Positions 1 to 64,000 of a DNA stretch of 64,000 nt are shown here, piece after piece. A program made the position numbers and the translations under genes. The stretch is from assembly GCF_964204645.1 (NCBI RefSeq), contig NC_134028.1, positions 19,839,245 through 19,903,244 on the forward strand. The letters are read 5' to 3'. The notes under the pieces were generated by a model. That model ran no database searches, was not told where the DNA came from, and saw nothing but the letters and a program-made list of their open reading frames with translations. The stretch's first letter is position 1; each line of letters starts with the position of its first letter. The DNA comes from Tubulanus polymorphus (taxonomy: Eukaryota > Animalia > Nemertea).

Positions 1-81
1 TTTAGACATTGAGCGTATATTTCAATTCGTGTTTGGTGTCTATATAACGTTGTGTTGTCGTCATTTTCCTTCAAAACGTAC

Positions 82-5192
<5,111 letters not shown>

Positions 5193-7702
5193 GATTGCTT
5201 TCTTCCGAAATCTGGAATGAGAAATACGAAAATACATTGTACATGAAAAAATGATTTTCATTATTGTGGAGAGCATGATAATTCAATTTCGTTCTATTCG
5301 TCATAATAAATCCTAAGTACGTGATTGTAAATGAAAACAAGATCAACATCTCAAATCCCCTTCTCGAAACTCACTCGATCGAATGGAGTTGTAAGTTGGC
5401 CTAATTGGAAATCAGTCTCATCAGGTTGCGAGAAGTAACTCAAAGTATTTTCTATCATTCGAACTTCGCAGAACAATCTATATTACACGTAGTTACCTTT
5501 TATTTACTACTTTTAACCACGGATGCATAAGTGATTATTTCTTTAAAACTTGCCTTATTACGAAGAATTGCTGAATCGATGTAACCGCATCCTCGATGGT
5601 GTTCGCGTTATTCAAAACTATTTGCATGTACTTCGTGGCAATAGTTTCAACAAGGCGACAACTCGCAGCGTGAATATGAATAAAACATATAATGCGTGTA
5701 AACATGAGCTTTTTCCATATATTTCATTAAATATTTTAGACCAACGCGCACTCTTCAAAATGAAATATTGGACAATTGAGATCGAACGCTATATTCAGAA
5801 TTGTTGTCGTGAAATGTTCGGGCCAACCTGTACATCGCGCCATCATAATGCTTAGGCCATAATTCGAACAATATCCGTGGCTTATTGATTGTTGCAATAC
5901 TTGAGAGACATTTTCCAAAGATCTTTAGAATTTGAGATAAAACTTAGGTGCATTTTAGAAGGGCCAGTGTAAAGGGTGGTGTCCGAAGAAAATATAGACC
6001 ATTTAAGGAAATCGGTTTGTGAAGTTGGTGAAATCTTATTTGAACGACGTGTTCTCGGTAGATGGCTAGTTAACCCATCCACAGGCGATCGGAGGCCCTG
6101 GATTAGGTATTAAATGTGTGCGCATGTTAATTGAAGGACAATAAGGAACTGTATGGGTACATATGGGTATTTCTGTATTTGGCGGTATCGTCAGTTTGTC
6201 GGTCTGTCCGCACAGAAACTTCAATGTGCGGAGCTGAATTGCATACTTCATCTATTTTTCATAATGTAACCTTGTACTGTTCCATACTTGACTTGAACTG
6301 TCGCGATGACACGACAACGTAGCAACACAGATAGCATTGAAGTGGTGACAGGTGAAAACTAAATATCCGATGCTACTGAAAGCATACAGTTACTACACGG
6401 TTTTGCGATGTCTCGGAGCTTTGTTTTCAGAATCGAACATGTCGTTATTTTAGACCGAAAGGAGTTATTGTCTTCAATCTATATTGAAAAAAACCTTCCC
6501 TTACGTTAGGGTTCTAAACCATAATTTTAAGCGATTGAAAGAGCCGCCATTTTGTGTAGCGCTCTGTGATAGGCTCTAGATTTTCAACAAGAGTGATATA
6601 TAACACTATCAAGAGTTGTCAAGTACTCTTCTGCAAGGTGTATATATTAAATACTTTGAGGCAGTTACCGTAAAAACGGTCTAAAAATGTATGCACCACA
6701 AAGGTTTATGTCAAGATACTGCTCCCTCTAGATCGATTTCTGACCGAAAGATTCAAAAACATATTTATGTTCGTCTTTCGTATGCATTTGAAAATCCGAA
6801 AATCGAATTTAAACTGATTATCACTATAGTCTAATGCCGTCGTTGGCCCCTTATTATGTCCTCCCCACAGGTGGAATCGACCTAGGCTTTCCCATTCGTA
6901 TCGGAACTATTATTGACTGCATCTGCCCTCATTTACTAGGATTTAGTACCGTTAGAGAATTTAACTCCGCGCCGCTACGGTTTGGGGTGTGTATCAGTCG
7001 GTCAAGTTACAGTGGCCAATCAATGCGGATAGTGTTGGTTTCATCAGACATTTGTGACAAGCTTGTTTGAAGAAAATAAAGTCATACATCGTTATCAAGA
7101 GTTTTAGAAGAAAGTATTGTTAACATTGTAAATTTATCATGACCCAACTTATAATGACCGTGTTACAACACTATTGCGTAGTACCATGGACTCAGTCAAT
7201 GGTAGTACGTAATAAAGATAAGTCGGTGAAAGATATTCCGAGTGATGGTGTTGTTTTCTACCAATGTCTGATATTGGTGATTGGTGTATCTAACCGAAAT
7301 GTCCACAAATACAGCCAAATCATCGGCACAACCGTGGTTACATTTGGCGTATTCTAAAAGGAATTGCCTTCAATTTACATCCTTCGGTTTTGAATAGACA
7401 CAATTTGCTAGCATGGGACATTTTGCATCCAGGAGATTTTTTTTTTTAGAATTCACCTCGAACTAATTGGTAACTTGATAACTCAATACCGAGTCAACAT
7501 GTGTTACGTTTCATGAATTTAAAACTCGAAATCTTAGAGTATCGAATATACAATTTAAAAAGCTTGTGCTATCAATAGAGTATCAAATATCTCATCTAGA
7601 ACCTGTAATTCAATGATAGAATATATAAGAGTTAATGCTCGTGCCAATATAATATATCTCGAATTCCTTCCAGCTGATAAACCTCGGGTCCTTCACTCAG
7701 TG

Positions 7703-8703
7703 ATGACGTCTGTTACGAATTCATCTGACGTGTCGTGCGTAAAAACTTTACCGATACGAAAAGTTTACATCGATACGTTTTACGTCCATGCGATTGTACT
7801 ATCGTTACGATCGAACGTTTGAAACGAAAATCATACTACGTATGCAAATTCGTAGCTTGTTTTGATTTATCGTTTCTCGTTTCGTTCGCGTTTTTGTACC
7901 CGATTCGGGCGTTGTACGTTTACGCGATTATGGGTGACGTCATGTTTCGTTTTTACGCGCTCAAATTCGGGGGTTGGATTTTGTTCATATTTTCATATAT
8001 GTTTCTCTGGTTAGAGACATCGAGGAATTGGTCGGTTGTTTTGCTCAGTGTTGATCGGCTAGTGGTGATTTCATTTCCGTTGCGAGCGGTGCGATTTTGG
8101 ACACAAAGAAAACTACTATCAATTATGATTTGTGTGGTTACCTTAAGCGCGTTGGCAAACTGGCATTATATCATACAAGGCTCATTCCCAGGACTTTATC
8201 GCTGGCCTTGTCTTAGATTAGATATTCGTGTTTATACCCAGTTCAGCGGTTATACACTCTTCAAATATACTGATTTTCTCACAAAACTCATCACAAATTA
8301 CACCAATTATGTTTACATGTTCATAACGTCAATATTCCCTACTTGTTTTTTGATAGTTGTCAATTTTCTGTTAATGTTTGTTTTATATCGTGCGACCACA
8401 GCTCGACGGTCTCTTCGTCGAAGTGATTCCGTCGCCCGCAACAATGTCATCGATATCCGCGCTCTCAGAAATGTCGTTGCGCTCGTCGCTTTCTTTCTAA
8501 TTTGCGAAATCCCGGCCACAATGCCGCGACTTTTTGAAATAAACGGTTTTGTAATACGCGATTATAGATTGCGAGCAATGTTTTATCAATTCGCTCTCAC
8601 TACAACGGTTTTCAATTCAGTCGGTAATTTTTTCATCCTTATTTCTACCGATGATAGATTCCGTAGTTTCACACGATGCCAGGCGTGTCGGGTAGACCGG
8701 TAG
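7703..8703 (+). pseudogene. Intronless rhodopsin-class (peptide-receptor-like) GPCR with a frameshift/deletion in TM1
   Basis: TM2-TM7 lie in ORF 7735-8703 (VACFDL, NWSVVLLSVDRLVVISFPL, FFLICEIP, FNSVGNFFILISTDDRFR). The likely N-terminus MTSVTNSSDVSC..YIDTFYVHAIVLS starts at ATG 7703 in another frame and ends at 7822. No GN motif of TM1 is present. Confidence 0.7.
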
Positions 8704-8759
8704 TTTCGGGGCTGTAGTACGCCGACTGAGAGACGTTCTAATCGAAAAATTTGTTCCAT

Positions 8760-9278
8760 CATACACATTGAGGACACGTTAGATTTCCTACTTATTATGA
8801 AAAATACTGCAGTAGATAGCAGCAATACAATATTATTCACTGATGTTGTGGCTCTATACCCCAGTATACCTATCGAAGATGTTAATAGAGCTGTTAATGA
8901 GTTTCTACACATGTGAAGCTATCGATAGTAGTTCTTAGTAATAATATCTGTAAATTTTTTACAACATGCATTTTGTGCTAATGTCGGGAACGGCTATTGG
9001 TAAACGTATTCATGCACATATATTTTAGAATCGGAAGACTTCGACAAATCTACCCACAAACCTAAATTGTGGAAGAGATTCGTAGATGATACATAAGTTT
9101 GGTTTGTGGGAACAGGGTCTTGATGAGTGTTTAACTAAATTTACTGAACGTCAGATTTACCCATGAATATACCTTTTTAGAAGCTAATCATCTAGATGTT
9201 AGAGGCTACAAATCAAATTGGAAAATTGGTACTGACCTATACACTAAACCCACTGATACGCACCAGTATCTACATTTC

Positions 9279-9283
<5 letters not shown>
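8760..9283 (+). mobile_element. Degenerate Penelope-like retroelement RT fragment
   Basis: Motifs across frameshifts: ILFTDVVALYPSIP, GTAIG, KPKLWKRFVDD, TDLYTKPTDTHQYLHF. Confidence 0.8.

Positions 9284-9359
<76 letters not shown>
9284..9359. repeat. (AT)n microsatellite
   Basis: Perfect AT run directly after the Penelope fragment. Confidence 0.97.
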
Positions 9360-9362
<3 letters not shown>

Positions 9363-9768
9363 ATAATAATAATCTAGGATTCGTACGACATTAATCAAGA
9401 AGATGTTAGCTCGAGAAACCATGCGCTCGTTACGAGGCCTATTTGTTAAAACCTATTAGATTAATAGGGTTCATATGTAATTTTCCTATTGTATTTTCAA
9501 TAACAGTTGCGATCAAAATACAGCCACGAGAACTTAACTTTGTCTGTGGCCTCTCAATTAGAAAATCAATAGTTCCAACTTCGGCACGTGTCTAATCAAA
9601 GGGTGGGGTAAGAGAGATTTAATAAAGTTATTCTAATTGACGCAACGATTAAAATTTTGAGATGCTCCTTTAGTCCATTCATCATTTAGTATAAGTGACA
9701 GTGAGAATGTTGAGTCAACACCTTGTGGCTACAAAAGATGTTAGATATGTCCTATTCTTAATCAAAGA

Positions 9769-10624
9769 AGAGGAGCTTGTGTAAATTGTTATGCATAGCA
9801 TGTTACAGCCTGGCACGTGGGGCTGTTAAGTAGACTTCCCTGGACATGAGAATGACCGATGCCCAATATTCATTGTTACCGTCACTGCCATGGCAACTGT
9901 TTTATGTCCATATTCCAAAAAAGTGACCATATGGTCATTGGGGCTAGATTTTGGAATTCACATGATATATGTGTGGTATCTTATTGTCGGAAATTGAAGT
10001 AAACTTTACACGGTATCAGATTTTCTCGGAAAAATCTGCATTTGTTGAGATTTATTGCCATGGCGACTGCAAAATCTTTGATTTTCTCATTTTGTGTGTG
10101 TCTTTTCGGCAAATATAGTTACATATTTGATTTGCCTCACAGGTTTAAACAATTTTTCTATAACATCTTCTTCACATAATTTGGTGTATTTTGAATATAA
10201 CCTAAATTTAAATCATCCGTACGATACCAAAATATCCTCTCTTAAACACGGGAAACGAAGAGTCTGGAGTTACCATGTTTAGAAAGTTTTTTTTTATGGA
10301 AACAGAGTTCCTCTCTCAAAGTAACTTTCTCATATCAAGAATGAATCGTGTTACACTAGCACCAGTGGCAAGTGGACCTACCTAAGATAGTGACTGGAAC
10401 CAGGGAAGTGTGATCTCATCACACTTCCCTGCTGGAACCAATCAAAGACTATCGCCGTCATTGCCATGGCAGCCATTTTGTTTGCAAAAGATTGAAAAGG
10501 CATTTATATTCGTATCATTCTCTTTTCAGGCAAAATGTTTAAGTCTACTGAATAGCCCCACATGCGATGCCAAGCTGTAACATGCCATGCATAACAACCC
10601 AGAATTCAAAACATAAGCTCCTCT
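9769..10624. mobile_element. MITE with long imperfect TIRs
   Basis: AGAGGAGCTT..TTGTTATGCATAGCATGTTACAGC..GTGGGGCTGTTAAGTAGACTT is mirrored by AAGTCTACTGAATAGCCCCAC..GCTGTAACATGCCATGCATAACAA..AAGCTCCTCT. Confidence 0.7.
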
Positions 10625-13071
10625 ACTATCAGGATGAAAGGTTTTACAGTACGGTTACAGTCGACAAATTCTACAAACTTTCGATTGTAATTCAAACAAG
10701 AGGTCCATGGGCGTTGAAGTTTCGGTTATAATGTTATGCATAGAATGTATAACCAGGTGACATCACCATTCTTGGAAAAATACCTTTTTCCATTCTGACT
10801 TAAAGAACACAGTGACCAAATGTGTAAAATCATTTCTATCGGTATACGACCGCAGTAACTTAAAAGAGACGTAACCGATTTTACCAGCATGCGTTTGTCT
10901 TTCCGGGGAGAAGGGCACTATACTAAATATTTGCGGCCTAGACAGCAAATAAAAGAAAACAGTCCAAAGATTATTTTTTTCAGGGCTAATAAACCGTTCG
11001 AACCTTCTGAACAGCCACAGCAAACACCCCTCAGAGTTGAAGAATATGGCAATTGAATAACTTATTGAAACTAATTATTGAAAATCTTTTTATTGCTATA
11101 TTTAATGTTTTTGACGAAAGTTTTTAACGAAAAGTTTACATTGCATATAGGCACAATGACAGGTAATCTGTCAACATTCTATGAGTTGTATAACAATATT
11201 GATAAAAAGATTTGAGCACAAACATAGGAACTTTTAGCTGTTTTATTAAGATAATGACCATTGCAAAATCTATTGTAGCGGGACGTTTCGACATAAAACA
11301 GTGTAGCCTCATCTACAATTACAATGTACAGCAGTTATTTTAATAAGCACAAAATTGCAATGAAATTTTTGAATATAGTGAATACACTGAATTGATCCGC
11401 AGCTAGAATTTAAGTCGACACCAAAGAAAAATCGTTAAACACTTCGGACTATCAACAATACATCAACATCGCTTTGTTATTTTTCACCACATCTAGTACA
11501 TAGCACCAGAACGAATTGATTAATGGTGGTGATAGGCATTCGTGTGTGAGGCATATTTAAACTATCTACTCCCTCTATGTGGTCGGACCAAATTCATGCA
11601 GTCTTTAGTTCTTTGGCAACTTGATGAAACATAATCTCTTTAACTTGATATTTGGTTGACCTGAGAATTATTTCGCATGTTACTGATGTGTATACTATTC
11701 AATCATTTCGAGTCAATTATTTCAATTTACGATAAATTAAGAGTATATATTATCCTCTGCAAAAATGCATGCCCAATGCTACACAGCAGACGTCTACCCA
11801 TGTTTTCAGCTTAGTGTCGGATATCGATCAGAACTACATTCGCAGAAAATTATTGAAATATGATATCAGATATTTGAACACTAACGTTTGAAAGTGGATT
11901 CAAATTCCATTCACACAACGTGGCTGAATGAAATTAGAAAATTCAGTACGTACGCATTACATAGATAGATAAAGGCAGTCGATTATTTGATCTGATAATT
12001 TAATAACTTTAGTGTCATTATCGATAAGATATGAAGACTTACCCGTTACTAAATAGATTACTGAAATCAACACAATCGTTTTAAAGATGTAATAATCCAT
12101 TGTAATCTTTTAATCCTATGAGTGGTAATCCGTCATCATCGATTGAATGGTAATCCGTTAATCCCGCGTTTACTGATTATCCGCTAATTCAGTGGTAGTG
12201 ATGATGATGACTATAGTCATTGGCTGAACTGATTTATTGATGTCGCATCAGATTTTTTTATACCGGGATCATCTGTCACTCAAACCCGAGACGTTAGAGA
12301 GGAGCACATCTCCTTAATTAAACACTGACGACTGGCATAAATTACCTGATTACATATTTTCGACTTCTGTGAAGGTAAACTAATTTAATGTTCTAATCAT
12401 TGTAATTGAAAGTCGATTAAGATCTGATCGACAAATTAAAATCAGCAACGAATTAACAGTGATATATAGATTAATTACCCCAGTAATTAGTTCTAAATTA
12501 GCATAGATACAATGGCACCAATTTGTATCACAAAAACACATCATCTAATCATCAACTCAAGAAGGCTTTTGCCCATATTGTCAAAATCTAGAATCCTTGT
12601 GACTTCATCCCTCAAACAGCAGGTCCCCGCAGCATCCAGGAATTTCGTATGAACCCATAAAAACCTTAAACACCTTCATACATGGTCAAATTGAATGGAC
12701 ATGATAGTGTTCGTCGATATCATCAGAAAGGGCAGCATCTCATGCTGCTTTTGATATCGCGGATATTCGTCACCGTGAACTGGTGCAACCTTTGGGGGAA
12801 ATCTTTTTCCCAATTGTTAACGGTCTAGTAAATGATTTAATATACATAAAAACTCTCATTCAAGTTGCCTAGACGGAACCTCATAGAACAACAACAACAG
12901 AATATACGAGTGACATGTATATCAAGGCAATCAATTTCTATAACCATCGAATGGGACAACGATGGTTGACCTAATAGTAAAATGTGTTTTCTGTAGAATT
13001 CATAGACCAGTTTGGAAATTTTTGTCAAACGTCAAACGATTCAAGGTGGCTTTATTTGCAAGATACTAGAT

Positions 13072-15059
13072 ATGGCAGCTAAACCGAATATACTGGAGAT
13101 ATTAGCAAAACGCATAATCATTGGCGACGGTAGTTACATGAATACATTCGAAAAAAGAGGATATGTGACTGCTGGGCTGTATACTCCTGAATGCGTTCTA
13201 GAACATCCTGACGCCGGTAGGTTTTACATGTTTCTGACTTATTTCTACCCACATCCCAACTTTACCCGATCAATTTTAGCACACCTTCCTGTCTGCAACA
13301 AAATCTATAGTTTTGTGGGCATCATTTTGAATTAAAACAATGACGAACTACGAGGCATCTGCCAGAAAAAATGTCCTTTAAAATAACCGTTGGGTTATCT
13401 TCAAGTCAAAACGGATTAGCCGATAAAAGAAAAATCATTAATTTGCCATTTTTCAGTCAGTGGTTTACATAAAGAATTTGCTCGAGCTGGAGCTGATGTA
13501 ATGCAAGCATTCACTTTTCATGCGACGGATGGAATGCTTCAATGTAGTGAGTCGGCCAAAAATTATAACGTAGGTTGTGGTCTTTATCTATCTCACTCTT
13601 ATTCAACTATTCAGTATTTCTATTCAACTATTCAGTCATACAAATTGTACTGAATGGTTAGTGCTAAGGTATTGATGTACATATCTATAATTTATCTTAG
13701 ACATCTGAAATAAACCGTGCGGCGTGCGATCTTGCACGTAATGTTGCCACATCATACAATCTACTAGTTTGCGGAGGTTTGTCGCCTACACCGACATATA
13801 CAGCTGGAAAAGGGAAGGCAGCAGTTCAAGCAGAATTCGAAAAGCAATGCCAAGTGTTCAAAGAAAAGGATGTCGATTTCTTTATAGCTGAGGTAAAATT
13901 CTACTATTCAAGACAAAGATGGTATTCATTGGTATTTTACATTGGAAAATTTCACTATCAACAAATCGAACATTTGTATAACACTGTAGTGTCGAATGTA
14001 TACATGTATTTTTCGAATCCAGTTTTTCTGTTCAATCGAAGAGATGGAATGGGCGATTGATGTCATGAAGAAATACAACAAACCTATAGCGTGTACGATG
14101 AGAATAGGCCCAGTTGGGTGTATGGATGGAATCAGTGCAGGAGAGTGTGCAGTTAGAATGGCTAAACGAGGTGTAAAATCATGCCCTCACTCTAGATACA
14201 TCCCTCTTAATATACGTTATTTTTCAAACATGTTTCAATGTCGTGCAAAGTTTAGTAAATCATAATCGTAGGTGTTTGTTTTCAATCACCCAGGGGCCGA
14301 TATTGTGGGTTTAAATTGCCAGTTTGATTATAACGCGCAACTGAAAACGATGAAATTGATGAAAGATGCCCTGAATGAAGCTGGTTTATCTCCATTTCTG
14401 ATGATGCAGCCAATCGGATTCCTTTCTCCTGAAACTGAGTATCTAGTTGAAGGATATTCTCAACTACCCGAGTACTTGTTAGGTGAGCTGAAATAACAAT
14501 TGGATCGTCTCGATATTGAAATAAGTAATATGTAGATGCTTTTTCATTTTCAGCGATGGAACCACGCATTCTTACTCGTTGGGAATGTAGAGACTATGCC
14601 CGTAAAGCTTATGAACTTGGAGTGAGGTACATCGGAGGATGTTGCGGATTCGAGAGTTATCATATTCGTGAAATGGCCGAAGAGGTTTGTACACGAAATG
14701 TTGCATTGCATTTCGATATCCAAATCACATTGGGAAATCCATTCGCATGATAATTCACATTATAATTACAGTTGTCCGAGGAACGAGGATTCAGACCACC
14801 CGGAAAAGATCATAATTTACCATTCGCGGCTGGATATGGACAGAGTGTATATGAACATGATCGTCAAAAGTAAACCGATAGCCGGATAATCCTGACGTTT
14901 TTATACCAGTATCCACATTGCGCGGAAGCGTCTCTTTATATATCATGCTCTTTTATTTATTGCAGACACGGTAGAGATTATTGGATGAATCTAATCCCTA
15001 AAACCGGTCGTCCAAACAGCGCTGCTTACAACTCAGAAAAGGAACTCATTCATTTGTAA
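13072..15059 (+). CDS. BHMT: Betaine--homocysteine S-methyltransferase family protein (exons 13072-13216, 13457-13569, 13701-13892, 14023-14170, 14294-14482, 14554-14684, 14772-14869, 14966-15059)
   Basis: Intact spliced frame with [50 protein letters not shown] (Zn ligands) and [12 protein letters not shown]. All introns are GT-AG. Confidence 0.93.
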
Positions 15060-17199
15060 CAACAAACCCATTATGTTTTTTTGTATCGATTGTGTGATTA
15101 TAGTATTGGTCCATTTGTAATCATGTAACGTTTTTGTTTTTTCTTTCTATTTCTTTATCCTGTGAGTATCTTTCTTCTTAGTATGAACTGACACGATGAA
15201 TAACTAAATTAATGTACAACCTATGCCTTCATCTCCCAAATAACGATAGTGATCGCGCGAACGCCTAGTTTTCCCGATGATAACTTTTGATCAGGCCTTT
15301 TCTGAATGTAATGAACGTTTTCCTTCTCTGATAGGGATATTTGGAGAAAATTCATTACATTCAGAAAAGGCCTGATGATTAAGAGTCGAAACGATAGGTA
15401 CAAGGAAACAAGTCCCATCATTATCACTTTGGTGATCTGGTTTAATATCTGAGTATGCCGAACTAAGCCATCAGCTGTCCTCATGTGTTGTCAAAAGTTG
15501 AAGATTCTCAATGCCGTCCTGGTCCAACTATACTTACATATGTAATCATTGGCAGGATCCCTCGCAATTTAGAGAATGAAATTAAACTAATTTAATATTA
15601 AACAGCTATACTTCGTGACGGAAATTTCCCGGTCATTGGACACCGTCTGGAACAACTGGGAACTCGTTTCATCTGCCCACCGGTTTCTGGGGGCACTGCA
15701 AACTGCGAACCGTCAATGAAATCAATACATCACTACATTCATTTATATTGCCGACTAGAATTATCTATTTGCATTTATTAACAAATAATTGACACAAATT
15801 TGAATCGTGTAGAACAAGGAAACCCGAAACCTAGAACTGAATTAGAATTAGAACATAGATCTTCTAGTATGATAGAATGTTGCTCGAATTATCCATCATT
15901 TCCGTGGCATTTTCTAGTTTTCTAGTTTCCCATTTGTTTCAAGCCTGTTCTCGAAGATCTAAAATTTTTTCTTGGATCTTTCACATTGTTTCTTGCGAAA
16001 TCATTAGTCAGCGATCTGTCCTTTCTAGAATTGAAGACCCTCGGCGAAAAGTCACCTTGTCGACCTGGTAGGTGCTTGATATCGCGTTTGACGATAGACT
16101 TGCAATTCAATTTGCTCAGTGGTCCCGATATGGCCTTGCCGTAACACTCGAAAGGACGAGATGATGCCTGCCAATCAAACAAACACAATTGAAAATGCTT
16201 TTTCTTTGGTGAACCTTTCAAATACAACACTGATAATCGCTATTATAAGAATACTAAGAGGTTATAAATAATTGCGACTTTTTCCAGTCTTGAATTGCGT
16301 AAAAACCCACAATATAGATCCAAAACAACAGCTACTATTTTATTCTAACGTTTGGGGTAGGATACTTCAACCCATATTCAGAGATTTGTTTCAGATACCG
16401 AGAGTTATTTCTGTTAATTCGTCTTTCCATGAGGAATATCAACTGCACATAGGACCAATGAGGTTTGTAGACTTTAGGTTCATAAGTTAAGCTACGATGG
16501 ATTATTAGATCATTATTGACGAAATGCTTCGACGCTTCGACGATTAACAAACGGCGTTTCCTCATCATAGACATATATTTACCTCGCTACATGTACTTTC
16601 ATATATGGCATCGGTTGAAACCCAGAAAACCGCCAGAAAAACCACCAAAAACTTATCAATTTCATGTTGTTTCCGGAAAACTGCAATCAGATCATAGATA
16701 TAGAGACTGGTTCCCGGCTAAGCGAGAACAAGAGACTGGTTTCCGACTTTGCCAGAACATGGATATTTTGCGTAAATGATCTTACCTGTATGATGTGTGT
16801 TGAGATTTAACGTGCTGTTGAAGCGACCGACGAATGTTTCATTTTGTCGATTAAATCTTGCGAGTTTTGTACATACATTGGGCTGAATAATATTTAAACA
16901 GAAGTTGCTGAACGGCCTCGGAATTAGCACTTCACTGTACTATAGATTTGATTCCAACTATTTACAGGATCGATTCGATTATTTTTGCCATGTTTAATCT
17001 GTGTGATTTGTTTACAGTCGTTGCTGGAAATTTGAAGTACGATGGAGGTTGTACATTTTTCATCCACACAATGAATAAAATCCTGTAAAAGACTTAATAT
17101 GAACTGTAGATTCAAATATTAACCAAACTTCGCCCGGTTCCACAATTCCACAGAAGAGTCGACTTGACGAAAATGAATCCATTTTAACCCTTGAATCAA

Positions 17200-17880
17200 A
17201 TTCAACCGAACTTTGTCCAGGACTGTGGAATTAGACCCTAGATAAGCAAGTCCAGAAGTGTTGAACTGGGTCCGAGGCTGCCGAAGTATGCCCAGCACAC
17301 TGTGGATATTGATTCACAACTTTCTGAATAAGTATAGGTCCAGAAGTTTGGAACTGTGTCCACAATTCAAGAAGTAGGACCAGGACTGTGTAACAAGGTC
17401 CACACTGTAGAAGTAGGTCAAAAGTTTGGAACTGTGTCCATAACTGTAGATGTAGGACCCGAATTGAGGAATTAGGTCTACAACTATAGAAGTAGGTCCA
17501 CATTGTGGAACTGGTTCTACAACTGTATAAGCAGGTCCAAAACTGTGGAACTGGATCTACAACTGTAGGAGTAGGTCCAGAACTGGGACTGGGTCCACAA
17601 GTGAGGTAGGCCCAGAACTGTGGAACTGGGTTCACAACTGTAAAGGTACGTCCACAGCTGTGGAACTGGGACCACAACTATGGACGTAGGTCTCAGAACA
17701 GGGTAACTTGGTCTACAATATTGCAAGTTCCACAATTGCAACTTGGTCAACAACTGTGGAAATGGACCCAGAACTGTGGAGTGGTATACTGTGGAACTGG
17801 ATCTAGTTTTATGGAACTTGGTCAAGGAATGTGGAACTATGTGACTGCAGAATTGGGTCTCAACCTGAAAAAGCTCGAAG
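17200..17880. repeat. Degenerate ~40-bp minisatellite (TGTGGAACTGGGTCCACAACTGTAGAAGTAGGTCCAGAAC); further arrays near 19.9-20.5, 25.1-25.6, 26.2-26.9, 31.0-31.6, 41.35-41.9 and 43.8-44.5 kb
   Basis: Tandem near-repeats with no unique spacers. Orientation flips with the cassette copy. Confidence 0.88.
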
Positions 17881-20800
17881 TTTTGAATCAAAAAGCTATT
17901 CGATATTGTGCATTTTCTGTATTCGCAGTTAAATCGACGAGAACTTGCTCAATTTGGTGAAAAAACTAATTACGCCAATTGTTGAGACAACTGGTGTTGA
18001 GACAAAATTATATTTTAATAACGCTGATATTTGAGTTCACACAGTTCACTTGTCCCTAACGCTAACGCAGTGTATATCCCATGAACAAACAAACGGCCAT
18101 TCAGACTAAACGACACGTTGTATTGCAAGATCATATCGTTAATCTTTTCATTCTTTTCATTCGAACAAAATGTTTTCGTGGGGACGACATTTTTTTCGTT
18201 CTAACGAAATATTTCTTAATAGGAGGCATTCCGCCTGACCCCTGACTCCATGGAGGGGGGTCAAACAGATTTTAAAAGAGATCAGTGCCATTTGTTAGTA
18301 AAAGACCAATTCCGTGACTACCTAATATCCATTAATCCTCCTAACATATGTTACTAACCCTTTATGTATAGAAAGTAGCCGAATAATTGTATGATTCTCA
18401 TTTCGTCATATAAGTTGATTATAACAGAATGTTACCTGAACCCAGCATCAACTACTAGTGGGTCGATTACGAATAGTATTAAGTTTAACACCCCAACCAG
18501 GAATCCCCCTCGAAAATCACATGACCATAGCCCTTAACGTTCATACATGTATCATTCGAGTCAAAAATTGTAGCATTCCTCATTGTAAGAATAAAAATCC
18601 CCCCGCCTACTGGAGTAAGGGGGTTGGCAATCTCCATGAGTTGCCTGGGGGTTGTTATTCTGGGGCAATTCGAAGGTGAGGTGTTATTTTTGGGGATCAT
18701 TTGCGAAGGGTTATTGTCTGAAGGGTAATTTTTCGAGGGCTTTTTAGAAGGCTTGGGGGTAAGAACACTTGAGTTGGGGCTAATATTGCTTTGAGCGTTA
18801 TGTTAGGATTTGAATAAGTTCTACTAATTCGCTAATCACACGTCACATGATTATATCTATAGTCACGAGCTTCCCGCTATCCGTGCAACGTGGAGTGTCT
18901 GTGCCTTAATTAGGAGTGCGAGTAATGGGCAAGACACCCCAAACCTCTTTTTCTGATCCTAACCCACAGTGTTTAGTTAGAAACACAGTGTTTAGTTTTT
19001 TACAATATTTTCCACCATGTCACACATTTTCGTTTCCACGAAAAAATTATTTAGTTTCTACGTCGCAAAACATTTCGATCGGACGAAAATTAAAAAAAAA
19101 AACCACAACCAAACCCGACATAAACCGCAATCTTTAAAATCAACTTCATTTCACCTTGAAAAATTGCATTATAAAATCACCTTTCCGCATTTTTAAAAAC
19201 AAATTTTGTGATTCAGAAAATATAGACTATTTTTACTGATCGAGCGCAATCAGGAACAAGGTCGAATTCTACACCAGCTCTCGGGGTCATAGCATAATCG
19301 AAAACAATGTGTAATAAGTGCGGCCTTGCAATACAAATTGTCTGAATGGTCGTGTGTTTGATGATACTCTGTCTGTTCGGGCTAGGGACAAGTTATTATT
19401 ATTTTTTTCATTTTTATTATTCTTTATTTTGTGAACTGTGAAAATTCAAATTTCAGCGTCAAACATTATTTTGTCTCAACACCGTCCGAGGCGTAGTCAG
19501 ACGGTACCCCTAGACTGCCCTAAAGTTTCAAACTCATTAGAATTTCTCAAGTTAACAATTTTTATCATGCAGATTCTTTTTGGCAAATTCAAAATGTGGT
19601 AGAAACTTCTACATCTATCTTGGATGTTTCCTAAAGAGGGTATCTGATCAAAGCTATCATCTACGAATAATCAATAGTCGGTTTGAATAGAACCTAACTC
19701 GTGATCAATACAATCAATGATTTTATTGATATTTACTATAATTGTTAAAACGTTTGGCGTAATTAGATTTTTTCGCCGATTTTCCCCAAATTGAATTGAA
19801 CAAGTTCTCGTCAATTTCAACTGCAAATACAGAAAACACACGATATAGAATAGATTCTTATGTCAAAACTTCGAACTTTTCCTACGAACCAATCCCGCAC
19901 TCTTTCACAGTTTTCAGTTCGACACTCCTGGGCCAAGTTCCATAAAACTAGATCCATTTCCACAGTTTTGGATCAATTTCCACAGTTTTGGACCAAGTTC
20001 TGAAAACTTTCTTAATACAGTTGTCCCGGTTCCACTGTATTGTTGTAGACCTAATTTTTGGATCGAGTTCCACTGGAATGCACCTTCCTTACTTGTCGAC
20101 CCAGTTCCGTACTGGGCGCATTCTACGGTTTTGGATCCAGTTCCACAGTTTTGGACATGTTTCTACAGTTGTAGAGCAAGTTCCACAATTGTGGACTACT
20201 TTCTACAGTTTTAGACGCAGTTCCATTGTTCTGTACCTACTTTTACAGTTGTGGGCCAAATTTCACACTTCATGACCTACTTCTACAGTTGTTGATCCAG
20301 ATCCACCGTATTTTGGACCTACTTTTTGCTACACTTTTTCACACTTCAGGACTTGCTTACTTAGTATCCAGTTCCACAGTCCTGGACAAAGTCCTAAAGT
20401 TTGGTTTTATTTGAGTCAAGAGTTGAAATTCATTTCAAGTTCATTTTCAATAATTTGACTCTGCTGTGGAAATATGGAACTGTGGAACCGGGTGCCAATT
20501 AATTAATATTTGAATATACAGTTCATAATGTAGCCTTTTACAAGATTTTATTCATGTGTGGATGAAAAATGTAAAACCTCCATCGTCCTTCAAATTAATT
20601 TCCAGCAATATACAGTAGAAAAACAGATGCAGACAGATTAAACAAAGCAAAAATAATCAAATCTATCCTGTAAATAGTTGGTATTAAATCTACTGAGTGG
20701 GATGTTTAATGTGAAACCGTTCAGCAACTTCTGATCAAATATTATTCATCCCAAAATATGTATAAAACTGGCAGAATTCAATCGACAAAATGAGACATTC

Positions 20801-21993
20801 GTCAGTCGCTTCAACGCCACATTAAATCTCAACACACATTATACAGGTAAGATCATTTGTAATATCTGTATTTCTGACACAGCCGGGAACCAGTCTCTAT
20901 TTCTATGATCTGATTGCAGTTTTTCAGGGACAACATGAAATTGATCAGTTTTTTTTGTGGTTTTTCTGGCGGTTTTCTGGGTATCAACCGATGCCATTGC
21001 TGATGGAAGTACATGTAGCAAGGTAAAATATCTGCCTATAAAGAGAAAACGCTGTATCGTCAAAGCGTTTCACCAATCGAATGTAATATGTAGAGTTAAT
21101 CCATCGCAGCTACACTCATGAACCTAAAGTCTACCAACCTTCTTGGTTCAACGTGCAGTTGATATTCTTCATGGAAAGACGAATTAACGGAAATACCTCT
21201 CAGTATTTGAAACAAATCTCTGAAGATTGGTTGAGGTATTCCACCCGAAACGTTAGAATGAAATAATAACTGTTGTTTAAGATCTATATTGTGGGTTTTT
21301 ACGCAATTGTATTCAAGACTGGAAATAGTACCAATTATTTATAACCTCTTTGTATTCTTATGATCATGATTTTCACTGTTGTATCTTAAGGGTTTACCAA
21401 GAAAAAGCATTTTCGATTGCGTTTGTTTTTATTTGCAGGTATCATCTCGTGCTGTCGAGTTTTATGGCAAGGCCATATCGGAACCACTGAGCAAATTAGA
21501 TTGCGAAAGTATCGTCAACAGCAAGATCTTGGACGATCTTAAGTCAACGGATCTACTAGTGCAGTGCGGAAACGCCAGGGGGAGACACAAGTGCCAACTT
21601 GACATGTTCAATGAGAAAGCTTATACCTGCAACAGTGACCGGTGTGCGCGCGTGTCTTCCAGCTATCGATCACAACGCTGTCTGGCTGTCCGGCAACACG
21701 AACGCCATTTTTCACTTTATTGTTCGCAGGGAATTTGTTATAATTTTATGTTCTATTCAGCCGCAACCATGTATATGATTATTTACTGAATAAATTTTGA
21801 ATTGAATTGAATTGAAAATTGTGTTGTCATAAGTTGAAGATTCTTAATGCCGTCCTGGTCCAACTGATTATGTAATCATCGGCTGGATGATCCATCGAAA
21901 TTTAGAGAATGAAATTTAAGTAAGTAAATATCAAACAGCTATATCTGCCCAGGTTGGAATAAATTCTGTAGACTTATCCCCGGGTTCCATTCA

Positions 21994-22909
21994 GCTAGCT
22001 GAACTTGTCCAGGTGTTGTCCAATTGGATGACAATTAATAAATTAAAAGCTAACGGCGATAAAACCGAATTCGTAATACTTGGTTCACCATATGCCAAAA
22101 GCCTTTTACCCAGTGATTTATATATTACTATTGATGGTATTGAAATCCATCCATCAACTTATGTTAAGAATCAAGGTGTAATTTTGGATGAACATTTGTC
22201 TTTATCAAAGCATGTTAACAATATTTGTCGCACTGCTAACTACCATCTGTATTGCATAGGTAAAATACGAAGTCTGTTAGACGATGCAGCGTGCAAAGCA
22301 GCCGTTGTTTCTTTGGTGATTAGCAGGCTTGATTATGCCAATTCGCTGCTTGTGGGCTCAATGCCACTTTGATCAAGCGCCTTCAGCTCGTTCAGAACAA
22401 TGCCGCTCGCCTTATCACCAAGAAAAAGAAGAGTGAGCATATAACACCTGTCCTACAGTCTTTACATTGGCTGCCGATCTCGGTGCGGATTGAATATAAG
22501 ATTCTCTTTATGGTGGGTATACAAATGTTTACATGGACTAGCACCTGAGTACCTGAAATCCTTTCTGTCTCAATATAATCCGACCCGGTCTCTGCGTTCC
22601 AGCCACGATAAAACAATTCTAGTCACACCAATTCCACGTATTTCGTACGGCAGTCGATCTTTTAAATGTATTTGTCCGATCCTCTGGAACAAACTTCCAA
22701 TATCTCTGAGAGAAAGTGCGTGCGTTGATATTTTTTAACGTAATCTTAAGACATACCTTTTTAGCCAAACCTACTCTTAAAACCTACTATGTATTGTTTT
22801 ATAATGCATGTGTAATTTTAACAATTTTCTGTATTGTGTTTTATATTGTAAAGCGCAGCGATTATTTCTTAGATCTGCGCTTTAAAAGAAAACATATTAT
22901 TATATTATT
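21994..22909 (+). mobile_element. 5'-truncated L2/CR1-group LINE (RT C-terminus and 3' UTR)
   Basis: WMTINKLKANGDKTEF, KNQGVILDEHLSL, VISRLDYANSLL, QNNAARLI..HITPVLQSLHWLP (frameshifted). 3' stem-loop AAAGCGCAG..CTGCGCTTT and ATT-rich tail. Flanked by ATTCA. The paralogous site near 39858-39862 is empty. Confidence 0.92.
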
Positions 22910-23277
22910 ATTCACAATCTCCCGTTTGCGTTAATTGGCATGCAAGATCGTCCCACTACTAACTCCCTTACCCGTAATGTTAACCTTGAAAAAACCTGTC
23001 CCGTGCATTGGACACCGTCTGGAGACACCGGGAACTCGTTTCATCTGCTCACCGGTTTCCGGGGGAACTGCAAACTGCGATCGAACCGACAATGAAATCA
23101 ATACATCATAACATTCATTTTATGCCGACTAAGAACTATTTACTTGCATTTTCAAACATTGACATAAATTTTAATCGTATAGAACAAGGAAACCCGGAAT
23201 CTATAGAATTAGAACATACATCTTCTAGTATAAATGCGATGTTGCTCGAATTATCGATCATTTATGCATGGAATTTT

Positions 23278-23535
23278 CTAGTTTTCTAGTTTTTTCAATG
23301 CTTCTTTCAAAGTTTTCAAATTGTTTCTGATGACGTTGACATTGTTTCGTACGTAAGCGAAAATCTTCGATTTGCCTTGTTTTGACTTGAAGACTTTCGC
23401 CAAAACGCTAGGTAGTTGTGAACCTTGTAACTTTAGATCGTCCAAGATCTTGCTGTTAACGATGGTATCGCAATCTAATTTGCTCAGTGGTCCCGATATG
23501 GCCTTGCCGTAATGTTCGACAGCAAGAGATGCTAC
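23278..23535 (-). other. Putative terminal coding exon of an unidentified gene, repeated in the cassette (other copies 15922-16167 -, 21439-21557 + truncated, 32593-32847 +, 40122-40379 -, 45175-~45440 + frameshifted)
   Basis: Conserved splice acceptor followed by an open frame V(A/S)S.AVE.YGKAISGPLSKLDC..IV.S.ILDDLK...RNNV....NLK.L..ALK.L.N*. Confidence 0.5.
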
Positions 23536-23586
23536 CTATATAATTAAAATGTAATTGAAAATGGTTTTTCCTGCTGAACCCCTAAA

Positions 23587-24840
23587 TTACAACATTGATG
23601 TCACGATTATCAGGAGGTTATACTAAGAGGTTATAAATAGTTGAGACTATTTCCAGTCCTGCGTAAAAACCCACAATATAGATCTTAAACAACAGTTGTT
23701 ATTTCATTCTAACGTTTCGGGTGGAATACTTCCACTCATCTTCAGAGATTTGTTTCAAATACTGAGAGGTATTTCCGTTAATTAATCTTCTTTCCCTAAG
23801 TAATATCAACTGCACGTAGGATCAAGGAGATTTGTAGACTTTAGGTTCAGGAGTGTAGCTGCGATGGATTAACACACGTGATATGACTAACAGATATTTA
23901 CTTTGCGACATGTACTTTCATCAATGGCATCGGTTGAAGCCCAGAGAACGGCCGGAAAAACCACAAAAAACTTATCAATTTCATGTTGTATCCGAAAAAC
24001 TGCAATCAGATCATAGAACTGGAGACTGGTTCCCGGCAGTCAGAACTACCGATATTAGAATTGATCTTACCTGTATAATGTGTGTTGAGATTTAACGTGC
24101 TGTTGAAGCGACTGACGAATGTCTCATTTTGTCGATTGAATTTTGCCAGTTTTATATATTTCGGGCTGAATAATATTTGATCAGAAGTTGCTGAATTAAT
24201 TCCAAACTATTTACAACATTGATGTCACGATTATCAGGAGGTTATACTAAGAGGTTATAAATAGTTGAGACTATTTCCAGTCCTGCGTAAAAACCCACAA
24301 TATAGATCTTAAACAACAGTTGTTATTTCATTCTAACGTTTCGGGTGGAATACTTCCACTCATCTTCAGAGATTTGTTTCAAATACTGAGAGGTATTTCC
24401 GTTAATTAATCTTCTTTCCCTAAGTAATATCAACTGCACGTAGGATCAAGGAGATTTGTAGACTTTAGGTTCAGGAGTGTAGCTGCGATGGATTAACACA
24501 CGTGATATGACTAACAGATATTTACTTTGCGACATGTACTTTCATCAATGGCATCGGTCGAAGCCCAGAGAACGGCCGGAAAAACCACAAAAAAACTTAT
24601 CAATTTCATGTTGTATCCGAAAAACTGCAATCAGATCATAGAACTGGAGACTGGTTCCCGGCAGTCAGAACTACCGATATTAGAATTGATCTTACCTGTA
24701 TAATGTGTGTTGAGATTTAACGTGCTGTTGAAGCGACTGACGAATGTCTCATTTTGTCGATTGAATTTTGCCAGTTTTATATATTTCGGGCTGAATAATA
24801 TTTGATCAGAAGTTGCTGAATTAATTCCAAACTATTTACA
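23587..24840. repeat. Near-perfect 624-bp tandem duplication
   Basis: Units start at 23587 and 24211. TTACA occurs at both unit starts and at the far end (24836-24840). The paralog near 40.4-41.1 kb has one unit. Confidence 0.93.
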
Positions 24841-27296
24841 GGATCGATTCGATTATTTTTGCTTTGTTTAATCTGTCTGGCCCTGTTTTTCTACTGTATA
24901 TTGCTGGAAATTTGAAGGACGATGGAGGTTCGACATATTTTTTATGCACACATGAATTGATTATTGTAAAAGACTAGATTAAAACTTTAGATTCAAATAT
25001 CATACGAACTACTTCCGGTTCTACAGTTCCACAATTTCACAGAGAGGCAACTTATTGAAAATGAACTCATTTTCAAACTCTTGAGTCAAATTCAACCGAA
25101 CTTAGGAACTTTGTCCAGGACTGTGGCGCTGGATCCCAAATAAGCAAAATCCAGAAGTGTGGAGTCATGACCGCAACTGTAGGGGTAGGTCCACAACTGT
25201 GGAACTTGGCCAACAACTGTAGAAACGGGTCCAGAAGTGTGGAACTGGGTCTTAAACTGTAGAAGTAGATCCAGAACTGTGGAACAGGGTCCACAACTGA
25301 AGAAGCGGGTCCAGAACTATATAACCGTTCCACAATGGTTGAAATGCGTCCAGCTGGAACTGGATCCACAACTGTAGAAGTAGAACCATAATTGTGGAAC
25401 TGGGACCAAGCTGTAGACGTATCTCCATTACCGTGGAACTGGATCCAAAACGGTAGAAATAGATTCAGAACTGCGTAGCTGGGTCTACAACTGGAGGGTC
25501 CATGCAGAACTGAAGAATTGGGTCCACACGTGGAAATAGATCCAGAACTGTGGAACAGAATCTCGTTTTATGGAACTTGGTCCAGGAGTGTGGAACTCAT
25601 GGGCAAAACTGCAGAATTTGGTCTCAACCTGAAAAAAGGACGTTTTGACTTACATATTCTGTGTTTTTTCTGTATTTGCAATAAATCGACGAGAACTTGT
25701 TTAGTTTGGGGAGAATGGGCGAAAATAACGCATTACGTCGATTGTTTTAACGCAGTGAATATCAATAAAATCATTGATTGCATTGATCACCAGTTAGATT
25801 CTATTTAAACCGACCAGTAATTATTTTGTTTTAATTAGATAACAATGGTCGGTTTTATCAGATCACCTCCATGGCAAATACTCCAAGTCATGTCTTGAAG
25901 TTTCTGCCACGGTTTGAATTCATGCCGACAAATCTGTATGCTCATGAATTGTAAACCTGAGGAAATTTAATGAATTTAAATGGATGAAGTCTAGGGGTAC
26001 CGTCTGAATAAGCCCCGGACGGTGTTCAGACAAAATGATGTTTTAACACTGGTATTTATTGTCAAAATAAGTTCATTTTTAATCTTTGAACTGAATTTTT
26101 AGACTCCCTAATCCATATATTATCACAGCGCCCATCAAATATGCAAAACTTTCATTCTTCAAATTGAACGACTTCTCGTCGATTTATTTCTACAGTTGTG
26201 GATCCAGTTACACAATTTTGGACCTGCTTCTACAGTTGTCGATCCAGTCATACAGTGTTGGACCTATTCGACAGTTGTGGATCCAATTCCACACTTCTGG
26301 ACCCACTTCTATGGACCCAGTTCCACACTTCTGGACATACTTCTACGGTCCACAGTAATCTGGACCTTCTTCGACACGATTACCCAGTTCCACACTGTCT
26401 TCTAAACCTACTTCTGCAGTTGTGGGCCCAGTTTCACAGTTGTGAACCTACTTCATAGTTGTGGACCCAGGTCCACATTTCTAGGCCTACTTCGACAGTG
26501 TTGTGGATCTGGTATGGTTTCTAAATGTTAACCAGTGTTGCGGTCGTGTCATTTCTCCAGTATCGGGTTTCTGTTAAAATCTTCTTACTGTTATTGTTTT
26601 ATACGTGTGACGCAAGCATCAACGCAGGTTGTCTGATAATAGCAACACTGGCCATGAAATTCAGTTTCCGTACATTACTTGTTGCTATAGTTTAACAACT
26701 GAAATAACTGAAGCTCAATAATATTCCTGAAAGCCCATAAATATAATTCATGAAAGCCGCATAATAGATCCAGTTCTGGACCTACTTCTACAGTTTTTGA
26801 CCAAGTTCCACACTTCTAGACTTGTTTCTAGGATCCATTTACACTGTCCTGGACAAAGTACCTAAGTTCAGTTGAATTTGACTCAAGAGTTAAAATGAGT
26901 TTATCTTTTATGAGTTTAGTTAAAATGAGTTTATTTACAATAATAAGTTGACTCTTTCGTGGAATTGTCGATTGAAATGTAAAACCTCCATCGTCCTTCA
27001 AATTTCCAGCAATATACAGTAGAAAAACAGATGCAGACAGATTAAACAAAGCAGAAATAATCGAATCTCGATAGACTCTCGAAGATAACTGTATGAATTT
27101 TTCGGAAAAATAAATCAAATATGATTGATAAACTTGTCTTCCTCATAGGACCACGCGCTGTTCTAGTCAGGTTCTCTACTCTCTAAACAGCCCCTTGGAC
27201 ACCATGTTCCCGTATCGACCATTCCCATCCGTCCCTACTTTCAAGGGCAGTCCCGTGGACACAATGCTCCTATGTCTCGAACTTTCACGTCTCTAC

Positions 27297-28060
27297 TCGT
27301 AGACGGAATCCAGTTATTTTTGGTTCAAAGTTTCAAAGACGCTTCAATGTAATGTCTTGATATTTGTGTTGCACGTGTATCTAGTCAGACTCCGGCCACC
27401 TCATTGTCTGTATCCTATTTTGTTATTTTTCATTTGTACATATTGATGGTGACAAATAAACTACTATACTATACTATCTACCCTAGACACATCTTGAGCC
27501 CAAAAACCGGCCTTGGCATAATCAAGATGGCCTACTGGCACAGCCATTGTTGTTCGCCAAAATCAGCACTTTTCACACATTTTTGAAGATTTTGAGGGAA
27601 ATTTTGAAGACGCTTAAATCATTTACCTTGATCTTTCGCATGAATCCCCCAAGGGCCCATCAGTATGAGAGAAAAAAACGAAATATAGCGCAAAAACGAA
27701 ATAAGTGCAAAAACAAAAGTATTCGATTTTGCTCTTTGATTTTTGGCTCCATAATATTCGTTTTTGCGCCCGTTGTAGCTCATGACATGTACTATAATTG
27801 TGGTGAGTTTCGATGTTATTGGGTTTTGCATATGGTCACCAGGGGGCGTTGAAGAGTAGAATACTTAGCATTTCCATAATATACTGGTACTTAGGCATAT
27901 TTTGATATCACAATCAATTACAAAATCGTAGCTGCTGACATGTTCTATGATTGTGACTTTTCAGATCATTGGTTTTTGTATATGGTCACCAGGGGGCGTT
28001 GAATATTGAAATTGTTATGATTGTTGAGCATCTGAAACCACTTCCCAAGTGGGCATGGTG
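27297..28060 (+). mobile_element. Partial copy of the Helentron/DINE-like non-autonomous element also found at 54650-55955
   Basis: Shares GTAGACGGAATCCAGTTATTTT, ATCTACCCTAGACACATCTT, TATGGTCACCAGGGGGCGTTGAA and AACCACTTCCCAAGTGGGCATGGTG with the reverse complement of that element. Confidence 0.7.
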
Positions 28061-28241
28061 TGACTCGGTCTCTTCCTACTGTATATGATTAGTTTTGCCA
28101 AAATACATAAGGAGGATTTTTTTATTTTCCTTGTAATAAATTTACAGCACCGTTACAAACATTAAGATACTTCTTGTCTCTTTAGCCTGAGTGGACTATT
28201 GCGTTTACCTCTCCGTGCAAACTGAAATGCATGACAATGGC

Positions 28242-28284
28242 ATCTGCCTGCCTGCCTGCCTGCCTGCCTGTCTGTCTGTCTGTA

Positions 28285-28317
<33 letters not shown>

Positions 28318-28377
28318 GCCCGTCAACCAATCTTTTGGGTACCTCTGTTATGGTACCCAAAAGATTGGTTGACGGGC

Positions 28378-28446
<69 letters not shown>

Positions 28447-28469
28447 TACAGACAGACAGACAGGCAGAT
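28242..28469. repeat. Microsatellite-armed palindrome: (CTGT)n - 24-bp stem - 8-nt loop - (ACAG)n
   Basis: CCGTCAACCAATCTTTTGGGTACC tctgttat GGTACCCAAAAGATTGGTTGACGG, flanked by complementary tetranucleotide arrays that share the same CTGTATGT variant unit. Confidence 0.95.
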
Positions 28470-29289
28470 TTGAGAGATTTGAATCGAGAAACTCGATTTG
28501 TAGAAACCAAATATTAAACTCGTGTCATTCATCGAATATTTAATTACAGTAGGAAAGTGTCATTCAGTTACCAGGTGCCATTTTCAGCGGGTCCCACATT
28601 GTCCCGCAGATTTTAACATGTTCTAAACTAAAACCTTTAGTGCGATTAATTGTCGTCCATGCCTCCTTAGGCACAAAATCTAAACTTATGAATCGTTAGA
28701 AGTTGACAATTTTTTTTCTGATTGTTTATTTCATTTTTCTCGGCTGCAACAATCGGATACAAAAAAGATGCGTCACTTTTAAGAAGGCGCCTCAAAAAAG
28801 TTGGTAATTCTGTGTCATTGTCTGTAACTTTTTAACTTTTTGAGATACAATTTAGAATTTTTCAATATAGAGTTTCATCCGAGGATTTTGTTTATACTGC
28901 ATTCGTAAAACTATCTTCATAGAAACGCGCGTGGCCACGGGCTGATCAGTGCAAAGCGTGCAAGTGGTCGACCGTCGATTTTCTGCATACGCGGGTTAAG
29001 CTATTTTCACGGCAATTTTCAAACTTTTAAAGATTTTCAAGATCAAAATTCCATGTTGAATTGCTCAGCTCATATATAAATGGTATATAGTTAATTTGTA
29101 TTTGCGACACACCTCTACTAGGTCAAGGTCGGTGGAGACTAATGATGGCGGCTTGTCAAAAAACTGAAAATTTTCACTTTCAAGACGATTTTACAGCTTG
29201 ATGAGAATCAGTTGATACGACTGGTATTCACAGTTTGACTGAGGCCCAGTTGTCCCCGGCCCTTATTATGAATAAGCAAAAAATAAACA

Positions 29290-29660
29290 ATTTCAGACTT
29301 ATTTCCCGTTCGCATTGCTTTGTGGGAGTTTTTATAACAGTTGATTTACAGTCGGGCTCAGTTAAACCTCGTCTCAAAAGAGAAACCACTGTCGCAGTAT
29401 TTAATACCGTACGCCTTCAGGTTTAATTCACTCGTCTGTAAGAAATATCTCGGCGGACAGGAATGTGAAAAATGGCGTTCGTTGCCGGACAGCCAGACAC
29501 AGCTGTCAGTGACAGCCGGAAGACACGCCCACACATCGGTCACACCTACAGGTATCAGCTCTCTTATTGAACATGTCAAGTTGAAACAAATCTTTTTTCT
29601 GGCGTTTCTAAACTGTTTAATTGGTTTTCTAACGCAGATGAACCGAATTACTTGTTATCG
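29290..29660 (+). pseudogene. Class B (secretin-family) GPCR N-terminal exon relics, interrupted by a SINE
   Basis: Homologous to 33123-33415 and 45700-46380. Exon ending ..CACCTACAG/gtatca, then acceptor ..cgcag/ATGAACCG. Frameshifted. Confidence 0.55.
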
Positions 29661-29667
29661 TTGAGAT

Positions 29668-29791
29668 TGGGGTCTCGTGCAGTTGTTTGAGTGGAGGACT
29701 GGGAACCAAGAGGTCCCTAGATCGAAACCACATCTGGCTGTCCAGACACATGCATGGACTAAGCTCTGGTAACTCTGTCAGGTTGTGAGCC
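29668..29791 (+). mobile_element. tRNA-derived SINE, 3'-truncated (longer copy on the minus strand at ~45815-45997)
   Basis: GGGGTCTCGTGCAGTTGTTTGAGTGG (A-box-like) ... GATCGAAACC (B-box-like), inserted in the GPCR hormone-binding exon. Confidence 0.55.
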
Positions 29792-29869
29792 TAAAGAATT
29801 TGCTCTAGCTGGAGCTGATGTAATTCAAGCATTCACCTTTCACGCGACGGATGGAATGCTTCAATGTAG
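29792..29869 (+). pseudogene. 78-bp copy of part of BHMT coding exon 2
   Basis: Matches 13470-13547 with 4 mismatches (TAAAGAATTTGCTC.AGCTGGAGCTGATGTAAT.CAAGCATTCAC.TTTCA.GCGACGGATGGAATGCTTCAATGTAG). Confidence 0.93.
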
Positions 29870-32800
29870 GGTTGGCAATCTCCATGAGTTGTCTGGGGGT
29901 TGTTATTCTGGGGCAATTCGAAGGTGATGTGTTATTTTTGGGGATCATTTGCGAAGGGTTATTGTCTGAGGGGTAATTTTGCGAAGGCTTTTTAGAAGGC
30001 TTGGGGGTAAGAACACTTACAACAAGCTTCCGGCTATCCGTGCAACGGTGGAGTGCCTGTGCCTTAATTGGGAGTGCGAGTAATGGGCAAGACACCCCAA
30101 ACCTCTTTTTCTGATCCTAACCCACAGTTAGTTAGAAAATAATATTTTCCACCATGTCACACATTTTCGTTTCTACGAAAAAAATTATTTAGTTTCTACG
30201 TCGCAAAACATTTCGATCGGACGCAAGTTAATAAAAAAAATTCACAATGTCACTTATAACACTTCCGGAGGCTCCTTAGAAGGCAAAGCATACTGGTGAT
30301 ACCACAACCAAACCCGACATAAACCGCAATCTTTAAAATCACCTTCATTTCACCCTGAAACAAAGCATTATACAATCGTATTTCCATATTTTTAAATACA
30401 AATTTTCTTGTTCTGAAAATATAGACTATTTTTACTGAACGAGTGCAATCAGGTACAAGGTCGAATTCTACACCAGCTCTCGGGGTCATAGTATAATAGA
30501 AAACAATGTGTAATAAGTGCGGCCTTGCAATACAATAAGTTTGAAAGGTCATGTGTTTGATGATACTCTGTCTGTTCAGGATAGGGAGAAGTTTTTACGG
30601 TACCCCTAGACTGCCCTACAGTTTCAAATTCATTAGATTTTTTCAAGCTAACAATTTTTATCATGCAGATTCTTTTTGGCAAATTCAAAATGTGGCAGAA
30701 ACTTCTACACATGACTTGGATGTTTCCTATAGAGGGGATCTGATCAAAGCTATCATCTACGAATAATCAATAGTCAGTTTGAATAGAACCTAACTCGTGA
30801 TCAATGCAATCAATGATTTTATTGATATTTACTACTGTTAAAACGTTTGGCGTAATTGGTTTTTTCGCCGATTTTCCCCAAATTGAACAAGTTCTCGTCA
30901 ATTTCAACTGCAGATACCGAAAACACACGATATAGAATAGATTCTTATGTCAAAACTTCGAACTTTTCCAAGAGAGCCAATCCCGCAGTTTTTCACAGTT
31001 TTCAGTTCGACACTCCTGCCAAGTTCCATAAAACTAGATCCATTTCCACAGTTTTGGACAAAGTTCTGAAAACTCTCTAATTACAGTTTTCCCGGTTCCA
31101 CAGTCTTGGTGTAGACCTAATTTTTGGATCGAGTTCCACAGAAATGCACCTTCCTTACTTGTCGACCCAGTTCGGGCCCATTCTACGGTTTTGGAAACAG
31201 TTCCACAGTTTTGGACATGTTTCTACAGTTGTAGAGCAAGTTCCACGTTTCTGGACCTACTTTCTACAGTTGTCGACACAGTTCCATTGTTCTGGAACTT
31301 CCTTTACAGTTGTGTACCAAGTTCCACACTTCATGACCTACTTCTACAGTTGTAGAGCAAGTTCCACAATTGTGGACTACTTTCTACAGTTGCCGACGCA
31401 GTTCCATTGTTCTGGACCTACTTTTACAGTTGTGGGCCAAGTTCCACACTTCATGACCTACTTCTACTTACTTTTACCACACTTTTTCACACTTCAGGAC
31501 TTGCTTACTTAGGATCCCGTTCCACAGTCCTGGACAAAGTTCTAAAGTTTGGTTATATTTGAGTTACGAGTTTTCAATAATTTGAATAATTCTACTGTGG
31601 AAATGTGGAACTGTGGAACCGGATGCAATTCAATTAATATTTGAATATACAGTTCATAAAGTAGCCTTTTACAAGATTTTATTCATATGTGGGTGAAAAA
31701 TATTAAACCTCCATCGTCCTTCAAATTTCCAGCAATATACAGTAGAAAAACAGGGCCAGACAGATTAAACAAAGCAAAAATAATCGAATCGATCCTGTAA
31801 ATAGTTGGAATTGAATCTACTGAGTTGGATATATAATGTGAAACCGTTAAGCAACTTCTGATCAAATATTATTCATCCCAAAATATGTATAAAACTGGCA
31901 AGATTCAATCGACAAAATGAGACATTCGTCAGTCGCTTCAACACCACGCTAAATCTCAACACATATCATACAGGTAAGATCACTCGTAATATCTATAGGT
32001 CTTACACAGCCGGGAACCAGTCTCCTGTTCTGACACTGCCGGCAACCAGTCTCTATTTCTATGATCTGATTGCAGTTTTCCAGAGACAACATGAAATTGA
32101 TCAGTTTTTTGGTGGTTTTTCTAGCGGTTTTCTGGGTTTCAACCGATGCCATTGCTGATGAAAGTACATGTAGCAAGGTAAATAATTCCCTATAAAGAGG
32201 AAACGCTGTATCGTCAAAGCGATTCACCAATCGAATGTAATATGTAGAGTTAATCCATCGCAGCTACACTCATGAACCTAAAGTCTACCAACGTTCTTGG
32301 TCCAACGTGCAGTTGATATTCTTCATGGAAAGACGAATTGACGGATATACCTCTCAGTATTTGAAACAAATCTCTGAAAATGAGTGGAAGTATTCCACCC
32401 GAAACGTTAGAATGAAATAATAACTGTTGTTTAAGATCTATATTGTGGGTTTTTATGCAATTGTATTCAAGACTGGAAATAGTGCCAATTATTTATAACC
32501 TCTTAGTATTCTTATAATCATGATTTTCACTGTTGTATCTTAAGGATTTACCAAGAAAAAGCATTTTCGATTGCGTTTGTTTTTATTGGCAGGTATCATC
32601 TCATGCTGTCGAGTTTTATGGCAAGGCCATATCGGGACCACTGAGTAAATTAGATTGCGATACTATCGTCCAAAGCAATATCTTGGACGATCTTAAGTCA
32701 ACGGATCTACTAGGTAACATTTCGCCGGCAATCTTCAATTCAATTCAAGGTAAATCGCTGATTATCGATTTCGCAAGAAACAATGTGAAAGATCTAAGTA

Positions 32801-33122
32801 AAAATTTGAAATCTTTGGAAACAGCATTGAAACAACTGGGAAACTAGAAAATGCCATGGAAATGATGGATAATTCGAGCAACATTCTATCATACTAGAAA
32901 ATATATGTTCTAATTCTATAGGTTTCGCATTTCCTTGTTCTATACAATCATAATTTGTGTCAATGTTTGAAAATGCAAATAAATAATTCTTAATCGGCAT
33001 TAGAAACGAATGTAGTGATGTATTGATTTCATTGATGGTTCGCAGTTTACAGTTCCCCCCGAATACCGATGAGCAGATGATATTTACAAGTACCCGCGAA
33101 CATGTTAGCAGGTGACACTTAC

Positions 33123-33415
33123 AAGTTCCCAGTTGTTCCAGACAGCGTCCAATACACGGGACAAGTTTCTGTTACCGTAACCCCACCTAGCGTGATATCC
33201 CAACAACTAACACCGTCCCACACCATCCGACAACGATAGTGTTTCGGTTCATCTGCGAGAGAAAAACAAATCAACAGTGCGGAAACGCCAGGGGGAGACA
33301 CAAGTGCCAACTTGACATGTTTTATGAGAAAGCTGATACCTGCAGTGACCGGTGTGCGCGCGTGTCTTCCAGCTATCGATCACAACACTGTCTGCTGTAT
33401 GGCAACAAGAACACC
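33123..33415 (-). pseudogene. Class B GPCR extracellular hormone-receptor (HRM) domain exon 33252-33123 plus a broken upstream exon
   Basis: The exon encodes EPKHYRCRMVWDGVSCWDITLGGVTVTETCPVYW (C-x3-WDG-x2-CW-x2-T-x2-G-x6-CP signature) with intact acceptor and donor. The upstream exon is frameshifted and cut by an insertion at ~33417. No 7TM exons seen. Confidence 0.75.
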
Positions 33416-33416
33416 A

Positions 33417-34000
33417 ATTATTAGGGTTTTCTGTTATTTCACAGAAAACCCTATTGATATCCGCGTGATTATTATTATTATTATTTTCTTCCACACTATT
33501 TTTACCAAAAGAACATAGGCTTTGTTACCTTACCGCTGTTTCATATACAATCCATATAATATCGTTCAGCTCACTGAGATCTACAAATAGCCCGCGTGTT
33601 TTTTCACGAATCATCGTTACAAAAGCGCTGTCGGGCTGTAAACATCGAAAATTTAGCCCCATTCAATGGGGCGACATGTTTTTCGAGTCGTCATCCCGAA
33701 ATCAACCCGCAGGCCGACTGTCACTTCGATTATCAATTCAAGTATAAATGAACTAATTTATTGTCGCAGACTTCACATTCAGTCGCGGTCTTCAAACAGT
33801 GATTTTAACAATAGCCCATTTTCCTCATCAGATCATATTACCGATACACTGGAGATTTACTACTTTAGATTTTAAAAGCACTGTCGAGCCGTAAACATCG
33901 ACGAATCGACGTGTGTTACTACATCGTCGTTCCGGGGATCAGCTGCGAGTTTCTGTTCATCATGAGAATCAAATCGAGTACAAATTAATTTATTACTACC
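33417..34000 (+). mobile_element. Helentron/DINE-like non-autonomous element, 5' part (3' end not defined)
   Basis: TTATTAGGGTTTTCTG..CAGAAAACCCTATTG subterminal inverted repeat followed by (ATT)n, then an internal repeat (AAAAGC.CTGTCG.GC.GTAAACATCG twice). Confidence 0.5.
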
Positions 34001-34804
34001 AGTGATTTGGCTGCGGGTTTCAAGGAGTTAGTATAACAATACCTATTTTTCTTTACCGAATTAACCGTGTATTTACTAAGATAAATCTTTAGTGCAAAGG
34101 GGAATCGTAGGCCTAAACTAAACACGCCGAAGAGATATAGCGGAGAAAAGCTGTTATGTCGACGAGGTATCAAAATAAAAGAATATATTACTTTATTCGG
34201 CCGCGGGCCTCTAGATCAATACCATCAATACTCTATATTTCCTACAGTACATACCGATCATTGTCAAATGCACAAGGTATTTACTAAATACAAGTATATA
34301 ACACATAATCCTTTCCGTATGCTGGACTCACACTTGACATTCGGAGTAAGCGTTCGCTGTGGGGGAAAGGGATCGTTCGCTGTGTCGCTTGAAGTGTTTA
34401 TCGAGTTTGACGCGGCTTTAGGCCTACCGGTACTGAGCTTTACTGTCTCAAACAAACACAGTACAATTGTTGCGTTTATTAACGGACTCATTGGATTGAA
34501 CTTCAAAACAAAATTTACGATATTTAGGTGGGTTGTTAAATTCAATAGGCCTACGACCAATCTGTCCGGATGTTAGGCCTACGCATATACATAGGCCTAC
34601 ATAGGCTAGTAGCCTCTACTAGGTTAAGCGTTGGCTGTGGGGGAAAGGAGATCGTTCGCTGTGTCGCTTGAAGTGTTTATCGAGTTTTACGCGACCTAAA
34701 GGCTTTAGTATGGTGGCTGATAAGGGCCATGCGTGAAAAAACACGTACATGCAAATGAGGGCGACATTATTGACAAAACGACAAAACTAAAATAACGCGA
34801 CAAA

Positions 34805-36075
34805 ACAATAATTTTGGTTTTGTCGCCCGCGACAATTCATTATTTTGGTTTTATCGCCCGCGACAATTCATTAATTTGGTTTTGTCACCCACGACAAATC
34901 GATATTTTCGTTTTGTCGCCCATGACAATTCAATATTTTGGTTTTATCGCCCGCGACAATTCATTATTTTGGTTTTATCGCCCGCGACAATTTTTTTTTT
35001 GTCGCGGTTTTATCGCCCGCAACAATTCATTATTTTGGTTTTATCGCCCGCAACAATTCATTAGTTTGGTTTTGTCGCCCGCGACAATTGAAGATTTTGG
35101 TTTTTCTGCCGCGACAATTCATTTTTTGGATTTGTCGCCCGCGACAATTTAATATTTTGGTTTTATCGCCAGCGACAATTCATTATTTTGGTTTTATCGC
35201 CCGCGACAATTCATTATTTTGGTTTTATCGCCCGCGACAATTCATTAATTTGGTTTTGTCACCCGCGACAAAACAATATTTTGGTTTTGTCGTACAAGAC
35301 AATTCAATATTTTGGTTTTTCTGCCGCGACAATTCATTTTTTGGATTTGTCGCCTGCGACAATTCAATATTTTGGTTTTATCGCCCGCGACAATTCAATA
35401 TTTTGGTTTTATCGCCCGCGATAATTCATTATTTTGGTTTTATCGCCCGCGACAATTCATTATTTTGGTTTTGTCGCACAACACAATGGCGACAATTCAT
35501 TATTTTGGTTTTATCGCCCGCGACAATTTTTTTCTCTTTTTGTCGCGGTTTTATCGCCCGCGACACTTCAATATTTTGGTTTTATCGCCCGCGACAATTC
35601 ATTATTTTGGTTTTATCGCCCGGAACAATTCATTATTTTGGTTTTGTCGCACGCGACAATGGCGACAATTCAAGATTTTGGCTTTATCGCCCGCGACAAT
35701 TCATTTTTTGGATTTGGCGCCTACGACAATTCAATATTTTGGTTTTATCGCCCGCGACAATTCATTATTTTGGTTTTATCGCCCGCGACAATTTTTTTCT
35801 CTTTTTGTCGCGGTTTTATCGCCCGCGACACTTCAATATTTTGGCTTTATCGCCCGCGACAATTCATTAGTTTGGTTTTGTCGCCCGCGACAATTGAATA
35901 TTTTGGTTTTGTCGCCAGCGACAATTCATGATTTTGGTTTTATCGCCCGCGACAATTCATTTTTTGGTTTTGTCGCCCGCGACAATTCAATATTTTGGTT
36001 TTATCGCCAGCGACAATTGATTATTTTGGTTTTATCGCCCGCGACAATTAATTTTTTTGGTTTTGTCGCCCACAT
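34805..36075. repeat. ~31-bp minisatellite (TTTTGGTTTTATCGCCCGCGACAATTCATTA), about 40 units
   Basis: Head-to-tail near-identical units with recurring variant blocks. Confidence 0.96.
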
Positions 36076-36161
36076 TATTAGCTTTTGAATAATTGGGCCA
36101 ATTAATAACGTAATAAAGACTTATGCTTTCGCCTATTTTGAAGCCGATTAATCTGATATAG

Positions 36162-36577
36162 TACGGAAGTGATAAAGGGCCTCGAGTTGTCACGTTCAAA
36201 CTCGACAAGTCGCCATATTTATGTCAATATATCGCGATATATCGTGTCAAGTCCACATGAATATGTCTACATATCGTGACGTTTTCACGACAAATTTCGC
36301 TTATTTGCTCATTTTCCACGGGACAAGCCGTCATTTGAAGACATGTCTAAATGTAAGATGAGGACGCCAGTAATATGACGACTGAGTTTCAAGTCGTCAT
36401 GAATATGTAGACTTGTCGCGAGGAAAATGGTTGAGAAAACGAAATATGTCGTCAAAACGTCACGATATATCGACATATTCATGTCGACTTGACGCGATAC
36501 ATCGCGGTATGTCGACAATAATATGGCGACTTGTCGAGTTGGAACGCGTCATCTCGAGGCCCCTTATCGCTTCCGTA
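36162..36577. mobile_element. MITE with long TIRs and a target-site duplication; second truncated copy from 36676
   Basis: TACGGAAGTGATAAAGGGCCTCGAG..CTCGACAAGTCGCCAT and ATGGCGACTTGTCGAG..CTCGAGGCCCCTTATCGCTTCCGTA, flanked on both sides by GATATAG. Confidence 0.85.
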
Positions 36578-37609
36578 GATATAGTGTCGAATATTAAGGT
36601 CATTTTGGCAGATTCTTTTTTTTTTAAAGTGATATTAAAGCGATCATTCAAGTGATCCTACTTAATGAAAGATCTACGGAAGCGATAAAGGGCCTCGAGT
36701 TGTTGCGTTCCAACTCGACAAGTCGCCATATCTATGTCGATATATCGCATCAATTCGACATGAATATGTCGACATATCGTGACGTTTTGACGACATGAAA
36801 CTCAGTCGTCATTTCACTGGCGTCCTCATCTTTCAGCAACGCCAGTCACATGGAGTCGTATGTGTTCTACTTTCTGCGACGCGACACGACTGTCACAACC
36901 AACCGACGCGCTCTTGCGACTGGCAGAAACTAGTCGCACACAATCGTATTGCAAGCGACTTGCATCGAAACTTGCGATGCAACGCGAGGATCGCATCGTG
37001 TCACAAGAACAACCAACGTCTGGCTTTAAGTTACTGCGGAGCACCAGAAATATCTTTTTTTTTCGTTCAAAAGACCTTTCCCTTGAAAATTCTTTCGTCG
37101 GAACAATATTTATTTCGTTCGAACCAATGATATTCTATACAATTGAACCAATTTGAAAAAATCGTTAGAACAAAGTTGAACAAACTTTTTTTTGTCCAAA
37201 CGAAAGGTTTTTCGTTCGAACAATCATTCAATTGAACAGAATCGTTTTAATTTGAACAGAATTTTCTTGTCAGAACATTAAGTTTTTCGTTCGAACAAGT
37301 ATATTGAAAAAAGTTTTTTCTCCGAACCGAAAGTATTAAGTATTTCGTTCAATCGAACAGAATTTTTTTCATTCAAACATTCGTTCGAAAAAATTGTTTT
37401 CGCTCAACCAAACTTTTCAATTCAACAATAACATAGCTTTTTATTCGAACACATTTTCTGTCAGAATGAAGAAAATTTTTGGTTCAAGCAAAAAGCGTAT
37501 TGTTCGATCAAACAGAATTATTTTCATTCGAACAAGATTTTCTGGTTGGAACATTAAGTTTTTTGGTCGAACAGCGCGTTAAGTTCGATTTGGAAATTTA
37601 CTCGGTCTG

Positions 37610-37870
37610 GTATATGTTGGATAACTGTGTATGTCATTTGTCAGGACATTAAACAGAAGACAACTTAGGATACTACCTTGCGTGACTCCACTAGTTAGAC
37701 TGACTTATTCCAAGATGAGGCGTACCGTTGATTTCGGCTACAAGTTTTCGTTCAGAGATAACTGCTGAGCCATTTGAGTGACCTTTCATTAATGATATTT
37801 CCTAATAGCCTGGTTAGTAATGCCTGATGTTGTGCCTTATCAAATGCTTTGTCGAAATCCACCGTTGAAC
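37610..37870 (-). mobile_element. Degenerate non-LTR retrotransposon RT fragment
   Basis: DFDKAFDK..LKWLSSYL..LTSGVTQGSILSCLLFNVLTND across frameshifts. Confidence 0.75.
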
Positions 37871-38399
37871 TGGATTCTAAGACTGTGCAGAAAACCCGTT
37901 ATCGCTGCTTTGCAGCTATATTTCACATTCTTGTTCGCTGAGATATTTCTAACTTGAACGCGTCCGGTATTAAAAGCTGACTCTGGTTCTCTTTAAAGAT
38001 GACTTTTAACTGAACTCGACTGTAATTCATTATCGTATTGATCGCCAGGTGCTCCCCATTGGAAAAAAAACTCCCACAAAGCAAAACGAACAGAAAAATA
38101 AGGTCTGAAAATCAGCAATTGAAGAAATCATTTGAACGAAAAGGGATTATGCATGCGCAATTCCCGTCCTACCTAGGAAGGTATATCTCCCCATTGCTTC
38201 TTCCCTAGTTGACTCTGAAACCCGCTGATGAGGATCAGTGGCAACGGAACAATTTCATCTTTCCGCATTCATTTCGGTAAGGCACCGTCCATCTCATAAG
38301 ACGAAAACGAATCTGATATTTTATATAATTATATAACATTGTTATCATATGGTTATTTATAATTTATATAACAAACAGATTCTCCTCAGTCTCATTTCT

Positions 38400-38800
38400 T
38401 TTCGAGGTTCTCGCGGCAGTGTTAGGCCTGCGTCGCTTTCGATTCCATACAACTGCTCTTTTGTCATCAACGCCATTAACTTCCCTTCTACAGGCGTAAG
38501 ATCTCCACCAGTGGTGTTTCTTCCCCCTGTACCATGCTGGTGTCTTCGGATAAAAATGTGCCCCCGTTTGCTACGACTCTTCAAATTGGTTTATTTTTCC
38601 TGCACTCTCCGTTCGAGCACCGGAGCAACTGAGTTTACGGCCTGAGAAATTTCCGTCCATCGACTTTCTTTCATCTTATTTGTGATTCCATCGGAGGAAT
38701 GACAGTTCCCATTCGGTATGAAATTTGATCAGTGTGTCAACTACACCTGTAAATATTGTTCTTTTATTGCTTTCGCTGCTTTTTTGCATCGCCGCTGCGT
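38400..38800 (-). pseudogene. Myb/SANT-like DNA-binding protein relic of PIF/Harbinger type
   Basis: AVNSVAPVERRVQEK*TNLKSRSK..HQHGTGGRNTTGGDLTPVEGKLMALM..LYGI resembles the NAIF1/MSANTD-type Harbinger accessory protein. Contains stops and frameshifts. Confidence 0.65.
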
Positions 38801-39299
38801 CACGATGTGGATGTACAAGGGACCTGCAATTATCGCGGTCTACAGTAGGTTCCTCCAGGAAAGTCGAATGAGATAGTACATGCAAATATTCTAATGAAGA
38901 ATTTCAGAAGTTAAAACAATGTACGTCACAGTGATATATCTATTTCTGCAGCAAGATATCTCTATACCGATGGGCTGGTCGCGATTGCAATATTTTGCTG
39001 ACGAACGTCTATTTTCAAGGCAGTATATGTTTTGCGGCCTGATTAAGCCATCAGTGAATATTGATTCAGTAACATGTCGGTATTGATAGCGTTTCCAATT
39101 CCACAATACAGATTATTCAATGTTTAGTATTCATGCAATCGTACACGATTGTGGATGATATAAAATTTGTACAAAAATGATGTATAAAACTTATACATAG
39201 AACGATAATGAAAAGAAAATTAACATTATTGCAAGTTACCGAATTTAATATTCACTCGGAATGGGTAGATATGGAATTAGATATTCAGGCCTTAAACTC

Positions 39300-39540
39300 T
39301 TGATCCAAAGAATTTGCTTACAATTTTGGCTAATAGATGGAAAGAAAGTAGTAGGTTAATTGGTGTTCCTTGTCGAGGCTTCTAATGTTGGGGAATATTT
39401 TGATGATATCGTTGAAGAGTTCATCCCGCAGATTTTCCCATCTAGAGCACACCATTAAAACAAACGTGAAATTCGGGTTAGATCACCTCGCTTTCCATTG
39501 CAAAGTTTTGGCAAAGGGCCTGTTGATTAAGAGTCGAAAA
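39300..39540 (-). mobile_element. LINE ORF2 C-terminal fragment
   Basis: FVLMVCSRWENLRDELFNDIIKIFPNIRSLDKEHQLTY resembles the end of LINE ORF2 after the CCHC motif. Confidence 0.5.
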
Positions 39541-42500
39541 GATAGATACAAGAAAACTAGTCCAATCATAAATATTTTGGCGATTTAGTTTAAGCATGCT
39601 ACGCGAACTAAGCCATCCGCTGTATGTTTGACATTTTTGATACATTTGCTGTAATTTTATATTATATTAAGCCGCAACCATTTATATGATTATTTACTGA
39701 ATAAATTTTGAATTGAATTGAATTGAAAATTGCGTTGTCATAAGTTGAAGATTCTTAATGCCGTCCTGGTCTAACTGATTATGTAATCATTGGCTGGATC
39801 CAAACAGCCATATCTGCCCAGGTTGGAATAAATTCTGTAGACTTATCCTCGGGTTCCATTCACAATCTCCCGTTTGCATTAATTGGCACGCAAGATCGTC
39901 CCACTACTAACTCCCTTACCCGTAATGTTAACCTCAATGAAATCAATACATCACTACATTCATTTTATGCCGACTAAAAACTATTTATTTGCGTTTTCAA
40001 ACATTGACATAAATTTTAATCGTATAGAACAAGGAAACCCGGAATTTATAGAATTAGAACATACATCTTCTAGTATAAATGCAATTTAGCTCGAATTATC
40101 GATCATTATGCATGGAATTTTCTAGTTTTCTAGTTTTTTCAATGCTTCTTTCAAAGTTTTCAAATTGTTTCTAATGACGTTGACATTGTTTCGTACGTAA
40201 GCGAAAATCTTCGATTTGCCTTGTGTTGACTTGAAGACTTTTGCCAAAACGCTAGGTAGTTGTGAACCTTGTAACTTTAGATCGTCCAAGATCTTGCTGT
40301 TGACGATGGTATCGCAATCTAATTTGCCCAGTGGTCCTGATATGGCCTTGCCGTAATGTTCGACAGCAAGAGATGCTACCTATATAATAAAAATGTAATT
40401 GAAAATGGTTTTTCCTGCTGAACCCTTAAATTACAACATTGATGTCACGATTATCAGGAGGTTATACTAAGAGGTTATAAATAGTTGAGACTATTTCCAG
40501 TCCTGCGTAAAAACCCACAATATAGATCTTAAACAACAGTTGTTATTTCATTCTAACGTTTCGGGTGGAATACTTCCACTCATCTTCAGAGATTTGTTTC
40601 AAATACTGAGAGGTTTTTCCGTTAATTAATCTTCTTTCCCTAAGTAATATCAACTGCACGTAGGATCAAGGAGATTTGTAGACTTAAGGTTCAGGAGTGT
40701 AGCTGCGATGGATTAACACACGTGATATGACTAAAAGATATTTACCTTGCGACATGTACTTTCATCAATGGCATCGGTTGAAGCCCAGAGAACGGCCAGA
40801 AAAACCACCAAAAAACTTATCAATTTCATGTTGTATCCGAAAAACTGCAATCAGATCATAGAAAATAGAGTCTTGTTCCCGGCAGTCAGAACTGGATACT
40901 CGTTTCCAGCTGTGTCAGAACTACCGATATTATAATTGATCTTACCTGTATAATGTGTATAATGAGATTTAACGTACTGTTGAAGCGACTGACGAATGTC
41001 TCATTTTGTCGATTGAATCTTGCCAGTTTTATACATTTTTGGCTGAATAATATTTGATCAGAAGTTGCTGAATTAATTTCAACTATTTATCAGGATCGAT
41101 TCGATTATTTTTGCTTTGTTTAATCTGTCTGGCCCTGTTTTTCTACTCTATATTGCTGGAAATTTGAAGGACGATGGAGGTTCGACATATTTTTTATGCA
41201 CACATGAATTGATTATTGTAAAAGACTAGATTTAAACTTTAGATTCAAATATCATACGAACTACTTCCGGTTCTACAGTTCCACAATTTCACAGAGAGGC
41301 AACTTATTGAAAATGAACTCATTTTCAAACTCTTGAGTCAAATTCAACCGAACTTAGGAACTTTGTCCAGGACTGTGGCGCTGGATCCTAAATAAGCAAA
41401 TCCAGAAGTGTGGAGTCATGACCACAACTGTCGGGGTAGGTCCACATCTGTGGAACTTGGCCAACAACTGTAGAAACGGGTCCAGAAGTGTGGAACTAGG
41501 TCTTAAACTGTAGAAGTAGATCCAGAACTGTGGAACAGGGTCCACAACTGTAGAAGCAGGTCCAGAGCTATATAACCGATCCACCATGGTTGAAATGCGT
41601 CCAGCTGGAACTGGATCCACAACTGTAGAAGTAGTACCATAATTGTGGAACTGGGACCAAGTTGTAGACGTATCTCCATTACCGTGGAACTGGATCCAAA
41701 ACGGTAGAAATAGATTCAGAACTGCGTAGCTGGGTCTACAACTGGAGGGTCCATGCAGAACTGAAGAATTGGGTCCACACGTGGAAATAGATCCGGAACT
41801 GTGGAACAGAATCTCGTTTTATGGAACTTGGTCCAGGAGTGTGGAACTCATGGGCAAAACTGCGGAATTGGGTCTCAACCTGAAAAAAGGACGTTTTGAC
41901 TTACATATTCTGTGTTTTTTCTGTATTTGCAATAAATCGACGAGAACTTGTTTGATTTGGGGAGAATGGGCGAAAATAACGCATTACGTCGATTGTTTTA
42001 ACGCAGTGAATATCAATAAAATCATTGATTGTATTGATCACCAGTTATATTCTATCTAAACCGACCAGTAATTATTTTGTTTTAATTAGATGGCAATGGT
42101 CGGTTTTATCAGATCACTTCTATGGCAAATACTCCAAGTCATGTCTTGAAGTTTCTGCCACGGTTTGAATTCATGCCGACAAATCTGTATGCTCATGAAT
42201 TGTAAACCTGAGGAAATTTAATGAATTTAAATGGGAAGGGGGCGATGAAGTCTAGGGGTACCGTCTGAATAAGCCCCGGACGTTGTTCACACAAAATGAT
42301 GTTTTAACACTGGTATTTTAGTTTACACAGTTCACGTGTCCCCTAACGCTTACACGGTATATACGGTATATATCCCGTGATGAAACACACGATCATTTAG
42401 ACAAACGTCATATTCTGTTGCAAGTCATAACAACTGATTACACATTGTATTACACAATTATTCGATTGAGAGCTAGTGTAGAATTCAATCTTGCGCCTGA

Positions 42501-45500
42501 TCGAAATCGATCTGCAAAAATAGTCAAGATTTTCTGAATAACAAGATTGATCTAAAAAAAAATCTGCGCAAATGCAGGAACTGTTGAAATGCGATTGTAT
42601 AATGCAGTTTTTCAAGGTGAAATGAAGGTGATTTTAAAGATTGCGGTTTATGTCGGGTTTGGTTGTAATATATCACCAGTATGCTTTGCCTTGCCCCCGG
42701 AGGTGACACGATGAAAAAATATCCTTATTTATTCTTACAAGAAGGAATTCTCGACCGGAGTTTTCGACCGGAATGTCATATACATGTATGGACGTAAAGG
42801 GCGGTGCTCACGTGATTTTAAAGGGGGTACTTCATTGGGGTGTAAGATTATAATTCCAAATCCGTGATCGATCCACAAGTAGTTAATCTTATGCTCGATT
42901 CAGGTAACATTCTATTATAATCAACCTTTTCATTGAAACTAAATGAGAATCATACAATATTTCGGCTACTTTCTATACATAAAGGGTTAGTAACATATAT
43001 TAGGAGGATTAATGGGTATTAGGTATTCACGGAACCGGTTTTTGACTGACAAATGGCAATGATCTCCTTAATAATCTGTATGACCACCTCGTTCATAGAT
43101 TAAGGGGTTAGGGGAAATCGCCTACCATCAAAAAACAAGCATTTCGCTAGAATGAAAAACGTGTCGTTCCTACGAGGAAATTTTCGTTAGAATGAAAAAA
43201 ATGCCGTTCCCACGAAAACATTTCGTTCGAATGACATGATTAACGAAATAATCTTGTAACACAATATGACGTTTGATCGCTTGTTTGCTCGTGGGATAAT
43301 ACCGTGTTAGCGTTAGGGACAAGTGTGAACTCAACTATCAGCGTTTAAACATCATTTTGTCTCAACACCGTCCGGGGCTTAGTCAGACGGTACCCCTAGA
43401 CTGCCTCAGTCTCTCCCGTTTTTGCAATTTTTTATCATGCAGATTTTCGGCAAATTCAAAATGTGGCAGAAACTTCTAGACATGACTTGTATTGTTTCCA
43501 ATAGAGAGGGGATTTGATTAAACCTATCATTGTCATCTAATTGATACGAATAATTAATGGTGGATTTGAATATAACCTAACTGGTGATCAGTGCAATCAA
43601 TGATTTTATCAATATTCAATGTGTTAAAACAATGGGGTACATACAAAGTTGCTATCCCGCCAGATGGCCTGACGAGCAGTAGGTTTCCGCTGTCAAAATA
43701 AGTTCATTTTTAATCTTTGAACTGAATTTTAGACTCCCTAATCTATATATTATCACAGCGCCCATCAAATATGTAAAACTTTCATTCTTCAAATTGAACG
43801 ACTTCTCGTCGATTTATTTCTACAGTTGTGGATCCAGTTACACAATTTTGGACCTGCTTCTACAGTTTTCGATCCATTTATACAGTGCTGGACCTATTCG
43901 ACAGTTGTGGACCCAATTCCACACTTCTAGACCCACTTCTATACGTGGACCCAGTTCCACACTTCTGGACATACTTCTACAGTCCACAGTAATCTGGACC
44001 TTCTTCGACATGATTACCCAGTTCCACACTGTCTTCTAAACCTACTTCTGCAGTTGTGGGCCCAGTTTCACAGTTGTGGACCTACTTCATAGTTGTGGAC
44101 CCAGGTCCACATTTCTAGGCCTACTTCGACAGTGTTGTGGATCTGGTATGGTTGCTGAATGTTAACCAGTGTTGCGATTGTGTCATTTCTCCAGTATCGG
44201 GTTTCTGTTAAAATCTTCTTACTGTTATTGTTTTATACGTGTGACGCAAGCATCAACGCAGGTTGTCTGAAAATAGCAACACTGGCCATGAACTCCAGTT
44301 TCCGTACATTACTTGTTGCTTAACCACTGAAATAACTGAAGCTCAATAATATTCATGAAAGCCCATAAATATAATTCATGAAAGCCGCATAATAGATCCA
44401 GTTCTGGACCTACTTCTACAGTTTTTGACCAAGTTCCACACTTCTAGACTTGTTTCTAGGATCCATTTACACTGTCCTGGACAAAGTACCTAAGTTCAGT
44501 TGAATTGAAAATGTAAAACCTCCATCGTCCTTCAAATTTCCAGCAATATACAGTAGAAAAACAGATGCAGACAGATTAAACAAAGCAGAAATACCCGAAT
44601 CTCGATCCTGTAAATAGTTGGTATTAAATCTACTGAGTGGGATGTTTAATGTGAAGCCGTTCAGCAACTTCTGATCAAATATTATTCAGCCCAAAATATG
44701 TATAAAACTCGCATGATTCAATCGACAAAATGAAACATTCGTCAGTCGCTTTGACATCACGTTAAATCTCAACACACATTAAACAGGTAAGATCACTCAT
44801 GATATCTGTAGTTCTGAAACAGCCGGGGACCAGTCTCCAGTTCTGACACTGCCGGAAACCAGTCTCTATTTCTATGATCTGATTACAGTTTTCCGGAGAC
44901 AACATGAAATTGATCAGTTTTTTGGTGGTTTTTCTGGCCGTTTTCTGGGTTTCAACCGATGCCATTGATGAAAGCACATGTCGCAAGGTAAATATCTGTC
45001 TATAAAGAGAAAACGCTGTATAGCTAAAAAGCGTTTTTTCAATCCTATCACGTGTGTTAATCCATCGCAGCTACACTCACTATAACCTCTTAATATTCTT
45101 ATAATCTCAGTATTGTATTTAAAGGGCTTTCCGGGAAATAGCAGTTTCAATTATGTGTTTGGTTTCATCGACAGGTATCATCTCTTGCTGTCGAACATTA
45201 CGGCAAGGCCATATCGGGACCACTGAGCAAATTAGATTGCGAAACTATCGTCAACAGCAAGATCTTGGACGATCTAAAGTTAAAAGGTTCACAACTACCT
45301 AGCGTTTTGGCGAAAGTATTTCAGTCAAAACAAGGCAAATCGCTGATTATCGATTACGTAAGAAAAAATGCCAAAGATCTAAGAAACAATTTGAAATCTC
45401 TGAAAAATGCATTGAAAAAAAATAAAGAAAACTAGAAAAAGTATTTAGAAATGATGGATAATTTGACCTGCATCGCATTATACTAGAAGATGTATGTTCT

Positions 45501-45699
45501 AATTCTGTAGGTTTCGCGTTTCCTTGTTCTATACGATTCAAATTTGTATCAGTGCTTGAAAATGCAAATAAATAATTCTTTTGGCATTAGAAATGAATTT
45601 AGTGATGTATTGATTTCATTGACGATTCGCAGTTTACAGTTCTCCAGAAAGGGGTGTGCGGATATTACTTACAAGTACCCGGGAACCTCTTAGCAGGTG

Positions 45700-46380
45700 A
45701 TACTTACGAGCTTCCAGTTGTTTCAGACGGTGTCCAATACATAGGACAAGTTTATATTGCCGTAACGCCACCTAGCATGTAATAAGAAGAGTTTTTCGTC
45801 CCAGCAGCTAGTAACACTGTAACCCTGTTCTTAAGAGACGGCCAAGGCCTTTTTATAGGTTGATAAGGCTCACAACCTGACAGAGTTACCAGAGCTGAGT
45901 CCATGCATGTGTCTCGACAGCCAACGCCAGATGTGGTTTCGATCTAGGGATCTCTTGGTTCCCAGTCCTCCACTCAAACAACTGCATGAGACCCCAATCC
46001 CAACAATAACAAGTAATTCGGTTCATCTGGATAAGAAAAAACAAATTAAACAGTTTAGAAACGCCAGAAAAAAGATATAACTTTCAACTTGACATGTTCA
46101 GTAAGAGAGCTGATACCTGTAGGTGTGACCGATGTGTGGGCGTGTCTTCCAGCTGTCGCTAACAGCTGTGTCTGGCAGTACGGCAACGAACGCCATTTTT
46201 TACATTCTTGTTCGCTGAGATATTTCTGACAGATGAGTGAATTAAACCTGAAGGCGTCCGGCCGGTATTAAATACTGTGACAGTGGTTTCTCTTTTGAGA
46301 CGAGGTTTAACTGAGCCCGACTGTAAATCAACTGTTATAAAATCTCCTACAAAGCAATGCGAACGGGAAATAAGTCTGAA
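45700..46380 (-). pseudogene. Class B GPCR N-terminal exon relics with a SINE insertion
   Basis: Inverted homolog of 29290-29790, continuing into ..TGCTGGGAC..CTAGGTGGCGTTACGG..ACTTGTCCTATGTATTGG../gtaagt (HRM exon). Confidence 0.6.
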
Positions 46381-47965
46381 AATCGAATTACCTATAAACA
46401 ATATCGATATCAACTCGCAAAACACTCAAATATGAAAATCTTTTCCTAGTTTCATCTTTCACGTCAAACATCGAAGCCATATCGAACGGGAGATTATTGT
46501 TCTGTCGCGTGCAATAGACATGCGCAATGGAACATACCGTAAACGGTTCGAATCCAATCTTCTGAGGATTCCGCGGAAGTTTCCAATCCCGAATATAGAC
46601 TTCCTACAACAACTTATTTCCAAGTTCTGTCCATCCCATGTAAATTGTTTTCCTCGGGATTTTATGGGTTTTAGAATTATTCTTTAACCATTTTTGTTAT
46701 CAATCCCATACCCTCGGCCAATCAAAATTAACGGCTTAACTATTTTGCAGATATACATTTCATTTTTACAATATGATAATAGGCGTACTAGCAGTAAGTA
46801 GATAGAGTGATAATTGAAAATGCCATTTGAAATAGGTAGAATTTCCCCCAATCTGTTCCAGGAGTCAACTTTGTCAAAAGCCGCCATCTTTTGTGTCCCG
46901 GACTTTTAGCCCGCCGATAATTGACCAGCTCGTGGCGCCCCCTTTATCATCTTCGCTGTCGTTCCACCAAAAGGCAAAAAGTCAGGAATGTTGACCAGTG
47001 ACCAGTCAGGTATGGCGTGAAATATGGTGAAAATTAATGAATTGAGTCAGATCTCTGATGTTACACAGTTTACTCACTATGCGCTATAGGCATTTACTTT
47101 ATTGAGTACAGATTATATAATCAGCATTTCAAATGAAAATTTTACAAATGAAATACATTTTAAGAACATCAACCAAATACTGGTAATTTACAGATCGATT
47201 ATATGAAATACATTATAATTGGAAAGCATCAACCAAATACTGGTAATTAACCGATTGATGATATATAAGTGTTTTGGTGCAACTAAAAGATCTATTGATT
47301 GATTTCGTGTGTCAGTAATTCATGAATCCTATCACATGTACATTATAACTAGATCTGTGTTCAGTTGGTTCTTTTAGTCTACGAGAGGTAAACTGACTGG
47401 GTTGGTTGTGATTATTAGCGGCACATGCTAATTCGTCGGTATCTACGCCTTACAATAGAATAAGCGATTACGATACTTTGACAGTTACTGTTTGTAACTC
47501 TAAGCGAAACTGCGTCTTGCATTTTGTTTCGCTGTCGCATCCAAAGTTTGGATGGTAACACGAGATCAGCGTTCTCAATACACATCTATCCGAAAGTGTT
47601 TTGTAATTTTGTGGGTATAGCTTTGCTCTTCGTCGGATACTATAATTTCCTATTCTTTTCACTGAGAAACACAGCTCTTTTGAAGGACGATTAACTATGA
47701 AATGGACCCGCGCCATTTACATCTGTCGTTATTTCGATGTCTTAGTTTGATCGCATCCATGAAGAAAATTGATTTCAGAAAAATCCGTTTAAAATGTTGC
47801 AAACTCTGCACCCTCTGTATTCTGATTGCTATCGAGTGATGATGAACCAGGTTTGAAAATAAATAGTCAGCCTAAAAAGCAACCTAACTTTCAGTCTCGA
47901 ATTTCACTTATCTAGAAAACAACCAAACACCGGAAACAACCATAACGAATATTATCATATCTATA

Positions 47966-48901
47966 CTATAGATTATTGCATTCGTCGGTGGTGCAGCATT
48001 TCGGTTCAACAGTTTTAGTGCTGTGTGGTAGACGATATTCGCTTTTACAATTTTTGAAACAGCCCCGAATAAACACTGAACTTTCGTATTGCAATTTCTG
48101 AAATGAAACGAACAGTAATGATTTCTTAAACCGATGAATGTATCAACGAAATTCACCGGGGTGATTACTGTAAATCATTACTTACCCTGCACTGATAACC
48201 GCGGCTGAGGGGACACGTTGTGCTATGAACATCATCGCTGGTTTCACAGCCGTCGGTAAAATATGACCGTTTTCCGATGTCGTTTGTGGTGTTTCTTTTC
48301 AAAACAACTGAAACAGATGAAACAAATTAACTGTCGGGGGGCTCAACAGATTAGGCACGAATGACGCCAGTAAGTTTGTTTTTAAGTTGGGCGTCGTTAT
48401 TTTGTCTCCGCTCGTTAGGAAGATGCGTCACAAGACTGCATTGAAAATGTCTACATCTATATTGATTTCGATTAAAAAATGCGAATAAAGATAAACTTAC
48501 TACTGTCAATAGCAAATTGTTTCATCGCATCATATACTGCCTTATAACCGTCTTTATGATATTCACAATAGTAGCATCTCATTACAGTTGCTGTCACTGA
48601 AAATAAGGATAAGAAAAAAATTAGATGAAATACTTACCGTCAATAGCAAAATGTTTCATTGTATTATATTCTGCCTTACAACGGCTTTTAAACACACGAG
48701 AGTGGCCTGTCAGACTTTTAAACAACTGTTGTTGAAAACGAAGATGATATGAGATGAAAAAAAAGAGTTTGAGATGAAATGATTTTTTCACGAATTAAGC
48801 TGCATTTGAAGTGGACAGAATATTGTGGGGCTGACTAAAATACAAACTCACCCTGAGCTAACAGAACCAGTAGAGCTGTCGCGACTGTAAACACAATTCA
48901 T
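47966..48901 (-). CDS. Ly6/uPAR (three-finger, 10-Cys) protein gene (exons 48901-48852, 48596-48501, 48307-48186, 48097-47966); one extra base in the signal-peptide exon as assembled
   Basis: Signal ..TVATALLVLLAQ / VTATVMRCYYCEYHKDG..AIDS / IVLKRN..DGCETSDDVHSTTCPLSRGYQCR / KLQYESSVFIRGCFKNCKSEY..PKCCTTDECNNL*. Canonical splice sites, a phase-1 intron after the signal peptide, and a CATAAAA box upstream (~48970-48980). Confidence 0.82.
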
Positions 48902-51876
48902 CCTGCTATGTTCCGTATGTCTGCTGTCACTTGTAGACCTGCTGTCGTCTGTCAACACGGGTTTGCGCTGTTTTATGGCACTCTCTTCCCCCGGACACCA
49001 TTTGGGCTTCGCAAAATATGTTTCTTTGAAATATGTTTCTTTATTCTTTGAAATTGGTCATTTAGAAATAAATGAAATTTCAGATTTGTTATCATTACCT
49101 TTTTGGTGACAATTTGAGATCAATTGTAGCGAGAACAATAAAAGTTTAATTTACCAAAGCAATTTTAGATTTAAAGAGAAAATTCCATAAACTGCACTAC
49201 TTCTTATTGAAATTTAGAATAAAATATCCCCGCTGATTAAAAGGCAAAAATCTGTAATACATGAAAAAGTTAAAACGATTTTCTTTTCGTTCGACTGAAA
49301 AAAAAAATGGATAGGACTCCTTGAAGATATTCTTGAAAATTAACCTTTGAAGATATAGATTTTTACCATTCGTCAAATTGTAATCTATATGTAATTTGAT
49401 GATCTTGAATATTTTCTTCTTTGCACAACAGGATAATTCCATTTTTCTACAAAGATTTAATCGTTGAAATGAATATATATATATTGCATTCAAACGTCGT
49501 GCAAGATTTAATTTGATTTCGTTGAGTCAGTAAACTAACTGTAGGAGTGCAAATAGGGAAATAAACTGAATGAAAAAAGTAAGATAAGTGTTCAAAAGAA
49601 ACTATGCAGAACTTCAATAAGAAAATTACGGACTGTGAAAAGATCTCCATAGATATAAATATTATTGACCAACAACTGTAGAGATCTGAACTCGAATGTG
49701 TTCTGTGCCTATGTTGACTTCAAAATTAAAGCATTGATCCATTTGTTTTCGAATAATTCAGCAGAGGAAATAAATTGACGAAGAATACGTAGCAGTGTGG
49801 CCCCTAAAAAAATATTTGCCCTTCACGGGCAGTCCGACGATTGGTGTCACTATCATCCGAGTATCGAGTGGAAAAAAGCTTTGTGACATAAGATTGCACT
49901 AGCACGGCGGACAAGTGATAAAGATTAACTACTTGCCCTGGTGAGAATATACTTGTCCCGGGCAATCGGACAAGCGCTTAGATCGGACCCTGAATTCGCT
50001 GGAGACTGAATTCGAGCAAGTTTTTCCGATTATTAACTAAATTTTCAGTGAAATCTGTAACATACACTGAGTGAGAAAGGGAATCGTATATCTATTCGAT
50101 GCCTCGTTTGATAAATGTCGGGGACGGAAGCCTAAAAATCAACTAACTTTCATTGAAAATGAACTGATTTTCATTACGAATGACCCAATGTTTTTATGCG
50201 CCATCTGTTAGTGCCAGTGTCCCATTATTCTTTAGTGATCAGGGGCTTATCAATCACGTCGAATAGCCCAAACTGTTCAGGCGTGGAGAGAGGGGATGGA
50301 ATTTTTATGTTCTCTTTATGTCCATGGACTATCTGGCCTGGTAAAAAGTTGCTTGGTCATTGTTAATTGCGCTTACGGCGAAGGATGTATCGAACAAATC
50401 CTTACAGTGATGAATTGAAACTCTGCCCCGGAACGAAACCCTGCCATGGTGGGCACATCCAACCTGTCAATATGTGATGGTGCGCACAAGACGCGGTACA
50501 AACAGCTATTAGTTTGTATGAAAAGTACCACTTGTAGACGGCTGAAGCGTTGTCACACTAGGTGAAAAACATATCAATCATATTCAATTCCCTGTGTACT
50601 TAATCGGATATTTCAATTCAATTCTAGTTTTCCACTTATCATAATTGTTAGATTGGTTTTCAATGTATAAATTATTCACGGAGATGTCTGTAGGTTGTTA
50701 CGTATATTCTTAATATACATTTGATTTAATTACAGTTAAAAAACCTCGAATAAAATCCCTAGAAACTAGATCTCATAAGGCGTTATGTTGTTTATTTCAT
50801 TGCTAGGGCTTTGTGTGATAACTTTGGTCAGTTTTAACCTAAAAGACTTCATGAATCAAAGCTATTGGAGATATTACTAATCAAATCCTCAAGATGTTTA
50901 TTAGATTTTAACACTAAACTAATGCAACAACGGTCCACGGAGTCTTGACTCATGAATCGCATAATACGCGAGTGCCTATATTGGGTGATATGAAATTCTA
51001 CCCAAATATCTGAGATGTCTAATGGGTTATATATATGCTATTTTTCAACTTCCATAGGCTCCTTCTTACTCAATATCGCTCAACCAGTACGCCGGAGCAG
51101 ACCTTGCCTTGTGTTTGTTGGACGATACAAATAAAAATACTCAGTTGCTTTATATAATCCTTCTCGATAGAAAATACATTCGATGATTTATTCTTTGAAA
51201 ATGGTTAAATTATCTCATCATCAATCGTAGATTAAAATTCGACCTGGTATTCAATTGTGGATACATAAATCTCATGAACTATTCATAAGAGGCAAAAACA
51301 ATGATATAATTCAAGTGTTGTATCGTCGGACGAATATTGATCGATTTAGCCCGATTCTAACGTGGAAAATCAAATTCCAACATATTAAATTTCATGCATT
51401 TATTTCGAGAAGAAGCAAATTTTTAAAATACATTGCAATGAAAAATTAGTCATTGAGAATTGTAGATTGCATAAATTATGAAAATATTTACACGACGCAA
51501 GAGCGATCAATAATCAAAACAGATTTTTAACGGATATGGACTCATACCGGTCCACTTAGAGCAAAAAAAACACTCAAGTTCAATGCAAATATAATGTTAA
51601 TGGAAGGTAAAGTATGTTTTGTAAATGATTCGGGCCTCTTACACTACTGTCCTTTGTAGTGACTGACTGAGTAAATGGTCGAGTCGGAGCCTTCTCAACG
51701 GATCCCTTCACACTACCATCCCGTAGCGACTGACTGAGCCGAGGATCAGTCGAGTTATTGGATATATCAGGTCAACTTCACTTCATCGTTTTCGAGCAAT
51801 GCAAATAGAATTATTATCAACATAATGTGCAGTTATTCAAACGATACTATAAGAAATGTCTTAAATCTTTCAGCGT

Positions 51877-54800
51877 TTAACTGATGATGATATTTCGTTT
51901 TTTAGATTTTTCCGACGACTTCTTCATTTCCTCCAGTTCGGCCATTACGTCTTTGCTGTCGGCTTGTTTTTTAATGTAGTTCTCCAGCCTGTCGATGATC
52001 AAATCGACTCGGTTCGAAAGCTCGCGGCACTTCTCATCCGCGCTATCTTGGGCTCCTGTAAATCGAAAACATCAAATCCACATATACCTCAGTGTAAGGA
52101 GGAAGATCAATGGATGTTGTTTGAGGTTGAAGAACAGCAGAAACTGTTTATCAAATTCAAAGGATGTTCTAATAAAAACTATGCAAGGAATCTGTGAGGG
52201 AAATGTATAAACATTCAGTTCATGAGGATAAGTTGCTTTGAAAATTAGATTATAAACTGAAATTTGTAGAATTGGTCATTATACTACTTTTGGTATAGAT
52301 AACGAGACGAGTAGTAACTATATTGGTTATCTATTAATTTGACGCACGAGATTTCGCTACTAATGCATAGAAGCTTCATCAGGTGAATGAGAATGAATGG
52401 AATACTTTTGGTATATACGTATACGAATGTTGCGTGTATTTGTTTACATTTTACGTGTATTTACTGATTTTAACCATTGGGGAATATTTCTTTCATATTT
52501 CACCATGCTTCTCGAGGAATTAAACAACCTATAGTATACGTATTTCGAAGCTAGTTCCTCGAGTGAATAATTGATTAGTGAGACTCCATATATAAATAAA
52601 ACCCACGACCGATAATCTAGGTTCTAGTCAAATTAGTTCAAGAACTATGAAACTAGTTTCGAATAAAGCCAATCTGCAAATGTACTGTAGAACTTAAATC
52701 CTGTCTTACAAACACAAACTAACAAATCCAATTTCGCAAACAGCCGCAGAACTTGAAAATGTTGGGTTTATCGTTGGATTGTTATAGTTCAATTAATGTT
52801 GATGATATGCTATAAAGATCATACCATATATCAAGCTAGCATTATGTAGATAAATGTATCCAAGAAATAAATAGATCTTAATTATTTCAACTACTTTACT
52901 CTGTATAATTTACTCTACCTGAAATATCCACAATGAATAAGTTAAAATGATTTAAATCCAGTTTACCTTCCAAATATTCCAACCGGCATTCTGTAGGGTT
53001 CCCTTCTATTCTAGTCATACCGATGGCTTTTTTGAATGATTGCATCATAAAATCCACAATTTCATACTCGTTCGCTTGTCCAGCTATGCAATCCATCGCG
53101 TACGTGTAGCCCTCCAAAATGATCGCAACCATGAAGTTAACCATCATGAAATTTACGATGATAACGAATGCCACGAACATTAACGGAGCCATCACGGGAC
53201 TGACTGCCTGCATTCGTCGGAAATTGAATTTATCTAGAATGGAGGTATACAATGAATTGAAACGTTATAAAATTGAATAATTTGGGCGTGAGAATGGTCG
53301 ATTCGGAAACCTCAAAATGGACCCCCTCCCCATCACTTAAGCGCGACGTACACGACGCGGTGAAGCACAGAAACAGGAAGCACATGTTTCCTGTGTTTCC
53401 CTGTTGTATTTCCCTTTTGTGCTTCAAGCCCACAAACGAAAACACGTTTGACCTCGGAAACATCTTTTCCCGAAACAATGTTTATCGTTTCTTGTAAACG
53501 CTAGTGATCAAGAGAAACGCCAGAAACATGTTTCTATCACCCGTTTTCCCAGTGCTGCGTTCGTTGGGCTTTGATAGAGACGGAATGGGTGGCACCCAAA
53601 TCAATGTCCTCCGGATGGAACCCTCTGAACCTATGTCCCTATAGTAGAACATCATTCAGTGAGATCCTAGTAATAACACTTACTTAACATCATGTTCAAT
53701 AATGTCTCCATACTAGCAATGAACGTTGAATATTCTCTCAAACGGACCATGAACTTCAGGTGACACAAACTAACAAATCCGAAAAACAGAACCAAGAACA
53801 CGACCATAAATCGCATTAGTGGCCAGGACAACCACTTCATCATCAAAGCCAGGGCGCAAATCCTTTTGTTAAATCGCAGTAGTTTCAGCCCTTGAAGTGT
53901 CGATAGAAATACGATCATTGCGAGTAAATAAACCGACAACTGCAAATATAGACAGATAACATTATACAAACATATGACAATCACAAACGTTACATAGTTT
54001 ATCATTTCCTCATTTCGTTAGTTGTATTCTGTGAAAATTACCTCGTCGTACAAAACGACATAGTCAAGATTTATGAATTTGGTTCTGTCCACCATCATTT
54101 CAGCCATCGCGTACGCCCCGAAGAATCTCACTATTTGCATGAATATGGCCACAAATCCCATGAGTATCACCGCAAACTCGTAAACATCCCAAAATGACTG
54201 TAAAAAAACGAACTTGAACGTTTATTGACGCCTTAAAATAACGCATATATTGCTTTTAATATTGTCGACAATAAATAATACGATATAAATCATACAATAT
54301 CAAGCATCAAGAAAGTTATATCGGATTTGAATATATCGATTAATGAATTGAATTGACTGGCAACCAGTCTAACACCGATGTATTGATGACTTAGTCCGCA
54401 TCTTCTAAAAACTAATTATTGAAATTTATCAAAAATAAAATGAGAATCATGAAATATATCTAAACAGAAATGAATTCCAAAAATCACAGTTTTAATTCTT
54501 ATTTTGCAACGCGAATATTGATGACGTTGTGCACATCGACTTTAAACAGAACGCCTTCTATAACGCAGGATGTCATTATAAACAATATTGTAACCGTTTT
54601 GAAGGCGTCAAAAGCCAGATAACGAATAGTTAGATAGTGAGTTATTCGAAAACTACGGGCCCAGGGACACCATGCCCACTTGGGAAGTGGTTTCAAATGC
54701 TCAACAATCTAACAATTCCAATATTCAACGCCCCCTGGTGACCATATACAGAATCCAATGACCTTGAAACTCACCAAAATCATAGAACATGTCAGCAGCT

Positions 54801-57566
54801 ACGATTTTGTAATTGATTGTGATAGCAAAATATGCCTCGTTACCAATTTAATATAGAAATACTAAGTCATTCTACTATTCAACGCCCCCTGGTGACCATA
54901 TTCAAAACCCAATGACCTCGAAACTCACCACAATCATAGAATATGTCACGAACTACAACTTTGCAATTGATCATGGTAACAAAATATGCCTAGGTACCAA
55001 TATAATAAGGAAATACTAAGTTATTCTACTGTTCAACGCCCCCTGGTGACCATATAGAAAAACTTATGTCCTTAAAACTCGCAACAATCTTAGATGATGT
55101 CATGCGCTACAACTTTCCAATTGATTGTGGTTACAAAATATGCATTGATACGAATATAATAAAGAAATGCTAAGATATTGTATTATTCAACGCCCCCTGG
55201 TGGCCATATACGAAATCAAATTACCTTGAAACTCACCACAATCATAGAACACGTTATGAGCTACAACTTTCTAATTGATTGTGGTAGCAAAATACGCTTA
55301 GGTATCAATATAATGTGGAAAAACTTTTTCCAACTTACGAATGAGTACTGGTGACACCAAGATGGCCGCCAATTGCGTCATAATTGGCTGATGAAAAATA
55401 CCTGTCTCAGGTATAAAACATCCCTTTCCAAAGAATACCCATCACAAATTGTAATGAGAAATGGCAAACCAGTAGGAAGCTACAGGACTCAGAATTCGGG
55501 CCAAAATTAACATTTTTGGGCACTAAAAAGGTCATAGGACGGCCATCTTGAGTCCGACCGACCCAATTTTTGTTATGTTGATGGGTCCTGGGGGGATTCA
55601 CATATATCCGAAAGATCAAGGTAATTGATCGAAGCGTCTTCAAAAATTTCCTCAAAAAGTTCAAAAATGTGTAAAAAGTGCTGATTTTGGTGAACAACAA
55701 TGGCTGCCAGTCGGCCATCTTGATTCTGACAGGGCCAGTTTTTGGGCTGAAGATGTGTCTAGGGTAGATACATGTGTAACCCAAATATCAAGACGTTACC
55801 TTGAAGCGTCTTCAAATCCTCCCAAAATAACTGGATTCCGTCTACGGACGGACGAACGGACGAACGGACGAACGGACGGACGAAGGACGGACGGACGACG
55901 GACGAAAAGTGAACGCAATAGCCCGCTGGGACTAAAGTCCCAAGTGGGCTAAAAAGAAATTCAGTCAAATCCGATGCAAAAAAATTACGTCTCCGTTCTA
56001 ATCTTCATATGTTCACACATTTTATACTTACATTAAAATATTGACGTCGACCGATTTTCCGCAGTCTCTTCGAAGCGCGCACCGCGAAGTAGATCAAGAA
56101 CCCGAGAAAAATGAATTGGAAAAAGAACATCACTGAGTTCGTCGGTGTCATTCCTTTCTCCAGGCGCATTACTGTCACTTTATACTTTGTAAACGCCCCT
56201 GAATTGAGAGCACGATTCTGACTTAAACAAATGCATCAATCGTGATATGGATTTTTTAATTGGGAATACAATTGGTTTTTTTCGATATTTGTTCATCTCA
56301 ACACGTTTTCAACGGGCTTCGTGATATATAATGGTGGCTACTACGGGCTCATACACATAGACAAAATTCGATATCTTTCAAATATGAAATAAAATATACT
56401 TATATAAAAATGCAATCAATGAATCTTGAATTTGATAGGAAAACAATATTGGAGTTTTTGTCGACAGATAACCTTGATTTACAACTGTCTATAGTCAGGA
56501 CTGTAATGTAGTCCATTGATCGGGCGCAGCCATATTGCATCAATAATTATAAGCTCCTCTATATATTCACTATGTATGTGATTACCTCCACTATTTAGGA
56601 ATTCCACGAGGAGAAACGCCACACCATACAAGCGAACGTTGTTGTTGTAAAGCAAAAACTCGATGATGATACATCTTGTATTCTTATCCAACCAGTTTCC
56701 AGCTTTAATCGTTTTTAGAGTGCGCAGAGCTTGTTTCGGCTGCGTTCCCAAATTCACTACGTAACCGCCACCGGAGTACGTGGCAAATTTCCCAGACGTA
56801 GGCGAACCCTTGAGTTTCCAGGCCGACGAGTAACCGAACCCATAATCCGGTTTATCGTTTGGATCTAGAATATCGAAATCTCTACATGTAAATTCATGAA
56901 AATATAAACAACGTCCAAATCTAAAATTGACGTCGAGAGAATTGATTTCATTCGAATCATTAATGCGGGCATTTTATACGGGGGGGGGGGGGGTTACGGC
57001 ATCCGCCATCATTTCTCGAAGGAGCGATGGAATTCACTTTCAGGCTGGAACTACGCACTATGCATACATTAATATCTTTTTTGCATATTGAATTAGTTAC
57101 TCATTTTCCAGATGGCGTGTATTCACCTGATTTATTAACGGGAATCCATCCAGCTTTGTAATTCCCTTCTTCTTGGCTAAACATACTATAGCTAGGCCGG
57201 CACACATCACCAAATAACCGATCTAATCTCGAGTTACATGCGACTAAAACGATATTTACTACTAAAATGAATGTATAAGTACGTAAAAAGTTTATTTGGA
57301 AACGAAATTAAAGCAACTGTTCTCGATTACCGATGAACATATGAGTTGTATCTTTTAGAACCAATAGCGATTTAGCCAAAACAGGAAAACTTACCAGGTT
57401 TTGTTCGTAACTGACGTAGACGTGGAACGCAGACTCTCAACGCCTGTCGATCAACGATGTAATTCTTATATTTGTACCAATCATCACCCGGGAACATATC
57501 GTACCCGAACATTCCAGGCACCAGCGATTTTTCGGCGTAATCCCAAAACTGATCGAAATTCCTCAC
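51877..57566 (-). CDS. Polycystin (PKD1-like/TRPP) channel domain, 3' part (exons 57566-57395, 57243-57127, 56864-56586, 56198-56032, 54197-54042, 53939-53684, 53233-52967, 52055-51877); upstream exons lie beyond the Polinton
   Basis: Intact spliced frame: PRLRQLRTKP, GKFATYSGGGYVVNLG, NWLDKNTRCIIIEFLLYNNNV, LKLLRFNKRI, VNFMMVNFMVAIILEGY..NEYEIVDFM, and a short coiled-coil tail CRELSNRVDLIIDRLENY. Confidence 0.9.
54650..55955 (-). mobile_element. Helentron/DINE-1-like non-autonomous element in a polycystin intron
   Basis: The minus strand starts TTTTTAGCCCACTTGGGAC..GCGGGCTATTG, then a (CGTC)n microsatellite, a core, four 154-bp tandem repeats, and ends with a CCCAAGTGGGC subterminal inverted repeat. 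Confidence 0.75.
54724..55330. repeat. Four 154-bp tandem repeats inside the Helentron-like element
   Basis: TTCAACGCCCCCTGGTG at 54724, 54878, 55032 and 55186. Confidence 0.92.
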
Positions 57567-57675
57567 CTGCAGAAACAGGCAACGAAAGTGACCGATGAAA
57601 ACGTATCATAAGAAAATAAGAAATAAGATACCCCGAAATGCTGAGAGTAGTATAGTCAGAGGGGGGTTCTGGCAC

Positions 57676-58090
57676 AGCTAACTTTTGGGCTAACTGTGCT
57701 AATGTGAGCTAACTTTGAGCTAATGTAAGCTAACTTTTGAGCTAATCTGAGCTAACTTTTGAGCTAATCTGAGCTAATGTCGGTTAACATCTGAGCAAAC
57801 TTTTGAGCTAATCTGAGCTAATGTTGGTTAACATCTGAGCTAATCTGAGCAAACTGTTGAGCTAATGTGAGCTAATATCGGTTAACATCTGAGCTAATTT
57901 GAGCTAATGTCGGTTAACATCTGAGCTAATCTGAGCTAACATTGAGCTAATGTGAGTGAATGAATGTTAATACCGAGCTAATGTGAACTAGTTATCGGGC
58001 TAATGTCTATGTGTTATATGGAGCTAATGTGGGTTAACTATTGAGTTAGGTATTGAGCTAATGTGTGTTAATGTTGTGCTGATGAGGGTT
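57676..58090. repeat. Polinton subterminal short tandem repeats (GAGCTAA-based, ~10-12 bp)
   Basis: Dozens of CTGAGCTAAT / TTTGAGCTAA / GGTTAAC units start about 30 bp inside the terminus. Confidence 0.88.
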
Positions 58091-59171
58091 AACAGCGGGT
58101 TGTTTATACTATTTCTGGTATATGAGTAAATTTCTGAAAGTATTGTGAAAGGGGGTACAGTAAAATCTGATAGAACAAAGTATATGTTATAAGTATGGTA
58201 TGATGATGTAATTATTTCGAGTGTTAATTAAACAGGGGAGACAAAACTATAAGTATAGCAAGATATTTTTTATTGAATGTGTTTGAAATGAATTCAACAG
58301 ACAGGTGTGGATGTGATGGTGAATGTAGTCGAATAACAATAGGGGCTAACATGATAGTTGGGATATGCGAACCCAGATGACCTGTTAATGAGAATACAGA
58401 ACAATAACACTCCGGTGTAATTTCGAGAGTTCCCACCGACGGTAATGGCATTTTTTCTCTTTATAATCTTCATTATGAATACTGGGTTCAATGTGATTTA
58501 TTAGGTTTTGCTTCCGAGAATACTATCATAAATGAATTTATCGTCGGACATCTGTATTGAAACTCCCTGTTCTTTTCAAAAAGTAATGTGTTCAGAAGGT
58601 ATTATCTGTTTGTTTTATTCGTTTCTGTTGATGACTGTTTGACTGAATAGATAGTAATATAGATTTTCTACTCTGATGACCATCCCGGTGGTAAACCGTG
58701 AGAAAGTTTGAATATTCTCTTAACAGGGGGGGTAAAACAGACATAGGTGGAGTGACAGTATTTAAAGAAACAATGAAGATCAATCACGTGATTTAAAGTA
58801 GACCAATGGTATGATTCTGTGGTAACTTAAAAATTACGTTGATTGGTAAATTTTAACATCCTATTGTTGATCGAACATTTAAAAATGCCGACTACCGCAG
58901 CACGGTCTTTTTCGTTCCAACGCGCCGAAGTATCCAACAACGCAGAACCACGCTATCATCATCATCATCATCATCATCGACATTATCGTCACCAAAGGAG
59001 ACTAAGGAAAGAAAACTCATTTACTAAGGTAAGCTACGTATTATTTTCCTTAATTCTACATAATTCTTTTGTTTAGATATTCTCAATGTGAAATATGTAT
59101 ACTCGTTATCGAAATTTTTGCATTGTATCGAAAAATATTTTACAATTTTTATCAATTTTTTAAGATGAAAT

Positions 59172-59639
59172 TTACATTCTAATGAAATACTTACTAACAA
59201 ATTGTTTAACATAATAATCATTATACTCGTAATCAGTTTTACTAAAACTACTGAATATCTCGGGAAAACACATACCGTGTGAGAGAAGAGTTACAAAATA
59301 TATGCAATAATATCCGCAATTCGTACTAAACAAACTTTGTACTCTAACTCGAGAATAATCCCAGTAATGACAGTGTGTATCTAAATAGTTTCTTAATATA
59401 ATATTATAGAATTGCGGTTGTTGTCCGTAACTATCTAGGAAATAACCTTGTTTATTTGCAAATATTATAAAACAAATCCAATGTTCTCCGCTCTTATCAC
59501 TATTTTGAGAGTTTACAATGAAAATACTGGGATACTCAGGAGGTTCGGGTAAACGATCAGCTGCGTAGACACCTTTAAACAATTTGTTCGCACAGGTATC
59601 TTCGCGCAAAATATTAATTAATTGATCGGTATACAACAT
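59172..59639 (-). CDS. Polinton adenain-like cysteine protease (155 aa from ATG 59639)
   Basis: FKGVYAADRLP, IVNS..SGEHWI (His), YFLDSYG (Asp), VQSLFSTNCGYYC (Gln/Cys). Confidence 0.93.
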   Translation of the reverse strand: MLYTDQLINILREDTCANKLFKGVYAADRLPEPPEYPSIFIVNSQNSDKSGEHWICFIIFANKQGYFLDSYGQQPQFYNIILRNYLDTHCHYWDYSRVRVQSLFSTNCGYYCIYFVTLLSHGMCFPEIFSSFSKTDYEYNDYYVKQFVSKYFIRM

Positions 59640-59643
59640 CTTT

Positions 59644-60963
59644 TTAAAAATCTGTGACAACAGTGCGGTCTTTTGTAATTTCCAACACTTCATCAAAGTT
59701 GGCGTATAATAGTAAATTAATATTTTCTGGTAGAGGTTTTGAAAATTCCAATTCCACGCGAAGGGAACCCTTTTTACTGATAGCCAGGTCACTGAATCCG
59801 AAATCAGGTGTCAGATCGAATGCGGTTAGGAAATATCCGTTAGCATAATCTTTTCTGGTTATTCCAATTGTCTTATCTTGATATAAAATACCGGTGCCAG
59901 TGAACAATGAGAAATATCCTTCACTCAAGTCTTTCGACTCGAAATTTATTGCCGACGCTTCAACTTGCGACCCATTGATGGACACCGCAATTCTAGCGAT
60001 ATCATAGTGTTTAAAGTCGAACGGGTTTTTATCGTAACTTCCACTCAGCGATTCGTCCGAGCAGAATCCGATAATTATATTCCTCGGTAAATTTCCAATT
60101 ATCAGATTATCTCTTATAACACTGCGTACTCCACGTGGTATATTCACCGGAAAAATGCTTGTTTTTACAAAATGGTATTTGGCATTACTAGTAGCCAATG
60201 CTTTCTCATGCGCTAACTGAACTGACGGGCTTAGTTGTACTCGTCGCACATTTAATGTAGCGTTTTCAATTTTCACTTTGAACTTTACGTCTGGATTCGG
60301 GGACATTAAACAAAATGCATCCTTACTTCTGATTAACTTAACTTTAACCGTTACATTCGAGAGAAGTAGTTTATCTAGTCCGAACGCATCGCTGTGTAAT
60401 CGAAGTTGCGCTTTTACGAGATTGTTCGGCTTTTTCAGTAAATCATAACGTTCTTTGAGACCCGAGTTACAATTCGCGCTTCTAGGATCTGTATCGTTCA
60501 TACGCCCGGCTTCGTCTTTATATATCATAGCACTTTCCATCCATCCCGGTTTCGTAGATGATTGACAAAATATCAAGTTCTCAATAGCGGCTCTAATCGG
60601 GTGTAAGTCCATTCCATTACTAATTAATTTGTCGTTGAATCGTACCTCGACGTCACTGAATAGTGACTGAGCGTAATTAATAAGGGTAGCTACGGGATCA
60701 TCTGCTTTGTCATTGTTCATCGGACTGCCATCGCCCTTTACAATTTTAAACGTTGCATCTAACCACGTGTGGTTTAAATCTAGATAATGTTGTGAGTTAC
60801 CGGTTATAAGAAAATCGATATTTCCGCTATCCGTAATTGTAGCTAACGGTTGATATTTAGCATAATGTGCGGACTCCATAGTGATATTAGTCATCGGCAG
60901 TGAAAAGATGTCCAATTCACTCTTGAGTGCAGGGTGCGAGTCTTTGTGTACTTTCAAACCCAT
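59644..60963 (-). CDS. Polinton major capsid protein (double jelly-roll)
   Basis: 439 aa with KSELDIFSLP.T, YLDLNHT, SLFSDVEV.FN, LLSNVTVKVKLIR, GSYDKNPFDFKHYD, FDLTPD and GSLRVELEF motifs. Confidence 0.92.
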   Translation of the reverse strand: MGLKVHKDSHPALKSELDIFSLPMTNITMESAHYAKYQPLATITDSGNIDFLITGNSQHYLDLNHTWLDATFKIVKGDGSPMNNDKADDPVATLINYAQSLFSDVEVRFNDKLISNGMDLHPIRAAIENLIFCQSSTKPGWMESAMIYKDEAGRMNDTDPRSANCNSGLKERYDLLKKPNNLVKAQLRLHSDAFGLDKLLLSNVTVKVKLIRSKDAFCLMSPNPDVKFKVKIENATLNVRRVQLSPSVQLAHEKALATSNAKYHFVKTSIFPVNIPRGVRSVIRDNLIIGNLPRNIIIGFCSDESLSGSYDKNPFDFKHYDIARIAVSINGSQVEASAINFESKDLSEGYFSLFTGTGILYQDKTIGITRKDYANGYFLTAFDLTPDFGFSDLAISKKGSLRVELEFSKPLPENINLLLYANFDEVLEITKDRTVVTDF

Positions 60964-61026
60964 GTTATATCAGTGTTGATGTTGGCGATAACAATGAAGA
61001 TGTTAACAATGATAACGATCAGTTAA

Positions 61027-61419
61027 TTAATATGCTTCCAGGCTTTCGATTGTTCCACGTTGACGTTTCACCCGACGTCTATTCGACTTCGATTTTACTT
61101 TACGTTTTCTCTGATTATTCGGGGCTTTTAATACATTTCGAACGGCTGTTTTACCGTTATTCAATAACGATTCTCCTAGATCTCTTCCACCAATGACGTC
61201 ACCTATTGTGTTGACACCGGCTTTAACTATATGTGGTGCTGCTTTCTTTGCAATTGTCTTAAACAAAGGGATCGCTCCCCTGAATAATCCTCCCAGAATA
61301 GATCCGATTCCTGCTCCTTTTTGTATCGGTCTACCGTGATAGAAATCATTCCCGCCACCCGCCTGCCGTAAATAATAATTACAGCAAGCGTCTTGATCTA
61401 TGATACATTCGGTTTTCAT
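61027..61419 (-). CDS. Polinton small virion/core protein (protease-cleaved, amphipathic helix, basic tail)
   Basis: YYLRQAGGG..IQKGAGIGSILGGLFRGAIPLFK, followed by RKRKVKSKSNRRRVKRQR. Lies between the minor and major capsid genes. Confidence 0.85.
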   Translation of the reverse strand: MKTECIIDQDACCNYYLRQAGGGNDFYHGRPIQKGAGIGSILGGLFRGAIPLFKTIAKKAAPHIVKAGVNTIGDVIGGRDLGESLLNNGKTAVRNVLKAPNNQRKRKVKSKSNRRRVKRQRGTIESLEAY

Positions 61420-62228
61420 AGTAACAACTTTCGTCTAAAATGTAACACGAGGGATACTTTGCCCCTTTTAAAGATGGGCGGAGTACCACTGTCCTTAAAC
61501 ATATAGATTTCAATAACGTCCAGTCGATTACTCCTGAGCGGAAGATAATAAGGTCGTCTAAATTCACGATCTATAACTGTTTGATTTATATCGTTTACAC
61601 CTACAATCCTTAACAAAGGTGCGCTATCGTGTCCAACTTGTTGATGTTGAATTAACTCTGAATAGATTAAGATGTTATGATTATCGGCCATAAGGTCGAC
61701 CGGTCTAGACGCTATGACCTCGACGTAGCCGAAGTTATCGGATGAACTTGCTTTTCCTATGATTTTAGTTTCGGTAATATCATCACTAAAAATGTCGGCG
61801 TCGACTACATGCATCGAAGGGAAGCCCAACACCCAGGCTAATTCCTTCCTGAACTTAATTTTCGCGTTAGCGGATAATCTAATCGAAACTCGTTGGCTTA
61901 TCTCATTATACATTAGTTGTATTTTATTCGCTGCCGGTGATCGCGTTATAACCGAGTTCACATGTTCTATCAATGTTTCGATATTTCTATACACACCGCC
62001 TGGCACGCTATACGCGTCACTCCATTGTCCATCACCAGAGTCCACATAAAATTCTCCAGTAATTACGTTGTCGAATTCGCAATTGAAATTTATGTGAACT
62101 AACGCGACTTCCCAATTACCTTCTAGGTTAATCGTCCCTCTCAATTTAACTTTAAACTTTTCTTGAGAGTTTCCTGGAAATTCATCCACGCTTCCATCGC
62201 TCAATAATGTTAGATAAAAGTCATGCAT
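61416..62228 (-). CDS. Polinton minor capsid (penton-like) protein
   Basis: FYLTLLSDGS..FPGN..FKVKL..I.LEGNWEVAL N-terminus and IYSELIQHQQVG..APLLRIV..YYLPL..LVLHFRR C-terminus. Confidence 0.9.
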   Translation of the reverse strand: MHDFYLTLLSDGSVDEFPGNSQEKFKVKLRGTINLEGNWEVALVHINFNCEFDNVITGEFYVDSGDGQWSDAYSVPGGVYRNIETLIEHVNSVITRSPAANKIQLMYNEISQRVSIRLSANAKIKFRKELAWVLGFPSMHVVDADIFSDDITETKIIGKASSSDNFGYVEVIASRPVDLMADNHNILIYSELIQHQQVGHDSAPLLRIVGVNDINQTVIDREFRRPYYLPLRSNRLDVIEIYMFKDSGTPPIFKRGKVSLVLHFRRKLLL

Positions 62229-63315
62229 TCTTCTTCTTTAGTTCTCGTGCCGGAATCCACGAATTGAATTTCGTCGGGTATCCCAACCACTTCACGAGCA
62301 ACTCGCGGTTTCTTCCTCGACCGCGTCTTCTTATAATCTTCTCCACTCGGTAATCATCGTCGTTTTTAATTACTTTTTGTAATTCGTGACGATAGAATTG
62401 TCCCTGAACCTGCTCACCCATTTGATCTATAACGTTATATGTCGGTGGGTTGTGCGGGATCTGTTTTGAAACCGAGAATATTTCGTGCGACCATCCGGGT
62501 AAATAACCCTTGTCGAAATCTTTCTTATATCTTGTGATTCTGACGGTATCCCCAATGGAAAACTTGTACTGTTTGTTCATAAGAGACTCTTTTCCGTATA
62601 GGTTTTCCCACACCAACTTCTCATTATTTTCACTAACTTGAGACGGGTTCATTTTTATCGACCTATGATACGAATTGTTGTAGGCATTTATAATCTTAGG
62701 AAGAACATCTATATAGGTTTTCGTCTTGTACGCGGTCATATAGCGGAATAATCTTCCCTTTAACGTTCTGATGAATCGCTCGACAATACTACATTTCACT
62801 GTATCCTCGCTCGTAAAGTGATGAATGTTATACTTCTTTGTTATCTTACTAAAATATGCATTCAAAAATTCTTTGCCCTTATCACTTTGAACTTTTTTCA
62901 TACGACTTTTAATCGCTATACCTTCGAATGCGCTACTAACTTCTCCACCATTTTTCGACTTTAGGGGTATGGCGTAAGCGAATTTAGAAAAAACGTCGAT
63001 CGAAACCAGTAGATATTTAATTCCTTTATTATACTTAGATATATTCGATAAATCACACAAATCGATTTGATGCTGTTGATTGATACCGGATACTATTGTT
63101 CTATTCCTCTTGAAACGCACGCGAGTAGGACGATGAAGCGTATATGCCTCTTGCGATTTCAGAAAGTCTCTAATAACGTCTATACCAATTTCATTTCCGG
63201 ACAGCTTCGCGGTGCGATGTAATGCATTCAAACCACCGAATGCGCTTGGGTTTTCTGGGTTGTAGTACAGGTTGTTCAGTATCTTTTTCAAGTCCGAGGT
63301 CAGGCGAGTCGACAT
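62221..63315 (-). CDS. Polinton retroviral-like (DDE) integrase with C-terminal chromodomain
   Basis: YTLHRP, QIDLCD, IDVFSKFA, VQSDKGKEF, IVERFIRTLK, YNNSYHRSIKM.P; chromodomain YRVEKII..LVKWLGYP..NSWIP. Confidence 0.96.
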   Translation of the reverse strand: MSTRLTSDLKKILNNLYYNPENPSAFGGLNALHRTAKLSGNEIGIDVIRDFLKSQEAYTLHRPTRVRFKRNRTIVSGINQQHQIDLCDLSNISKYNKGIKYLLVSIDVFSKFAYAIPLKSKNGGEVSSAFEGIAIKSRMKKVQSDKGKEFLNAYFSKITKKYNIHHFTSEDTVKCSIVERFIRTLKGRLFRYMTAYKTKTYIDVLPKIINAYNNSYHRSIKMNPSQVSENNEKLVWENLYGKESLMNKQYKFSIGDTVRITRYKKDFDKGYLPGWSHEIFSVSKQIPHNPPTYNVIDQMGEQVQGQFYRHELQKVIKNDDDYRVEKIIRRRGRGRNRELLVKWLGYPTKFNSWIPARELKKKNA

Positions 63316-63425
63316 CGTCTTTCACTTTTGACTGTTGCACACAACACGAAATGTTGAATTTTTTACAATTAATGTTAATGAGCGATTGCGGTAAACAATC
63401 AGACTTCATCATTTCGTTATCCCGA

Positions 63426-63962
63426 TTATTCACACATATGCATATTGAACAACACATGCGGCAACACCGAAATCATCTGCTTTAAAGATTTACACCCGCT
63501 AATAATCACACATCCCTTATGTTGTATTATAAATGTAACATTTCCACAGCGAGATATGAGGCTGGGGGTGATCTCCGGATCATATCGTCCACCTAATAAC
63601 GTGTGTAGTTGGGATAAGTTAACTTTAATTCCCGTTCTCGCAACACCTGTCATTGTTTGAATTTTAAATTCTGTCAATCTAACGGCGGCAGTGGTATTAA
63701 TCTTTTGTATCAATCTAGCAAATCGTCGCACACTGGTATAACTCTCGCTGGATGACTTTGCTCCGTTACATACTATTCTCCCGCTTGCGAATAATAGACA
63801 CGTGCCCCTGATGCGCTTATTCCTAAGAATTAATGCGTTAAATTTACGAGGGTTGTACACTACGTTTGACATTGTCCTAGACAACTCCTCTAGATTGAGC
63901 TTACAATTAAGATTTGCAGTCGCTACTACATTAACAACGTCGATCATTTCTGATGTTACCAT
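63426..63962 (-). CDS. Polinton-borne divergent TATA-binding protein (TBP core fold) homolog
   Basis: Intronless 178 aa. Repeat 1: NVVATANLNCKLNL..YNPRKFNALILR..TCLLFASGRIVCNGAKS..RRFARLIQK. Repeat 2: FKIQTMTG..YDPEITPSL..VIISGCKS. Confidence 0.88.
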   Translation of the reverse strand: MVTSEMIDVVNVVATANLNCKLNLEELSRTMSNVVYNPRKFNALILRNKRIRGTCLLFASGRIVCNGAKSSSESYTSVRRFARLIQKINTTAAVRLTEFKIQTMTGVARTGIKVNLSQLHTLLGGRYDPEITPSLISRCGNVTFIIQHKGCVIISGCKSLKQMISVLPHVLFNMHMCE

Positions 63963-64000
63963 TACGAGAACTAGATACTAAATGAACTTGGATAAAATGA

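Follow-up and report, generated by a model that had tools for sequence, protein, structure and literature searches.

The locus described here raises the question of why a mobile element should carry a gene for a TBP, and of what the product does there. At the end of the window, by which we mean the whole 64,000-nt stretch of DNA that was analysed, six consecutive ORFs on the minus strand encode a TBP-like protein, an integrase, proteins of 270, 130 and 439 amino acids, and a protease (Table 1). A sequence-only reading had taken the first of these for a Polinton-borne TBP that has lost half of its DNA-intercalating residues, acting either as a factor for non-TATA promoters of the element or as a decoy.

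Table 1. Features of the element at the end of the window, and the grounds for each
Feature	Position (nt)	Strand	Grounds
Candidate 6-nt target-site duplication	57640..57645	+	Empty-site records; second copy would fall past the window
Element terminus (starts AGTAGT), likely terminal inverted repeat of ~410 nt, with 10/22-nt tandem array	57646..58054	+	Loose ends
Adenain-type cysteine protease	59172..59639	-	Peptidase_C5 E 0.0011, below curated cut-off
Major capsid protein, double-jelly-roll-like, 439 aa	59644..60963	-	ESM Atlas; L056/L057 likeness
YTCRTK site TTCATT	60993..60998	-	35 nt before major capsid ATG
130-aa ORF, PZ-like or virion accessory candidate	61027..61419	-	Gly-rich amphipathic middle, basic tail
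Penton (minor-capsid) candidate, 270 aa	61416..62228	-	Position; N-terminal likeness to post-integrase ORF in 3 related loci
YTCRTK site CTCGTG	61446..61451	-	32 nt before 130-aa ORF, inside penton-candidate frame
Integrase, retroviral-type, C-terminal chromodomain, 364 aa	62221..63315	-	Pfam rve 3e-9, Chromo 1e-8
YTCRTK site TTCGTG	62258..62263	-	35 nt before penton-candidate ATG, inside integrase frame
YTCRTK site TTCGTG	63345..63350	-	35 nt before integrase ATG, non-coding DNA
TBP-like gene, core-only, element-borne	63426..63962	-	Open ORF, Pfam TBP, predicted fold, relatives
YTCRTK site TTCATT	63981..63986	-	39 nt before likely TBP ATG; same motif, offset in diverged copy

The row of genes carries the hallmarks of a Polinton/Maverick, i.e., a retroviral-type integrase together with a double-jelly-roll-like capsid and an adenain-type protease, the last with a match below cut-off. 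The protease ORF opens at 59693, and a start at 59639 was assumed. The 439-aa protein has an ESM Atlas feature score of 0.98 to clusters in which 14-30% of the members carry PF21738, and aligns over its full length with the corresponding ORF of two related loci (L056/L057; 27% identity, E 1e-54); neither it nor the protease gave a useful PDB or PHROG match. The label of the putative penton stands beside a negative Pfam and PHROG comparison, and the 130-aa ORF, presumably PZ-like or a virion accessory protein, likewise gave nothing above the cut-off in either. The Beta-class maps in the text of Fig. S2 of PMC8502044 are labelled in a matching order: integrase, penton, hexon, adenain.

The left border of the insertion is directly visible in sequencing data. 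Four runs (X1, X2, X3 and X5, representing at most three samples from two studies, with X1 possibly the source of the window itself) were aligned on 56500-64000. Records of the empty site depart from the window sequence after 57645 in all four runs, and in 46 reads of X5 the sequence before 57646 is mixed (agreement 0.51). At 58054 a further loose end, again in all four, is likely the inner border of the terminal repeat. Because neither an empty-site flank nor a second terminus is present in the 64-kb window, where the other inner border was not found either, the insertion reaches beyond 64000 and takes in the TBP gene; a single X1 contig matches 62020-64000 with four differences. A Polinton insertion thus begins at 57646 and continues beyond the window end with the TBP gene inside it. 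The gene is cargo of the element, and the earlier observation that no terminus separates it from the integrase block extends to the whole window.

Several features near the terminus are recorded for completeness. X1, X2 and X5 also have loose ends at 57684, which suggests further subfamilies of the element with no more than the initial 39 nt of the terminus (57646-57684) in common, and X1 and X5 show a form of the element that skips 58555-58783. Facing inward at 58780-59076 on the plus strand, i.e., oriented opposite to the virion genes, are an E-box, two CCAAT-type sites, a short ORF with a run of His and a GT splice-donor-like site. Outside the element, 3.6 kb away from where it is inserted, polycystin (PKD) channel exons lie on the minus strand at 52896-54005 (Pfam PKD_channel, 7.5e-8), so the element may sit in or beside a polycystin gene. 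A 257-aa ORF at 7930-8703 (plus strand) matches rhodopsin-family GPCRs. Between 16000 and 46400, several families of interspersed repeats with 20/40-nt tandem arrays occur in either orientation, and 34796-36071 is a tandem array of a 31-nt unit; the repeat families are probably non-autonomous transposons.

The TBP gene itself is open and intron-free, and encodes 178 amino acids from its first ATG. It matches PF00352 (TBP) in two stretches with an E-value of 1.4e-33 (115 bits), and the two repeats, together with the fold of the model, place it in that fold family. The sequence-only reading was right to call it an intact, core-only TBP homolog co-oriented with the integrase, before whose ATG at 63315 it ends by 110 nt, but the full extent of the ORF is less well taken. 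Translation probably starts at the second ATG (63947), giving 173 amino acids, because the nearest relative, P0009, is 173 amino acids long and begins there, and because a diverged copy from the same species, which parts from the window sequence just 5' of 63957, has no ATG where the first one stands. An AlphaFold model built with a 26-row alignment has a pLDDT of 96.3 (36.8 for a single-sequence fold) and superimposes on TBP-DNA structures with a TM score of 0.93 and an rmsd of 1.1 Å, although cellular TBP structures are only ~30-33% identical to the window protein. Given this pLDDT and TM score, the whole saddle is predicted to be intact, with repeat 2 altered and not collapsed. The repeat is indeed shorter, as had been said, by about four residues, but the gap falls in a hairpin and is common to most proteins of the family described below.

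Where does such a protein come from? In a search over 1.84 billion representative proteins the best 150 of 4106 matches were listed, and later profile searches added further rows. Among the matches listed is a set of core-only proteins of 162-190 amino acids, with P0009 the closest at 53% identity. A word-index search with the single window protein returned seven distant matches and missed P0009; a search with a subclade alignment gave, among the matches listed, none above 38% identity over most of its length. From 401 rows, 307 distinct cores remained for FastTree after short and duplicate rows were dropped, and the window protein lies within a group of 111 rows with a support of 0.976. In an IQ-TREE analysis of 67 rows, partly drawn at random from the FastTree set, 37 family rows split from 30 other TBPs with support 100/99, and the window protein joins P0009 (100/97) and P0014 (98/93); branches are long and the root serves for drawing only. 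On these trees the window TBP belongs to a family of ~170-aa TBPs that branches apart from cellular TBP. TRF2 proteins do not occur among the 401 rows, and the lone match with a TRF2 motif (P0067) groups with ordinary TBPs.

The linkage of TBP to an integrase and a capsid recurs in other DNA. A metagenome scan kept 80 of 126 loci, 14 of which hold family members (L052-L064 and L114), and 131 loci were searched with six window proteins at a cut-off of E 1e-4. An integrase lies downstream on the same strand in 11 of the 14 family loci, whereas element proteins match in none of the 117 other loci at that cut-off. Two of the remaining sequences (L059, L062) end before the place of an integrase, and a twelfth locus, L064, carries genes upstream of TBP for an A32-type ATPase and, by a weak match, for a polymerase. 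Three loci (L055-L057) also hold a capsid and two (L056, L064) a packaging ATPase. These counts include near-duplicates (L056/L057) and five family loci with one assembly prefix. Among viral contigs no family member was found, nor anything with the TBP, capsid or A2 queries, and the A3 and A5 queries gave only matches of 21-31% identity; the genome contigs gave nothing with the A4 query.

In six loci (L056, L057, L058, L059, L060 and L062) a small ORF follows TBP. That of L056 (1321-1806) is PC4, transcriptional coactivator p15 (PF02229, 1.5e-17); that of L058 has no PC4 match, and the others were called PC4-like by eye. The pairing suggests that TBP and PC4 form a two-gene transcription module in one group of relatives. 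The window element has no PC4 gene at the place after TBP. L056:5016-6172 has, in addition, two zinc-finger-like starts, both preceded by YATAAGAR (at 42 and 48 nt), of which the second is joined to the A32 packaging ATPase.

What has become of the DNA-binding face can be read from a comparison of the 111 family rows with 131 eukaryote-type rows. Residue labels follow the yeast protein. Repeat 1 keeps both phenylalanines, F41 and F58, along with the other DNA contacts N11, V13, R47, T54, L56 and V64, while repeat 2 has T132 and Q147 at the Phe positions and T103 in place of its central Asn, so that the canonical set of four intercalating Phe and two central Asn is incomplete. The intercalating role of the two Phe pairs of TBP is described in PMC3142196. 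The sequence-only reading had the residues right, one pair kept and one lost, but took the loss for the defining change. It is a lineage trait: in the family both repeat-2 positions are aromatic in 76 of 111 rows, one is lost in 30 and both in only 5, compared with all four aromatics kept in 130 of 131 eukaryote-type rows. Three of the five are the window protein, P0009 and a near-copy of the latter, P0159; the other two, P0055 and P0204, underwent the double loss independently of the window lineage. Gln147 is common to the window protein and P0009. What marks the family as a whole, to judge by these counts, is change at the other DNA-facing positions of repeat 2: the Asn is Thr in 102 of 111 rows and Asn in none, the following Val is Ser or Thr in 110, and two further positions are mostly polar. 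In one subclade (the P0168-P0179 group; L058, L059, L061 and L062), 10 of the 111 rows have a His at the first repeat-2 Phe position, a change that we take to be shared with TRF2.

The surfaces facing partner proteins are kept. The acidic loop of repeat 2 is present in the window protein (D128, E130, I131), and its second acidic position is Glu in 106 and Asp in 5 rows, i.e., acidic in all 111. This loop is the putative TFIIB contact. Arg is found at two positions of helix 2 in 107 and 109 of the 111 rows.

The rewritten repeat is also under constraint. All four runs contain the second, diverged copy, which is colinear with the window copy and, in the X1 contig, is shorter by 6 nt in the stretch that separates two aligned pieces. 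Its longest alignment, 63481-63584, covers the rewritten repeat-2 strands and has 19 differences, of which 17 were listed, 11 synonymous and 6 non-synonymous. The resulting dN/dS is 0.10, or 0.13 if both remaining differences change the residue (P 0.0002-0.0006), a value that errs on the low side, since the alignment took in segments of 80% likeness or more. Codon 132 has a silent change only among the differences listed, and codon 147 is unchanged in X1-X3. The segment is thus under purifying selection, against the neutral evolution that would have spoken for a chance copy. Changes among near-identical alleles, on the other side, number 4 non-synonymous against 2 synonymous, and X5 has a lesion in either copy: an insertion near 63634-63637 shifts the frame of the near one, and codon 147 of the diverged one is a stop. 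Because X5 also has frameshifting indels in the integrase and the capsid, we conclude that whole copies decay together, like old insertions.

If the protein binds promoters, the genes downstream of it should be preceded by a common signal, and in the relatives the integrase and penton genes mostly are. A count over 13 family loci (all but L057) gives 29 copies of YATAAGAR on the gene strand and 2 on the opposite one, against 5.6 ± 2.4 in shuffled sequences (maximum 15 in 200 runs). Of 10 integrase ATGs, 8 have the box 30-42 nt ahead of them, as do all 5 penton ATGs, but it precedes none of the TBP (0/10), PC4-like (0/5) or PZ-like (0/4) ATGs, nor the major capsid ATG of two relatives (0/2); for the PZ-like and capsid genes this holds even at 28-50 nt. 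In 5 of the 13 sites the TAA of the box is the stop codon of the upstream gene, and in 8 it is not. All box-bearing loci belong to a subclade that excludes the window protein, five of them with one assembly prefix. Since the box stands 30-42 nt from the ATG, a leader of only 0-12 nt would be left if it works at -30. The promoter of PDB entry 1qn5 presumably reads TATAAGAG; according to its title, that entry is a crystal structure of host TBP with a TATA variant carrying G at -26, so the family box might be readable by host TBP as well.

Most relatives keep the Phe pair and sit with a TATA-like box rather than the non-TATA promoters that had been proposed. In the window element itself YATAAGAR precedes none of the six genes, with the best matrix scores at background level, and TATA variants rich in A ahead of the PZ-like and protease genes score no higher than background.

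A different motif, YTCRTK, is found 32-39 nt before five of the six ATGs of the window element and is absent before the protease. Against a null obtained by searching 455,680 degenerate 6-mers on random element windows, its empirical P is 0.003 for offsets of 30-42 nt and 0.02 for 28-50 nt, rising to 0.055 and 0.2 without the TBP gene; for TCGTGK before the integrase, penton and 130-aa ORF only, P is 0.005. Because the motif was picked by eye before testing and several gene subsets were run, we treat it as a lead. It is not enriched on the gene strand (10 vs 10), two of the five sites are in coding DNA, and one site stands before the TBP gene itself, where the relatives have no box. Exact 4-7-mers shared at -60 to -20 of five genes are not significant (P 0.16-0.80), and a scan for bacterial-type promoters, which do not apply to this element, gave nothing above shuffles. 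The TCATT noted earlier before the TBP and capsid genes is remarkable for its position, but not for its frequency, with 15 occurrences on the gene strand and 12 on the opposite one over 57646-64000.

We think it probable that the TBP-fold product is the element's own promoter factor, recruiting host TFIIB and Pol II. Host factors would switch on the TBP gene first; the TBP-like protein would then activate the integrase and virion genes by binding upstream of them, bringing in TFIIB and Pol II through its kept acidic loop. The main family would read YATAAGAR. In the window lineage the Phe pair that would wedge the 5' end of a TATA box is gone and so is the family box, and YTCRTK, at the same offset, could be the site that the protein now binds, or else the initiator of a promoter without a TATA box. 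The inference made from the letters thus gains from the loop and from the family box before downstream genes, though the box of the relatives is TATA-like. A stronger version, in which the lineage is a natural re-programming of a TBP and the loss of the Phe pair went with a switch from YATAAGAR to a G-containing box, TCGTGK, at an unchanged offset before the integrase, penton and next gene, is a tentative possibility that we hold to be rather doubtful.

Alternatively, the protein might bind TFIIB, TFIIA, NC2 or Mot1 without productive DNA binding and so damp host transcription. Over the 111 rows the partner-facing residues are better kept than the DNA-facing ones, as a decoy would have it, and the window lineage lacks both repeat-2 Phe and the family box. 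However, the repeat-1 DNA contacts persist, and the altered face is itself constrained, with Gln147 shared with P0009 and a dN/dS of about 0.1 over the segment; the position of yeast E93, which we assume to contact TFIIA, is kept in only 7 of 111 rows. Damping of host transcription would leave unexplained the non-canonical box before the integrase and penton genes of the relatives. It explains less than a promoter factor does, and we consider it unlikely.

It is also improbable that the motifs are initiators or start sites read by the host and that the protein has another DNA job, e.g., binding the terminal repeats or a tethered, TRF2-like role. YTCRTK is compatible with the animal initiator consensus, and leaders of 30-36 nt are of ordinary length. 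Among the relatives TCAKT is found before 5 of 10 TBP genes and 3 of 5 PC4 genes, compared with a background of 7%, and the relatives' box contains ATAAG, the late start site of baculoviruses. Yet YATAAGAR resembles a TATA box, stands at a TATA-like distance and is missing before TBP, and the near-invariant acidic loop points to assembly of a pre-initiation complex. Finally, we hold it highly improbable that a retrocopy of host TBP, or a functionless passenger in decay, is what the gene amounts to: the missing introns, the X5 frameshift and stop codon and the 4 non-synonymous against 2 synonymous changes among near-identical alleles would fit, but the low identity to cellular TBP structures, the separate clade (from tree rows without TRF2), the conserved integrase linkage and the purifying selection between copies argue against it, and the X5 lesions extend to the integrase and capsid.

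Compared with cellular TBP (PF00352; 1tgh, 1cdw and 1ytb), the promoter factor that we favour has the same two-repeat saddle (TM 0.91-0.93) and shares the repeat-1 Phe pair, the acidic loop and the basic residues of helix 2. It differs in its identity of only ~31%, in the lack of an N-terminal tail and of introns, in its location in a mobile element, and in the changed Asn, Val and both Phe positions of repeat 2. In TRF2 it is the Phe pair of repeat 1 that is gone, with the last Phe retained. This is the opposite of the pattern in the window protein, and TRF2 is a host gene with introns. TRF2/TBPL1 is described in PMC4180977 as a TBP paralogue with changed TATA-binding residues and no TATA binding.

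Giant viruses bring their own RNA polymerase. The TBP-like proteins of Nucleocytoviricota gave 47 BFVD matches with E up to 0.001 but only 8-19% identity, and the lone giant-virus row in the tree, L001, falls outside the Polinton family, which answers the earlier suggestion of a tree including giant-virus TBPs with that single row. L001 itself (9986-10546) is a core-only TBP close to cellular TBP, beside a major capsid gene on a giant-virus-type contig.

The closest working model, by analogy, would be the TBP mimics of herpesviruses, KSHV ORF24, EBV BcRF1 and HCMV UL87 (TATT late box), which are likewise virus-encoded TBP-fold factors using host Pol II, at a modified TATA box ~30 bp before the start (PMC6541308). 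The relatives reproduce this pattern of a modified box that is absent before the factor gene (13/15 vs 0/10), whereas the window element does not (0/6). The window protein stands outside that family: the mimics bind Pol II directly in a six-member complex, while it is a bare core of 173-178 amino acids with no herpesvirus-type Pol II-binding domain, clear sequence likeness to TBP, a TFIIB-type loop and no extra domain or partner complex seen.

In Polinton-like elements a figure legend attaches the label 'TBP' to a MELD virus, an element with an adintovirus-like PolB (Starrett et al., 2021, PMC8502044; 10.1101/697771). There it is a bare label in a section on non-animal datasets, with no function, residues or promoter box given, and neither the accessory-gene section nor the animal-map text of Fig. 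S2 of that paper names a TBP. Our literature search, mostly outside the subscription journals, found no account of what a Polinton TBP does or of a promoter box for it. Viral TBP mimics as such are known from herpesviruses; the novelty lies in the minimal form, in the class of element and in the loss of both Phe together with the missing box. What this locus adds is the loss of both repeat-2 Phe under selection, the absence of the family box and a candidate replacement motif.

The finding bears on how Polintons time gene expression without an RNA polymerase of their own. The family varies positions that are fixed in cellular TBP and so offers natural tests of the residues that set DNA specificity, and a one-protein TBP switch with its own box can be tested with a small protein and short DNA probes. 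If the re-programming is true, the lineage would hold an orthogonal TBP-promoter pair, by which a small integrating virus runs host Pol II on signals that host TBP ignores.
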